A stretch of 52,499 nucleotides of DNA, from the NCBI GenBank assembly GCA_041288095.1, contig JBGGMJ010000009.1, positions 1-52,499 of the forward strand, written 5' to 3'. The position numbers and the translations under genes were made by a program. This document shows, piece after piece, positions 1 to 52,499 of the stretch. The notes below the pieces were generated by a model. That model made no database searches. It was not told the DNA's origin and was given only the letters and a program-made list of their open reading frames with translations. This stretch comes from Myxococcota bacterium. GTDB taxonomy: Bacteria > Myxococcota > XYA12-FULL-58-9 > JALHOP01. Each line of letters opens with the position of its first letter. Positions within the stretch are counted from its first letter, which is position 1.

Positions 1-1
1 G

Positions 2-1192
2 ATCAAGTCGCGGCTCCTCGCTTTGGCAAACCGACAAGCAAAGCCGAAGCGGCGGCGCGCCGATGCGGCGTCTGGGCTCGCCGGCTCCGTCCGCTCCAAC
101 GCACGCGGCGAGTTGCACGTCGTCGGCCAAGCTTTCGACCCCGACCACTTGCAGGGCTCCGCCCGTTTGCGTCGCGGTCTCGTCGCGACCGGTTAGCTGA
201 TCGCCAAGCTCGCCCTCGACGAGCGTCTGACGCCGATCGACTTCAGCCGCGCCTTGTACATCGACACCGAGACCACCGGCCTGTCGCACGGTGCCGGCAC
301 TTTGCCTTTCCTGATCGGCATGGCCTGGTTCGACGGCACCGCGGTGCGGGTCGAGCAACTCGTGCTGCGAAAGCCCGGTGAAGAAGGTCCGATGCTCGAG
401 GAGCTGGCGATGCGGATCGCGTCGTCGTCATGCATCGTCAGTTACAACGGCAAGAGCTTCGATTGGCCGCTTTTGCGGACGCGGTTCGTCTTGAATCGCA
501 TGAAGGTGCCCGAGCCCGCGGCGCACGTCGATCTCTTGCACTGCGCCCGGCGCGTCTTTCGCCGGCGGCTCACCAACGTCCAGCTCACCGAGCTCGAGCG
601 CGAGGTCTTGGCGCTCACACGCCACGACGACGTCGGCGGGGCGCAGATCCCCGCCATTTACATGGACTTCCTGCGGGGCAAGGACGGCGCTTGTTTGAAC
701 CCCATCCTGCTGCACAACCAGCACGACCTCGTATCGCTGGTGGCGCTCTTGGGTGTGCTCGCCGACAAGATCGAGAGCGCGTCGAGCGAGGACGATCTGC
801 GTGATCAACTGGCGCTGGCCGAGCTGTCGGTGCGTGCCGGCGATGGCGACCGTGCGCATGCCTTCGCGCTGACGGCGGCGGCGGGCAGCTCCGATGTGTC
901 CGCACCCGCGCTCGTTCTCATGGCTCGCGTGCACAAGCGGCGCGGCGAGTTCGCCTCGGCTGTGGCGGCTCTCGAGCGGGCGCTCACGCATGCCGACCCC
1001 GACATCGCGCCCTTGCTCTGCCTCGAGCTCGCGAAGCTCTACGAGCGACGCCTCCGCGATCCATCGCGCGCGCTCGAGTACGCGCGCGGCGCCATCATGG
1101 CTGAGCCCGAGGTCGCCAATGCCAAGCGCATCGCGCGACTCACGAAGACCGCGTCACGCTTGGTGCTGCCGTTTCCAGCCGACTTCGAGTGA
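2..1192 (+). CDS. YprB/MrfB-like RNase H-fold (DEDD) exonuclease with C-terminal TPR-like helices; 5' truncated by window and interrupted by in-frame TAG at 194-196
   Basis: YIDTETTGL, SYNGKSFDWPLL, HVDLLH and HNQHDL motifs; helical C-terminus. The frame is open from base 2 apart from one TAG at 194; the ORF track starts at TTG 254. Confidence 0.8.
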
Positions 1193-1200
1193 GCTCGCGA

Positions 1201-1668
1201 CTAGCGCGTCGGATACGCGAGATCGAATCGGTCGATGTCGCCCTGGTATCCCGTGCTCACCAGCGCGGCTCGCAGTGCTCGCAGCGTCTCGCGATCGAAC
1301 GGCAGCGCCGGCATGCGGGAGACCATGCTCGCGAAAGCAGCCCGCGAGTCGGGACCTGTTTCGTCTTCCGGAAGGGCGTTGGTCAGGCGGCCAAGCTCGG
1401 CTGTCGAGAGCTGGCGAAGCGTCGTCTCGATGGTGCCATTCTTGATGCCGGCTTCGAAGGCCTCGCGGATCGCCCCGGAGTCGCTCTCGAGGGCGGCCTT
1501 TAGCTGGCGTAGGTCGCGCAGCTGCACGCGGCCCTGGGCGAGGTCGCCGTCGGCGGCGCCGTCTTGCAGAGTCTCGAAAACTTGGACCTTGCCGGCGCCA
1601 TAGGGACCCGAGGGAACCATCTGCGGGACGTACGGCGCGACTGGGACGATGCGGGCTGGATCGGACAC
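1201..1668 (-). CDS. hypothetical protein (155 aa)
   Basis: Protein-like composition; GGAG upstream of GTG; fills the gap after the Bat operon. Confidence 0.6.
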   Translation of the reverse strand: MSDPARIVPVAPYVPQMVPSGPYGAGKVQVFETLQDGAADGDLAQGRVQLRDLRQLKAALESDSGAIREAFEAGIKNGTIETTLRQLSTAELGRLTNALPEDETGPDSRAAFASMVSRMPALPFDRETLRALRAALVSTGYQGDIDRFDLAYPTR

Positions 1669-1696
1669 GAGACTCTCCCCGGAAGCTGGTGGCCGC

Positions 1697-2248
1697 TTAT
1701 CGGCGGCTCGGGCTCGCGAGGTGCGTCGTCTGGACTACCTCCTTGGCAGCCACGTAGGCAGGCCCTTCGGGGCCCTCGACCTTCAGCCAACCGTCGCGGC
1801 TCTCGAGCAGCACGAGCTCGTCACCACGGCTCAAGCGATAGCGCTCGAGGCTGTCGGTGTCGTTGGCGGCATAGGTCTTCGTATCGGCGCCGGTGACCAC
1901 CACGTAGGTGGGCTGGGCTACGTGCCATGCGACCCAGGCGCCGAGCGCGACCAGCCAGACAGCGAGGCTGATGATGAGAAGGCTCTTCTGGACGCGCCGG
2001 CCTATCGCTATGCAAAGGGCGATGTTCACGAGCACGAGCAGCAAGGCGAAGTCGGTCGTGCCGACGGGCAGCGGCGCATCGACGTGCACGTGGCTGCCGC
2101 TGGCGGTTCGCGCGGCTTCGAGGGCGGCCGCGATCTCGGTGTCGCGGGGGGCGGCGGCGCGGGCGGCGAGGAGGCTCGCTATAGCGGTTGGATGGTCCTC
2201 TCGTCCCAGGGCCGTCACGCCGGCGTCGAATGCTTCGTTCGCGGTCAC
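1697..2248 (-). CDS. BatE-like protein (TPR-like N-terminus, two TM helices, SH3-like C-terminus)
   Basis: Two hydrophobic segments; SH3b-like LSRGDELVLLESRDGWLKV; 4-nt overlap with the BatD-like gene. Confidence 0.75.
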   Translation of the reverse strand: MTANEAFDAGVTALGREDHPTAIASLLAARAAAPRDTEIAAALEAARTASGSHVHVDAPLPVGTTDFALLLVLVNIALCIAIGRRVQKSLLIISLAVWLVALGAWVAWHVAQPTYVVVTGADTKTYAANDTDSLERYRLSRGDELVLLESRDGWLKVEGPEGPAYVAAKEVVQTTHLASPSRR

Positions 2249-3948
2249 GCAGCCTCCACGAAGCCGCGCGCCAAGGCGATGGCGTCGCCCTTGAGGTCAG
2301 CTTGACCGCGCGCATGACCGTAAAGAGCGGCATCGCAAGCCGCGAGCACCGACTTGGCGCGGCTAACGAGGGCCGTGTCGAGACCGGTCGCGGCGAGGGC
2401 CGTCAGCGCTTCGTCGCTGGATAGGGCGGCGCCGTGGTGCTGGATGCGGTTGCCGATGAGCTCGCGCACGACGCGCGAAACTTCGTGGGCATCGTTGCCG
2501 AGCCGCTCGAGCTCGTGGAGAGCGCGTCTCGCTGCGTCGCGTCGCTGCTTCTTGAGCGCACCACCTGGGGACGGTGAGCGGCGGAAGCGAACGAGGAACG
2601 CCATGGCCAACGGTAGAGCGATGAGCAGCGCGAGGCGCGGACCATCGAGCCAGGCAGTCGGACCGCCCTGGGAGCGGCGCAGCGCGAATGCGGAGCGGCG
2701 TGTCGGTTGCTCGAGACGTGGCGCGGGACTCGCCTCGGGTTGCGTCGGCGCCGCCAGGGCGGCGGCAGGCACGTCGGCGCCGGCGATGCGCAAAGTCAGC
2801 GGCTGGGCCTCCGCTTTAGCGTAGGCGCGGCGCCTGGGGTCGAAGTAGACGAGGCTCGGCGCCGCGATCTGGATGTCGGTCGCTGACTGCGCGACCAAGG
2901 CTTTTTGGAAAGTGCGCTCGCCGATGAGCTCGTTCCCGCCGGTGTCGTAGCGCAAGGTCGGCTTGTCATCGTAGACCTTGACGGCGTTGCCGAACGGAAT
3001 CCGCGGCTCGGGCGCGGCCGTCATCTCGGCATTCCCTCGTACGCTGAGCGAAAGCGTCACCGAGTCACCGGTGTGCGCTTCCGTCTTGCTCAAGACGGCA
3101 CCGATGCTGACGTCGCCGACCAGGCCCGAAAATCCCGCGGGCGGGGGAGGGAGAGCTTCGATCGCCAGCCGCGGCGCGTTGCTGCGCACGGCTTTGCGGA
3201 CACCAGTGTTGCCGAAGATGCTGCCGAAGTCGTCTCCGCGCCGGCGGTTGCGCTCGACCGTGCAATTGAGACGCACCGGAGCGAGCTCGAGGACCCCGGG
3301 CCTGTCCGCGAAAACGGCCTTGCGGACCTCGACGACCGAAACGTCTTCGCCGTCGACGTGGGTGCGGTACTGCCGTTGCTCGCCGAGGTCGTAAGAAGCC
3401 GCGTTCGGGAAGTCCGGGAGCTTGAGGCTGGGGCACGACGCATCGACGCGCGCCCAGACCTTCAGTGTGTAGACCAGCTGCTCGCCGACGAAGGCGGATT
3501 GACGCGGCCCACTCGCCGGCACGAGCTCGGCGGTGAGGTAGATCTCCTCGCCTCCCTGACCGGGCGTCGTGCTCGCCGCCGCCACGAAGAGCTGCACAGG
3601 CTCGGTCGCCATGCGCGTGCCGTCGACGACGACGGGAATCGCGGGGACGGTGAGCGTGCCGGCGTGCTTCGGGACCAGCGTGAAGGTGTAACGCGTGCTC
3701 GAGCTCATACGCCCGTTGATGATCGACACCTGGTTCGATTGACCCGACGCCTGCGTCTCGAAGTCGGCGTTCATGCTGCTCGGGAGCTCGGGAGTGTCGG
3801 CGCTGCCGACGACCTGGATGGTGAGCGTCACCTCGTCGTCGAGGCTTGCGCGGCCGCGATCGAGGGTCGCGCGGGCGCTGCCGGCGAACGCTTCCGCGGA
3901 CAAGAAGGTGATGGCGAGAAAGGCGAGGCGGGGCATGCGAGTCACCAA
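2245..3948 (-). CDS. batD: BatD family protein
   Basis: Signal peptide, SNQVSIINGRMSSS motif, beta-rich repeats, late TM helix; operon position. Confidence 0.85.
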   Translation of the reverse strand: MVTRMPRLAFLAITFLSAEAFAGSARATLDRGRASLDDEVTLTIQVVGSADTPELPSSMNADFETQASGQSNQVSIINGRMSSSTRYTFTLVPKHAGTLTVPAIPVVVDGTRMATEPVQLFVAAASTTPGQGGEEIYLTAELVPASGPRQSAFVGEQLVYTLKVWARVDASCPSLKLPDFPNAASYDLGEQRQYRTHVDGEDVSVVEVRKAVFADRPGVLELAPVRLNCTVERNRRRGDDFGSIFGNTGVRKAVRSNAPRLAIEALPPPPAGFSGLVGDVSIGAVLSKTEAHTGDSVTLSLSVRGNAEMTAAPEPRIPFGNAVKVYDDKPTLRYDTGGNELIGERTFQKALVAQSATDIQIAAPSLVYFDPRRRAYAKAEAQPLTLRIAGADVPAAALAAPTQPEASPAPRLEQPTRRSAFALRRSQGGPTAWLDGPRLALLIALPLAMAFLVRFRRSPSPGGALKKQRRDAARRALHELERLGNDAHEVSRVVRELIGNRIQHHGAALSSDEALTALAATGLDTALVSRAKSVLAACDAALYGHARGQADLKGDAIALARGFVEAA

Positions 3949-4664
3949 TCCTTGCCGGAGCGCGAGTGCTTCTGGCGAAGGCGGGAGCGCGGGCGTTTCT
4001 CATCGACCCGCTCGAGGAGGCGAGCGGCCTGCTCGTCCGTCATCACGGATTTGTCGGTAGGGCGGTGCTCACGTTTGGTCGGGCCCTGCGCCTGCTCGGC
4101 CTTCGGCTGCTCGGCCTTCGGCTCATCGGCTTTCGGCTCATCGGCCTTCGGCTCATCGGCCTTCGGCTCTCGGCCATCGGCACTCGGCTTTCGGTCATCG
4201 GCTTTCGCCTCATCGTCTTTCGGCTGCCCGGCCTGCTTCTCCTCCTCCTTCTTCTGCTCCTGCTCCTGTTGCTGCTCCTCTTTCTTCTCCTTCTCCTCCA
4301 ACTTCCTCCGAGCGAGCTCCAAGTTCGCCTTAGCGTCCTCATCCCCCCCATCCGCCTTCAATGCCTGCTCGTAACTCTCAATCGCCCCTTTGAAATTCTC
4401 CTGCTTGAACCGCGCATTCCCCTGTCCATACAACGCACCCGCCTTGAGCTTCGCCTCCTTGGCCGCCCTCGCGAATGCTTTCTCCGCGTCCGCGAACCTC
4501 CCCGCCTTGTACAGCGCGCTTCCCAAGTCGAAATCGATGCGGGCATCCTGCGGCTTGTCCGTCAGAGCACGCGCGAGCTCCTCCACCGCCGTCACATAGT
4601 CGCCGCGCTCGTACGCCGCGACCCCGGGGTCCGCGACAAGCATCGTGAGCAAGAGCACCATCAT
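3942..4664 (-). CDS. batC: BatC-like TPR protein with charged low-complexity linker
   Basis: TPRs (FDLGSALYKAG, YGQGNARFKQ, DAKANLELA); E/K/Q-rich linker; C-terminal KDW. Confidence 0.8.
   Translation of the reverse strand: MMVLLLTMLVADPGVAAYERGDYVTAVEELARALTDKPQDARIDFDLGSALYKAGRFADAEKAFARAAKEAKLKAGALYGQGNARFKQENFKGAIESYEQALKADGGDEDAKANLELARRKLEEKEKKEEQQQEQEQKKEEEKQAGQPKDDEAKADDRKPSADGREPKADEPKADEPKADEPKAEQPKAEQAQGPTKREHRPTDKSVMTDEQAARLLERVDEKRPRSRLRQKHSRSGKDW
4084..4205. repeat. in-frame tandem repeats in batC: 15-nt units encoding PKA(D/E)(E/Q) plus six 7-nt CGGYNNT units
   Basis: 4164-4205 reads CGGCTCT CGGCCAT CGGCACT CGGCTTT CGGTCAT CGGCTTT; the protein has EPKAD repeats. Confidence 0.8.
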
Positions 4665-5665
4665 CGTGCGCGCCGCCCCCGCAGGAGCGCCTCCAGCATC
4701 AACCCAGCCGCCGCCAAGGAAACCAAGACGCGGTAGCGATCCTTCCCATGGACCCGGCGTCGCGACCCTAGATCCCGCGAAGCCACCTTCGTCTTGATCC
4801 CAGCGTAGATGCGCTCGAGGTCGTAGTCGCCGCTCGTCGATCGCACGACGTCCCCACCCGTCGCGTTGGCGACGCTAGCGAGCTGCGCCTCGTCGAGGCG
4901 GCTCAGCACCATCTCACCTTTCCGATCGCGCCGGAAACCGCCCCCGGCGAGCGGAATGGGCGCGCCTTCGCTGCGGCCAACGCCGATGCCGAAGACGCGC
5001 ACGCCTGCCTGCTTGGCCTTCTCCGCTGACGCGGCGACGTCGCCCTCGGTATCCTCGCCGTCCGTGATCAGGATGACGGCGCGGCCCTCGGCAACGCCCG
5101 CCTCGAAGGCGTTGATGGACACGTCGATGGCTTTCGCGATGGCCGTGCCCTTGGTCGAGACCAGCTCCGGCGCGACCTCGCGCACGAACAAGGCCGCGGC
5201 TTCGTAGTCCAAGGTCAGTGGTAGCTGCAGCACGGCGTCACCGGCGAAGATCACCAGGCCGATGCGGTCACCGTCGAGACGGGCGAGCAGATCCAAGATC
5301 TCGCGTCTCGCGCGCTCGAGGCGCGAGAGGCCCGCGTCGCTCTCGACATCGCGTGCCAGCATGCTGTCGGAGACGTCGAGCGCCACCATGACGTCTACGC
5401 CACGCGCCCGTACCTCCTCTTCGATGTCGCCATAGCGGACGCCAGCCAAGGCCGTGACTAGTGCCGCGAGCGACGCGCCGATCACCACGTGCCGCCAGGA
5501 GCCTCCGGGCGAGCGAGCCACCAATCGCGGTTGCAATCGCGGCGCCACCAGACGGCCGAGGCGCGAGCGCGCCAAACGCTCTCCGCGGATACCCACGAGT
5601 GTCACCAGGACGGGGACAATCAACAACCAGAGCACCCAGGCTCGTTCGACCGCGAACCCGCTCAT
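4661..5665 (-). CDS. batB: BatB-like VWA domain protein
   Basis: MIDAS DVSDSM, PLTLDY, ITDGED; N-terminal TM segments; ATG 5665 overlaps the batA stop (ATGA). Confidence 0.85.
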   Translation of the reverse strand: MSGFAVERAWVLWLLIVPVLVTLVGIRGERLARSRLGRLVAPRLQPRLVARSPGGSWRHVVIGASLAALVTALAGVRYGDIEEEVRARGVDVMVALDVSDSMLARDVESDAGLSRLERARREILDLLARLDGDRIGLVIFAGDAVLQLPLTLDYEAAALFVREVAPELVSTKGTAIAKAIDVSINAFEAGVAEGRAVILITDGEDTEGDVAASAEKAKQAGVRVFGIGVGRSEGAPIPLAGGGFRRDRKGEMVLSRLDEAQLASVANATGGDVVRSTSGDYDLERIYAGIKTKVASRDLGSRRRVHGKDRYRVLVSLAAAGLMLEALLRGRRAR

Positions 5666-6663
5666 GGCAGCGTCCGCAAGCGCGTCGATAGCAGCAATGC
5701 CTCGAAGCACAGCAAGAAGAGCGCTGGCGCCACGAATAGCGGGTAACGCTCATCGAGCTCGTGCTGCTCGGGTGCGTCGATCGCGTCTTTCTCGAGGGTG
5801 TCGATGTCCTCGTAGATGCGGGCCAGTGCCGTCGCGTCCTCGGCGCGATAGTACTTGCCGCCGGTTGTGTCCGCGATGGTGGTCAGTGTCTCTTCGTCGA
5901 GGTCGACGTCTTCGTAGAAGAGCTGGCCTTGCACGACCATGGGCGCGCGACCCTGCCGCGCCGCCCCAATGGTGTAGACCTTCACGCCGTAAGCCTTGGC
6001 GAGTCGCGCTGCTTCCTGCGGCTCGACGTTGCCGGTGTTGCTGCGGCCGTCGGTCAGCAAGACGACGATGCGCGACTTCGCCTTGTCGTCCTTCAAGCGC
6101 TTCACCGCGGTGACCAGCGCGTCACCGATTGCGGTCTGCTCGCCGGCGACGCCGATCTCGAGCCGCTCCACGAGGTTTGCGACCAGCGCATGGTCGAGCG
6201 TCAAGGGAGCCTGCGTGAACGCGAAGCTGCCGAACACCACCAAGCCGACCGCGTCATTGACGCGCGCCTGAACGAACGTGGTCACGACGTCGCGCACCAC
6301 CTCGAGCCGAGTGCGTCGCCACTCGAGCGAACGCTCGGCGTCGAGATCGAGCGCACGCATGCTGCCGGAGGTGTCGATGGCGAGGACGATGTGCAAGCCG
6401 TCGGTCGTCAGTGCCTTCTTGCCCTGTGAGCCGACCGGGCGAGCGAGGGCCCCCAAGAGCAACGCCACGGCAACGTACCGGGCGGCGACTACCCAGGGTC
6501 GCAGGCGCACGGCCCAAGTGGCGCGCAAGTCAGCGAGCGCATCGAGGCTCGAGAAACTGGCGGCGGGACGGCCCGAGGCGCGGTGGCGGATCCAAAGACA
6601 GCCCAGCCATAGGGCGAACAATGGCACCAAGGCGAGCAGCCAGCGTGCGTCCGCGAGCCTCAT
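5662..6663 (-). CDS. batA: BatA-like VWA domain protein
   Basis: ALARP, MIDAS DTSGSM, TAIGDAL, LLTDGRSNTG; start at ATG 6663 overlaps the upstream stop. Confidence 0.88.
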   Translation of the reverse strand: MRLADARWLLALVPLFALWLGCLWIRHRASGRPAASFSSLDALADLRATWAVRLRPWVVAARYVAVALLLGALARPVGSQGKKALTTDGLHIVLAIDTSGSMRALDLDAERSLEWRRTRLEVVRDVVTTFVQARVNDAVGLVVFGSFAFTQAPLTLDHALVANLVERLEIGVAGEQTAIGDALVTAVKRLKDDKAKSRIVVLLTDGRSNTGNVEPQEAARLAKAYGVKVYTIGAARQGRAPMVVQGQLFYEDVDLDEETLTTIADTTGGKYYRAEDATALARIYEDIDTLEKDAIDAPEQHELDERYPLFVAPALFLLCFEALLLSTRLRTLP

Positions 6664-7145
6664 GTGGGGCTCCGGTCGACGAGCGCCCAAGCGCGCTCGA
6701 CGCTCTCGGCGTGCTCGTCCGGAGAAGCGGGCCGACTGGCGAAACGCACGGCGTCCGCGAAAGCGAGCAGCGCCACCAGGTTCGACCGACCCTCCTCGCC
6801 GAGGGCCTTCAGCAAACGTGGCTCGGCGGTGAGCTCCTCGGTCGTCATCTCGGTGGCGTGAACGTCGAAGCTTGCCTCGATCCAGCGCCGCAACACCACG
6901 GCGATGTGACTCTGCAAGCGCTCGGCGCCGGCCTGGTCGCGGGGCCGCGTTCCACGAATCGCCGCCAGCGCGAGCCGAGCTGCTTCGGCGTCGTTGACGG
7001 CGGCTGGTGCGCGCTCCTTCCGTCGAAGCTTGCGCCAGACGAGCATCACCGCGCCGACGAGCACCAAGGCAGCGAGCAGCCACAGCCACCACGGCCAGGG
7101 CTCCGAGAGGGGTACGAGTGGCTTGATGTCGCGTAGCTCGTCCAT
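6660..7145 (-). CDS. DUF4381-like membrane-anchored Bat operon protein
   Basis: LRDIKP start, TM helix, MTTEEL and ADAVRFA motifs. Confidence 0.75.
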   Translation of the reverse strand: MDELRDIKPLVPLSEPWPWWLWLLAALVLVGAVMLVWRKLRRKERAPAAVNDAEAARLALAAIRGTRPRDQAGAERLQSHIAVVLRRWIEASFDVHATEMTTEELTAEPRLLKALGEEGRSNLVALLAFADAVRFASRPASPDEHAESVERAWALVDRSPT

Positions 7146-8053
7146 CAGCGTCGCCGGCGTCTCGTCGCGAAGAAGCGCGTCAGGATGTCTACGTAGGTGC
7201 CGTCGACCGGCAGGTCCACGAGCGGCACTCGCGCCATGCGCAGGGTCTCCGCGAGCTCGCGGCCACGGCGCGCCGCCGCCGCGGCATAGTGCTCGCGGAT
7301 CTTCGCGTCACTCGTGTCGACGAGCCGCACGGCACCCGTCTCGGCGTCGCGTAAATGCACCATGCCGACGTCGGGCAGCGCCAGCTCGTGCGCGTCGATA
7401 GGTCGCAAGGCGATGACCTCGTGATGCGAGGCGACCGCGCCGAGCACGTCCTCGTAGCCTCGGGCGATGAAGTCCGAGACGAGAAACACGACGGCGCGTC
7501 GGCGTTGCACGCGGCGCAAATAGTCGAGCGCCGCGGTGACGTCGGTGCCGGTCCCCTCGGGCTCGAAGGTGAGCAGCTCGCGGATCAAGCGCGCCACCTG
7601 CGCGCGACCTTTACGCGGCGGCACGTAGCGCTCGACTCGATCGGTGAACAGCCCGATGCCGACGCGGTCATTGGTGGCCGTGGCCGCGAATGCAAGCAAG
7701 GCCGCGAGCTCGGCGGCCATCTCGCGCTTGCTGCGCATGACGCTGCCGAAGCTCCCGGATGCGCTCATGTCGACGAGCAGCAAGATGGTCAGCTCTCGTT
7801 CGGTGCGATGCTCCTTCACGAAGGCGCGGGCGCCTTCACCCGAATGCGCGCGGGCAGTGACGTTCCAATCGATGCGGCGCACGTCATCGCCGGGCATGTA
7901 TTCGCGCACTTGATCGAGCTCGGTGCCTCGGCCCTTGAAAGCACTCGCGAACGCTCCGGTGAACAGCTCGCTCGACAGCCGGCGCGCACGAATGCGTAGC
8001 CGGCGGGCTCGTGCCGCAAGCTCTGGGTCGAGCGTGGGACGCCTCGCTTCCAT
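7145..8053 (-). CDS. DUF58 domain protein
   Basis: FKGRG, VREYMPGDDVRRIDWNVTAR, DMSASG, VSDF. Confidence 0.92.
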   Translation of the reverse strand: MEARRPTLDPELAARARRLRIRARRLSSELFTGAFASAFKGRGTELDQVREYMPGDDVRRIDWNVTARAHSGEGARAFVKEHRTERELTILLLVDMSASGSFGSVMRSKREMAAELAALLAFAATATNDRVGIGLFTDRVERYVPPRKGRAQVARLIRELLTFEPEGTGTDVTAALDYLRRVQRRRAVVFLVSDFIARGYEDVLGAVASHHEVIALRPIDAHELALPDVGMVHLRDAETGAVRLVDTSDAKIREHYAAAAARRGRELAETLRMARVPLVDLPVDGTYVDILTRFFATRRRRR

Positions 8054-8079
8054 AAGTGCTTAACGAGCTCCGATCGACC

Positions 8080-9057
8080 TCATGGTACGTCCACCGATGC
8101 GAGCACATCGCGCACGATCCGCTCGCCAGTCAGCTCCTGCGCCTCGGCCTCGTAGGTCGGTAGTACGCGATGGCGGAGCACGTCGGGCGCGACCGTCTTG
8201 ACGTCGTGCGGTGTCGCGTAGGTGCGGCCCTGCATCAAGGCGTGCACGCGCGCCGCTTTGACCAGAGCGATGCTCGCGCGCGGCGAGGCTCCGAAGGCGA
8301 TGAACTTCGAAAGCTTCGCGAGCCCATACGCCTCGGGCTTGCGCGTCGCGAAGACCAGGTCGACGATGTAGTCCTCGAGTCGCGTGTCGAGGTGCACGGC
8401 ATCCGCGACCTCGCGCGCCGCCATGATGTCCCGCGGGTGCACGACCGCGCTAACCCGCGGCGTCTCGCGCCCACTCATGCGCCGCATGATCTCCTTCTCG
8501 GCGGCCTTGTCCGGGTAGTCGACCGTGAGCTTGAGCATGAAGCGGTCGACCTGCGCTTCGGGCAGCGGGTACGTACCCTCCTGCTCGATCGGGTTTTGCG
8601 TTGCCAGGACCAGGAACGGCGAGGGCAGGGCATGCGTGGTATCGCCCAGCGTCACCTGGCGCTCCTGCATGGCCTCGAGCAACGCGCTCTGTACCTTGGC
8701 GGGAGCGCGGTTCACTTCGTCGGCAAGCACCAAGCTCGCGAACAGCGGCCCTTTCTTCACGGTGAAAGCGCCGGTCTGCGGCCGGTAGACCTCGGTGCCC
8801 GTGAGGTCCGCCGGTAGCAAATCGGGCGTGAACTGGATGCGCGAGAAAGTGGTCTCGACCGCCCCCGCCAGAGCCTTCACCGCCGTGGTTTTGGCGAGGC
8901 CGGGGATGCCCTCTATGAGCACATGACCGTCGGCGACCAAGGCGAGGAGGAGCCGGTCCACCAGCGTTCCCTGACCCACGACCACTTTGGAGACTTCGTC
9001 GCGAATGCGGCCCAGCATCGCCGCGGTTTCCTGCACGGTGCGTTCGTCGAGACTCAT
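8080..9057 (-). CDS. moxR: MoxR family AAA+ ATPase
   Basis: Walker A GIPGLAKT, RIQFTPDLLPAD, DEVNRAPAKVQSALLEAM, ATQNPIEQEGTYPLPEAQVDRF. Confidence 0.96.
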   Translation of the reverse strand: MSLDERTVQETAAMLGRIRDEVSKVVVGQGTLVDRLLLALVADGHVLIEGIPGLAKTTAVKALAGAVETTFSRIQFTPDLLPADLTGTEVYRPQTGAFTVKKGPLFASLVLADEVNRAPAKVQSALLEAMQERQVTLGDTTHALPSPFLVLATQNPIEQEGTYPLPEAQVDRFMLKLTVDYPDKAAEKEIMRRMSGRETPRVSAVVHPRDIMAAREVADAVHLDTRLEDYIVDLVFATRKPEAYGLAKLSKFIAFGASPRASIALVKAARVHALMQGRTYATPHDVKTVAPDVLRHRVLPTYEAEAQELTGERIVRDVLASVDVP

Positions 9058-9065
9058 GTGCTCCC

Positions 9066-9665
9066 TTAACCCCTGTCGGCCGGGTCGAGATTCCAGGGCC
9101 GCCTGAAGGCGCCTTCTAGAAGCTCGGCGTGCGGCGCGGCAATGACTTCCGCGTCGAGGAGCGCCTCACCCAGGCTGGCGCCAAGGAATCTGCTCGCTTC
9201 CTCGATATCGGCTTGCGCGCCGCGGAGCGTGAAGAAGCCGCGACCTCCGAAGCCGGTTGCCAGGTGCATGCGCTCGATCCGTACCTCGGTCGCTTTGACC
9301 GCGAGGTCGGCGGCGCTGATGGTCGTCGCTACCGTCGCGAGCTCGAAGATACCGAGCGGATCCGCGTTGGGCACCAGCCGGTCGCCACGCACCGCCGCGA
9401 TGACGGCGGGATGCACACCAGGCAGGAACAAGCGGTCGATGCGGCGCGATCCCAGGCCATCTTCCGCCGCCGCGAGGCTCTCCTCGACCGAGGCGACGTC
9501 CCCGGTCATCAGGAGCACCACTTTGTTCGGACTTACCGGCGCGCACGCAAGAATCTTCACCGGCGCGCGCTTCAAGGCGGCATCCTGAGCCCGCAAAGCC
9601 CGCGGCAGGCCGTCGATTTCCAGCAGACCGATGGCCTCGGCGGAGATGAAAGTCGCGGAAGGCAT
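9066..9665 (-). CDS. tandem BMC-domain microcompartment shell protein (BMC-T)
   Basis: Two BMC repeats: GLLE...DAALKRA...GDVASVEES and GIFE...AADLAVKA...GFFTLRGAQADIEEA; resembles Haliangium ochraceum single-layer BMC-T as recalled. Confidence 0.88.
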   Translation of the reverse strand: MPSATFISAEAIGLLEIDGLPRALRAQDAALKRAPVKILACAPVSPNKVVLLMTGDVASVEESLAAAEDGLGSRRIDRLFLPGVHPAVIAAVRGDRLVPNADPLGIFELATVATTISAADLAVKATEVRIERMHLATGFGGRGFFTLRGAQADIEEASRFLGASLGEALLDAEVIAAPHAELLEGAFRRPWNLDPADRG

Positions 9666-9780
9666 GGTCGCCGCGCGGTTTTACACGTCCAGGGTGGGTG
9701 ATTGGAAGCGCGCGTCGGCAGGCGCTGACCATGGAAAACCTGACCTTGACACGCTTTGGGGGGTCCCCGATCCTGGTTTC

Positions 9781-10122
9781 ATGTCGCGCGTGCAGGAGCA
9801 GCGCCACCACGTGCGACGGTCCACACCGCTGCGCTGTTGGCTCGTCGACGGCAAGGCCGAGCGGTTCGTGTCTCTTGCGGACTTGAGCTTGTCCGGCGCG
9901 CGTGTTTTGGCTGCTGCTCCACCCGAGGTCGGGGAGCGCGTGGTGCTGCGATTCAATTTACCGACGAGCCCGGTCCCCGTGGTCGCGAGTGCTCGCGTCG
10001 TCTGGCGCGCCGAAGGGTTTCGCGGCCGGGGCGGCGTGTTGGGGCTGGCGTTCGACTCGGTTAGCGAGGTAGCTGCGCTTTCGGCCTTCATCGACGACCG
10101 CGCGGCGTCAGAGGCCGTCTGA
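9781..10122 (+). CDS. PilZ domain protein
   Basis: RHHVR (RxxxR), DLSLSG (DxSxxG), ARVVW, GLAF; start placed at ATG 9781. Confidence 0.85.
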   Translation: MSRVQEQRHHVRRSTPLRCWLVDGKAERFVSLADLSLSGARVLAAAPPEVGERVVLRFNLPTSPVPVVASARVVWRAEGFRGRGGVLGLAFDSVSEVAALSAFIDDRAASEAV

Positions 10123-10128
10123 CTAGCG

Positions 10129-10863
10129 ATGCGCTACGGAATCTTCTCCGATGTCCACGGCAACCTCGAAGCGCTCGACGTCGCGCTGACCTGGCTGCTT
10201 GCCCAGAAGTGCGACGCCTATGTGTTCTTGGGCGACGCTGTCGGCTACGGCGCCAATCCCAACGAGGTCTGTGACCGCATCAGACCCATCGCCGACGTCG
10301 CCATCATCGGCAACCACGACGCGGCGGCCTGCGGGCGCATCGACTTCTCCGAGTACTACGACGCCGCCAAGCAAGCGCTGCAGTGGTCGGCGGAGAAGCT
10401 CACGCCGGAGAACCGTGCCTGGCTCGCAGGGCTGCCGTTCAAGGTCCGCCATGGCGAGATCGAGTTTTCGCATGGCTCACCGGTGCATCCGGAAGCGTTC
10501 GACTATCTGTTCGCGCCCGAGCAGGTCGAAGCGCTCGGCGGTCAGCTCTCGGAGCTCGCCCAGGTCACTTTCATCGGCCACTCGCACCTGACCATCTCGT
10601 TCTATATCGACGACGCGGCCATCGTGACGCCCGTCATCGCCGACGCCATCGACTGCACTGGTCCGCAAAAGACCATCATCACGGTGGGCAGCGTCGGCCA
10701 GCCGCGCGATCGCGACCCGCGCTCGTGTTGCGGCATCTACGACACCGATACGAAGGTCTTCACCTTCCAGCGCATGTCGTACGACGTGCTCGCCGCCCGT
10801 AAGAAGATCATCGACGCTGGTCTAGCACCCGTCTTTGGCGAGCGACTCTTGGTGGGCATGTAA
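10129..10863 (+). CDS. calcineurin-like metallophosphoesterase
   Basis: SDVHGN, GDAVGYG, GNHD, HGSP, GHSH, GSVGQPRD. Confidence 0.93.
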   Translation: MRYGIFSDVHGNLEALDVALTWLLAQKCDAYVFLGDAVGYGANPNEVCDRIRPIADVAIIGNHDAAACGRIDFSEYYDAAKQALQWSAEKLTPENRAWLAGLPFKVRHGEIEFSHGSPVHPEAFDYLFAPEQVEALGGQLSELAQVTFIGHSHLTISFYIDDAAIVTPVIADAIDCTGPQKTIITVGSVGQPRDRDPRSCCGIYDTDTKVFTFQRMSYDVLAARKKIIDAGLAPVFGERLLVGM

Positions 10864-10887
10864 CTTCTTCGGGTATGATCCGAACCG

Positions 10888-11742
10888 GTGAAGGTCAGAC
10901 GGCATGTGTTCTTGGTGTTGGTGCTGCTCGCCGCGGTTGGCGGCTGCAAGCGTACACCCTCGACCATCGTCATCACGCGCTTGCTTCTGAACCTGCCGCC
11001 CGAGCTCGAAGGCAACCGCGAGCTGCGTGAGGGGCTGCGCGCCGACCTCGTCGCCACGCTTGGCGCCGACAGCAGCACGCGCTTCAAGCCCGAGGAACGC
11101 GAGGGCACGCACACCCTGCGCGTCGAAGTCGCGACTCCCGTCCGCGATGACGTACGCAACCACCGGCCGGACGACGTTGGCGAGGTCGACGAGTCACCGA
11201 TGCAGCGGGTCCGCGTCGAGCTGCGGCCGCGGCCCGATGCCATGAGCTACGACGTCATCGGCTTGGCCCCAGCCACCAGCGACGTGCGTCACGATGCGGC
11301 GATGGCGTTCCAGGACGGCTGGTCCGTCAGCGTGAGCATGCGGCTGCTCGACCGCGGGCCGGACGCCGACCTCATCGGCGCTCTGAAGAGCACCGACGAG
11401 CGTTTGCAGCTCTTCGCGGTGCAACGCCTCGGCGAGCGCAAGACCAAGGCCGCTGTGCCCGCGCTCATCGCCTTGCTCGACGAGAAGACCAAACCCGAGC
11501 TTGCGCTGCGAGCAATTGGCGCGCTCATCGCCATCGGCGACCCCGCGGCGGCCGAACCGATGATCGAGCTGGCGCGCAACAAGGATCCGCAGTTCGTGCT
11601 GCAGGTCGTCTTTGCCCTGGGCTCACTCGGAGGGCCGACGGCCGAGGGCTACCTCGTGACGCTCGCGAGCGGGCATCCGGTGGAGGCGGTCCGGCGGGGC
11701 GCGGAAGATGCGCTCGCGGAGCTGGGGCGGAAGCGCCGGTAA
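10888..11742 (+). CDS. HEAT-repeat lipoprotein
   Basis: Lipobox-like VGGC after a hydrophobic stretch; C-terminal HEAT-like repeats. Confidence 0.75.
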   Translation: MKVRRHVFLVLVLLAAVGGCKRTPSTIVITRLLLNLPPELEGNRELREGLRADLVATLGADSSTRFKPEEREGTHTLRVEVATPVRDDVRNHRPDDVGEVDESPMQRVRVELRPRPDAMSYDVIGLAPATSDVRHDAAMAFQDGWSVSVSMRLLDRGPDADLIGALKSTDERLQLFAVQRLGERKTKAAVPALIALLDEKTKPELALRAIGALIAIGDPAAAEPMIELARNKDPQFVLQVVFALGSLGGPTAEGYLVTLASGHPVEAVRRGAEDALAELGRKRR

Positions 11743-11752
11743 TCCCCAAAAT

Positions 11753-11829
11753 GGGGACACCAACCATTTTTCCGCGTCTACTTGAATGTCGCTCCACCTG
11801 CCTTGCTCGGAAAAATGGTAAGTGTCCCC
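11753..11829. repeat. REP-like inverted repeat pair (22-nt arms, 33-nt spacer)
   Basis: GGGGACACCAACCATTTTTCCG (11753-11774) pairs with CGGAAAAATGGTAAGTGTCCCC (11808-11829) with 2 mismatches; the same motif occurs at 34477-34523. Confidence 0.8.
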
Positions 11830-11888
11830 GCACTTGCACCCGCCTCGCCCCTCAAGGCACCTTGGCGCCACCCATGCCGAGGTCCCAA

Positions 11889-12986
11889 ATGATGATCCGT
11901 CGCTTCCTGCCGCTGGTATTCCTCGCCGTCGTCGCCTGCGACACCGACAAGAAGCCCGACCAGCCGCCGGCGGTGCCGCCGCCCGTGCCCGCCGATCCGA
12001 CCCCCAATGACGTGGTCCCCCCGGTCGATGCGCCCAAGACCGCGGATCAAGACTGCGTCGGCCCCGACGCCACCGGGACGCCGAAGACCCATCAGTGGAA
12101 CGGCATCACCTGGGAAGAAAACGGCAGCACCCTCTCGTGGACCGGCCCGGCGCGCGACGCGGTCGTCGTTGGCACCGTCACCGACATCAAAGAGAGCTCC
12201 GAGGAGAACCTCGCGAACCTCAAGGCCTTCATCGCCTGGTTCAAGAAGAACAAGGTCGACATGATCATCGTCGACGGCGACTCGGGTACCACCCAGGCCG
12301 GCATCGAGAGCGCTCTCGATGTGCTCGCCGGCGCGCAAGTTCCGGTGTTCGTGATCATCGGCAACGGCGAAGGCCGCGTCGTCTACAAGACCGCTATGGC
12401 GGCCATCCAGCAGCGCTCGCCGCACGTATTCGACCTGGTGAAGGTGCGTCGCGTGCACACCCCGCAAGCGGACTTCGTCTCGCTCCCCGGTTACTTCAAC
12501 CCGGCGTTCATCCACGCCAAGGACGGCTGCCAGTATCATCCGGCCGATGTCGAGGCGACCGGCGCCATCATCAAAGCGGCGAAGAGCCCCGTGGTGCTGG
12601 TCTCGCACGGCGGCCCCAAGCAGAGCGGTCAGTACGGCGTCGACCTCACCACCGAAGGCAACCACGTCGGCGACCCCGACATGATCAAGCTCATGGCCGA
12701 GCACAAAGTGCTCTTCGGCATCTTCGGCAACATCCACGAGGCCGGCGGTCACGCGACCAACAGCGATGGCAGCGAGCTCATTCCGCCGAAGAAGATGGTC
12801 GACCAGCTCTATTTGAACCCGGGGCCCGCCGACGCCGTCACCTGGATGATGAACGACAAGAGCGAATCCGAAGGGATGGCCGCCATCATGACCATCTCGA
12901 AGGGCAAGGCGAGCTACGAGATCCTGCGCCGCGGCGGCAAGGCGGCGGTGGTCGCCAAGGCGAAGACCAAGAAGAAGGGGAAGTAG
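11889..12986 (+). CDS. lipoprotein with divergent metallophosphoesterase domain
   Basis: MMIRRFLPLVFLAVVAC lipobox, Pro-rich linker, motifs TDIKE, DGD, GNGE, SHG, GNIHE. Confidence 0.75.
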   Translation: MMIRRFLPLVFLAVVACDTDKKPDQPPAVPPPVPADPTPNDVVPPVDAPKTADQDCVGPDATGTPKTHQWNGITWEENGSTLSWTGPARDAVVVGTVTDIKESSEENLANLKAFIAWFKKNKVDMIIVDGDSGTTQAGIESALDVLAGAQVPVFVIIGNGEGRVVYKTAMAAIQQRSPHVFDLVKVRRVHTPQADFVSLPGYFNPAFIHAKDGCQYHPADVEATGAIIKAAKSPVVLVSHGGPKQSGQYGVDLTTEGNHVGDPDMIKLMAEHKVLFGIFGNIHEAGGHATNSDGSELIPPKKMVDQLYLNPGPADAVTWMMNDKSESEGMAAIMTISKGKASYEILRRGGKAAVVAKAKTKKKGK

Positions 12987-12988
12987 TC

Positions 12989-13261
12989 GTGGCCGACTCG
13001 CCGCTGTGGAAGCGCGTGAAAGAGCGCGCCAAGACCGTCGGCAAGAGCGCCATCGATGACTTGTTGGCGTCGGAGGAGAGCTCGTCGGCGGTTGGAGCGG
13101 CGGTGCGTCGCGTCCAGGAGAGCCGGGCCTTCATCGACGAAAACGCATCGCGCTTGCTCGGGGTCCTGGGCCTCGCGACGCAAGCCGACCTCGAGCGCGT
13201 CAGCAAGAAGGTCGGCCGTCTGCGCAAGCGGATGACCGCGCTCATCGATCGTTTGGGCTGA
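12989..13261 (+). CDS. small helical protein, possibly phasin-like
   Basis: GTG 2 nt after the upstream stop; LGLATQADLERVSKKV coiled-coil motif. Confidence 0.6.
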   Translation: MADSPLWKRVKERAKTVGKSAIDDLLASEESSSAVGAAVRRVQESRAFIDENASRLLGVLGLATQADLERVSKKVGRLRKRMTALIDRLG

Positions 13262-13268
13262 TGCCGTT

Positions 13269-13601
13269 CTAGCGGACGTCGCAGTCCGCCACGGCTAGTT
13301 GCTCGTCCAGCCAGGGGTCGAGCCGCACGACGCGGCAAGGCTCCCCCGCGCGGGTCCGGGGCACCGGGGTCTCGCCGCGCAAGAGCCGGTAGCGCTCGCC
13401 GTCCGTACCTTCACGTGCGACGTGCAGCGCTATGCGCAAGCGCTCGACGTCCGCCTTGTCGAGCCGGCCACGCGCACGCTCGGCCTCGATGCGCTCCTCG
13501 GCGACCCGATAACGATCACGCGCCGTTGGTTCGGGAGACCGGGTCAACAGGACCCCGACCAGCACCAACGCCGCCGCGAGCATGAGCAACACCGAGCGCA
13601 C
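13269..13601 (-). CDS. hypothetical membrane-anchored protein
   Basis: N-terminal hydrophobic helix; fills the gap between genes. Confidence 0.55.
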   Translation of the reverse strand: MRSVLLMLAAALVLVGVLLTRSPEPTARDRYRVAEERIEAERARGRLDKADVERLRIALHVAREGTDGERYRLLRGETPVPRTRAGEPCRVVRLDPWLDEQLAVADCDVR

Positions 13602-13675
13602 GTTTCCGTCTTCGCGTGTCGTTGCCGGCTTGGCAAGTCGAGCGACTCACGTTAAACAACCCGCTCGAGCCAATC

Positions 13676-14041
13676 ATGACGACCCCCCGCCGTGTACTCG
13701 TGATCGAGGATAACCTCGATGCCGCCGAGAGTTTGCGCCTTTGGCTCGAGCTTGCCGGGCATCATGTTGCTGTCGCGCACAGTGGCGAAGAGGGCTTGTC
13801 CCGCGCCACGGAAGTGACGCCCGAAATCGTCCTTTGTGACCTCGGGCTCCCCGCGGGCATGAGCGGCCTCGACGTCGCGCGCGAGCTGCGCGCCCGACAC
13901 GCCGACACCATCGCCCTCGTCGCCCTCACCGGGCACTCCGGCGCCGACATCCTGCGTGAGGTCAAAGAGGCGGGCTTCGACATGCACGTGGTCAAGCCCA
14001 TCGATCCCGCCATCATCTCGAAGCTCGTCGAGCAGGTCTAA
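13676..14041 (+). CDS. single-domain response regulator
   Basis: VLVIEDN, LCDLGLP, ALTG, GFDMHVVKP. Confidence 0.9.
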   Translation: MTTPRRVLVIEDNLDAAESLRLWLELAGHHVAVAHSGEEGLSRATEVTPEIVLCDLGLPAGMSGLDVARELRARHADTIALVALTGHSGADILREVKEAGFDMHVVKPIDPAIISKLVEQV

Positions 14042-14063
14042 CGCTCGTGCGCGGTCGCCGCGC

Positions 14064-15482
14064 TCAGGGCGGGCGGCCGGTGTCCGACAAGCCGCGCTGG
14101 CCCCATACCTCGCGCCGCGGCACCTTCACGGCGGCATCGTGCTCGAACACGTGGTCGGCTCCGACGCCGTTGAGCGCGGCGACGCGCTCGATCTGCCAAG
14201 CGGACGGGTGGCGAAAGAGCAGGGAGCCAAGTGACTCGCCCGCGTGCGCCACGATGATGCGCAGGCGCACGATGGGAAGGCTTGCGACATCGGTCGTGTT
14301 TGCTTCACGCAGCGAAGCGATGGTGGTGGCGAAGCTCGGCGCGCAGGTCGCGGCGTTCTCGACAGGCCAAGCGCCGCTCAAGATGCGTGAGCGCGTTTCG
14401 TCGCCGAACACCACGAGCTCGACGTGGATGCCCGCGGCTTCGGCGCGACTGCGGGCCACCTTGCCTGGAAGCCTCCGCAGCGACTCTTCTACGGCGACCG
14501 GCTCGACCGATCCGTCGCCACCGTTGCGGCCCACGACCTCGTCGGGAGAGCCTTCGGCGGTACTTCCTTCGAGCAAGACCGTGCAGCCGTCGCCGCTCGA
14601 GACCAGCACGGGGCCGTCGCGCTCGGTTTGCCAGCCCGCCGGGACCTCGTAGGTCACGCCAAAACGCGGATGGATGACTTTCGACGCCACCGCCGCGCCG
14701 TCCAGGGGATGGTCGTCCATCACCAGGCCGTCTAGCATCGGTAGGAGGGTGGGATGCTCGGCGGCAGCCGTCGGCAAGCGCAGCTCCGCGATGCGCTCGC
14801 CCATGCGCCGGGATCTGTCCGCGACCGGCGGGTGATCGTCGAGCCAGCTCGTCGATTGCGCGGCCACGTAGGCTTCGAGTCGGCGCAGCACGTGTGTGAG
14901 CGATAGCGGATCATAGCCCGCTGCCGCCGCCAGCTCGACGCCCGCTTCGTCGGCGCGGCGCTCTTGCGCGCGGGAGATGGGAGCCAACGCGACGACGCGC
15001 GCGGTGGTATTGGTCGCGTCGGCGACGCGGTTGCCGACGCTCGGCTTGATGAGCCCGAGGAGCTTGCGCAGCGTCTTGCTGAGCGCGTCGAACGGAGCCG
15101 AGGCGATCTCGCGCTTCTTGCCGTGATTGGCGGCGATGTGACCGGTCTCGTGGCCCAACACCGAGGCCAGCTCGCCTTCGTCGTTCAACAGCGCCAGCAG
15201 GCCGCGGCTCACGAACACCGCGCCGCTATCGAGCGCGTAGGCGTTTGGCTCCTCGCTGTTCAGCACCGAGAAGCTCACCTGCGGGAACCCCAAGCCGTTC
15301 CCCACGCTCTGCATGTAGCCGGCGAGGGGCTCGTCACCGAGCAGGCCGATGTCACGGTCGACGCGTTGTAGCGCCTCGTTGCGCGCGATGATGTCGTTCT
15401 GCGACAGGCGCACGGCGAAGCGCGCGGTCCCCGACGAGGCGCAACCGCAGAGCAACAGGGCGGCGAGCGCCAAACGAGTCAT
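14064..15482 (-). CDS. M48 family zinc metalloprotease lipoprotein
   Basis: MTRLALAALLLCGC lipobox, PNAYA, HETGH (HExxH), QERRAD, DHPPVADR; start at ATG 15482. Confidence 0.88.
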   Translation of the reverse strand: MTRLALAALLLCGCASSGTARFAVRLSQNDIIARNEALQRVDRDIGLLGDEPLAGYMQSVGNGLGFPQVSFSVLNSEEPNAYALDSGAVFVSRGLLALLNDEGELASVLGHETGHIAANHGKKREIASAPFDALSKTLRKLLGLIKPSVGNRVADATNTTARVVALAPISRAQERRADEAGVELAAAAGYDPLSLTHVLRRLEAYVAAQSTSWLDDHPPVADRSRRMGERIAELRLPTAAAEHPTLLPMLDGLVMDDHPLDGAAVASKVIHPRFGVTYEVPAGWQTERDGPVLVSSGDGCTVLLEGSTAEGSPDEVVGRNGGDGSVEPVAVEESLRRLPGKVARSRAEAAGIHVELVVFGDETRSRILSGAWPVENAATCAPSFATTIASLREANTTDVASLPIVRLRIIVAHAGESLGSLLFRHPSAWQIERVAALNGVGADHVFEHDAAVKVPRREVWGQRGLSDTGRPP

Positions 15483-15489
15483 CGGCGTT

Positions 15490-16764
15490 TTACTCGTCGA
15501 CGAAGATCTCGAAGTCACCGGAGTTGGCGGTGAGCTCCTTGCGCGCGCCTTGCAGAGCCTCGTTGGTCTCACGCAGGCGGCCGGACAACACCTGCACGAA
15601 GCTCCACAAGAGCTTGGTGGCGATGACCGGTTCCGTTCGAATGACACCGAAGAACTCGTCTCGGCGCATGGCGAGCAGGTTGCAGTCGCCGTTGGCGACG
15701 ATGGTTGCCGAGCGCATGGCGTTGTCGATGAGCGCCATCTCGCCGATGTGCGCGCCTGCTTTGAGCGACGTGATCTGCTGTCCGCCTTTGAGGACATTCA
15801 CCTCGCCGGCGAGCACCACGTAGAGCTCATCGCCCGGTTCGCCTTCGCGGATGAACGTCTCGCCGCCTTTTACCTTCACGAGCTGCGTGAGGCCGACGAC
15901 CTTGACCAGCTCGTTGTAGGAGAGGTGCGCGAAGATCGGGATGCGCTTGAGGATGGCGATGCGCTGTTCGGCGGCGACGGCGGCGTCGGCCGGCGGCGGC
16001 GTGCCGCCCACGCGCATCACGATGCCGGTGAGGTTGTCGTGACCACCGCGCTCCATGGCGCGATCGATGAGGTTGTTGAGCGAGAGCTCGATGTCGGGCT
16101 CGCCGATGACCTTCGTGATCTCGGTCGGGTCGGCGTAGTAATTGTACAGGCCGTCCGAGCACATCAGGTACGTGTCGCCCGCGTCGATGTCGAAGATCAT
16201 GGTGTCGACGGGGACCGTGGGCTGCACGCCCAGGGCCCGTGACAAGACGTTGCCTTGCGGATGATTGCGAGCCTGCTCGCGCGAGAGGGCGCCGCGCTTC
16301 ACCAGCTCGTTGACGTAGGTGTGGTCGTCCGAGAGCTGATGCACCATGTTCTGGCGCACCACGTAGAGCCGGGAGTCGCCGACGTGGCCGAGGATGCCCT
16401 TGTTGTGACCGGCGATGAGGACCACGGTGCACGTCGTGCCCATGCCGGCGAGCTCGGGGTTGCGGCTCGCCTTCTTGTAGACCTCTTTGCAGGCGGTGTG
16501 GATGGCCGCCTCGACCATCTTGGCGACGGCTTTGACGTCGCTGGACTTACCGCTGGCCAAGAACTTCTCGCGCGTCTTCCCCGCGCTTGCGATTTCCCGC
16601 GTGATGACCTCGCAGGCTGTCTTGCTTGCGACCTCGCCGGCGGAGTGGCCGCCCATGCCGTCGCAAACGATGAACAGTCCGAGGTTCGGATCAGCGAAGA
16701 AATTGTCCTCGTTGTTGGTGCGCACTCGACCGACGTCAGTGCGCGTGGCGACCCGCAAATCCAT
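15490..16764 (-). CDS. PP2C-family Ser/Thr phosphatase fused to a cyclic nucleotide-binding domain
   Basis: NEDN, CDGMGGH, HVGDSR, CSDGL, GGHDN; C-terminal GEMALIDNAMRSA. Confidence 0.92.
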   Translation of the reverse strand: MDLRVATRTDVGRVRTNNEDNFFADPNLGLFIVCDGMGGHSAGEVASKTACEVITREIASAGKTREKFLASGKSSDVKAVAKMVEAAIHTACKEVYKKASRNPELAGMGTTCTVVLIAGHNKGILGHVGDSRLYVVRQNMVHQLSDDHTYVNELVKRGALSREQARNHPQGNVLSRALGVQPTVPVDTMIFDIDAGDTYLMCSDGLYNYYADPTEITKVIGEPDIELSLNNLIDRAMERGGHDNLTGIVMRVGGTPPPADAAVAAEQRIAILKRIPIFAHLSYNELVKVVGLTQLVKVKGGETFIREGEPGDELYVVLAGEVNVLKGGQQITSLKAGAHIGEMALIDNAMRSATIVANGDCNLLAMRRDEFFGVIRTEPVIATKLLWSFVQVLSGRLRETNEALQGARKELTANSGDFEIFVDE

Positions 16765-16774
16765 CCCGGAGACT

Positions 16775-19708
16775 CTAATCCCGGGTCGTGGATGCGGACA
16801 AGCTTCGTGTAAGACTTGCGCGGTATCGGTTCATTTGAGTGACGGCCTTGGCGTAGGCGCCATCGGCGTACGCGGCCCGAGCGCGGTAGTACGCGATGGC
16901 CGGGGACTGTTCGGCGTCAGGGACCGCCTCGTCGGCGCGTGTCAGGGCGACCCCGGCGTCCTCGTAGCGGCCGTTTTGATAGAGCAGGTAGCCGTAGAGT
17001 AGGCCGTAAGCGGCGTTTTCCCGGGTCAGCTCGGGCTTGGCGACGAGGTCCGCGAGGGCGGTGCGGATATCGCTTCGCGCCGTGGCAACGACACGCACGT
17101 AGTTGGCATCGTTCACGGCGGTCGGGTCGACCGGTTCCACTTCGTCGATGTCGCTCTCGAGAAACATGGCGATCTCGGCGACGCGTCGGGCCTCGGTTTG
17201 CACGGCCGAGCTGCCTCCAGCGATGCCCTCGCGAGCCGACTCCATGGTGTCGAGCGCATCCGCCAAGAGGCCCTTCGTCAGATAGGCGCGGGCCAAGGGG
17301 ACGGCACGCTCGGCCCAGCGCTTCTCGTCTTGGTCGGCCACCATCCGCTGGATGAGCCGGCCTCGCTTGCCGCGCGACGCGGATAGCCAGGGGAGCTCGG
17401 CGTCTTTGTCGGCGTACTCGAGCAGATCGCGCGGCGCCCCGAACTCGATGAACGCGTTGTCGTCGGTGTTTTCCGGGGTCGTGTCCGCTATAGCGGTAAG
17501 CTCGTCGTTCCCCGCGAGCAAAAGAGCGGCGAGCTCGTAGGGATCGTGCAGCTCGGCGCGATTGAGCTCCGCCGTCCACGTCGTGAAACGCTGCTCGAGG
17601 CGTTCCCAGTCGATGGCCACGGGACGATGTCCACCAACGAGCAGCAGATCGTTCGAGTCCGCGTGCGCGGTGAACACATAGACATGCGGAAAGACCGCGT
17701 GGAACGTCTTGAGAATGGCGCCGATGCGCTCGGGGGCGAGCTCGTAGATCTGCAACCACTGCAGGAAGAGGCCGTCCTCGGGATCGATGCGGCTCGCGGC
17801 GAGGGTGAAAAACTCGCGGGTGAAGAGGCTCGCGGCCCCCGCCATCCAAGGGTTCGAAGGCTCCGAGACGATGACGTCGAAGCCCGAGGCGTTGCGGCGC
17901 AGGAAGTTGCGGCCGTCGTCTTCGACGATGGTCAGTCTCGGGTCGTTCCAGGGCGCGTGATTTTCGTTCGCGAAGTGATGGGCGCCGGCGATGACCTCGC
18001 GCTCGATGTCGATGAGCGTGACATGGTCAGGGTCTCCTTGGAGCGCGCCGCCGACTGTAACGCCCGTGCCGCAGCCGATGACCGCGACGTTCTTCGGGTT
18101 CGGGTGCAGCATCATCGGCAAGAGCCCGCTCAAGATCTGCGTCGGCATGTCCCCGACGCTCGAGCCGTCTACTTTGCCGTCGACCTTGATCCAACGAACG
18201 TCGTCTTCCGACTCGACGGTCACGGTCGAGGAGAGACCGTCGGCGTGGAACAAGATCTCGGCGACCTCGAATTCGTCCTTGAGGTACTCGCGCGTCATCG
18301 AGGGCCGATAGACGCCGGCGGTCCAGCGGCCGATGTCCCAGCTCTTCCAGACCAAGATCAGGGCCGCGGCCACCACCGCCGCCCCGACGAGCGTGCGCCG
18401 CCGCTCCTTGCCGATGAAGCTCTCGGAGCGCAGGGCGAGGACCACCGCCCCGACGACGTAACCGAGCGCCGCGACGCGCATGCCGCGCTCGATGCCGAAC
18501 GCCGGGATGAGCACGAAGACGCTCGCGAACGAGCCGACGATGGCACCGACGGTGTTCACGGCGTAGGCAATCCCCACGGCGCTGCCGAGCTTTTCGGAGC
18601 TTGCAACCACGGCGGTGATGCTCAGCGGGAAGATGGCGCCCATGGCGATGGTCGCGGGCAAGAGGCATAGGGCGGCCAGCCCGAACTCGGTGGCGAATAG
18701 GCCCCCGAGCGTGAGCCCCTGATCGAGGATGACCCAGCGGAGCATTGGCGGGAGGTCGTCGACGATGGCGATGCCCATCATGGACGCCAAAGCGGTCGCG
18801 AGCAGGACGCAGGCGAGCGCGAAACGCAGGGCTCGCGTACCGTCGGCGATGCGCGAGGCAATCGCGCCACCCAGTCCCAGGCCGGTGAGATAGACACAGA
18901 CGATGGCCGAGAACGCGTACGTCGACGGGCCGAGCGCGGTCGAGATGGCGCGGGTCCACAAGACCTGCAACGCCATCGCGGACGCACCCGTGAGCGCCAG
19001 TACCGCGACGATGTCTCGAGCTCCGGCGCGGATGCTGCGGCTGCCGGCCAGCGGATCGGGCTCCTTCACCGCCACCTCGGGCGCGCGCATGCCGAAGTAG
19101 AGCGCGGTCGCGCCGACGAGGACGTCGATACCCACGGCGATGAGGTTGGCTCCCGAGCGGCCGAGCGATGGGATCCACCAGAAACCCGCGCATGCCGCGC
19201 CAAGCACGGCTCCCGCGATGTTGATGGCGTAGAGCGTCCCGACTTCGCGGCCGATGGTGCCGATGCGCTCGGTGACCGCCTTGGCGAGGATCGGCAGGGT
19301 CGCGCCCATGAGCGTCGTCGGCACCACGAGGACGAGCACGGCGACGAGGAAGCGGGTGAGCGCCCGCAGGAAGCCGCTCGAGAGATCCCCGAAGAGCGCC
19401 GCGTCGACGTTCGGCACCGCGAGGGCCCAGTGCGTGACCACGAGCCCCGCCACCGCCACGGCGAGCTCCAGGAGGCCGTACGCCGCGAGCGGTCGCTTCA
19501 TGCGATCAGCGAGCTTGCCGCCGATGTGACTACCGAGCGCGAGACCGCCCATATAGGCGGCGGTGATGGTGGCGATGGCCACCGAGGTCGCGCCAATCGC
19601 GAGCCCCAAGTAGCGGGTCCACACCAGCTCGAAGGTGAGCCCGGCGACACCGGAGAGCAGAAAGGCCAGGCGAGCAAGCGTCCGCGTCATGGTCGCCGTG
19701 TTTGCCAT
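16775..19708 (-). CDS. fused multi-TM (MFS-like) / spermidine synthase-like protein with TPR-like tail
   Basis: SGVAGLTFELVWTR, many TM helices, VAVIGCGTGVT SAM-binding loop, DGRNFL, SEPSNPW; start placed at ATG 19708. Confidence 0.88.
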   Translation of the reverse strand: MANTATMTRTLARLAFLLSGVAGLTFELVWTRYLGLAIGATSVAIATITAAYMGGLALGSHIGGKLADRMKRPLAAYGLLELAVAVAGLVVTHWALAVPNVDAALFGDLSSGFLRALTRFLVAVLVLVVPTTLMGATLPILAKAVTERIGTIGREVGTLYAINIAGAVLGAACAGFWWIPSLGRSGANLIAVGIDVLVGATALYFGMRAPEVAVKEPDPLAGSRSIRAGARDIVAVLALTGASAMALQVLWTRAISTALGPSTYAFSAIVCVYLTGLGLGGAIASRIADGTRALRFALACVLLATALASMMGIAIVDDLPPMLRWVILDQGLTLGGLFATEFGLAALCLLPATIAMGAIFPLSITAVVASSEKLGSAVGIAYAVNTVGAIVGSFASVFVLIPAFGIERGMRVAALGYVVGAVVLALRSESFIGKERRRTLVGAAVVAAALILVWKSWDIGRWTAGVYRPSMTREYLKDEFEVAEILFHADGLSSTVTVESEDDVRWIKVDGKVDGSSVGDMPTQILSGLLPMMLHPNPKNVAVIGCGTGVTVGGALQGDPDHVTLIDIEREVIAGAHHFANENHAPWNDPRLTIVEDDGRNFLRRNASGFDVIVSEPSNPWMAGAASLFTREFFTLAASRIDPEDGLFLQWLQIYELAPERIGAILKTFHAVFPHVYVFTAHADSNDLLLVGGHRPVAIDWERLEQRFTTWTAELNRAELHDPYELAALLLAGNDELTAIADTTPENTDDNAFIEFGAPRDLLEYADKDAELPWLSASRGKRGRLIQRMVADQDEKRWAERAVPLARAYLTKGLLADALDTMESAREGIAGGSSAVQTEARRVAEIAMFLESDIDEVEPVDPTAVNDANYVRVVATARSDIRTALADLVAKPELTRENAAYGLLYGYLLYQNGRYEDAGVALTRADEAVPDAEQSPAIAYYRARAAYADGAYAKAVTQMNRYRASLTRSLSASTTRD

Positions 19709-19713
19709 GCCCT

Positions 19714-20568
19714 CTAGCGCTTCAGCAAACCCAACCTTCCGCCCATGAGCCGGTCGAGCCAACGCGGGGGCAGCATCGTCGGCAGCGTCCAGTTGGTGAG
19801 TCGCCCGGAGACCAACGCGACGCGGTGCTTCGGCCGCTTCGCGGTGAGCGCGGTGTGGACCGCTTTAGCGACCACCGAAGCCGGCAGGCCTTCGCGGCCG
19901 TGGTTGACCATGAATTCCGCCACGCGGTCGAGGATGGGCGCATAGTCGGTGTGCGCGTACTTCGAGCGGTCTTCCTTGTCGGCTTTGTCCCAGATGGGCG
20001 TCGCGATGCTGCCGGGCTCGAGCACGATCACGTCGATGCCGTACAGCAGGAGCTCGCGCCGCAGGCAGTCCGAGATGCCTTCGAGCGCGTGCTTCGAAGC
20101 GACATAGGGCCCGAGGAAGGGAAAGCCCATGCGCCCGCTGACGCTGCTCATCATGACGATGCGGCCGGGCTTGCCGGCGAACTTGGGCCGCGCCCCGAGC
20201 AGAGGCAGGAACGCCTGCGTCACCGCGATGACCCCGATGACGTTGATTTCGAGCTGGCGGCGGACCTCGTCGAGCGCCACGTGCATGAGCGGCCCCGGCA
20301 CCGCGACGCCGGCGTTGTTCACGAGGCCCCGCAGCGAGTCGTTGCCGATGGCGTTCGCGACCTCGCGTGCCGCGTGAGCGACCGCGGCATGATCCGTGAC
20401 GTCGAAGAGCAGGGGCGTTACATCGGCGCCGTAGGCCTCGCGCATCGCCGTGGCGTCAGCCTCTCTGCGCACACTGCCGAAGACGTGAAAGCCCTTGCCC
20501 ACGAGATAGTGGAGCGTCGCGGCGCCGATCCCAGTCGATGCACCCGTGACGACGACCGCTGGTTTCAC
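19714..20568 (-). CDS. SDR family oxidoreductase
   Basis: TGASTGIG, VNNAG, YVASK (YxxxK). Confidence 0.93.
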   Translation of the reverse strand: MKPAVVVTGASTGIGAATLHYLVGKGFHVFGSVRREADATAMREAYGADVTPLLFDVTDHAAVAHAAREVANAIGNDSLRGLVNNAGVAVPGPLMHVALDEVRRQLEINVIGVIAVTQAFLPLLGARPKFAGKPGRIVMMSSVSGRMGFPFLGPYVASKHALEGISDCLRRELLLYGIDVIVLEPGSIATPIWDKADKEDRSKYAHTDYAPILDRVAEFMVNHGREGLPASVVAKAVHTALTAKRPKHRVALVSGRLTNWTLPTMLPPRWLDRLMGGRLGLLKR

Positions 20569-20578
20569 GCCGCTTTAC

Positions 20579-20932
20579 TCAGTGAATCTTGTCGACGTTC
20601 TCGTCGACCACGAGCTGCGTCGGCGAGACTCCGAGATGGCGGACGATGGCGTCCTTCTCGGCGGCGAGTCGTTTGGGGTTCTCGATGAGGCGCACGCGGC
20701 CGCGGGCGATCTCGCCTTCGTCGAGGATGTTGCGCTCGGACAGCAGACTCTGGAGGACGTAGACGTCTTCTTGCGAGCGGCGTAGCTGCGAGCGGAGCTT
20801 TTCGATGTTGGCATTGAGCTCGCTCATTTGAGCGCGTCGAGCGAGACGATCACGGGCGAATTGGATCTCTCTGACAATCAACGCGAGCGCTAGCGATGCT
20901 CCACTGACGATCGCAAGTACGACCATGATCAC
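20579..20932 (-). CDS. hypothetical membrane-anchored coiled-coil protein
   Basis: N-terminal TM helix followed by a coiled coil; 10 nt upstream of the SDR gene. Confidence 0.65.
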   Translation of the reverse strand: MIMVVLAIVSGASLALALIVREIQFARDRLARRAQMSELNANIEKLRSQLRRSQEDVYVLQSLLSERNILDEGEIARGRVRLIENPKRLAAEKDAIVRHLGVSPTQLVVDENVDKIH

Positions 20933-20988
20933 CCTCGATCCGAGCCATGAGTATAGAGAGCCCGCATCGAGTCTACAACTGACTTCGG

Positions 20989-21020
20989 AAGCCGCGACGT
21001 CACTCGAACCGTCGCGGCTT
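20989..21020 (-). terminator. hairpin downstream of the OMP gene (likely terminator)
   Basis: Perfect 11-bp stem AAGCCGCGACG / CGTCGCGGCTT with 10-nt loop; weak U tract. Confidence 0.55.
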
Positions 21021-21048
21021 ACCGCGTCATTTCAGCCTGCCAGGGAGC

Positions 21049-21594
21049 CTAGAAGCCGAGGGCCACGTCCAGGCCCGCCGTGAACATGTTGAAGTCGGGG
21101 CTGGTGTCGCTGCTGGCCGGGATCACGTAATACTGGACGATGACGCCCAGCTTGATGATGGTCAGGTCGAGGAAGTGGTAGCCGGCGGCCACGTTGAAGC
21201 CAAAGTCCCAGCTCGTGTCCGAGAGACCCGGGACGCTGCCGGCGCCATCGACCGAGAAGCGCGTTCCGATGACACCCACGTGGGCGCCGACGAAAACCGG
21301 GACCGCCGGGATGTAGAGACGGGCGCCCGCGAGGAGCGGATAGATGGTCATGTTGGCGTCGGCGGTGCCTGCATCGAGGCTGAAGCGGTGCAGGCCGAGC
21401 TGCAGCTCGGGCTCGATGATCGGCAGCGGCAGGGGGCGAATATAGAGGTCACCGCCCCAGCCGTTGGCGTCGTCGCCATCGGAAACGAGGGCGCGGCTGT
21501 AACCGATGTCAGCGCCCACGCCGAAGGCTTTGGCCTCGTGGGTGACACCGACGATGATGGCAAGCACGGCGCTGAATTGAATGACACGCTGCAT
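21049..21594 (-). CDS. small outer-membrane beta-barrel protein
   Basis: Signal peptide ending AKA, amphipathic strands, C-terminal F; GGGAG RBS. Confidence 0.8.
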   Translation of the reverse strand: MQRVIQFSAVLAIIVGVTHEAKAFGVGADIGYSRALVSDGDDANGWGGDLYIRPLPLPIIEPELQLGLHRFSLDAGTADANMTIYPLLAGARLYIPAVPVFVGAHVGVIGTRFSVDGAGSVPGLSDTSWDFGFNVAAGYHFLDLTIIKLGVIVQYYVIPASSDTSPDFNMFTAGLDVALGF

Positions 21595-21822
21595 CGGTAG
21601 TTAGCTCCCGTTTAGAGGTCGAAAAACCCGCGGCCCTAGGGTCCCGGGGTTACACGATTTTCATCCCTTGAAGCAGATCTCCAATCAAGGCGCATGTTGC
21701 GACGCCGATCGCGTTATTCTTATTCGGAGTTGTGTATGTTTGACCGGACCCCGTGGCATCGGAGTCTCTCACCCCCAGGGGTGCGGTAGTGGTACAATCT
21801 CGGACATGGGCGAGGAGCGGGA

Positions 21823-23280
21823 ATGGCTGCGCGGATGACTGATCATCTGGGTGACACCCAGGCGATTCGTCGCGATGCTGCCCTCGGCAAGGCGCTCACG
21901 ACCATCCGCGTCGATGTCATCGCGGGTCCCGACGCGGGCGCGTCGCAGACCTCGTCGGCGGACACCCTCAGCGTCGGCACCGCGCCCGGCAACACCTTGC
22001 AGGTCACCGACCGCACGGTCTCTCGCTATCACCTCGAGCTAAGGCGCGAGGGCGAGGAGATCGTCCTCACCGATCTGGGCTCGACCAACGGCACACGCAC
22101 GGGCGAGGTGCGCCTCGAGCGCGCCCGAGTGAAGAACGGCACGACGCTCGCGCTCGGTATGACGCGCCTGCGAGTCAGTGATGGCGCCGAGACGCAGGTC
22201 GACGTGAGCGTGCGCAACGAGCTCAAGGGGTTGAAGGGCGACACGGTGTTGATGCGCCGCTTGCTCGCGCTCGTCGAAAAGAGCGCCAAGAGCGACGTGC
22301 CGGTGCTCGTCACGGGTGAGTCCGGCACCGGCAAAGAGCTCATCGCCCGCGCCTTGCACGCGACCGGGCCACGAGCCGACCATCCCTTCGTCGTCGTCGA
22401 CTGCGGCTCGCTATCGCCGACACTCATCGGCAGCGAGCTCTTCGGGCACGAGCGCGGTGCTTTTACCGGCGCCACCGATCGTCACGCGGGCGCCTTCGAG
22501 CAGGCAGGCGAGGGCACGGTTTTTCTCGACGAAGTGGGAGAGCTGCCGCCGACCTCGCAGGCAGCGCTCCTCGGCGTCCTCGAGCGCGGCACCTTCCGCC
22601 GCTTGGGCGGACGCACCGAGCTACCCATGCGCGCGCGCATCGTCTCGGCGACGAACCGCGATCTGCGCTCCGACGTCAATCGCCACACCTTCCGCCTCGA
22701 CCTCTACTATCGCCTCGCCATCGTCGTGCTCCTGGCGCCGCCGCTGCGCGACCGTCTCGAGGACATTCCTCTCCTGGCGCAGCACTTCGCCAAGCGCGCG
22801 GGTCACGACGGCTCGCTCGAGACCCTCATCCCCTTCGACGTCCTCGAGCGCATGAAGGTCTATTCGTGGCCGGGCAACGTGCGCGAGCTGCGTAACGTCA
22901 TTGACGCGGCAGTGACGCTGGGCGCCGACTGGATGCTCGACAACGTCCCCGAGCTGACGCGTCCCCCGCTGCCGCAACCGCTGTCCGACGAGCTCACTTC
23001 GCCCTCGCTCTCCGGCGCCGCGCCGACCGCGTTGTCACCGCCGCCGTCCTCGTCGGATCCGGCGTCCATCGAGGCCTACAACGAAGCGCGGGCGACCGTG
23101 CTCGCCGACTTCGAGCGCCGCTATCTCACGCAGTTGTACCAGGCGACCGAAGGCAACGTGTCGAAGGGCGCGCGGCTCGCCAACATGGATCGCAGCCACC
23201 TCGTCGATTTGTTGCGCAAGCACGGCATCCATCCGCCGCGGCGCGAGGCGGGCGCGACCGACGGCGGCGGCGACGCTTGA
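21823..23280 (+). CDS. FHA-domain sigma-54-dependent transcriptional activator
   Basis: FHA (VSRYH, DLGSTNGT), GESGTGKE, GAFTGA, FLDEVGE, WPGNVREL, Fis-type HTH. Confidence 0.95.
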   Translation: MAARMTDHLGDTQAIRRDAALGKALTTIRVDVIAGPDAGASQTSSADTLSVGTAPGNTLQVTDRTVSRYHLELRREGEEIVLTDLGSTNGTRTGEVRLERARVKNGTTLALGMTRLRVSDGAETQVDVSVRNELKGLKGDTVLMRRLLALVEKSAKSDVPVLVTGESGTGKELIARALHATGPRADHPFVVVDCGSLSPTLIGSELFGHERGAFTGATDRHAGAFEQAGEGTVFLDEVGELPPTSQAALLGVLERGTFRRLGGRTELPMRARIVSATNRDLRSDVNRHTFRLDLYYRLAIVVLLAPPLRDRLEDIPLLAQHFAKRAGHDGSLETLIPFDVLERMKVYSWPGNVRELRNVIDAAVTLGADWMLDNVPELTRPPLPQPLSDELTSPSLSGAAPTALSPPPSSSDPASIEAYNEARATVLADFERRYLTQLYQATEGNVSKGARLANMDRSHLVDLLRKHGIHPPRREAGATDGGGDA

Positions 23281-23305
23281 CGGCCCTTCGCCGCTTTCGT
23301 ATGAC
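23277..23305 (+). promoter_or_regulatory. sigma-70-like promoter for tRNA-Leu
   Basis: TTGACG, 17 nt, TATGAC; 14 nt before the tRNA. Confidence 0.6.
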
Positions 23306-23319
23306 GCGAGCCCTTCCGC

Positions 23320-23403
23320 GCGGGCGTGGCGGAATTGGCAGACGCGCTGGACTCAAAATCCAGTTCTAGCGATAGAGTGTCGGTTCGACCCCGACCGCCC
23401 GCA
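23320..23403 (+). tRNA. tRNA-Leu (anticodon CAA), type II; CCA not encoded
   Basis: Acceptor stem GCGGGCG/CGCCCGC-A, D arm GGCGGAATTGGCAGAC, anticodon arm CTGGA-CTCAAAA-TCCAG, long variable arm, GGTTCGAC T loop. Confidence 0.95.
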
Positions 23404-23441
23404 CTTCGACTCCTCCGCCAGCACAGGCGACGCGCAGCTGC

Positions 23442-24167
23442 TCAAGCGTTGAGGCGCGCGAAGGCGTCTTCGGCGTCGGCCACCGTGTCGAACGCCATGA
23501 ACGCATCGGCGGCGTGCGCGTCGCGAATGGCGCGGCGTAGCTGCAAGACACCGACGCTGCGCGGACCGACGAGACCACCCACGAGGCTCGCGTGCGGCAG
23601 GTCGGCAAGCCAGGTCGTGAAGTCCTTCACGCCGTCGGGTGCGCAGCAGACGAACTCCAGGGCGTCGATGATGAGGATCATCGGCTGCGGCAGTCGTGGC
23701 AGCTCCCTGGCCACGTAGGAGCGCAGCTCGATGCAATCGTTTTTCTCGAGATAGCCGGCGAGCGTCAGCGTGACGTGCTTGCCGCGGACGCCGAGGCGAT
23801 ATTTGACGCTGAGCTCCCCATCGATGGGCGGCGGGGGCGCGGTTTCGGTCAGGGTCAGTAGGTGCTCGTCGAGAGCCTCGCGGGTCACGTCGTCGAGCTC
23901 GAAGAAGCGTACGCCGAAGCCACGGACTCCGTCGCGGCGGACAACTTGTCCGTTCAAGTGGACGGGGAGGCCGTTTGGCAGGCGAAAAGCGATGCGCACG
24001 CCGTTTCCCACCTGCAGCTCGGGCACATTGGTGACGAGCGCGCCGCCGCGGCTCAAGTTGGCGACCGTGGCCGGCTGTGTTTTGGCGTGCGTGGTGATGC
24101 TCGCCGCCTGCTGCATCGAGATGCGCGGGTGGGCGCGCTTCTCCGCGGAGCCCGCCACGGTGGTCAT
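23442..24167 (-). CDS. PilZ domain protein with STAS/SpoIIAA-like C-terminal domain
   Basis: RAHPR, NLSRGG, FGVRF; alpha/beta C-terminal domain ending FDTVADAEDAF; start at ATG 24167. Confidence 0.75.
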   Translation of the reverse strand: MTTVAGSAEKRAHPRISMQQAASITTHAKTQPATVANLSRGGALVTNVPELQVGNGVRIAFRLPNGLPVHLNGQVVRRDGVRGFGVRFFELDDVTREALDEHLLTLTETAPPPPIDGELSVKYRLGVRGKHVTLTLAGYLEKNDCIELRSYVARELPRLPQPMILIIDALEFVCCAPDGVKDFTTWLADLPHASLVGGLVGPRSVGVLQLRRAIRDAHAADAFMAFDTVADAEDAFARLNA

Positions 24168-24547
24168 CAGCGGCGTTCCGCCAGCTCCAGGTGCCCGCGC
24201 ACTTTCTGAAGCAGCTCGGCGCGCGCGATCGGCTTGGTGATGAAATCGTCGCAGCCGGCCGCGTAGGCTTCGGTGATCATGCTCTGGTCGCCCTTGGTGG
24301 TGACCATGATGATGGGGATCCGCTTGGTCGCCTCGTCGCGTTTCAAGGTGCGGCAACATTCCAGGCCGTCGATGTTCGGCATGACGACGTCGAGCAGGAT
24401 GAGATCGGGAGGCGTTTCGCCGCGCGCCACCTTGATCGCCTCGGCGCCGTCGGCGGCGGTGAAGAGCTCGTAGTCGGTGTTGCGGAACATCAGCTTCTCG
24501 AATGACAACACCGTCGGCGAGTCGTCGACCATCAGGATGCGCTTCAA
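24167..24547 (-). CDS. single-domain response regulator
   Basis: MVDDS, LLDVVMP, MVTT, FITKP. Confidence 0.92.
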   Translation of the reverse strand: MKRILMVDDSPTVLSFEKLMFRNTDYELFTAADGAEAIKVARGETPPDLILLDVVMPNIDGLECCRTLKRDEATKRIPIIMVTTKGDQSMITEAYAAGCDDFITKPIARAELLQKVRGHLELAERR

Positions 24548-25386
24548 GGGCGTGCCGTTCCTTTCAGGCGTTCGTGAGGCGTGTAGATCGGGTAGGTGGG
24601 GTAGGGGACGCGGTCGAAGGCCTTGCGTGCCGCCCCCACCGTCTCGGCCGAGCCCAGAAGAAGATACCCGCTGGTGCGCAAGGCGTCGTGCGCGCGCTCG
24701 AGCATGACCGCTTTAGCGGTGTCGTCGAGGTAGATGAGCAGGTTGCGCAGGAGGACGATGTCGTACCCCACGAGGCCCGGCCACGACTCCGTGAGGTTCG
24801 CGCGGCGGAACTGGGTGAAGGCGCGCAGAGCCGCGATGACGCGCAGCTGGCCATTGTGCTGCTGGAAGTACTTGGGCAGGAAGGAGGCCGGTACGCCGCG
24901 CTCGAGCTCGCGGTGCGAGTAGACGCCGGCGGCGGCGCGCTCGACGCGCTTGGCGGAGATGTCGACGCCCGTGATCTCGACGCTCCAGCGCGAGAGCTCG
25001 GGGAAGTGCTCGCGCACCAGCATGGCGACGCTGTACGCCTCTTGGCCGGTCGAACAGCCGGCGCACAAGACGCGCAGGCGCCGCACTTCGGCGCGCTTCT
25101 TCATGGCGCTCGGAATGACGAAGTCGCGCAAGGCGGTGAACGCCGGCGCGTCGCGGAAGAACGAGGTCTCGCAGTTCACGAGGTCGTCGACGAGGTCGGA
25201 GGTCGCTTCGTTGAAGGGCGGCCGCAGGCGATCGATGAGGGGTGTGACCCCGCTCATGCCGCGAGCGCGCGCGATTTGCTCGAGGCGAGCTTCGAGGAGG
25301 TCGGCTCGACGGCGATCGATGGACGTTCCCGCGTAGGCGCGCAGCGCCTGAGAGAGCGTCTCGTAATCGACATCGCAGAGAGCCAT
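24544..25386 (-). CDS. cheR: chemotaxis methyltransferase CheR
   Basis: ETSFFRD, AGCSTGQEAYS, RNLLIYLD, GYLLLGSAE. Confidence 0.93.
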   Translation of the reverse strand: MALCDVDYETLSQALRAYAGTSIDRRRADLLEARLEQIARARGMSGVTPLIDRLRPPFNEATSDLVDDLVNCETSFFRDAPAFTALRDFVIPSAMKKRAEVRRLRVLCAGCSTGQEAYSVAMLVREHFPELSRWSVEITGVDISAKRVERAAAGVYSHRELERGVPASFLPKYFQQHNGQLRVIAALRAFTQFRRANLTESWPGLVGYDIVLLRNLLIYLDDTAKAVMLERAHDALRTSGYLLLGSAETVGAARKAFDRVPYPTYPIYTPHERLKGTARP

Positions 25387-25449
25387 CGGTCTACTTCGTC
25401 CTCCAGTGTGCCTCGCCACGACCCTCGCGGTCCGTGCGCGGCATCACGT

Positions 25450-26514
25450 CTACTCCTTCACCAAGAGACGGCGTGTCAGCTCGCGCGCGACGTCCGAGAT
25501 CGGCAGCACCTTGCTCGCGAGCCCGGCCTTGACGATCTCGCCAGGCATACCCCAGACGACGCTCGTGGGTTCGTCTTGCGCATAGAGCTCTCCGCCCGCC
25601 GCGCGAATCGCATGCGCCCCCATGAGACCGTCACTACCCATGCCCGTGAGCACCAATCCGAGAGTGCGTGGCCCGTAGGCGGCCGCAACAGACTCGAACA
25701 ACAAGTCTACCGAGGGACGGCAGGAACGCACGGGAGGCTCGTCAGAAAGTAGCACGCGCGGGATGCCGCTCGCGTCGCGGCGTATGCGCATGTGTTGCCC
25801 CCCGGGTGCGATGTACACATGCCCTGACAACAGTTGGGTGTGATGGACGGCTTCGTGCACCTGCAGGGGTGTCCGCGCCGACAGACTCGCGGCGAGCTGC
25901 TCGGTGAACAAGCGCGGCATGTGCTGCACCACGACGACGGGCACCGGCATCGTCGGCGACATGCCGGTGAAGACCTCGCTGAGCGCCATCGGGCCGCCCG
26001 TCGAGACGCCGATGGCGATGATCTCGACGCGTCGCCCCGACGGTGGGGGCAAGGTCGGGCGGGGCGCGGCGGCCGGTGGCGTGACGGCGCTTTGGCGCAG
26101 ACGTGGCGATCGCTGGGCGAGGGCGCGGATCTTGTCGATGAGCACGGCGCGCAGCTCGCGCGGCAGCTCGCCGTTCGTCCCGACGGTCGACGGCTTGGTG
26201 ACGTAGTCGGCGGCGCCCGCGGCCAGAGCCTCGATGGTCACGAGGGCGCCGCGGCGGCTCAGCGAGCTGAACACCAGCACTGGCGTGAAGTGGCGGCGCC
26301 GCCGCAGCTCGCGCAGGAAGGCGATGCCATCCATCGTCGGCATCTCGATGTCGAGCAGGATGACGTCGGGATTCACCTCATCGAAACGCTCGAGGGCGAC
26401 CTGGCCGTTCTCGGCGGTGCCCACGACGTCGATGGAGCCGTCGACCGACAGGAGCCGCGTCACCATGGCGCGTCCGACGCGTGAGTCGTCGACGATGAGC
26501 AGGCGGATGCTCAA
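25450..26514 (-). CDS. cheB: chemotaxis methylesterase CheB (REC + esterase)
   Basis: DIEMP receiver; GVSTGG, QHM, GMGSDG catalytic motifs. Confidence 0.95.
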
Positions 26515-27797
26515 ACGCTGAAGCCCGATGACAGCGCCAAGAGCTCGTTGGAGACCCGCTGCACTTCACTCGCCGCGGCTTGCGTCTGGCTCGCGCCGTA
26601 GGCCGTCTGCTTGGCGGCGTCCGCCACGGTGGAAATGTTGTGCGCGATACCGGACACGCCGCGCGAGGCCTCGCTGACGTTGCGGGCGATGTCGCCGGTC
26701 GTCACCGACTGCTGCTCGACGGCGCTGGCGATGGTGCTCTGGATCTCGCTGATTTGCCCGATGATGGTGCTGATCTCGCCGATGGCGGCAGTGGCTTGGC
26801 TGGTGCTCGCCTGGATCGACTCGATCCGTTGGCTGATATCCTCCGTGGCGCGGGCGGTCTCCTTGGCGAGCTCCTTCACTTCGTTGGCGACGACCGCGAA
26901 GCCCTTGCCCACTTCGCCGGCGCGCGCCGCTTCGATGGTGGCATTGAGCGCCAGCAGGTTCGTCTGCTGGGCGATGCTGGTGATGACCTTGATGACGGCG
27001 CCGATCTCGTTGCTGCTCGTGCCCAGGCGGCCGATGGTCTCGGTGGTGCCGCGGGCGACGGTCACCGCGCGCTCGGCGACCTTGGCGGCATCAATGGCGT
27101 TGTGGGCGATCTCGTTGATCGAAGCTGAGAGCTCTTCGCTCGCGGTGGCGACGGTTTCGACGGCGCGTTGTACTTCCTCGGCGGACAATTGGGCGAGGCT
27201 TGCGGTCGAAGCGGTCTGTTCGGAGGCGGCGGTCATCTCGGTGGAGATGAGGCCCAGGCCGTCGGAGGAGCTGGCGAGCAACGAGGCGGTGCCGACGACC
27301 TTCTTGCTCATCGTGATGACGTAGTTCTGCAGCTCGGCGACAGCTTGCTCGAGGCGCCCGAGCTGGTCGTCACCTTCCACTTCGACGGTCGTGGTCAAGT
27401 TGCCGCGCGCAAACCCGAGCAGGGCTTCGTGGAGGCGCTCGATTCGCTGTGTCCCGGGGGCCTCGCGGCTGTCCCCGAGCAGCAGATGCGCGACGTGACC
27501 AACGATGCTTCCGTTATGGCGGATGGGAGCGATCGTGGCTTGGCCCTTTACTCGCTTGAGCCGTGCGCGGCTGCCTCGCGGCGCCGCCTCGAAGAGCTCC
27601 TCGAGCGCGATGCCGAGGATGTCGTCCCCCTTGAGGGCTCTCACGGCGCTGACGTTGGCATAGACGACGTGCATCGCGGTGTCGGCCAGTAGAATCGGTG
27701 TCGGTAGCGCCTCGAGGCTCGCCACCAGTCCATCCGTGGAGCGCAAGTCGAAGGACGGTGAAGCGTCTCGCGTGGAGGTCTTCTTCTTGCTCGCCAT
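26511..27797 (-). CDS. soluble methyl-accepting chemotaxis protein (PAS-like + HAMP + MA)
   Basis: [37 protein letters not shown]; no TM segment. Confidence 0.93.
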
Positions 27798-27806
27798 CTT
27801 TGTTCC

Positions 27807-28232
27807 TCAGGTCGGTGAAGCTACGCGCTTGGCGTCGAGCACCAAGAGCAAGCGGGATTCGAGCTTGTGGACGCCGACGATGAAGGCGCGGGGAGCCCCC
27901 ATGACCGTCTGCGGCGGGGCTTCGAAGGATGCGGAAGAGACCGTGATCACGTCCTCGACAGCATCCACGAGTAGGCTCACAGCCTCGTCCCCGGCGCGGA
28001 TGATGACGTGCGATTGCCCCGCGTTGGGATCACGGTCCGGCAGGTTCAACCGGCGCCGCAAATCGATGGCCGCAATGACGTCGCCACGGAGATTGAGCAG
28101 GCCACGAACCGCGGGATCGGCGAGCGGCACCGTGGTGATCTCGCTTTCGCGGAGCACTTCTTGAACGTCGAGCACGGAGACGCCGCACAGGAGCTTGCCC
28201 ACGACGAAAGTACAAAGCTGCGTGTCGCTCAT
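27807..28232 (-). CDS. cheW: CheW
   Basis: VQEV, VPLA, GLLNLRGDVI, LLVDAV. Confidence 0.94.
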   Translation of the reverse strand: MSDTQLCTFVVGKLLCGVSVLDVQEVLRESEITTVPLADPAVRGLLNLRGDVIAAIDLRRRLNLPDRDPNAGQSHVIIRAGDEAVSLLVDAVEDVITVSSASFEAPPQTVMGAPRAFIVGVHKLESRLLLVLDAKRVASPT

Positions 28233-30400
28233 TGCACGCCCTCCGCCCGTCCAGCCGCTCTGGCCACGGCGCGGGCGTCGATGATCTCGGCGACGCGGCC
28301 ACCGACGATGATCGTCCCCGACGAACCGCGGCGCGGAGCAGGGCCGATGTCGACGCCGCTGACGTCGTCGATGACGTCGAGAATACGCTCGACGATAATG
28401 CCGACCCGCGTGACCTCGTCGTTGTAGACGATGGTGAAGAGCGTGTCGTCGCGACCACCGCCAAGCCCGGGGTCGCGTGACTTCTGCCGCCGCTCCTCGA
28501 AGATCTCACTGCTGCGCAGCAACGGCAGGACGCTGCCGCGGTACTGCACGACGTCGCGAACACCCAGTCGCTCGACCTGCGAGTTGCGCAGCTCCTCGAG
28601 ACGGTCGACGTGCTCGAGTGGAATGGCCAGCTGTCCGCCGTCGCGGAAGGCCGCGAGCAAGTAGCGGCGGGTGACGGTCTTGGCCGCGCGGGCCGACGCG
28701 AGTCGGGTTTCGGGGTTCGCGACCTCGTGCTCGAGGACGTGGGCGGCGCGGGCGATGCCTTGAGCGTCGAGGATGACGCCGACCTTGCCGTCGCTCATCA
28801 CGGTTGCGCCCGAATAGACGGGGATGCCGTCGAGGTGACGCGAGAGCGGCTTCACCACGATCTCCTCGGTATCGCCGATGCTATCGACGATGAGGCCGAA
28901 GCGCTGCCGCGCGGCTTCGAGGATGACGATGTTCACTGCCTCATCGGAGTCGGGCGCGGCGACGGGCAGGGGCGTTGGTGGCAAGCCCAACACTTGCGCC
29001 AGGTCCACGAGGGGCACCAGCGAGCCGCGCAGGCGTAGCACTGGCGACGCATAGACCTTGTCGATGAGCTTGCCGACTTGCTCGGCCTGCACCCGCGTGA
29101 GCTCGACGATGCTGACCTGGGGCAGGGCGTAGCGCCCTCCGCCGCAGCGGACGATGAGCGCCTGGATGATCGCGAGCGTGAGCGGTACGCGCAGGCGCAC
29201 CGTCATGCCCTCGCCGCGCTTGCTGTCGAGATCGATGGTGCCACCGATGCGCTCGACCTGCGTCTTGACGACGTCGAGTCCGACGCCGCGTCCCGACACG
29301 CTCGTCACCGCTTGGCGGGTCGAGAAGCCCGGGCGGAAAGCGAGCTGCGCGAGGTCTCGGTCGCTCATGGTGACCGCGTCTTGCGTGTCGATGATGTTGC
29401 GCGCGACGGCGACGCCCTTGATGCGCGCGAGGTCGAGACCGGCGCCATCGTCGCTGACTTCGACCACGACCTGACCGCCTTCGTGGTAGGCCGCAAGGCG
29501 AACGAATCCGTATTCGGTTTTACCGGCCGCGCGACGTACCTCGGGCGTCTCGATGCCGTGGTCGACGGCGTTGCGCACCAAGTGCGTGAGCGGATCTTTG
29601 ATGGTCTGCAAGAGGCTGCGGTCGACCTCGGTCTCCTGGCCCATCATCTCCAGCTGCACGACCTTCTCGACGCTCTTGGCGGTCTCTCGCACCAGACGTG
29701 GCAGCATGTTCCAGACCGAGCCAATAGGTTGCAGGCGCGCTTTCATCACGCCTTCCTGGAGCTCGCTGGTGATTGCCTTGAGACGTTGAGTCGCCGCGGG
29801 CGCAAGCGCGCTACCCGGTTGCTCGAGACCCTGGACGATCTGATTGCGCGCCAGGACGAGCTCACCGACGGTGTTCAGCAGGCGGTCGAGCAAGTGGACG
29901 TCGACGCGGACGGTACGCTCGGCGCTCGGCGTCACCTGCGGATCGTGGAGCTCCTGAAGAGCTTCAGCGACGTTCGCGAAGCCGCGACGGACAGTGGCCG
30001 GCTCGTGATCGGGATTGTGCGCATCGAGCCGCTGCCGCAGGCCCGTGAAGTCGACTTCACCTTCGCTCTGTGTCGCTTCGATGGTCGGTAGCGTGTGGCG
30101 TATGGCATCGCCGACCGCGAGCAGCAGGCTCGCGATGTCGGTGTTCATGCGCACGTTGCCGTCGCGCAGGGACGAGAGCAGGCTCTCGGCGCTGTGGGCG
30201 AGAGCTTCGAGCTGCGCGAACCCGAGCCAGGCACAGGTGCCTTTGATGGTGTGAAAGCTGCGAAAGACGCTGGCGAGCCGCTCGGCGTCGTCGGCGTTGG
30301 CTTCCAGGGCCATGACGTCGCGATCGAGCCGATCAAGGTGCTCACCGGTTTCGACCAGGAAATCCTTGACGATTGCGGCGATGTCCGAGGCGTCGTCCAT
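28229..30400 (-). CDS. cheA: CheA histidine kinase with two CheW-like domains
   Basis: FRSFHTIKG Hpt, HLVRNAVDHGIE, GRGVGLDVV, PLTLAI, two P5-like domains. Confidence 0.96.
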   Translation of the reverse strand: MDDASDIAAIVKDFLVETGEHLDRLDRDVMALEANADDAERLASVFRSFHTIKGTCAWLGFAQLEALAHSAESLLSSLRDGNVRMNTDIASLLLAVGDAIRHTLPTIEATQSEGEVDFTGLRQRLDAHNPDHEPATVRRGFANVAEALQELHDPQVTPSAERTVRVDVHLLDRLLNTVGELVLARNQIVQGLEQPGSALAPAATQRLKAITSELQEGVMKARLQPIGSVWNMLPRLVRETAKSVEKVVQLEMMGQETEVDRSLLQTIKDPLTHLVRNAVDHGIETPEVRRAAGKTEYGFVRLAAYHEGGQVVVEVSDDGAGLDLARIKGVAVARNIIDTQDAVTMSDRDLAQLAFRPGFSTRQAVTSVSGRGVGLDVVKTQVERIGGTIDLDSKRGEGMTVRLRVPLTLAIIQALIVRCGGGRYALPQVSIVELTRVQAEQVGKLIDKVYASPVLRLRGSLVPLVDLAQVLGLPPTPLPVAAPDSDEAVNIVILEAARQRFGLIVDSIGDTEEIVVKPLSRHLDGIPVYSGATVMSDGKVGVILDAQGIARAAHVLEHEVANPETRLASARAAKTVTRRYLLAAFRDGGQLAIPLEHVDRLEELRNSQVERLGVRDVVQYRGSVLPLLRSSEIFEERRQKSRDPGLGGGRDDTLFTIVYNDEVTRVGIIVERILDVIDDVSGVDIGPAPRRGSSGTIIVGGRVAEIIDARAVARAAGRAEGVQ

Positions 30401-30497
30401 GGGTGGCGAGCTTCAGCGAGCGTTGCACACTCCGTCAGGCCGTTCCAGTTTTGCGAGCTTGCGACATTGGCGTCGAATCGGGCATTTGCGGGCGCTA

Positions 30498-32267
30498 GTG
30501 CTGCTTGCTTTGACGATCGCCATCCTCGCCGTGCTCGCAGGCGTGGCTTTGGGCCTGTTCAGCCGACGCGTGTCGTCCTGGCTCGAGCCGATTTACGCTT
30601 TCGGCGTGGTCGCGGCGCTGGTCGTCGTCGTCGGTCATTTGCTGCCCGAAGCGGCCGAAGCACTGGGCATTCAAGCGCTGTTGGTCTTCGGCGTCGGGGT
30701 GCTGGTGCCGAGCATCGTCGAGCGCTTGGCGGCACGCCCGGACGGCAGCGGCCATCCGCCGATGCAGGTCGGCTTCATGGCGCTGCTCGTGCATCAGGCT
30801 GGCGACGGCGCGGCGCTCGCGGCCGCGGCGCACGCGGGGGCTGGGGTCGAGGTCGGTCTCGCGGTCGCCGCGCACACGGTGCCGCTCGTGACCCTGATGA
30901 CGACGCTCATGGCGCGCGAGCTCGGTGTACGGCGCGCGTTGGTTCGCGCGGGCGCGATGGCTCTGGCGACCCTCGCGGGTGCCGGATCGCTCGCCATCGT
31001 TCCTGAAGCGACCTTCGCGCTGGTCGAGCCCTATGCGGCCGCGCTGATCGCGGGCGTCCTCGTGCACGTGGTCTTGCATGCGCCGCCGGCCGCGGCCACA
31101 CGGGCGCTCGGTGGACGTTTTCTCGAGCTGCTGGCGATCGCGGCCGGCGTAGCCTTGGCCCTCGTTGGCAGCGCGCACGAAAGCACCCTCGCGAGCACGT
31201 TGTCGGCAACGCTATTGCGGATCGCGCTCGCGGTCGCTCCCGCCTTGCTGGGGGGCTTGCTGCTCGCATCGGCGGTGCAGGCCATGGGCGCGCGTCTGCC
31301 TGCTACGTGGATGCGAACGGGACCGCGGCTGTTGCAGGCTTTACGTGGCGCCGTGGTCGGCGTGCCGCTCCCGGTGTGCACCTGTGGCGTGCTGCCGACC
31401 GCGCGGGCGCTCCTCGAGCGCGGCGCGCCGCCCGCTCTTCTCGTCGCCTTCGTGGTGGCGGCGCCGCTACTCGGTCTCGACACCTTCTTGGTCACGGCAC
31501 GGTTCATCGATGTGCCCACGGCCCTCTTGCGCGTGGGGTTCGCCGTCGTGGTGGCGATGGCGGCGGCTTTGGTGGCGAGTCGGCGCAAGCGCCGGGCGGC
31601 CGGAGGCGGCATGGTCATTCGTGCTTTCGCGCGCGCCCCCCAGCGTCTCGCCGAGCGCTCGCCGGCGACCAAGCCCGAGCGCAATGATGCGGCGCGAGGC
31701 TTCTTCGCGCGCGCCTTGCTGCACTTCGACGAGCTGGTGTTCCACGTCGTGCCCTGGGCCGCGGCGGGCATTCTGGTCGCCGCGTACGTCGACGTGCTCT
31801 TGCCAGCGAACGCCATCGACCATCGTGTGCTCGACGTCGTCATCGTCACGCTCGCTTCCGTGCCTCTCTACTTGTCCGCTTCGGCGGTCACCCCCGTCGC
31901 TGCCGTGCTTCTGCTCAAGGGGTTGTCACCGGGCGCCGCGCTCGCGGGTTTGGTCGTCGGACCAGCCACCGACCTGGCCACCATCGGCTTCTTGAAGCGC
32001 TCCTTTGGCGGCCGCGCCACGGGTTTTGCGCTGCTTGGGCTGGTCGGCGGGGCCTTGCTGCTCGCCTTCGCGGTGAACGCGACCGGCCTCAGCATCGTGC
32101 CGCAGCTCTCCGCCGACGATGGTTGGTTGTCCCGCTTGTCACTTGCGACCCTCGTGGTCCTCGTGGTGCGTAGCATCTGGCAAAGCGGTGTCGTGGCCTG
32201 GGCCGAGGCCCTATCGCGGACGCCGAGCTTGGAATGGCGTGTGTCGCGCGCTTATGCGCGCTTGTGA
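30498..32267 (+). CDS. permease: ZIP-like N-terminal half fused to DUF318/ArsP-type permease
   Basis: HLLPEA, HQAGDG, AHTVP; PLPVCTCGVLP, PLYLSA, GPATDL; many TMs. Start uncertain (30486 or 30498). Confidence 0.75.
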   Translation: MLLALTIAILAVLAGVALGLFSRRVSSWLEPIYAFGVVAALVVVVGHLLPEAAEALGIQALLVFGVGVLVPSIVERLAARPDGSGHPPMQVGFMALLVHQAGDGAALAAAAHAGAGVEVGLAVAAHTVPLVTLMTTLMARELGVRRALVRAGAMALATLAGAGSLAIVPEATFALVEPYAAALIAGVLVHVVLHAPPAAATRALGGRFLELLAIAAGVALALVGSAHESTLASTLSATLLRIALAVAPALLGGLLLASAVQAMGARLPATWMRTGPRLLQALRGAVVGVPLPVCTCGVLPTARALLERGAPPALLVAFVVAAPLLGLDTFLVTARFIDVPTALLRVGFAVVVAMAAALVASRRKRRAAGGGMVIRAFARAPQRLAERSPATKPERNDAARGFFARALLHFDELVFHVVPWAAAGILVAAYVDVLLPANAIDHRVLDVVIVTLASVPLYLSASAVTPVAAVLLLKGLSPGAALAGLVVGPATDLATIGFLKRSFGGRATGFALLGLVGGALLLAFAVNATGLSIVPQLSADDGWLSRLSLATLVVLVVRSIWQSGVVAWAEALSRTPSLEWRVSRAYARL

Positions 32268-32271
32268 GTCA

Positions 32272-34473
32272 ATGACAATGTCCAGCGCTCTCGTTCTTAC
32301 GTTGTGCCTCGTCGCCCAGCCGAAACAGCCGGTCAGCCAGCCTTGGCTCGACACGCATCTGTCGCCCGATGCCCGCGCCGAAGCTTGGGTGAAAGCGATG
32401 ACGCTCGAGGAGAAGCTGGCATTGGTCCACGGCTACTTCGCCACGTCCGATAAGGGCACGGTCCCCAAGGAAGCGTTGATCGGCGCCGGTTACATCCCCG
32501 GCATTCCGCGCCTCGGTATCCCCGCCTTGTTCGAGACCGACGCGAGCCTCGGCGTCGCGAACCAACTCGACGCACGCAAGGGTGATGTCGCGACCGCGTT
32601 GCCCGCGGGCCTCGCCACCGCCGCGTCCTTCGACGTGCAGCTCGCCTACGACGGCGGCGCCATGATCGGCCGCGAGGCACGCGCCAAGGGCTATAACGTC
32701 ATGCTCGCCGGCGGCATCAACTTGACCCGCGAGCCACGCAACGGCCGCAACTTCGAGTATCTCGGCGAGGATCCCTGGCTCGCCGGCAAGCTCGGCGGCG
32801 CCCACATCCGCGGTGTCCAGTCGAACAACATCGTCTCCACCGTCAAGCACTTCGCGCTGAACGCGCAGGAGACCGGCCGCATGGTGATGTCGGCGAACAT
32901 CGACGAAGCAGCGCTCCGCGAAAGCGACCTGCTCGCCTTCGAGCTCGCCATCGAGGACGGTCGGCCCGGCTCGGTGATGTGCGCGTACAACAAGGTCAAC
33001 GGCGTCTACGCCTGCGAGCACGACTTCTTGCTCAACCAGGTGCTCAAGAAGGACTGGAAGTATCCGGGTTGGGTGATGTCGGACTGGGGCGCTGTCCACG
33101 GCGTCGAGGGACCGCTGGTGGCTGGGCTCGATCAGGAGTCGGGTCAGGAGCTCGACACTCAGATCTTCTGGGGGGCGCCGCTCACCGAGGCCGTCAAAGC
33201 GGGCAAGGTGAAAGAGGCGCAGATCGACACGATGGTCCGCCGCATCCTGCGCAGCATCGTCGCCGCCGGCGTGGTGGACAAGCCCGTCCCCGTCAAGCCA
33301 CAAGCCGTCGACTACGCAAGCCACGCCGCCGTCGCCCAACGAACGGCCGAAGAGGGCGCGGTTCTCCTGAAGAACCAGAACGAGCTGCTGCCTCTCGGCG
33401 CCGAGCTCAAGCGCATCGTCCTCATTGGCGGACATGCCGACGTCGGCGTCCTATCGGGAGGCGGCTCGTCGCAAGTGCGCGCCGTCGCCGGCACGCCGGT
33501 CGAGATCCCGTTGACCAAGGGCGCGTCCGCGAGCTTCTGCCGCGTCACTTGGCACGGCTCGTCCCCTTTGCGGGCGTTGCAGGCGCGGCTACCCGAAGCG
33601 CAAGTGACCTACGACGACGGCACCGACGTGAAACGCGCCGCTAAAGCGGCCAAGGAAGCGGACGTAGCCATCGTCTTCGCGACTCAGTGGGCGACCGAGG
33701 CCAGCGACATCCCGAATCTCTCGCTGCCCGACAATCAGGACGCGCTCATCGAGGCGGTGGCGAAGAACAACAAGCGCACCATCGTCGTGCTCGAGACGGG
33801 AAATCCGGTGCTCATGCCGTGGCTGTCGAAGGTGCGCGCGGTGCTCGAGGTCTGGTATCCGGGTGAGCGCGGAGGCGAGGCGATAGCGCGGCTCTTGTTC
33901 GGCGACGTGAACCCGTCGGGGCGGCTGCCTATGACTTTTCCTTCGAGCGAAAAGCAGCTGCCGCGGCCGGCTCTGGATGGCTGGGCGGCGGCCGTCAAAG
34001 CGGAATCGGGGAAGCCCGAGGATGCGGTGAAGCCGTTCGACGTGAAGTACGTCGAGGGAGCGGATGTCGGCTACCGCTGGTTCGCTTCGAAGAAGCACAA
34101 GCCGCTGTTCCCGTTCGGATTCGGCCTTTCGTACACGAAGTTCGCTTTGGCGAACGTGAAGGCCGATGGGAAGAAGGTCGAGCTGGACGTGACCAACGCG
34201 GGGTCGACGGCCGGAGCAGCGGTGCCGCAGATCTACGCGACACCTCCCGGCGGGCGCGCGCGCCTCGTTGGCTTCGCCCGCGTGAATCTGGCTCCTGGGG
34301 AGACGAAGCACGTTTCACTCGATATCGACGCCCGCATGCTCGCAAAGTACGACGTAACGGCGAAGGGATGGCACGTGCCCGCCGGAGCGTACACGTTCAC
34401 GGCGGCGCAGGATGCTGGGGACAAGGGCGTGAGCGCCACCGTGCAGATGGCGGAGCAGAGGATGGCGCCGTAA
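32272..34473 (+). CDS. exported GH3 beta-glucosidase-family glycosidase
   Basis: GRNFEYLGEDP, KHF, MCAYN, VMSDW nucleophile, VLLKN, PFGFGLSYT; hydrophobic N-terminus. Confidence 0.95.
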   Translation: MTMSSALVLTLCLVAQPKQPVSQPWLDTHLSPDARAEAWVKAMTLEEKLALVHGYFATSDKGTVPKEALIGAGYIPGIPRLGIPALFETDASLGVANQLDARKGDVATALPAGLATAASFDVQLAYDGGAMIGREARAKGYNVMLAGGINLTREPRNGRNFEYLGEDPWLAGKLGGAHIRGVQSNNIVSTVKHFALNAQETGRMVMSANIDEAALRESDLLAFELAIEDGRPGSVMCAYNKVNGVYACEHDFLLNQVLKKDWKYPGWVMSDWGAVHGVEGPLVAGLDQESGQELDTQIFWGAPLTEAVKAGKVKEAQIDTMVRRILRSIVAAGVVDKPVPVKPQAVDYASHAAVAQRTAEEGAVLLKNQNELLPLGAELKRIVLIGGHADVGVLSGGGSSQVRAVAGTPVEIPLTKGASASFCRVTWHGSSPLRALQARLPEAQVTYDDGTDVKRAAKAAKEADVAIVFATQWATEASDIPNLSLPDNQDALIEAVAKNNKRTIVVLETGNPVLMPWLSKVRAVLEVWYPGERGGEAIARLLFGDVNPSGRLPMTFPSSEKQLPRPALDGWAAAVKAESGKPEDAVKPFDVKYVEGADVGYRWFASKKHKPLFPFGFGLSYTKFALANVKADGKKVELDVTNAGSTAGAAVPQIYATPPGGRARLVGFARVNLAPGETKHVSLDIDARMLAKYDVTAKGWHVPAGAYTFTAAQDAGDKGVSATVQMAEQRMAP

Positions 34474-34476
34474 GAA

Positions 34477-34523
34477 AAATGGTTAGTGTCCCCATTTAGC
34501 GAAAATGGGGACACTAACCATTT
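34477..34523. repeat. perfect 21-bp REP-like palindrome between convergent genes (probable bidirectional terminator)
   Basis: AAATGGTTAGTGTCCCCATTT-AGCGA-AAATGGGGACACTAACCATTT. Confidence 0.85.
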
Positions 34524-37500
34524 AGCCGACGAACCGAACCAGCACCGACTCCAACGCCTTCCGATCAATCGGCTTCGTCAAGTAGTCATCCATCCCCGCC
34601 TCGAAGGCCTTCACCTCGTCGCCCCGCATCGCCATCGCGGTCAAAGCGACGATCGGAATACTCTCCGTCACCTTGTTCTTCTTGAGCTCCTTCGCCGCCG
34701 CGAACCCATCTTTCTTGGGCATCGCAAGGTCCATGAGCACCAGCGCCGGCTTGTGCGCGATAGCGAGTGCAATCCCCGCGTCGCCGTCCCCCGCGAGCAG
34801 TACGTGGTAGCCCATGTGCTCGAGAATCGAGCGCGCCAGCTCCCGATTCAGGTCGTGGTCGTCAACCACCAAGATTGTCTTCGCCGTCGGCGCCGGTGTT
34901 GCCGTCACGCGGCCCGTCGCCCGGTCAATCGCCGCGAGTAGCTCTTGCCGCGTAATCGTTCCCTTTTTGGCGACCGCGCGCACGTGCTGCTTCATGCGCA
35001 CGCGATCGGCTTCCGATGTGTCCGCCGCGGTGAGCACGATGATAGGCACATCCTTCGTGCGCGCGTCCGCCTCCAGGGCGTCGATGACCTCGAAGCCCGA
35101 CATCTCGGGCATCATCAAATCAACGATGGCGACCGCCGGCGCCTCGCGTTGCGCGTGCGCGACTCCGTCCCTGCCGCGTTGATACGCCGTGACCTGGTAT
35201 CCCGCCGGCTCGAGCAAGCCGCTGAGCAGACTGCCGACATGTGGGTCATCGTCGATGGCGAGCACCTTGGGCCCGTTGCCGGGGAACTGCACCGGCAACA
35301 TCTGCTTGATCTCGCTCAAGAAGCGTTGCGTCTCGATGGGCTTGGGCACGAAGTCGTTGGCGCGTGGAGCCGCGGTCACGATGACCGGGGTATTGCGCGT
35401 GCTCTCGCGCCGGCGCAGCTCGTCGAGGATGCGCAAGCCATCGCGTGAGTCGGTGGCGGGATTCAGGACGAGGGCCGCCGGCTTCAAGCGACTCACCATC
35501 TCGGCGGTGTCGGTGCCGGCTTCGACCTGCGTCACTCGATAGCCGTTCCCCTCGATGAACGACTTGAGCGATGCCGACGAAGCCCGGTCATCGTCCACCA
35601 TCAGGACCAGCGGCCGGCCATTACCGTTGCCATTGCCGTTGGCGACCCTTGCTCCCTCGGCGAGCGGTAGGGTGAAGCGGAAGGTCGCGCCTTCGCCCTT
35701 GATGCTCATGACCTCGATCACGCCGCCATGCTGCTCGACCAAGCGCTTGCAAATCGCGAGGCCGAGCCCGGTGCCCTGGATCGACTTGACCATTGGGTTT
35801 TCACCCTGCACGAACGGTTGGAACAAGCGGGCGCGGAGCGCTTCGTCGATGCCTGGTCCGGAATCGCGGACGTAGAAGCGCATCATGCCGTCGACTCTTT
35901 CGGTGCCGACCGTCACGGTCGCGCCTTCCGGGCTGAACTTCAGCGCGTTGCTCAAGAGATTGAGCAAGATCTGGCGCAACTTGCCGACATCTGCGCGCAC
36001 CGGGGTGTCGTCCGCTATCGAGGATACAATCTCGATCTTGCGCGCCATCGATGTCGCATGCACCAGCTCGCGGGCCTCGATGATGGCCGTCGACGGCACG
36101 ATGTTCTCGACGTCCAAGGTGGTGTGGCCCGCCTCGATCTTCGACAGGTCGAGGATGTCGTTGATGAGGCTCAGCAAGTGCCGGCCGCTGTTCAAGACGT
36201 CGCTCAGGTAACGCACCTCGCGCTCCTGCAGACGGTCCTTGGTTTGCTCCACGAGCAGCTCGGAGAAGCCGATGATCGAGTTCAACGGAGTGCGCAGCTC
36301 ATGCGACATGTTGGCGAGGAAATCGGTCTTGAGCTGGCCGGCGCGCTCGACTTCGCTGTTCTTGAGCTGCAGCTCGCGCTGTTGCGCTTGCAACTCGGTG
36401 CGTTGCGCCAAGAGCTCCTCTTTTTGCGCTTGCAGCTCGTCGTTCGCGCGCTCGAGGCTCAAGGTGCGTTCACGGACGCGGCTCTCGAGGTCTTCGTGGA
36501 TTGTCGCGATGGCGTCGGCCATGCGATTGAACGTCGTCCCCAAGGTGCCGAACTCGTCGCGCGTATCCACCTGCACGCGCGCGGTGAGGTCTCCTTGGGT
36601 AAGCGTCTCGGCCGCCACCGCGACCTTGCGCAAGGGGAGGGCGATGCGCTCCGAGAAGGCCCAGCCCAGCGTCAACGCCAGCGCGATGATGACGAGGCTC
36701 ACGATGAGGGTTCGCTGAACCAGCGCGCCCAGGCCGCCTGTCACGACGCGCTCCGGGACGATGGCGAAGATGGTCCAACCAATGGACGAGAGGCGTCGCG
36801 CCACCGCGAGGTTGTACTCGCCACTCTCGGGCGCGATGTAGCGATAGAGCCCGTCGAGGCCGACCAGGCTCTTCGCCGTGGCCCGCTTGTACTCCTCGGG
36901 TACCTCGACTCCCGCCGCGAGCAACTGCTCCGTCTCTTGTCCGTAGCGCTGCGTGCGGATGATCTCTTGCGCGATGCCGGGGTCGACTGGGCCGGTGGGG
37001 CGGAAGACTTGGTTCTGACGGAAGCTGTGGGCGATGCGGATGCCGGCCTCGTTCACCACGACCGTGTAGCTGCCCTCGCCGGTGCGGCCGTTCGCGGCGC
37101 GCACCGCGTCCCAGAACGCGTTGGCGCGTACATGGACGGCCACCAGACAGGTGCGGTCGGGGGTGTGCACCGGGGCGGTATAGGAGAGGAGCGGCAGCTG
37201 ACCGCCCACCGACGGCGTCGTATAGACGTTGGTCACCGCGTGGCGGGGGAAATAACCGCGCAGCACCGCGGTCTGGCCCGGCGGGTGCTGCGCGTCCTTG
37301 CCGTCGCTCGCGTAGAAGAAGTTGGCGTCCTTGTCGGTGACGGAGACACCGACGACGTTGGAGTCACTTTCGATCAACGTTTGCGCCGCTTCGTGCAAGA
37401 CGGGGTTGGGGTCGCCGGTCGCGCTGCCGCAGGTCTCGAAGGTCGCCTTGGCCCGGCTCAAGCGCGTCGCTGTCGACGAGTAGATGAGGTGGAAGCCCTC

Positions 37501-37683
37501 CAGCTCACTCACCAGCTGGTCGGCGCGCGTGCCCAGGAGGTTCGCGGTGTCGTCGGCGGCGATTTGCTTGGCGGCCTGGAACGCGAGCCATGAGCTGATC
37601 GCCACCGGCAGCGTCGAGGCGATGAAGAGCATCGCCAGCGTTTTCAGTCGTAACGGCCAGTGATCGAACGACAGAAAGCTCAT
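34522..37683 (-). CDS. hybrid sensor histidine kinase (2 TM, Cache-like sensor, HAMP, coiled coil, HisKA, HATPase, three REC)
   Basis: FLANMSHELRTPLN, NLLSNALKF, GTGLGL; REC2 DLMMP, REC3 DLAMP; REC1 degenerate. Confidence 0.95.
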   Translation of the reverse strand: MSFLSFDHWPLRLKTLAMLFIASTLPVAISSWLAFQAAKQIAADDTANLLGTRADQLVSELEGFHLIYSSTATRLSRAKATFETCGSATGDPNPVLHEAAQTLIESDSNVVGVSVTDKDANFFYASDGKDAQHPPGQTAVLRGYFPRHAVTNVYTTPSVGGQLPLLSYTAPVHTPDRTCLVAVHVRANAFWDAVRAANGRTGEGSYTVVVNEAGIRIAHSFRQNQVFRPTGPVDPGIAQEIIRTQRYGQETEQLLAAGVEVPEEYKRATAKSLVGLDGLYRYIAPESGEYNLAVARRLSSIGWTIFAIVPERVVTGGLGALVQRTLIVSLVIIALALTLGWAFSERIALPLRKVAVAAETLTQGDLTARVQVDTRDEFGTLGTTFNRMADAIATIHEDLESRVRERTLSLERANDELQAQKEELLAQRTELQAQQRELQLKNSEVERAGQLKTDFLANMSHELRTPLNSIIGFSELLVEQTKDRLQEREVRYLSDVLNSGRHLLSLINDILDLSKIEAGHTTLDVENIVPSTAIIEARELVHATSMARKIEIVSSIADDTPVRADVGKLRQILLNLLSNALKFSPEGATVTVGTERVDGMMRFYVRDSGPGIDEALRARLFQPFVQGENPMVKSIQGTGLGLAICKRLVEQHGGVIEVMSIKGEGATFRFTLPLAEGARVANGNGNGNGRPLVLMVDDDRASSASLKSFIEGNGYRVTQVEAGTDTAEMVSRLKPAALVLNPATDSRDGLRILDELRRRESTRNTPVIVTAAPRANDFVPKPIETQRFLSEIKQMLPVQFPGNGPKVLAIDDDPHVGSLLSGLLEPAGYQVTAYQRGRDGVAHAQREAPAVAIVDLMMPEMSGFEVIDALEADARTKDVPIIVLTAADTSEADRVRMKQHVRAVAKKGTITRQELLAAIDRATGRVTATPAPTAKTILVVDDHDLNRELARSILEHMGYHVLLAGDGDAGIALAIAHKPALVLMDLAMPKKDGFAAAKELKKNKVTESIPIVALTAMAMRGDEVKAFEAGMDDYLTKPIDRKALESVLVRFVG

Positions 37684-38543
37684 GGCTTCAGGACCTCGCG
37701 CCGTCTCCGAAAGATGCGATGCGCCGCGTCAGTGTCCGGGAAGACCTCGAAGTGGGCCTCGAGGTCGACTGGCAATGTTTCGACCATGCCCAGCACCAGC
37801 GCGCCGTCATCTTCTATGACGGAGCGGACGCGCTCAAGGGCTTTCTCCTGCAAGCGCCGGTCGAAGTAGATGAGAACGTTGCGCAACAAGATGATGTCGA
37901 AGCTCGCGACCACCGCGCGTGTCGGCGCGAGGACCCTGCCCACGACATCGTGGCTGACGAAGTGGACCCGAGGTCGCAACGACGGCGCGATCTGGGTGAG
38001 GTCGCCGTTCTTGATCAAAAACTGCGAACGCAGGGGCTCGGGGATGTTCGCTAAAGCGGACGTCTGGTAAACGCCGCGCTCGGCAATCGCGAGTGACGTG
38101 GGGTCGAGGTCGGTCGCGACGACTTCGTAATCGGAGTAGCCGTAGATTTGCCGGCCGATCTCGAGGAGCATGGCGATCGACCACGCCTCCTCGCCGGTCG
38201 CCGTCCCAATCGACCAGACGCGCAGGACCTGGCGCGGGTGACGCACCCAGAGAAAGCTCGGCAGGACGATGGTGGCCAGCGCTTGGAAGACCGGCGCGTC
38301 GCGGAAGAACTCGGTGACCGGCACGAGAAAGGCCCGGGTCAGCTCGGCGACTTCGCCGGGAGTGCCCATCAAGCGCTCGACATAGGCATCGACGCTCTTC
38401 GATCGCGAGGCCACGAGTCGCTGAGCCACACCCCGTGCCAGGGTCTCCGGACGGTAGTCGCGGAAGTCGATGCCGGTGCGGCTGGCGACGACGGTGAGTA
38501 CCTTCGCGAGCTCGGCGGGTTCCATGATCGGCCGCTCACTCAC
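37680..38543 (-). CDS. second CheR-type methyltransferase
   Basis: GIDFRDYR, VTEFFRD, TATGEEAWS, RNVLIYFD; ATGA overlap with the kinase. Confidence 0.9.
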   Translation of the reverse strand: MSERPIMEPAELAKVLTVVASRTGIDFRDYRPETLARGVAQRLVASRSKSVDAYVERLMGTPGEVAELTRAFLVPVTEFFRDAPVFQALATIVLPSFLWVRHPRQVLRVWSIGTATGEEAWSIAMLLEIGRQIYGYSDYEVVATDLDPTSLAIAERGVYQTSALANIPEPLRSQFLIKNGDLTQIAPSLRPRVHFVSHDVVGRVLAPTRAVVASFDIILLRNVLIYFDRRLQEKALERVRSVIEDDGALVLGMVETLPVDLEAHFEVFPDTDAAHRIFRRRREVLKP

Positions 38544-38549
38544 CGGAGG

Positions 38550-38957
38550 TCAAAAGCTCGGCCGCGCTCGTACGAGCCCATAAGCGCCGGCGCCGGGTGC
38601 GTTGAACTTGCAATAGCGGCCGCGCTTGGTGGTCCACATGCGCGGGAAGGCCACCATCGCCGTCGCCGAGATCGGCGGCTCGAGCGGACGGTTGCGCAGC
38701 CAGGTTCGCACCACGATCATGTCGATGCGGTTGAAAGCCGCGGGACGACGCTCGCGCAGCTCCGCCGCCACCGGCCGGTCGACGATGTCCTTGCCGCGCG
38801 TGATCTCGCGGACTTCCTTGGCGTGCGCCTCCGTGTCGGTGTTCTTGTTCTTCCCCTTCTTCTTGGGGTCGCCTTTTTTGCCGACATCACGCCGCTGCGC
38901 GGGCGCCTTGCCGGCGGGCGGCTTGAACAAGCCGTCACCACGTTTGTTGGTGCTCAC
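38550..38957 (-). CDS. hypothetical basic protein
   Basis: Fits between co-oriented genes with 6- and 13-nt gaps; Lys-rich N-terminus. Confidence 0.5.
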   Translation of the reverse strand: MSTNKRGDGLFKPPAGKAPAQRRDVGKKGDPKKKGKNKNTDTEAHAKEVREITRGKDIVDRPVAAELRERRPAAFNRIDMIVVRTWLRNRPLEPPISATAMVAFPRMWTTKRGRYCKFNAPGAGAYGLVRARPSF

Positions 38958-38970
38958 CGGCGAATAGTAG

Positions 38971-40053
38971 TCACACCAGCTTCATGAGGGCGAGGAAGAT
39001 CTCGAAAACGATGAGCGCGACGATAGAGGCCTCGAGCCGCATGGAATCGCGCGTCGTTACCTGGTCGACGAGGAGTGTGTTGAATTGGTGCAGGACGTTG
39101 AGCTTGTCCTCGAGGAGCCGCCGCCAGCGGGGAATATCGAACTCCTCGACCGCGGCCCGATGGATGCGCGCGAGCCAGGTGTCACCGATCATCTGCAGCG
39201 AGTTGTCGAAGCGGTCGGTGAGCTCCGACAGGTCGACGAATAGGCGCATGATGTCGACGGAAAGCTGGCGGTAGCGCCGCGAAAACAGACCACGCGCCGG
39301 GCGGCCGCCGATCTCCTTGTAGAGCCGCGTCAACGAACGTTGCACGATCTGGTCGTAGGCGCGCAGCTCGAGGAGCTGCATCGATGCCAGCTCGATGACG
39401 TCGGCGACCTCGAGCCCGCCGCGCGGGTCGACGATGAGCGCGCTGTTCCAATCGAGGACCACCAGCTCCTCGGGGTTGTAGCTGAAGCTCTGCCGCAAGA
39501 CGTGCGCGCGCTCGCCGCTGGCGATGCGGCCTTTTTCGCCGAGCAAGAGCCGGGCGATGTCGAGCTCGGCCCTGAGCTCCTCGCCCGTGAGCTTGGGCTC
39601 GAGCCCGTCGACGATGATGATGGTGTAGTCCTCGACGATGCTCGAGACGTCGCCGATCTTCGAGGCGCCGGCGACAGCGCGCGTGATGCCTTCGGCGATT
39701 GGCCGCGCCTCGTCCGTGATGCGCTCTTCGCTATCGAGGACACGCGCCGCGAAAGCGATCAGCTCCTCGCCGGACATCGGACCGGGAAGGGGGATCTCGA
39801 AGGTCACGACGACGGCGCCGAGATCATAGATGCGGGTCACGACGCTGCGCGCGGGCACGCCTTCGATCGCGGAGAAGGGCGCGTCGAGCACGACCTGAAG
39901 CGGCGGCTGCGTGTTGCGGATGCGCGACGCCGTGCGCACGAAGCTCAAGCGATCCGAGGTCTTGCGCAACAAAGCCTCGGCCTCGGCGAGCCTCACCTCG
40001 TCGGCGACGTCGAAGATGCGCTGCGCGAGGATGCGGCCGCCGGTTACCAGCAT
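38971..40053 (-). CDS. hypothetical protein, helical with C-terminal TM
   Basis: Long ORF with typical codon use; LVVLDWNSALIVDP and QLLELRAYD; C-terminal hydrophobic helix. Confidence 0.75.
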   Translation of the reverse strand: MLVTGGRILAQRIFDVADEVRLAEAEALLRKTSDRLSFVRTASRIRNTQPPLQVVLDAPFSAIEGVPARSVVTRIYDLGAVVVTFEIPLPGPMSGEELIAFAARVLDSEERITDEARPIAEGITRAVAGASKIGDVSSIVEDYTIIIVDGLEPKLTGEELRAELDIARLLLGEKGRIASGERAHVLRQSFSYNPEELVVLDWNSALIVDPRGGLEVADVIELASMQLLELRAYDQIVQRSLTRLYKEIGGRPARGLFSRRYRQLSVDIMRLFVDLSELTDRFDNSLQMIGDTWLARIHRAAVEEFDIPRWRRLLEDKLNVLHQFNTLLVDQVTTRDSMRLEASIVALIVFEIFLALMKLV

Positions 40054-40220
40054 ACCGGCCGAGCCCTGCCTCGCCGCGTACCTCGAAGTCAAGCGCCGTC
40101 ATCCGCCACGACCGCAAAAGCGCAACGCTTTCGAGCGTGTGCGATTTTCGCGCAACAATCCTCGAGAATTCATCCGCCCACATTGAGCCCAGGTTTGTAT
40201 GTACGTGTGGGAGAGCCACC

Positions 40221-42218
40221 ATGATTGACGCCACCACCCAGCGCCTGCACGTCCGGGCGCCCGGCAGCAGTGTTGCCGCCGCCTCGGACACCACCAGCAA
40301 TGCACGTCTCCGCGCCCTAGGGGGGCGTGAAGCCGACGGCGTCGATGCCCAGCGAGGCAGCGCCGCACCGGTCGTCCGCGATCGCGCGGCCGGTCCCCGC
40401 GAGAGCACCATCGATCAGCAAGCCGCCGTCGTGCAGCGTCTGCAGACGACGCTCACCGAGACACGCGAGGCCGTCGCGCACCTGGTGAACAACGGCACCA
40501 CCACCGCTGGTCATCGCGACGCGGATCCGGCCGTCACGGGAGCCCAGCACACCATCATGCGCGCGCCGGAAGCGCAGAAGCCGCAGCCCTCCGCGTCGTC
40601 CGCTCAAACGAACAACAACGGGGCCGGCACCACAGGCACGCAAGCGACTCAAGCCGCCGCGGCGGTCAACTACGTCATGACTCAGGCCGAGGCCGAGGCG
40701 ATCGCCGTCCAGATCTATTCGGATGCGTTCCCCGGCGTCTCGTTCACCCGCAACGAGCTCTCCGCGGCCATCGCGCAATTGCGGACGGGTCTCATTACCC
40801 CCGAGAGGCTCTGCGCCGAGGTGCACGAAGGCGCGGCGCTTCTCGCCAACCCGGCGGGCGATGTCGCCGGCGCGCAGGAGCGCGCGCCGGGCCGTCACCC
40901 GAACCGTCAATCGACAATCGCGCAGGAGCTGCGCTTGCAGCGGCTCGCGGCGCTGATGGAAGCGGGCATCCTTCCGGAGAACAAGTTCACCATCAACGGC
41001 AACTTCTCGTACAACCAGGGAGCCGCGATTCCCAAGAGCCGCTTCATCGAGACCCCGGCGGCGATCGAAGCGCGTAACGCACCGCGCGGTCCGGCGATGC
41101 TGGGACGCGAGCTGCAGCGCTCGATGGAGCGCTTCAAGACCAACGTCACCAAGCAGGAGCTGTCGCAGGAGGGTAACGATGGTGTCGGCGAGCGCCGCAT
41201 CAACCGTTCGCGCCCGGCGGGCAGGGTAGCGCGTGGAATCGATCCGAAGATCGACCTGACGAACGGTAGTGAGCGGCTGATCAGCGGCTCGTCGCAACCG
41301 CCACCGCCGCCGATCTCGAGCACGGCAAGCACCGGTCAGCCGGCGAACGGCGCGTTCAGCTTGTCGAGCGCCTCGCTCTCCGATCTCTCGGAGCTCAGCG
41401 ACGAGATGAACGATCGCTCGTTCGAGAACAATACCGAGCCGCCGCCGCCGCCACCGCCGTCGGGCGACCCCATCGCGCTCGACTTGAACCACGACGGCAA
41501 GATCGGCACGACCGGCAAGAGCACGGCGAAGGACCACAAGGTCGAAAACGCCACCGTGGCCTTCGATCTCGACGGCGACGGCCGCCGCGACAACGCGGAG
41601 TGGATGAATGGCGACGGCGACGGCCTGCTCGTCGACGACCACGACGGCGAGATGGGACGCATCGCGGCCTACCGTGGTGATGTCGACGTCAAGCGCCTCT
41701 TCGGCGACGAGGGCGGCCGCTTCGCCAACGGTTACGAGAAGCTCGCGGGCTTCGACACCAACAAGGACGGCAAGATCTCCGGCGGTGAGCTCGACGCCCT
41801 GAAGGTCTGGATCGACGACGGCGACTCGCGCCTCGAGGAGGGCGAGCTCAAGACGCTCGGCGAGCTCGGCATCACCGAGCTGTCCGTTAGAATGGACTTG
41901 GTCCAGAACCAGGCGGGCGAGACTCTGATGCGCTCGACCTTCCAGCAGAACGGCCAGACGCACATGACCGAAGACGTTTGGTTCGGCATGGACGGGCGGG
42001 CCGAGGCCGGCCAGCGCGGCTTCCTCGATCACATGAAGAAGGCGCTGACCGAGTCGACGGCGGAGCAACAGGGCCGCATGCTACGACGCCTGGATGCCGC
42101 AATCGTCGAGGTCGACAACATCAACCGCGACATCGATGAGCGCCGCACCCATGTGACCATGGGCAACCGTGTGCAGCAGAACTTCGTCGCGGCGCAGCTG
42201 GGCGGCACGCGCGTCTAG
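40221..42218 (+). CDS. hypothetical protein with DxDxDG calcium-binding repeats
   Basis: DPIALDLNHDGKI, FDLDGDG, DTNKDGKISGGEL; low-complexity N-terminal half; GGAG RBS before ATG 40221. Confidence 0.8.
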   Translation: MIDATTQRLHVRAPGSSVAAASDTTSNARLRALGGREADGVDAQRGSAAPVVRDRAAGPRESTIDQQAAVVQRLQTTLTETREAVAHLVNNGTTTAGHRDADPAVTGAQHTIMRAPEAQKPQPSASSAQTNNNGAGTTGTQATQAAAAVNYVMTQAEAEAIAVQIYSDAFPGVSFTRNELSAAIAQLRTGLITPERLCAEVHEGAALLANPAGDVAGAQERAPGRHPNRQSTIAQELRLQRLAALMEAGILPENKFTINGNFSYNQGAAIPKSRFIETPAAIEARNAPRGPAMLGRELQRSMERFKTNVTKQELSQEGNDGVGERRINRSRPAGRVARGIDPKIDLTNGSERLISGSSQPPPPPISSTASTGQPANGAFSLSSASLSDLSELSDEMNDRSFENNTEPPPPPPPSGDPIALDLNHDGKIGTTGKSTAKDHKVENATVAFDLDGDGRRDNAEWMNGDGDGLLVDDHDGEMGRIAAYRGDVDVKRLFGDEGGRFANGYEKLAGFDTNKDGKISGGELDALKVWIDDGDSRLEEGELKTLGELGITELSVRMDLVQNQAGETLMRSTFQQNGQTHMTEDVWFGMDGRAEAGQRGFLDHMKKALTESTAEQQGRMLRRLDAAIVEVDNINRDIDERRTHVTMGNRVQQNFVAAQLGGTRV

Positions 42219-42230
42219 AGCGGGCGTCGG

Positions 42231-44012
42231 CTAGCGGACCTCGGCGGTCGGCTCCTCGGAACCCTCCGCCGGATCCCGCGCCAAGAACCAAATAATCCCA
42301 CCGGTGATCAACGCCGCCGCCCCAACTCCGCCGCCGATGATCCCCGCGCGTCCGAGTGTGCGCGCGCTGCTCTTCGCATCACCACTGCTACCCGGGTCAT
42401 CCAGCACCTTGGCCTGAAGCCCCGCCAGCACGAACCCGCCGATCGCCACGGCCGCGCCGGCTCCAGCGGTGATCAAGCCCGCCGTCCGCCTGCTGCTGCG
42501 CTTCTCCGCCTGCGTGAGCGCGAGCCCCTGACTCGCCGGCACGTTCGGCACCGTGCGCACGATGTCGCCGGCAAGGCGCCGGTCGTCGAGCTCCAGATAC
42601 GCGAGGCTCACGAGCTCCGCGATTGCGAGCACCAGTGGCTCATCATTGCTGCGGACCCGGTCGACGCTGATCTCGCCGGCCTTGTGATTGCCGACGTACG
42701 CCACCATTTCGACCTTGGCGTCACGGCCGCTCGGCGAAACCTTCGCGGCGTAAACGGCATCGGCTTCCCCCGTCACCTTCGCCATGCAGGTGGCGTCGCT
42801 CGGGCAGCCCTCTTCCATCGGAACGCTTTCGCGGACATCGTTCTGAGCCACGGCGCGCAAAGCCAACGCCGTTTCGCGCTTGGCGGCGCTCACGGGATCG
42901 GGCTCGCCGAGCACGGATTGGGTGCCGGTGAGCACGGCGGTCGGCGCGGCGGGGAGTAGGGCGTCGATGAAGGTACGCGCTAGCGGCGGCGCCGAGCCAG
43001 GGCGGACGCCGAGCGCGGCGTCGGCGCTGCGCATGACGCGACCTTTGGTGACCGAATAGAGCTCGGCGTGCACCGGGGTGAGAGCCGGCGCGCCGATGGT
43101 GTCGCGCGGCGTCGTCGAGACCAGGACGATGTATTCACAATGCAACACCTTGCCGAGCTCTCGCAGGCCTTGCTTGCGCGTCTCGGCGCTCGGGTCCCAA
43201 GCCTTGGCGCGCGCCGCCGCGAATGCCGCCGCCTCTTTCAAGGGCGTGAGCTGCGGCGCGACGCGCACCGCTTTCTTGCCGACGGCGACGCGCTGACCCC
43301 ACGGGAGACTGCCGGCCCTGCTCACGCGCACGTAGTGCTGTCCAAGCAGCACGTCCTTCATGGTGAGCGGCGCTAGTCCGCGATAGCGTCCATCGACCTC
43401 GACCACCGCGGCCTCGCCAGGCGGCGCCTCGACCACCAGCGTTCCGCGGCCGCCTCCTTTATAGCGGGCGGCGATCTGCTGCCACCGCTTGATCATCGGC
43501 GGATTGTAAATCTCCGGGTTCGGCGCGGCCTCGGGGTTCAAGGCGAGGATTTCTTCGATGGCCTCGCTCGCCGCTTTGATGTCCGAGCGCGTGAGCGCAA
43601 TCGCGCCCATGAGCTCGAGGGCGCGCCCGAGCGAGCGCAGGTCGCTCGCCTGCGCCAAGTGCTCCCGGTAGCCGGTCAACGCCGACTGCGCGAGCTTCGC
43701 GGCTTCGTCGATCAACAGGTCGTCGAACTTCGCGCGCGCCGCACGCAAGTCGCGGGTCGCTTTGCGCAGGGGCTCGCGTGTATCGGAGCCCGAGACCAGC
43801 GCGCTGTCGATCTCGGCGAGGCCCAGCCACGGATGATCGAGGACGATGCCGCGGACGCTCGTGACGATGGCCATGGCGGCGGGCGAGGCATTGTCGGTCG
43901 GGCTGCCTATGACAACGATTTCGGCGGCTTGGGCCGGCAGCGCGACGACCGCCACGACCCAAGCGACGAACGCAGAAACCCTCGTCGGGCATGTAGTCGT
44001 GCGTGTGCTCAC
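42231..44012 (-). CDS. exported PEGA-domain protein with TPR-like region and C-terminal hydrophobic segments
   Basis: Signal peptide ending AQA; VEVDGRYRGLAPL...GQHYVRVSRAG PEGA motif; start placed at GTG 44012. Confidence 0.78.
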   Translation of the reverse strand: MSTRTTTCPTRVSAFVAWVVAVVALPAQAAEIVVIGSPTDNASPAAMAIVTSVRGIVLDHPWLGLAEIDSALVSGSDTREPLRKATRDLRAARAKFDDLLIDEAAKLAQSALTGYREHLAQASDLRSLGRALELMGAIALTRSDIKAASEAIEEILALNPEAAPNPEIYNPPMIKRWQQIAARYKGGGRGTLVVEAPPGEAAVVEVDGRYRGLAPLTMKDVLLGQHYVRVSRAGSLPWGQRVAVGKKAVRVAPQLTPLKEAAAFAAARAKAWDPSAETRKQGLRELGKVLHCEYIVLVSTTPRDTIGAPALTPVHAELYSVTKGRVMRSADAALGVRPGSAPPLARTFIDALLPAAPTAVLTGTQSVLGEPDPVSAAKRETALALRAVAQNDVRESVPMEEGCPSDATCMAKVTGEADAVYAAKVSPSGRDAKVEMVAYVGNHKAGEISVDRVRSNDEPLVLAIAELVSLAYLELDDRRLAGDIVRTVPNVPASQGLALTQAEKRSSRRTAGLITAGAGAAVAIGGFVLAGLQAKVLDDPGSSGDAKSSARTLGRAGIIGGGVGAAALITGGIIWFLARDPAEGSEEPTAEVR

Positions 44013-44092
44013 GTCTTCCCTTGCCGTCCCTGCTATAGTGAGGATGTAATCCAATCTCGCTGTTTCTGCTCGCAAAGCGAAGGCACCGGGCC

Positions 44093-45865
44093 ATGTCGTT
44101 CAATCAGTTCCCGATGCGGTTCGGCAAATACATCGTCCTGGACCGGGTGAGCGCCGGTGGCATGGCCGAAGTGTATCGAGCGAAGGAAATACGAGAAAGC
44201 GGCTTCTCGAAGATCATCGCCATCAAGCGCATGCTCGACGGCGTCGCCCTCGACGCGACCATGGCTCCGATGTTCGTCGACGAGGCCAAGCTGGCGGCGC
44301 AGCTCGTGCACCCCAACATTGCACAAACCCTCGAGCTCGGCCGCATCGATGACGCGCTCTACATCGCGATGGAGCTGGTGTGGGGGCGCGACCTGAAGGC
44401 GATCTCCAAAGCCTGTAGCGCCAAGCACATTCCGTTTCCGGTAAGTATCGCTTGTTACGTCGTCGCCAAGGCGGCCGAGGCGCTCGACTTCGCGCACAAC
44501 GCCCATGGTCCCGACGGCCGGCCGATGCGTCTCGTCCATCGCGATGTCAGTCCGCACAACATCATGCTGGACCACGACGGCGAGGTGAAAGTCATCGACT
44601 TCGGTGTCGCTAAAGCGGAAGCCAAGTCGAGCGAGACGGTCGCGGGCGTCATCAAGGGTAAGTTCAGTTACATGGCGCCCGAGCAAGTCACCGGCGCGGC
44701 GGTCGACGCGCGCACCGACGTCTTCGCGCTCGGCATCGTGCTGTTCGAGCTGCTGTCGGGTGAGCGCCTGTACGACGGCTCGAGCGCGTTTTCGATCTTC
44801 GACAAGGTCGTGAATCAGCCGGCTCCGCGCTTGTCGAGCGTCGCGCAGGTCGTGCCGGAGCTCGACGATATCGTGGCGCGTTGTCTCGCGAAGAACCCCG
44901 AGGATCGCTTCGAGAGCGCGGCTCAGCTGGCCGATGCGTTGGCGCCGTTCCGCATCCAAGAGCGCAGCATCGTCGGCCCGCGCGAGACCAAGGCTCTGCT
45001 CAAGCAGCTCTATCCGAACGACGAGATAGAGATGCGCGAGAAGACGCAGCGCTACCAGGAGATCCGTGAGCGCGACTGCGTCGACGCTCGCGACGCGGTG
45101 GTGCCCGCGATGCCCGCTGGTCGCACGGAGATCTTGGCACAGAGCCAGTTTGCGTCCGCTTTCGTGGGCACGCACGGCACGTCCGCGCCGACCGCCATCT
45201 ACTCGGCACTGACGCCGGTCAAGCTCGAGCCGCTGCCACCGGCCCAGAGGCCGACCGACGAGATTGATCCGCTCCCCCCCCGTCGTGGCCTTGCCGTCGC
45301 CATCGGCGCCGCCGCCTTCGCCGCGACCATCGTCGTCGTCTTCGCCGCGGTGAAGCAGAAGACACCAATCGAGCTTTTCAGTGGCCTGTTCGGCGAGCGC
45401 ACCAAGGCGCCCATCGTGGGTAACCCCGTGCCACCCCCCGCGCCGCCGTCCCCCCCGACCATCACCACCAGTGCCGACCCGCCTCGCTCGACACCACCCG
45501 CCACGCCCACCTCCGGCCGGCCCCAGGTCGGCACGACCGACCCGCCGGTCGCGGATCGCGCGCCGCCCGCGAAAGGCCTACCGCGCCCACCGGCGAAGGC
45601 CCCACCCGCCGTCCGCGATGTCGGTGGCTACGGCTACGTCTCGATAGGCGCGAAGGGCTCGACCTCGGCCAAGGTGTTCCTCGACGGCCACGACATCGGT
45701 TACGCCCCGGTGCACCAGCACCGGGTGAAGCTCGGGTCCCACACCGTGAAGATCATCCCGTACAAAGACGAGATGCCGGGCAAGCCGGTCACCAAGAGCT
45801 TCGACGTGGGCAAAGATCACGTCTCCGAGAAAGAGCCGCTGCGCCTCGTTGTGCCCCTCGAATAG
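44093..45865 (+). CDS. Hanks-type Ser/Thr protein kinase with TM, Pro-rich linker and PEGA-like C-terminus
   Basis: GGMAEVY, AIKR, HRDVSPHN, DFG, YMAPE, DVFALG. Confidence 0.95.
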   Translation: MSFNQFPMRFGKYIVLDRVSAGGMAEVYRAKEIRESGFSKIIAIKRMLDGVALDATMAPMFVDEAKLAAQLVHPNIAQTLELGRIDDALYIAMELVWGRDLKAISKACSAKHIPFPVSIACYVVAKAAEALDFAHNAHGPDGRPMRLVHRDVSPHNIMLDHDGEVKVIDFGVAKAEAKSSETVAGVIKGKFSYMAPEQVTGAAVDARTDVFALGIVLFELLSGERLYDGSSAFSIFDKVVNQPAPRLSSVAQVVPELDDIVARCLAKNPEDRFESAAQLADALAPFRIQERSIVGPRETKALLKQLYPNDEIEMREKTQRYQEIRERDCVDARDAVVPAMPAGRTEILAQSQFASAFVGTHGTSAPTAIYSALTPVKLEPLPPAQRPTDEIDPLPPRRGLAVAIGAAAFAATIVVVFAAVKQKTPIELFSGLFGERTKAPIVGNPVPPPAPPSPPTITTSADPPRSTPPATPTSGRPQVGTTDPPVADRAPPAKGLPRPPAKAPPAVRDVGGYGYVSIGAKGSTSAKVFLDGHDIGYAPVHQHRVKLGSHTVKIIPYKDEMPGKPVTKSFDVGKDHVSEKEPLRLVVPLE

Positions 45866-46093
45866 GCCTTTTTACGTACGTCATGACGCAATCCGCCCAA
45901 CTGTCCGAGTTTTTGGGCGTTTTAGCGGTTGACTAGTCGTTGGGGGCTCACGTACTCTTTCGAAGCTTCCCGAGAGCTGCGCGCCCCGGTTTGCAGGTGC
46001 AATCCGCGGAAATTGTGAGCGCGCCGGCCCGGTGGAGGCGTTGAGACAGCCCGAAGAATTTCTACAAGCGGGCTACGTGTAACAAAGGGAATT

Positions 46094-48214
46094 ATGACAG
46101 ACGTGCAACTTGGCGCGACGTCCACCGACGCGGAGACTGACTCCCTATCCGGTGACGACCTCGACGCTCCGGCCCTCAGCGAGAAGAGGGCGCCGAATCT
46201 CGACACCGCCGCGGTGGATTTCGCAAAGCTTCCCGAAACCGCTCCCCGTGCCTTCGAAGACTTCCCGGTGTCCGACGACATCAAGGGTGCTTTGGCGGAC
46301 ATGGGCTACACCTCACCGACGCCGGTTCAATGTGGCGTCGTGACCGATGCCGCCGCCGGCTTGGACCTCGTGGTCCAGTCGAAGACCGGTTCGGGTAAGA
46401 CCAGCGCTTTCGGCATTCCCATCCTGCACCGCATCGTAGCGGGCAGCGGCGCACCCGGGCATCCGCGCGCGCTGGTGGTCGTGCCAACGCGCGAGCTGGC
46501 GCACCAAGTCGCCGCCGAGCTGCGGCAGCTTGCGGCCCGCAAAGGCACGAAGACGCTGGCGGTCTACGGCGGCGTTCCCATGGGCCGGCAAATCGCCGTG
46601 CTCAAGGCGGGCGTCGACATCATCGTCGGCACGCCGGGTCGCTTGCTCGACCACGTGCGTCGCAAGAATCTGTCGCTCTCCGAGCTCGAGACCTTCATCC
46701 TCGACGAAGCCGACGAGATGCTGTCGATGGGGTTCTGGGATGACGTCACCGCCATGCTCGGCATGGCTCCGAAGACGCGCCAGACCATGCTGTTCTCGGC
46801 GACGCTGCCGTACGAAGTCGCCAAGGCGGCCGCGCAGTACTTGCGCGATCCGGTGCGCGTCGACCTCTCGGGCGACAAGCTCTCGCTCGACGGTATCGAG
46901 AACCACGTCTTCCACGTGGTCCCCGAGATGCCGAAGCCGCGCCAGCTGCTGTACGTGCTCGAGCGCGAGCAACCCGAGAGCGCGATCATCTTTTGCAACA
47001 CGCGCAACGAGACCGAGATGATCGCCAAGTTCCTGACCACGTCCGGCTTCATCGCCGAGCCGCTGTCGGGCAACTTGAAGCAGAAAGAGCGCGAGCGCGT
47101 GATGGGCCGCATCAAGGCCAAGGAGCTGCGCTACATGGTCGCGACTGACATCGCGGCCCGCGGCATCGACATCACGGACCTTTCGCACGTCGTTAATTAC
47201 TCGTTACCCGAGTTCACCGAGGTCTTCTTGCACCGCGTCGGCCGCACCGGCCGCATGAGCAAGAAGGGCACCGCGGTCAGCTTGGTCGATGGGATGGGCT
47301 TGGGCACGTTGACCAAGCTCGAGCGGGACTTCGGGATCAAATTCACCACCCAGAAGCTGCCGCCTGAAGAAGAAGCAATCGCCTTACGGAGTAAGCGCAT
47401 CATGAAGGAATTGACCGAGAAGGCGTCAGTCGCCGAGATCGGACAGCACGTTTCCGCGGCCCAAGAGATTCTGGGCAGCGCGACGGCGTCGCAAATCGTT
47501 GCCTATCTGTTGAAGTCGTACTTCAACACCCAAGCGTCGGACGCCGAGCGCCGCAGCCGCAGCGCTCAAGATCGCGAACCGGGACGTGAGCGCGAGCCTG
47601 AACGCGATCGCGGACCTGAACGCGATCGCGGACCGCGTCCCCCGCGTGGCGACCGTCCCGAGCGCAGCAGCGCCAGCAGCAGTGGTGGCAGCGAGCCCCG
47701 CGGTGACCGCGGTAGCGGACCACGTGTGGACGGCCCTGCCTCCGCCGAGGGTGAAGGCGGGCGTCGTCGCCGCCGTCGCCGTCGTGGTCGCGGCCGTGGC
47801 GAGCGCAGTGACAACGGTACGTACATGGAGACGCTCGACGCGGCTGAGCTGCTCGCTCGTGAGCCGGGTGCGTCACCGGCCCCTGCCGCCGATGGCGGCG
47901 AGGGTAGCACCAGCCACGCCAATGGCGTCGCGCCGGTCAATTCCGGCATCCCGGCGATCGACGTGGTCGAAGATGGCTTCAAGCGTATGCGCGTGAATGT
48001 CGGCTTCGATGACGGCTTCAAGGGCAAGGGCGCGGTGGCGAAGAAGATCGCCTCGCTGGCCGGCCTCAACGAAGGCATCGTTCAAGAGGTCGAGGCGCGA
48101 CGCGACCACTCCGTGCTCAAGGCCACTCCCGAGATCGCCGAGCTGGTGCTCGAGCGCGTCGACGGCGCGACCATCGGCAAGAAGGTCGTCGTCATCAATC
48201 TCGCCGGTCAATGA
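46094..48214 (+). CDS. DEAD-box RNA helicase with Arg-rich region and DbpA-like C-terminal domain
   Basis: TGSGKT, PTRELA, TPGRLLDH, DEAD, SAT, ARGID, HRVGRTGR. Confidence 0.96.
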   Translation: MTDVQLGATSTDAETDSLSGDDLDAPALSEKRAPNLDTAAVDFAKLPETAPRAFEDFPVSDDIKGALADMGYTSPTPVQCGVVTDAAAGLDLVVQSKTGSGKTSAFGIPILHRIVAGSGAPGHPRALVVVPTRELAHQVAAELRQLAARKGTKTLAVYGGVPMGRQIAVLKAGVDIIVGTPGRLLDHVRRKNLSLSELETFILDEADEMLSMGFWDDVTAMLGMAPKTRQTMLFSATLPYEVAKAAAQYLRDPVRVDLSGDKLSLDGIENHVFHVVPEMPKPRQLLYVLEREQPESAIIFCNTRNETEMIAKFLTTSGFIAEPLSGNLKQKERERVMGRIKAKELRYMVATDIAARGIDITDLSHVVNYSLPEFTEVFLHRVGRTGRMSKKGTAVSLVDGMGLGTLTKLERDFGIKFTTQKLPPEEEAIALRSKRIMKELTEKASVAEIGQHVSAAQEILGSATASQIVAYLLKSYFNTQASDAERRSRSAQDREPGREREPERDRGPERDRGPRPPRGDRPERSSASSSGGSEPRGDRGSGPRVDGPASAEGEGGRRRRRRRRGRGRGERSDNGTYMETLDAAELLAREPGASPAPAADGGEGSTSHANGVAPVNSGIPAIDVVEDGFKRMRVNVGFDDGFKGKGAVAKKIASLAGLNEGIVQEVEARRDHSVLKATPEIAELVLERVDGATIGKKVVVINLAGQ

Positions 48215-48221
48215 GTCGACG

Positions 48222-48713
48222 ATGATGCGGCTGGCGCTCACACTGGGGTTCGCTCTCGTGGTGAGCGCCGTCGCATCGTCGGCTTCGGCGCAGGTTACGG
48301 CGGCGCGTTTCTCGATCACCATCGACGGCTATGAGCTGGCAGTGGTGTCGAGCGTCAGCAGCCTCGGCTCCTACAGCGAAGTCATCGAAAGCACTTCGTC
48401 GGGTCCCGGTGGCGTGCTGGTCGTCAGGCGTGTGCCCGGCAAGACCCGCGCGCGCGACGTCGTCCTGAAGCGGGCGTTTTCGCCCGACACGACCCTCAAT
48501 GCTTGGCGCGAGGCCGTCGAGCTCGGTGACCTCGCGGCGGCGATCAAGTCGGTGACGCTCACTGGCTACAACACGACCGGCGAGCCCGTAGTTCGCTATC
48601 ACCTCGAAAACGCCTGGCCGAGCACCCTCGAAGTGTTCACCGACCAGACCACCGGCCTCCTGATGGAGACGGTCACGCTGGTCTGCGACCGCATCCAGCG
48701 CGTCTCACCTTAA
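48222..48713 (+). CDS. T4 gp19-like phage tail-tube protein with Sec signal peptide
   Basis: MMRLALTLGFALVVSAVASSASA signal; RFSITIDG, VPGK, VVLKRA, W, RYHLENAWPS, METVTLVCD tube motifs. Confidence 0.85.
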   Translation: MMRLALTLGFALVVSAVASSASAQVTAARFSITIDGYELAVVSSVSSLGSYSEVIESTSSGPGGVLVVRRVPGKTRARDVVLKRAFSPDTTLNAWREAVELGDLAAAIKSVTLTGYNTTGEPVVRYHLENAWPSTLEVFTDQTTGLLMETVTLVCDRIQRVSP

Positions 48714-49249
48714 GGGAAAGCGCGCCGGCAGCCGGTGTGCGTGAGCACCACCGTCTCGCGCAAGCCTTGCGCGGCCGGCGTGACCTCGAGCGCGCTGGGC
48801 CATGCGTTGCTCAAGCTCCAGCGGCCGATGACGCCGAGCTCGTCATCGACGAGAGTCAGCGTCGCATCCTTGGTGGCGGGCTCGCCTTCTTCGATGGCGG
48901 TGCGCCAGCTCGTGAGCGACAGGTCGTAGCTCGCGAGTCGCGTCAGGGTGATGTCCTGGTAGAGCGCTGTGCCGGGCACGACGCCCCCGGCTGTTTCGAC
49001 CAACGCGTTTGCCCCGCCGACGCCGCGCACGAGAGGGAAGACGCCGAGGCTTGCGCCCTCGACCTGCAGGACCCAGTTGATCGCTGACTCCGGTACGCAG
49101 CTGCCGCCGTCACCGTCACACACGCCGCAGACGTCCACGACGCAATCGTCATCACCCGATGGGTCGTCGTCGTGATTCGAGGAACCCCCCGATGAGCCTC
49201 CGCAGGCGCATAGAGCCGTGATGGCGACGGTTATGGCGAGACGGGACAC
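48710..49249 (-). CDS. lipoprotein with Cys-rich motif and divergent gp19-like tail-tube domain
   Basis: TALCAC lipobox, DVCGVCDGDGGSC, then VPG, DITLTR, SWR, RWSLSNAWPS, ETVVLTH. Confidence 0.75.
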   Translation of the reverse strand: MSRLAITVAITALCACGGSSGGSSNHDDDPSGDDDCVVDVCGVCDGDGGSCVPESAINWVLQVEGASLGVFPLVRGVGGANALVETAGGVVPGTALYQDITLTRLASYDLSLTSWRTAIEEGEPATKDATLTLVDDELGVIGRWSLSNAWPSALEVTPAAQGLRETVVLTHTGCRRAFP

Positions 49250-49357
49250 GCAGCCACCATGAACCGCGGTTTCGGCCCGTGCAACCGCTGGTGGTCGAGC
49301 CCGATCTGTCGGGCCCGCGATCTATGTTCGTTCTCGCAACAACGCGAGGTTTGAAAC

Positions 49358-50044
49358 ATGGAACGTCGTCGCAGTCGTGGTGAAGCCGAAATCGAAGCTC
49401 TTCTGGCGAAGCTCCCCCCGGGCAGTGATCGTCACGCTTGCTTGAGCGCGGCGCGTGACTTCAAGGCCTCCTGGGTTGCCCTGGGCGACCGCCTCACCAA
49501 GCTGCGGGAGACGGGCCAGTACGCCCAGTGGGGCTACAAGACCTTCGAGGCCTACGTGCGCAACGAGCTGCGTATGAAGCCCGACACGGCCAACAAGCTG
49601 ACGCGCAGCTACTCCTTCCTGCGCGATCACGAGCCCGAGGCGCTGTCAGCGCCCATCGCCCGCGAGCTGCCGCCCCTCGACGTCGTCGATCTGCTCTCAC
49701 GCGCCCGTGAGAAGGCCAAGGTCAGCGACGAGCAGTTCGACAACATCCGTCACGAAGCCTTCGACGCCGACGAAGGCCCGATGACCCGCTCCGAGGTCAT
49801 GAAGCGCTTCCGCGAGATCGACCCAGACGCGTTCAAGCCGCAGCCCAAGAAGGCCGGCGGTGCGGTTGCTGCTGACGGCAACGTCCGAAAAGCGCTACTG
49901 TTGGCCGAGCGGCTCGAGAGCTTGTTGGTTGCAATTCAAGGCTTGTCGGAAGATGCACAACGTCACGCCCAGTCTGTAACCGTCGAGCTGCGAACCATCT
50001 TCTTGGAAACTCAGCAGCAGCAGCCAGAGGCGAACGCTGCGTAG
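49358..50044 (+). CDS. conserved hypothetical helical protein
   Basis: FKASWVALG...WGYKTFEAYVRNEL motif; typical codon use; upstream of cysS. Confidence 0.75.
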   Translation: MERRRSRGEAEIEALLAKLPPGSDRHACLSAARDFKASWVALGDRLTKLRETGQYAQWGYKTFEAYVRNELRMKPDTANKLTRSYSFLRDHEPEALSAPIARELPPLDVVDLLSRAREKAKVSDEQFDNIRHEAFDADEGPMTRSEVMKRFREIDPDAFKPQPKKAGGAVAADGNVRKALLLAERLESLLVAIQGLSEDAQRHAQSVTVELRTIFLETQQQQPEANAA

Positions 50045-50063
50045 CGCAATGTAACGAGAGCGG

Positions 50064-51521
50064 ATGACGACGACACTTCAGGTCTACAATTCATTCAGTG
50101 GCAAGAAGGAACCGTTCGTCCCGCTCGACCCGGCCCATGTGAAGGTCTACGTCTGCGGTCCCACCGTGTACGACATGGCGCACATCGGCCATGCGCGCTC
50201 GGCGGTCGCGTTCGACGTGGTGGTGCGCTACTTGAAGCGTCGCCACAAGGTCACCTACGCGCGCAACTACACCGATATCGACGACAAGATCATCAAGCGC
50301 GCCAACGAGCTCGGGCAAACACCCGAGCAGGTGAGCTCGCGCTACGTCGTCGAGTACCTGGCCGACATGGACGCGTTGGGTTGTATCCGGCCCACGGTCG
50401 AGCCCAAGGTGTCGACGCATTTGCCGCAGATCATCACGATGATCGGCGAGCTCATCGCCAAGGGTAATGCCTACGCGTCGGGTGGCGACGTTTATTATGC
50501 GGTCGAGAGCTTCGCGGCCTACGGCAAGCTCGCCAAGCGCAACCTCGACGACATGCAGGCTGGAGCGCGCGTCGAGCCGGGCGAGCACAAACGCAATCCA
50601 ATGGACTTCGCCTTGTGGAAGGGCGCAAAGCCCGGCGAACCGCAATGGCAGACACCATGGGGGCCCGGCCGTCCCGGCTGGCACATCGAGTGCTCCGCGA
50701 TGAGCCGCGAGCATCTTGGGATGACCTTCGACATCCACGGTGGCGGCAAAGACCTCACCTTCCCGCACCACGAGAACGAGATCGCCCAGAGCGAAGCGGC
50801 GAACGGCGCGCAGTTCGCCCGTTACTGGCTGCACAACGGCTTCGTGAACATCGACGACGAGAAGATGTCGAAGTCGCTCGGCAACTTCTTCACCGTGCGC
50901 GAGGTGTTGAAGGCGATCGACCCGCAGGCCGTTCGCTGGTTTCTCCTGTCGACGCAGTACCGCTCGCCCATCAACTTCTCCGACGCGGCACTGCGCGAGG
51001 CCGAGCAACGCGTCGTCTACATCTACGGCACCCTCGAGCGCATGCGCTCGGCTTTGTCTTCCATGGCGGACAAGGGCGTCTCCGCGGGTGCCCTGCGTGA
51101 GCCTTCGGTCGCCGGCATCGTCACGCGCTTCGAGCAAGCGATGGACGACGACTTCAACACCGCCAAGGCCCTGGGCGACATCTCCGAGGTCTTCAAGCTG
51201 GTGAACGAGATCCTCGACAAGCCGTCCGACCCCGACATGGACGCACGCACCTTGCGCGCCGCCAGCAGCGGCTTATCGTCAATCGCCGAATGTCTGGGCA
51301 TCTTCGGCGAAGACCCGCGCACCGTCTTGAACCGCATCGAGCAGCGCAAGCAGGGCGAGAAGGGTGTCGACGCCACCGCCATTCAGGCGCTGGTAAACGA
51401 GCGCCTCGAAGCCCGTAAATCCAAGAACTGGAAGCGCGCCGACGAGATCCGCGACGAGCTCGCCCGCCTGGGTATCGCCATCAAGGACTCCGCCACGGGC
51501 ACCACGTGGAACGTGCAGTAG
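50064..51521 (+). CDS. cysS: cysteine--tRNA ligase
   Basis: YVCGPTVYD, HIGH, GWHIECSAM, FPHHENE, KMSKS, DDFNT, ADEIRDEL. Confidence 0.98.
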   Translation: MTTTLQVYNSFSGKKEPFVPLDPAHVKVYVCGPTVYDMAHIGHARSAVAFDVVVRYLKRRHKVTYARNYTDIDDKIIKRANELGQTPEQVSSRYVVEYLADMDALGCIRPTVEPKVSTHLPQIITMIGELIAKGNAYASGGDVYYAVESFAAYGKLAKRNLDDMQAGARVEPGEHKRNPMDFALWKGAKPGEPQWQTPWGPGRPGWHIECSAMSREHLGMTFDIHGGGKDLTFPHHENEIAQSEAANGAQFARYWLHNGFVNIDDEKMSKSLGNFFTVREVLKAIDPQAVRWFLLSTQYRSPINFSDAALREAEQRVVYIYGTLERMRSALSSMADKGVSAGALREPSVAGIVTRFEQAMDDDFNTAKALGDISEVFKLVNEILDKPSDPDMDARTLRAASSGLSSIAECLGIFGEDPRTVLNRIEQRKQGEKGVDATAIQALVNERLEARKSKNWKRADEIRDELARLGIAIKDSATGTTWNVQ

Positions 51522-52003
51522 CTTTCGCCCTCGCGATGTTCTTGCTTGGCGCGGCGCTACCCGCTCGAGCGGACAGCGGCGACTTCGCCTTGGGCCCATT
51601 GATCGGCATCGGGCGCGGCGGCGACAGCGACGAGGGTTTCGCCGAGTTGCGTCTCGAGCTGCGCGCAGACTACGGCCTGTTCCAGTACATGAGCGTCCGC
51701 GCCAGCGGTGGGGTTGGGCTCGGTGTCGCCGACGACGGCATCCCCGAAATCGGCAACGGCTTCGCGCGCGGCCTCACGTCGGCGGGGGTCGTGTTCGCCT
51801 ACGATGTCTGGACCATCGTCCCGGAGCTGTTCCTTTACGGCGGTGGCGGCTTCGGCAGCATCAACGGGTGGCGAGTCGGGGGGCTTGCGGCGCTGCGCAT
51901 GTACTTCAGTCGGACGACCAGCGTGACCTTGTCAGGAGGGTGGGAGAGGGACTGGGCGCTCGACTTGGGGACGTGGCTTCTTGGCTTGGGTGTTTGGCTA
52001 TAG
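51506..52003 (+). CDS. hypothetical exported beta-strand-rich (OMP-like) protein
   Basis: Signal peptide ending ARA; Gly/aromatic amphipathic strands. Start uncertain (51506 or 51536). Confidence 0.65.
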   Translation: MERAVAFALAMFLLGAALPARADSGDFALGPLIGIGRGGDSDEGFAELRLELRADYGLFQYMSVRASGGVGLGVADDGIPEIGNGFARGLTSAGVVFAYDVWTIVPELFLYGGGGFGSINGWRVGGLAALRMYFSRTTSVTLSGGWERDWALDLGTWLLGLGVWL

Positions 52004-52087
52004 GCTTTCGGCTCTCGGCAATCGGTGAGCGGCACTTTCGCGGATCGCCCCTCCTGCGCCTTCCGCTCCTCAGGTTTTGTGGCAAGC

Positions 52088-52117
52088 ACAAAACCCTCCG
52101 GTACCGGCTCCGGAGGG
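52088..52117 (-). terminator. rho-independent terminator-like hairpin
   Basis: Minus strand CCCTCCGG-N8-CCGGAGGG followed by TTTTGT, just after the small ORF at 52135-52236. Confidence 0.5.
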
Positions 52118-52134
52118 GCTGTGGGCGTGGGCCG

Positions 52135-52260
52135 TTAGCGAAAGCGCTCGAGCATCGCGCAGATGTGATCGCATCGGTCGCGGAGCGCTGCGGCTGTGGT
52201 AGGGGCGATCAATCCGAGGGTGTCCAAAAACCTCATGCTTCGCCTACCTCCGCTGCGGCT
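52135..52260 (-). pseudogene. probable remnant of a four-helix-bundle (TIGR02436-like) gene, or a 33-aa small ORF
   Basis: AAAEVGEA, then a frame change, then MRFLDTLGLIAPTTAAALRDRCDHICAMLERFR-stop. Confidence 0.45.
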
Positions 52261-52367
52261 TCGACGTGAGGCCCGCACCCGCGAGGGCGTTAGCCCGGGG
52301 CTTCACGCCGAGGTCGCAGCACGAGGTATCCCAAGGACCGCACCAGCGGTCCGTCCCGCAGGGACGC

Positions 52368-52499
<132 letters not shown>

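Follow-up and report, generated by a model that had tools for sequence, protein, structure and literature searches.

The window, which is the whole 52,499-nt stretch of DNA analysed, is an entire contig of a 5.85 Mb assembly (212 contigs, 89.98% complete) and carries a pair of genes, here called A and B, whose features are collected in Table 1. The two genes are convergent, as the earlier note on this DNA had described: in the TTAA of the + strand, the TAA stop codon of A (+ strand, 48711-48713) overlaps the TAA stop codon of B (- strand, 48712-48710). A DEAD-box helicase gene (46094-48214; Pfam DEAD and Helicase_C) ends 7 nt before the ATG of A at 48222, confirming the spacing first read from the sequence, and a Ser/Thr kinase gene lies upstream of the helicase. 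Beyond B come a 108-nt spacer, a divergent gene for a 228-aa protein without a Pfam family and the gene for cysteinyl-tRNA synthetase (CysS). Pfam searches on the flanking genes (kinase, helicase and CysS) bear out that the surroundings are housekeeping in nature. Between 47900 and 49500, a scan for the sigma-70 consensus found no promoter-like site, and a terminator scan found one terminator-like site, inside the helicase gene and on the opposite strand. Among public sequencing runs, two from one study, labelled soil metagenome, contain at least half of the sampled sequence words and may be the source sample; the matches listed include no RNA run.

Table 1. Positions of genes A and B and of their features in the window
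Feature	Position	Strand	Description and basis
Gene A, predicted exported tube-fold protein	48222-48713	+	163 aa plus stop, ATG start
A signal peptide (predicted)	48222-48290	+	Codons 1-23, MMR / hydrophobic core / ASA; cut predicted before Q24
A mature tube domain	48291-48710	+	140 aa; AF2 model, Foldseek, profile search
Gene B, predicted lipoprotein-type tube-fold paralogue	48710-49249	-	179 aa plus stop, GTG start
B signal peptide with lipobox (predicted)	49202-49249	-	ITVAITALCA-C16; pattern match
B linker	49091-49201	-	Gly/Ser- and Asp-rich; four conserved cysteines, C36, C41, C44 and C51
B tube domain	48713-49090	-	~126 aa; PF06841, alignment; complex-model pLDDT 85-86
TTAA, overlapping stop codons of convergent A and B	48710-48713	.	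Sequence
Spacer between B and the divergent 228-aa gene	49250-49357	.	108 nt; B promoter presumed to lie here

A and B are tube-fold homologues

A and B are tube-fold homologues. Both pass the PF06841 cut-off of 28.2 bits, A with 67.6 bits (E 1.3e-18) and B with 37.5 bits (E 2.4e-9), so that the gp19-type family on which the earlier reading depended is matched by each; against TIGR02241 (cut-off 62.4), A passes at 66.5 and B fails at 33. The gp19-like tube motifs that had been recognised by eye are likewise present in the translations (VPGK/VPGT, VVLKR/ITLTR, W, NAWPS and ETVTL/ETVVL). An AlphaFold2 model of mature A has a mean pLDDT of 94.9, and in a Foldseek search with this model the tubes of contractile injection systems (CIS) rank first, followed by phage tubes and Hcp, with the S. 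coelicolor CIS tube 9gts_1a at the top (TM 0.76, 30% identity). A profile built from the relatives of A and compared with solved structures finds the Streptomyces coelicolor CIS tube best (8bl4, E 2.4e-31), and then AlgoCIS, Anabaena CIS, Afp1 and Pvc1. By the AlphaFold2 model and the Foldseek matches, the tube fold of A is complete and retains the long hairpin. The fold of B is seen only inside the complex model described below (pLDDT 85-86), whereas that of A comes from its own model.

Neither protein reaches the NCBIfam equivalog cut-offs for CIS1 and CIS5, A scoring 27.4 against 220 and 31 against 260, and B scoring 13.6 and 11.5. The T6SS Hcp family, PF05638, is absent from the Pfam matches of both proteins at E up to 1. 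In PHROGs, A has no match at E up to 0.01 and B gives just one, spurious, Q-like match (E 0.0089). PADLOC, which covers known anti-phage defence, assigns no family to A, to B or to the 228-aa neighbour.

Export signals predicted for A and B

The N terminus of A reads MMR / LALTLGFALVVSAV / ASSASA↓Q, with 14 hydrophobic residues after MMR. It has the n-, h- and c-regions and the small residues at -3 and -1 of a Sec signal peptidase I substrate, cleavage is predicted, and the predicted mature protein would start right at the first strand of the domain. The Sec signal proposed earlier for A is kept in both of its two orthologues, P0002 (66% identical) and P0003 (63%), where it ends in SGSA↓Q and SGAA↓Q, and each of the three proteins is a 163-aa product in the database. 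In a DNA alignment with the sister species G002, the ATG and the same 7-nt spacing from the helicase are kept, and there are synonymous third-position changes within the leader.

The lipoprotein signal suggested for B also holds up. A lipobox pattern matches at Cys16 of B, at Cys17 of its G002 orthologue, where the two cysteines align, and at Cys21 of a protein from genome G017 described below, and lipidation of B is predicted; the search used a regular expression of a PROSITE-style pattern. In the linker that follows, the motif GDDDC..D.CGVCDGDG.SC.P and the four cysteines are conserved in the G002 orthologue (52% identical over its full length), and no Pfam family matches. The linker cysteines are probably disulfide-bonded, and that pairs of them are conserved suggests to us surroundings that are oxidising and lie outside the cytoplasm.

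In the protein database, B is a leaderless 137-aa product that starts at a downstream GTG, and a word-index search with B matched this product alone, its G002 orthologue coming from a genome search; because the upstream leader and the Cys-rich linker are conserved in G002, we favour the long form. In A, an in-frame GTG pair at codons 13-14 could in principle yield a leaderless protein. From hydropathy, pattern and the conservation of both N termini in the sister species, we infer that A and B are exported.

A putative class of exported tube proteins

Among 104 homologues of A retrieved with a word index, the stretch before the domain is bimodal: 68 have 5-18 residues, which are not hydrophobic, and 36 have at least 28 residues with a hydrophobic core. 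A phmmer search over 1.84 billion cluster representatives gave 1221 proteins at E up to 0.001, and a hydropathy rule flagged a leader in 98 of the best 150 of these 1221 (83 of them plain, 12 bearing an RR motif and 3 a lipobox), a sample biased by the leader present in the query itself and by the restriction to the top 150. By eye, about 11 of the 52 unflagged representatives have twin-arginine (Tat) leaders, with Ala/Gly-rich cores that fall below the hydropathy cut-off. Ten cluster look-ups led to metagenome records only, named at most 'phage tail-like protein'. The survey of signal-bearing gp19 homologues that the earlier note had proposed thus suggests that A and B are members of a large class of tube proteins exported by the Sec, Tat or lipoprotein routes, and a full-text literature search found no description of leader-bearing PF06841 proteins.

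In a tree of the 104 homologues, at least 5 changes of leader state are required; with shuffled labels the average is about 30, and none of 500 shuffles gets by with as few. Taking the well-supported branches alone, a single origin of the leader state would be compatible with the tree. The clade of the window sits on a long branch (1.11). In the alignment, the long hairpin region is shorter by about 20 residues in several leader-bearing relatives. Signal-less proteins closely related to A (48% identity; Kutzneria, Streptomyces, Krasilnikovia and Ilumatobacteraceae) adjoin sheath genes.

Genomic context and the search for injection-machine genes

A scan with one genome per species gave 51 loci, and the N termini were read for 49 of them (L011-L059), 12 of which were classed as leader-bearing. 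One of these (L011) is in a MAG titled uncultured Bdellovibrionales and is taken as the G002 locus, on account of the same gene order and ORF lengths; another (L034) is in a Chloroflexia MAG and has a Tat-like leader. Loci L035-L038, L046, L047 and L059 are listed as Actinomycetota MAGs, L036 and L059 being frameshifted; L037, L041 and L042 are listed as Gemmatimonadota (L037 appears in both listings), and L043 belongs to Casimicrobiaceae. The sheath family PF04984 was searched in 18 genomes, the 12 leader-bearing ones and 6 signal-less controls. It gave no match in 9 of the 12, and in the other 3 the match is on another contig or no closer than 264 kb, so that none of the 12 has a sheath within the 20-kb locus and the leader-bearing homologues are not routinely found in complete CIS loci. 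In contrast, PF04984 is present in all six signal-less controls, inside the 20-kb locus in four (G054, G055, G057 and G058), probably so in a fifth (G056) and not inside it in G053; in five of the six, further tube paralogues lie about 3.5 kb downstream. Beyond close relatives, no neighbour of the leader-bearing genes is conserved across lineages, and the neighbourhood therefore gives no clue to function.

In a 401-genome sample of the phylum of the window, PF06841 occurs in 150 genomes and PF04984 in 113, and 42 of the 150 PF06841-positive genomes are without PF04984, a tally that includes G213, a genome flagged as unpublished on which no other claim rests. From 37 of these 42 genomes came 30 loci, 27 of which were scored by the domain model: three have leaders (L110, L111 and L115), and the other 24 are leaderless, about 154-158 aa long and mostly of one conserved type. 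With leaders in only 3 of the 27 scored loci, absence of PF04984 was ruled out as a proxy for export in the phylum.

A and B are the only PF06841 matches in the whole genome of the window. A search of this genome for sheath, baseplate and spike genes gave no match to PF04984 (Phage_sheath_1), PF17482 (Phage_sheath_1C), PF04965 (GPW_gp25), PF04865 (Baseplate_J) or PF05954 (Phage_GPD, gpD/VgrG), each of which was detected in 2 or 3 of 14 control genomes. What had been noticed for the window therefore extends, for these five families, to the genome at 89.98% completeness; about 10% of the genome is missing, so that the absence of the machine genes is not proven. There is also no tape measure, secretin or other gene for outer-membrane passage near A and B.

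History of the pair in the genus

In the sister species G002, gene order is unchanged from the helicase through A, B and the 228-aa gene to CysS, and there too the convergent stop codons overlap, as CTAG. In G001, the helicase and the 228-aa gene are separated by just 139 nt, made up of about 50 nt of the 5' end of A, with two 1-nt gaps, followed by sequence from upstream of the 228-aa gene; by this comparison, G001 has undergone a deletion of about 1 kb that took out both A and B. The locus of G003 holds a 727-nt gap with no match to A or B at E 1e-3. One frame of this gap encodes a hydrophobic leader, a Cys and then DDDC, and matches the N terminus of B weakly (E 0.055); it is a possible remnant of B. 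The pair is thus lost with scars in two of the four species of the genus examined, the species of the window included, and the synteny in G002 together with the scars in G001 and G003 indicates that the pair is ancestral in the genus and was lost at least once as a unit.

Against G002, A has a dN of 0.32 and a dN/dS of 0.43, and B a dN of 0.41 and a dN/dS of 0.48, whereas five neighbouring genes have dN values of 0.04-0.09 and dN/dS values of 0.085-0.15; nonsynonymous change in A and B is thus 4 to 10 times that of the neighbours. A and B are functional, under purifying selection (dN/dS below 1) and fast-evolving. Because two congeners lost them, they are also dispensable, and the raised dN/dS and the losses would equally fit a relaxed constraint on genes of little use. 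The earlier description of the tube protein as domesticated fits the purifying selection, although the pair was lost in two congeners.

Co-assembly of A and B in a structural model

When three copies of mature A and three B domains, a ratio that we chose, were modelled together, the ipSAE values were 0.70, 0.70 and 0.68, compared with 0.00 for the best of three controls. At least 95% of the contacts agree between runs, the pLDDT of the partners is at least 84, and each B touches two different copies of A, as in an alternating ring. The ipSAE mark is reached by 58 of 80 solved complexes and by 2 of 110 mismatched pairs, counts that are only rough here because our own alignments and multiple copies were used. 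Since tube hexamers have already been solved, the pass of the 3A+3B model may reflect likeness or model memory only. Moreover, A and B lie on opposite strands, with separate promoters, and nothing enforces equal amounts. The multimer modelling that the earlier note had suggested thus predicts that A and B co-assemble, at least in silico.

Paired and fused tube domains among the relatives

Adjacent leader-bearing pairs are found in the window, G002, G023 and L038. G017, which is of the same order as the window, has a 489-aa protein that combines a lipobox and collagen triple-helix repeats with two tube domains. When ten long representatives were scanned, eight had two PF06841 stretches, and three of these eight (P0116, P0156 and P0186) also had collagen repeats; P0143 joins a single tube domain to Ig-like and MBG domains. 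Collagen repeats imply trimers, and a collagen trimer with two tube domains per chain would bring together six tube domains, that is, a pseudo-hexamer.

A tree of the tube domains places A with the CIS-derived subfamily and B, with moderate support (SH-aLRT 83), among other single-domain proteins that bear leaders; domains 1 and 2 of the fusions fall into groups of their own. By this tree, A and B do not stem from a recent local duplication, and tube-domain pairings arose more than once. A and B proved not to be orthologous to domains 1 and 2 of the fusions, so that the argument from the fusions is by analogy only. The N-terminal domain of the fusion proteins of Gemmatimonadota has no match in Pfam; against PDB sequences it gives only a 17-residue VgrG-like motif (E 0.13-0.24), and its AlphaFold2 model, from a four-sequence alignment, has a pLDDT of 52.6.

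Discussion

Tail-tube proteins are textbook cytoplasmic parts that work only within a sheath on a baseplate. At the locus described here, the export signals, together with the lack of any other machine part among the families searched in the genome, make it seem that the tube fold has been re-used for an envelope structure. We consider it somewhat better than an even bet (a probability of roughly 0.55) that A and B are extracytoplasmic descendants of CIS inner tubes that form a lipid-anchored, tube-type ring in the envelope. A would cross the membrane by Sec and be freed by signal peptidase I, and B would be exported, lipid-modified at Cys16 and held at the membrane via its flexible and probably disulfide-bonded linker. 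Outside the cytoplasm, the usual lateral contacts of tube proteins would join both kinds of domain into a six-membered ring, in the simplest case the modelled A3B3, tethered by the three lipid anchors of B; further rings of A could stack on it. The pair would work without sheath, baseplate or spike, as an accessory and fast-evolving structure of the envelope.

On a wider scale, we tentatively suggest, with a confidence somewhat short of even, that the inner tubes of injection machines have been re-used in several phyla, as hetero- or pseudo-hexameric rings, maybe short tubes, that are exported by the Sec, Tat or lipoprotein routes, lack sheath, baseplate and spike, and are either tethered to the membrane or carried on collagen stalks. 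A and B would be the two-gene, lipid-anchored A3B3 version of this plan, and such a ring could be a conduit, a docking site or a decoy for phage tails.

The earlier note had gone further and proposed that the exported tube protein polymerises into a long non-contractile appendage. In a form compatible with the present data, B would be a membrane-anchored starter ring on which A polymerises into a long filament that reaches beyond the envelope. The full tube fold predicted for A, with its long hairpin, would suit stacking of this kind; B could act like the tube-initiator paralogue of a CIS, and A itself scores slightly higher against the CIS5 adaptor than against CIS1 (31 and 27.4 bits, both far below the cut-offs). 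Moreover, in an Accumulibacter secretome preprint on a granule-forming community, a protein with a Phage_T4_gp19 domain is the most abundant in one cluster of short, beta-rich extracellular proteins. Features of the locus and the relatives nevertheless speak against a long filament: no gene for assembly or for passage through the outer membrane lies nearby, the neighbours are heterogeneous and none is conserved in other lineages, several leader-bearing relatives are without part of the hairpin region, and the collagen stalks and the Ig-like and MBG domains of the relatives make architectures that are head-like rather than polymer-like. Because of the collagen-stalked two-domain relatives, closed, ring-shaped heads are at least as likely as filaments. 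We therefore hold the filament to be unlikely, and favour a displayed scaffold or docking ring over it.

A ring might also serve in defence. Lipoprotein exclusion factors are known in phages (Ltp and Llp), and A and B could act in the envelope as a decoy or exclusion factor: a ring, periplasmic or exposed at the surface, that mimics a tube, captures an incoming phage tail, tailocin, CIS or T6SS by its tip, tape measure or tube end, and blocks it. The patchy, accessory distribution of the pair and its dN, far above that of its neighbours as in arms-race proteins, are what such a role would predict. On the other hand, PADLOC recognises no defence family in A, B or the 228-aa neighbour, and the locus, flanked as it is by the helicase and CysS, is not a defence island; there seems to be a small chance that this is what the pair does.

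In a third explanation, which we find more doubtful still, the tube fold serves exported proteins as a monomeric module for binding or adhesion and makes neither ring nor tube. The protein P0143, in which the domain is joined to Ig-like and MBG domains typical of surface proteins, and the wide variation among the neighbourhoods accord with such a module, but the lateral interface of A and B is modelled with confidence, and a monomeric module would hardly explain the recurrent pairing and duplication of tube domains or their fusion to trimerising collagen repeats. Finally, it is very improbable that A and B stay in the cytoplasm as remnants of a decayed CIS or prophage and that their 'signals' come from wrong start codons, for the leaderless 137-aa database form of B, the GTG codons at positions 13-14 of A and the 24 of 27 scored leaderless loci in PF04984-negative genomes of the phylum are outweighed by the conservation at the protein level of the leaders and of the Cys-rich linker of B over about 40-50% divergence, by the dN/dS below 1, by the lack of any other CIS remnant among the five families searched in the genome and by equivalent leaders, clear Tat and lipobox types included, in at least 98 of the best 150 of the 1221 relatives.

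Should exported tube proteins free of any machine prove to be as numerous and as widespread among lineages as the survey suggests, the fold would have a further, so far unstudied role in the envelope, and A plus B would be a simple two-gene system for testing the assembly of tube rings outside the cell, and their binding. It would also mean that annotations as 'phage tail protein', and the use of PF06841 as a marker of eCIS, mislabel such genes; in an eCIS survey PF06841 is treated as an eCIS core domain, and in a study of Myxococcota MAGs as an eCIS tube.

Comparison with known systems

The closest likeness is to the cytoplasmic CIS tube of S. coelicolor, Cis1 (8bl4, 9gts), which gives both the best profile match (E 2.4e-31) and the best fold match (TM 0.76) to A. 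In contrast to that system, Sec and lipoprotein leaders are predicted for A and B, respectively, the genome gave no hit to the five sheath, baseplate and spike families searched, and the flanking genes are housekeeping genes. The tubes Afp1, Pvc1 and Alg1 (AlgoCIS) of the eCIS, and the adaptors Afp5 and Pvc5, have the same fold as A (TM 0.71-0.76) and belong to the same Pfam family, but A and B score far below the CIS1 and CIS5 equivalog cut-offs; moreover, the eCIS tubes and adaptors assemble in the cytoplasm, on a baseplate and inside a sheath, whereas A and B carry predicted leaders.

Hcp of the T6SS has a distantly related tube fold (E 1e-5 to 1e-4 in Foldseek with A) and forms stable six-membered rings in vitro without a sheath. 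It leaves the cell via the T6SS and not via Sec, and its family, PF05638, is not matched by A or B at E up to 1. The fused relatives recall the collagen-stalked surface proteins of other bacteria, such as BclA of the Bacillus exosporium and the streptococcal Scl proteins. A and B themselves have no collagen repeat; the 489-aa protein of G017 and P0116, P0156 and P0186 follow the same plan as BclA and Scl, with an anchor or signal at the N terminus, then collagen repeats, and a globular head at the C terminus, except that the head consists of two tube domains instead of a C1q/TNF-like domain.

Loss of the A/B pair and its surroundings

Two congeneric species (genomes G001 and G003) show deletion scars of the A/B cassette, the convergent pair of tube-fold genes with export-type leaders. 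The G001 scar retains about 50 nt from the 5' end of A, with two 1-nt gaps. The 727-nt gap in G003 possibly holds a remnant of the B leader, and it also contains an open frame of 169 aa, unrelated in sequence. A 228-aa protein, for which no family was matched in Pfam or PADLOC, shows 88-98% identity in the other three members of the genus. Its gene keeps its position between the DEAD-box helicase and cysteinyl-tRNA synthetase genes across the species compared. The 18-nt repeat within the helicase gene falls in the Arg/Gly/Asp/Glu/Pro-rich, low-complexity C-terminal region. The GCAATCG tandem repeat probably caused the assembly break at the contig end; several reading frames are open across it.

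Coordinates of the scars, repeats and genes discussed (L numbers, fetched loci in their own coordinates)
Feature	Location	Strand	Remarks
A/B deletion scar	L125 4550-4688		G001
A/B deletion scar	L126 2511-3237		G003
228-aa protein gene	window 49358-50044	+	
18-nt repeat	window 47570-47634		3.6 copies
GCAATCG repeat, 7-nt unit	window 52368-52499		18.9 copies, 100% matches, reaches contig end
Collagen + tube protein, lipoprotein/secreted	L005 1057-2526	-	G017
Tube protein, twin-arginine leader	L034 9881-10426		
Signal peptide + extra domain + tube	L041 9285-10244		Gemmatimonadota
Signal peptide + extra domain + tube	L042 6264-7178		Gemmatimonadota

Tube-domain proteins of other architectures

The G017 protein belongs with the representatives P0109, P0116, P0156 and P0186 to a group of lipoprotein or secreted proteins in which repeated Cys modules (..CPYGGS....YACNG..) occur together with collagen triple-helix repeats, and two tube domains form the C-terminal part; P0109 additionally touches DUF7151. 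Twin-arginine leaders, in the pattern ..SRRxLL.. followed by an Ala/Gly-rich core, are carried by the L034 protein (a weak match to Pfam TAT_signal, 13.4 bits, E 0.081) and by nine representatives (P0119, P0127, P0132, P0148, P0172, P0190, P0198, P0252 and P0254). These Tat-type leaders suggest that some tube-domain proteins are exported in an already-folded state.

In the Gemmatimonadota proteins (L041, L042, P0097, P0213) the signal peptide is followed by an unassigned domain of about 150-190 aa and then by the tube domain. Their AF2 model is of poor quality, and a 17-residue motif in L041 and L042 is weakly VgrG-like, not significantly so (E 0.13-0.24). These tube genes are adjoined by a gene for a protein of about 1245 aa and by a thiolase-like gene, the latter kept among the Gemmatimonadota genomes with tube genes of this type.

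A leaderless, conserved tube protein of about 154-158 aa, beginning with MAVIGTPRSFHKKFKF or similar, occurs in the phylum sample at L099-L109 and other loci. It is present in many phylum genomes without a match to the sheath family PF04984; either their sheath comes from another family, or the tube is another orphan kind.
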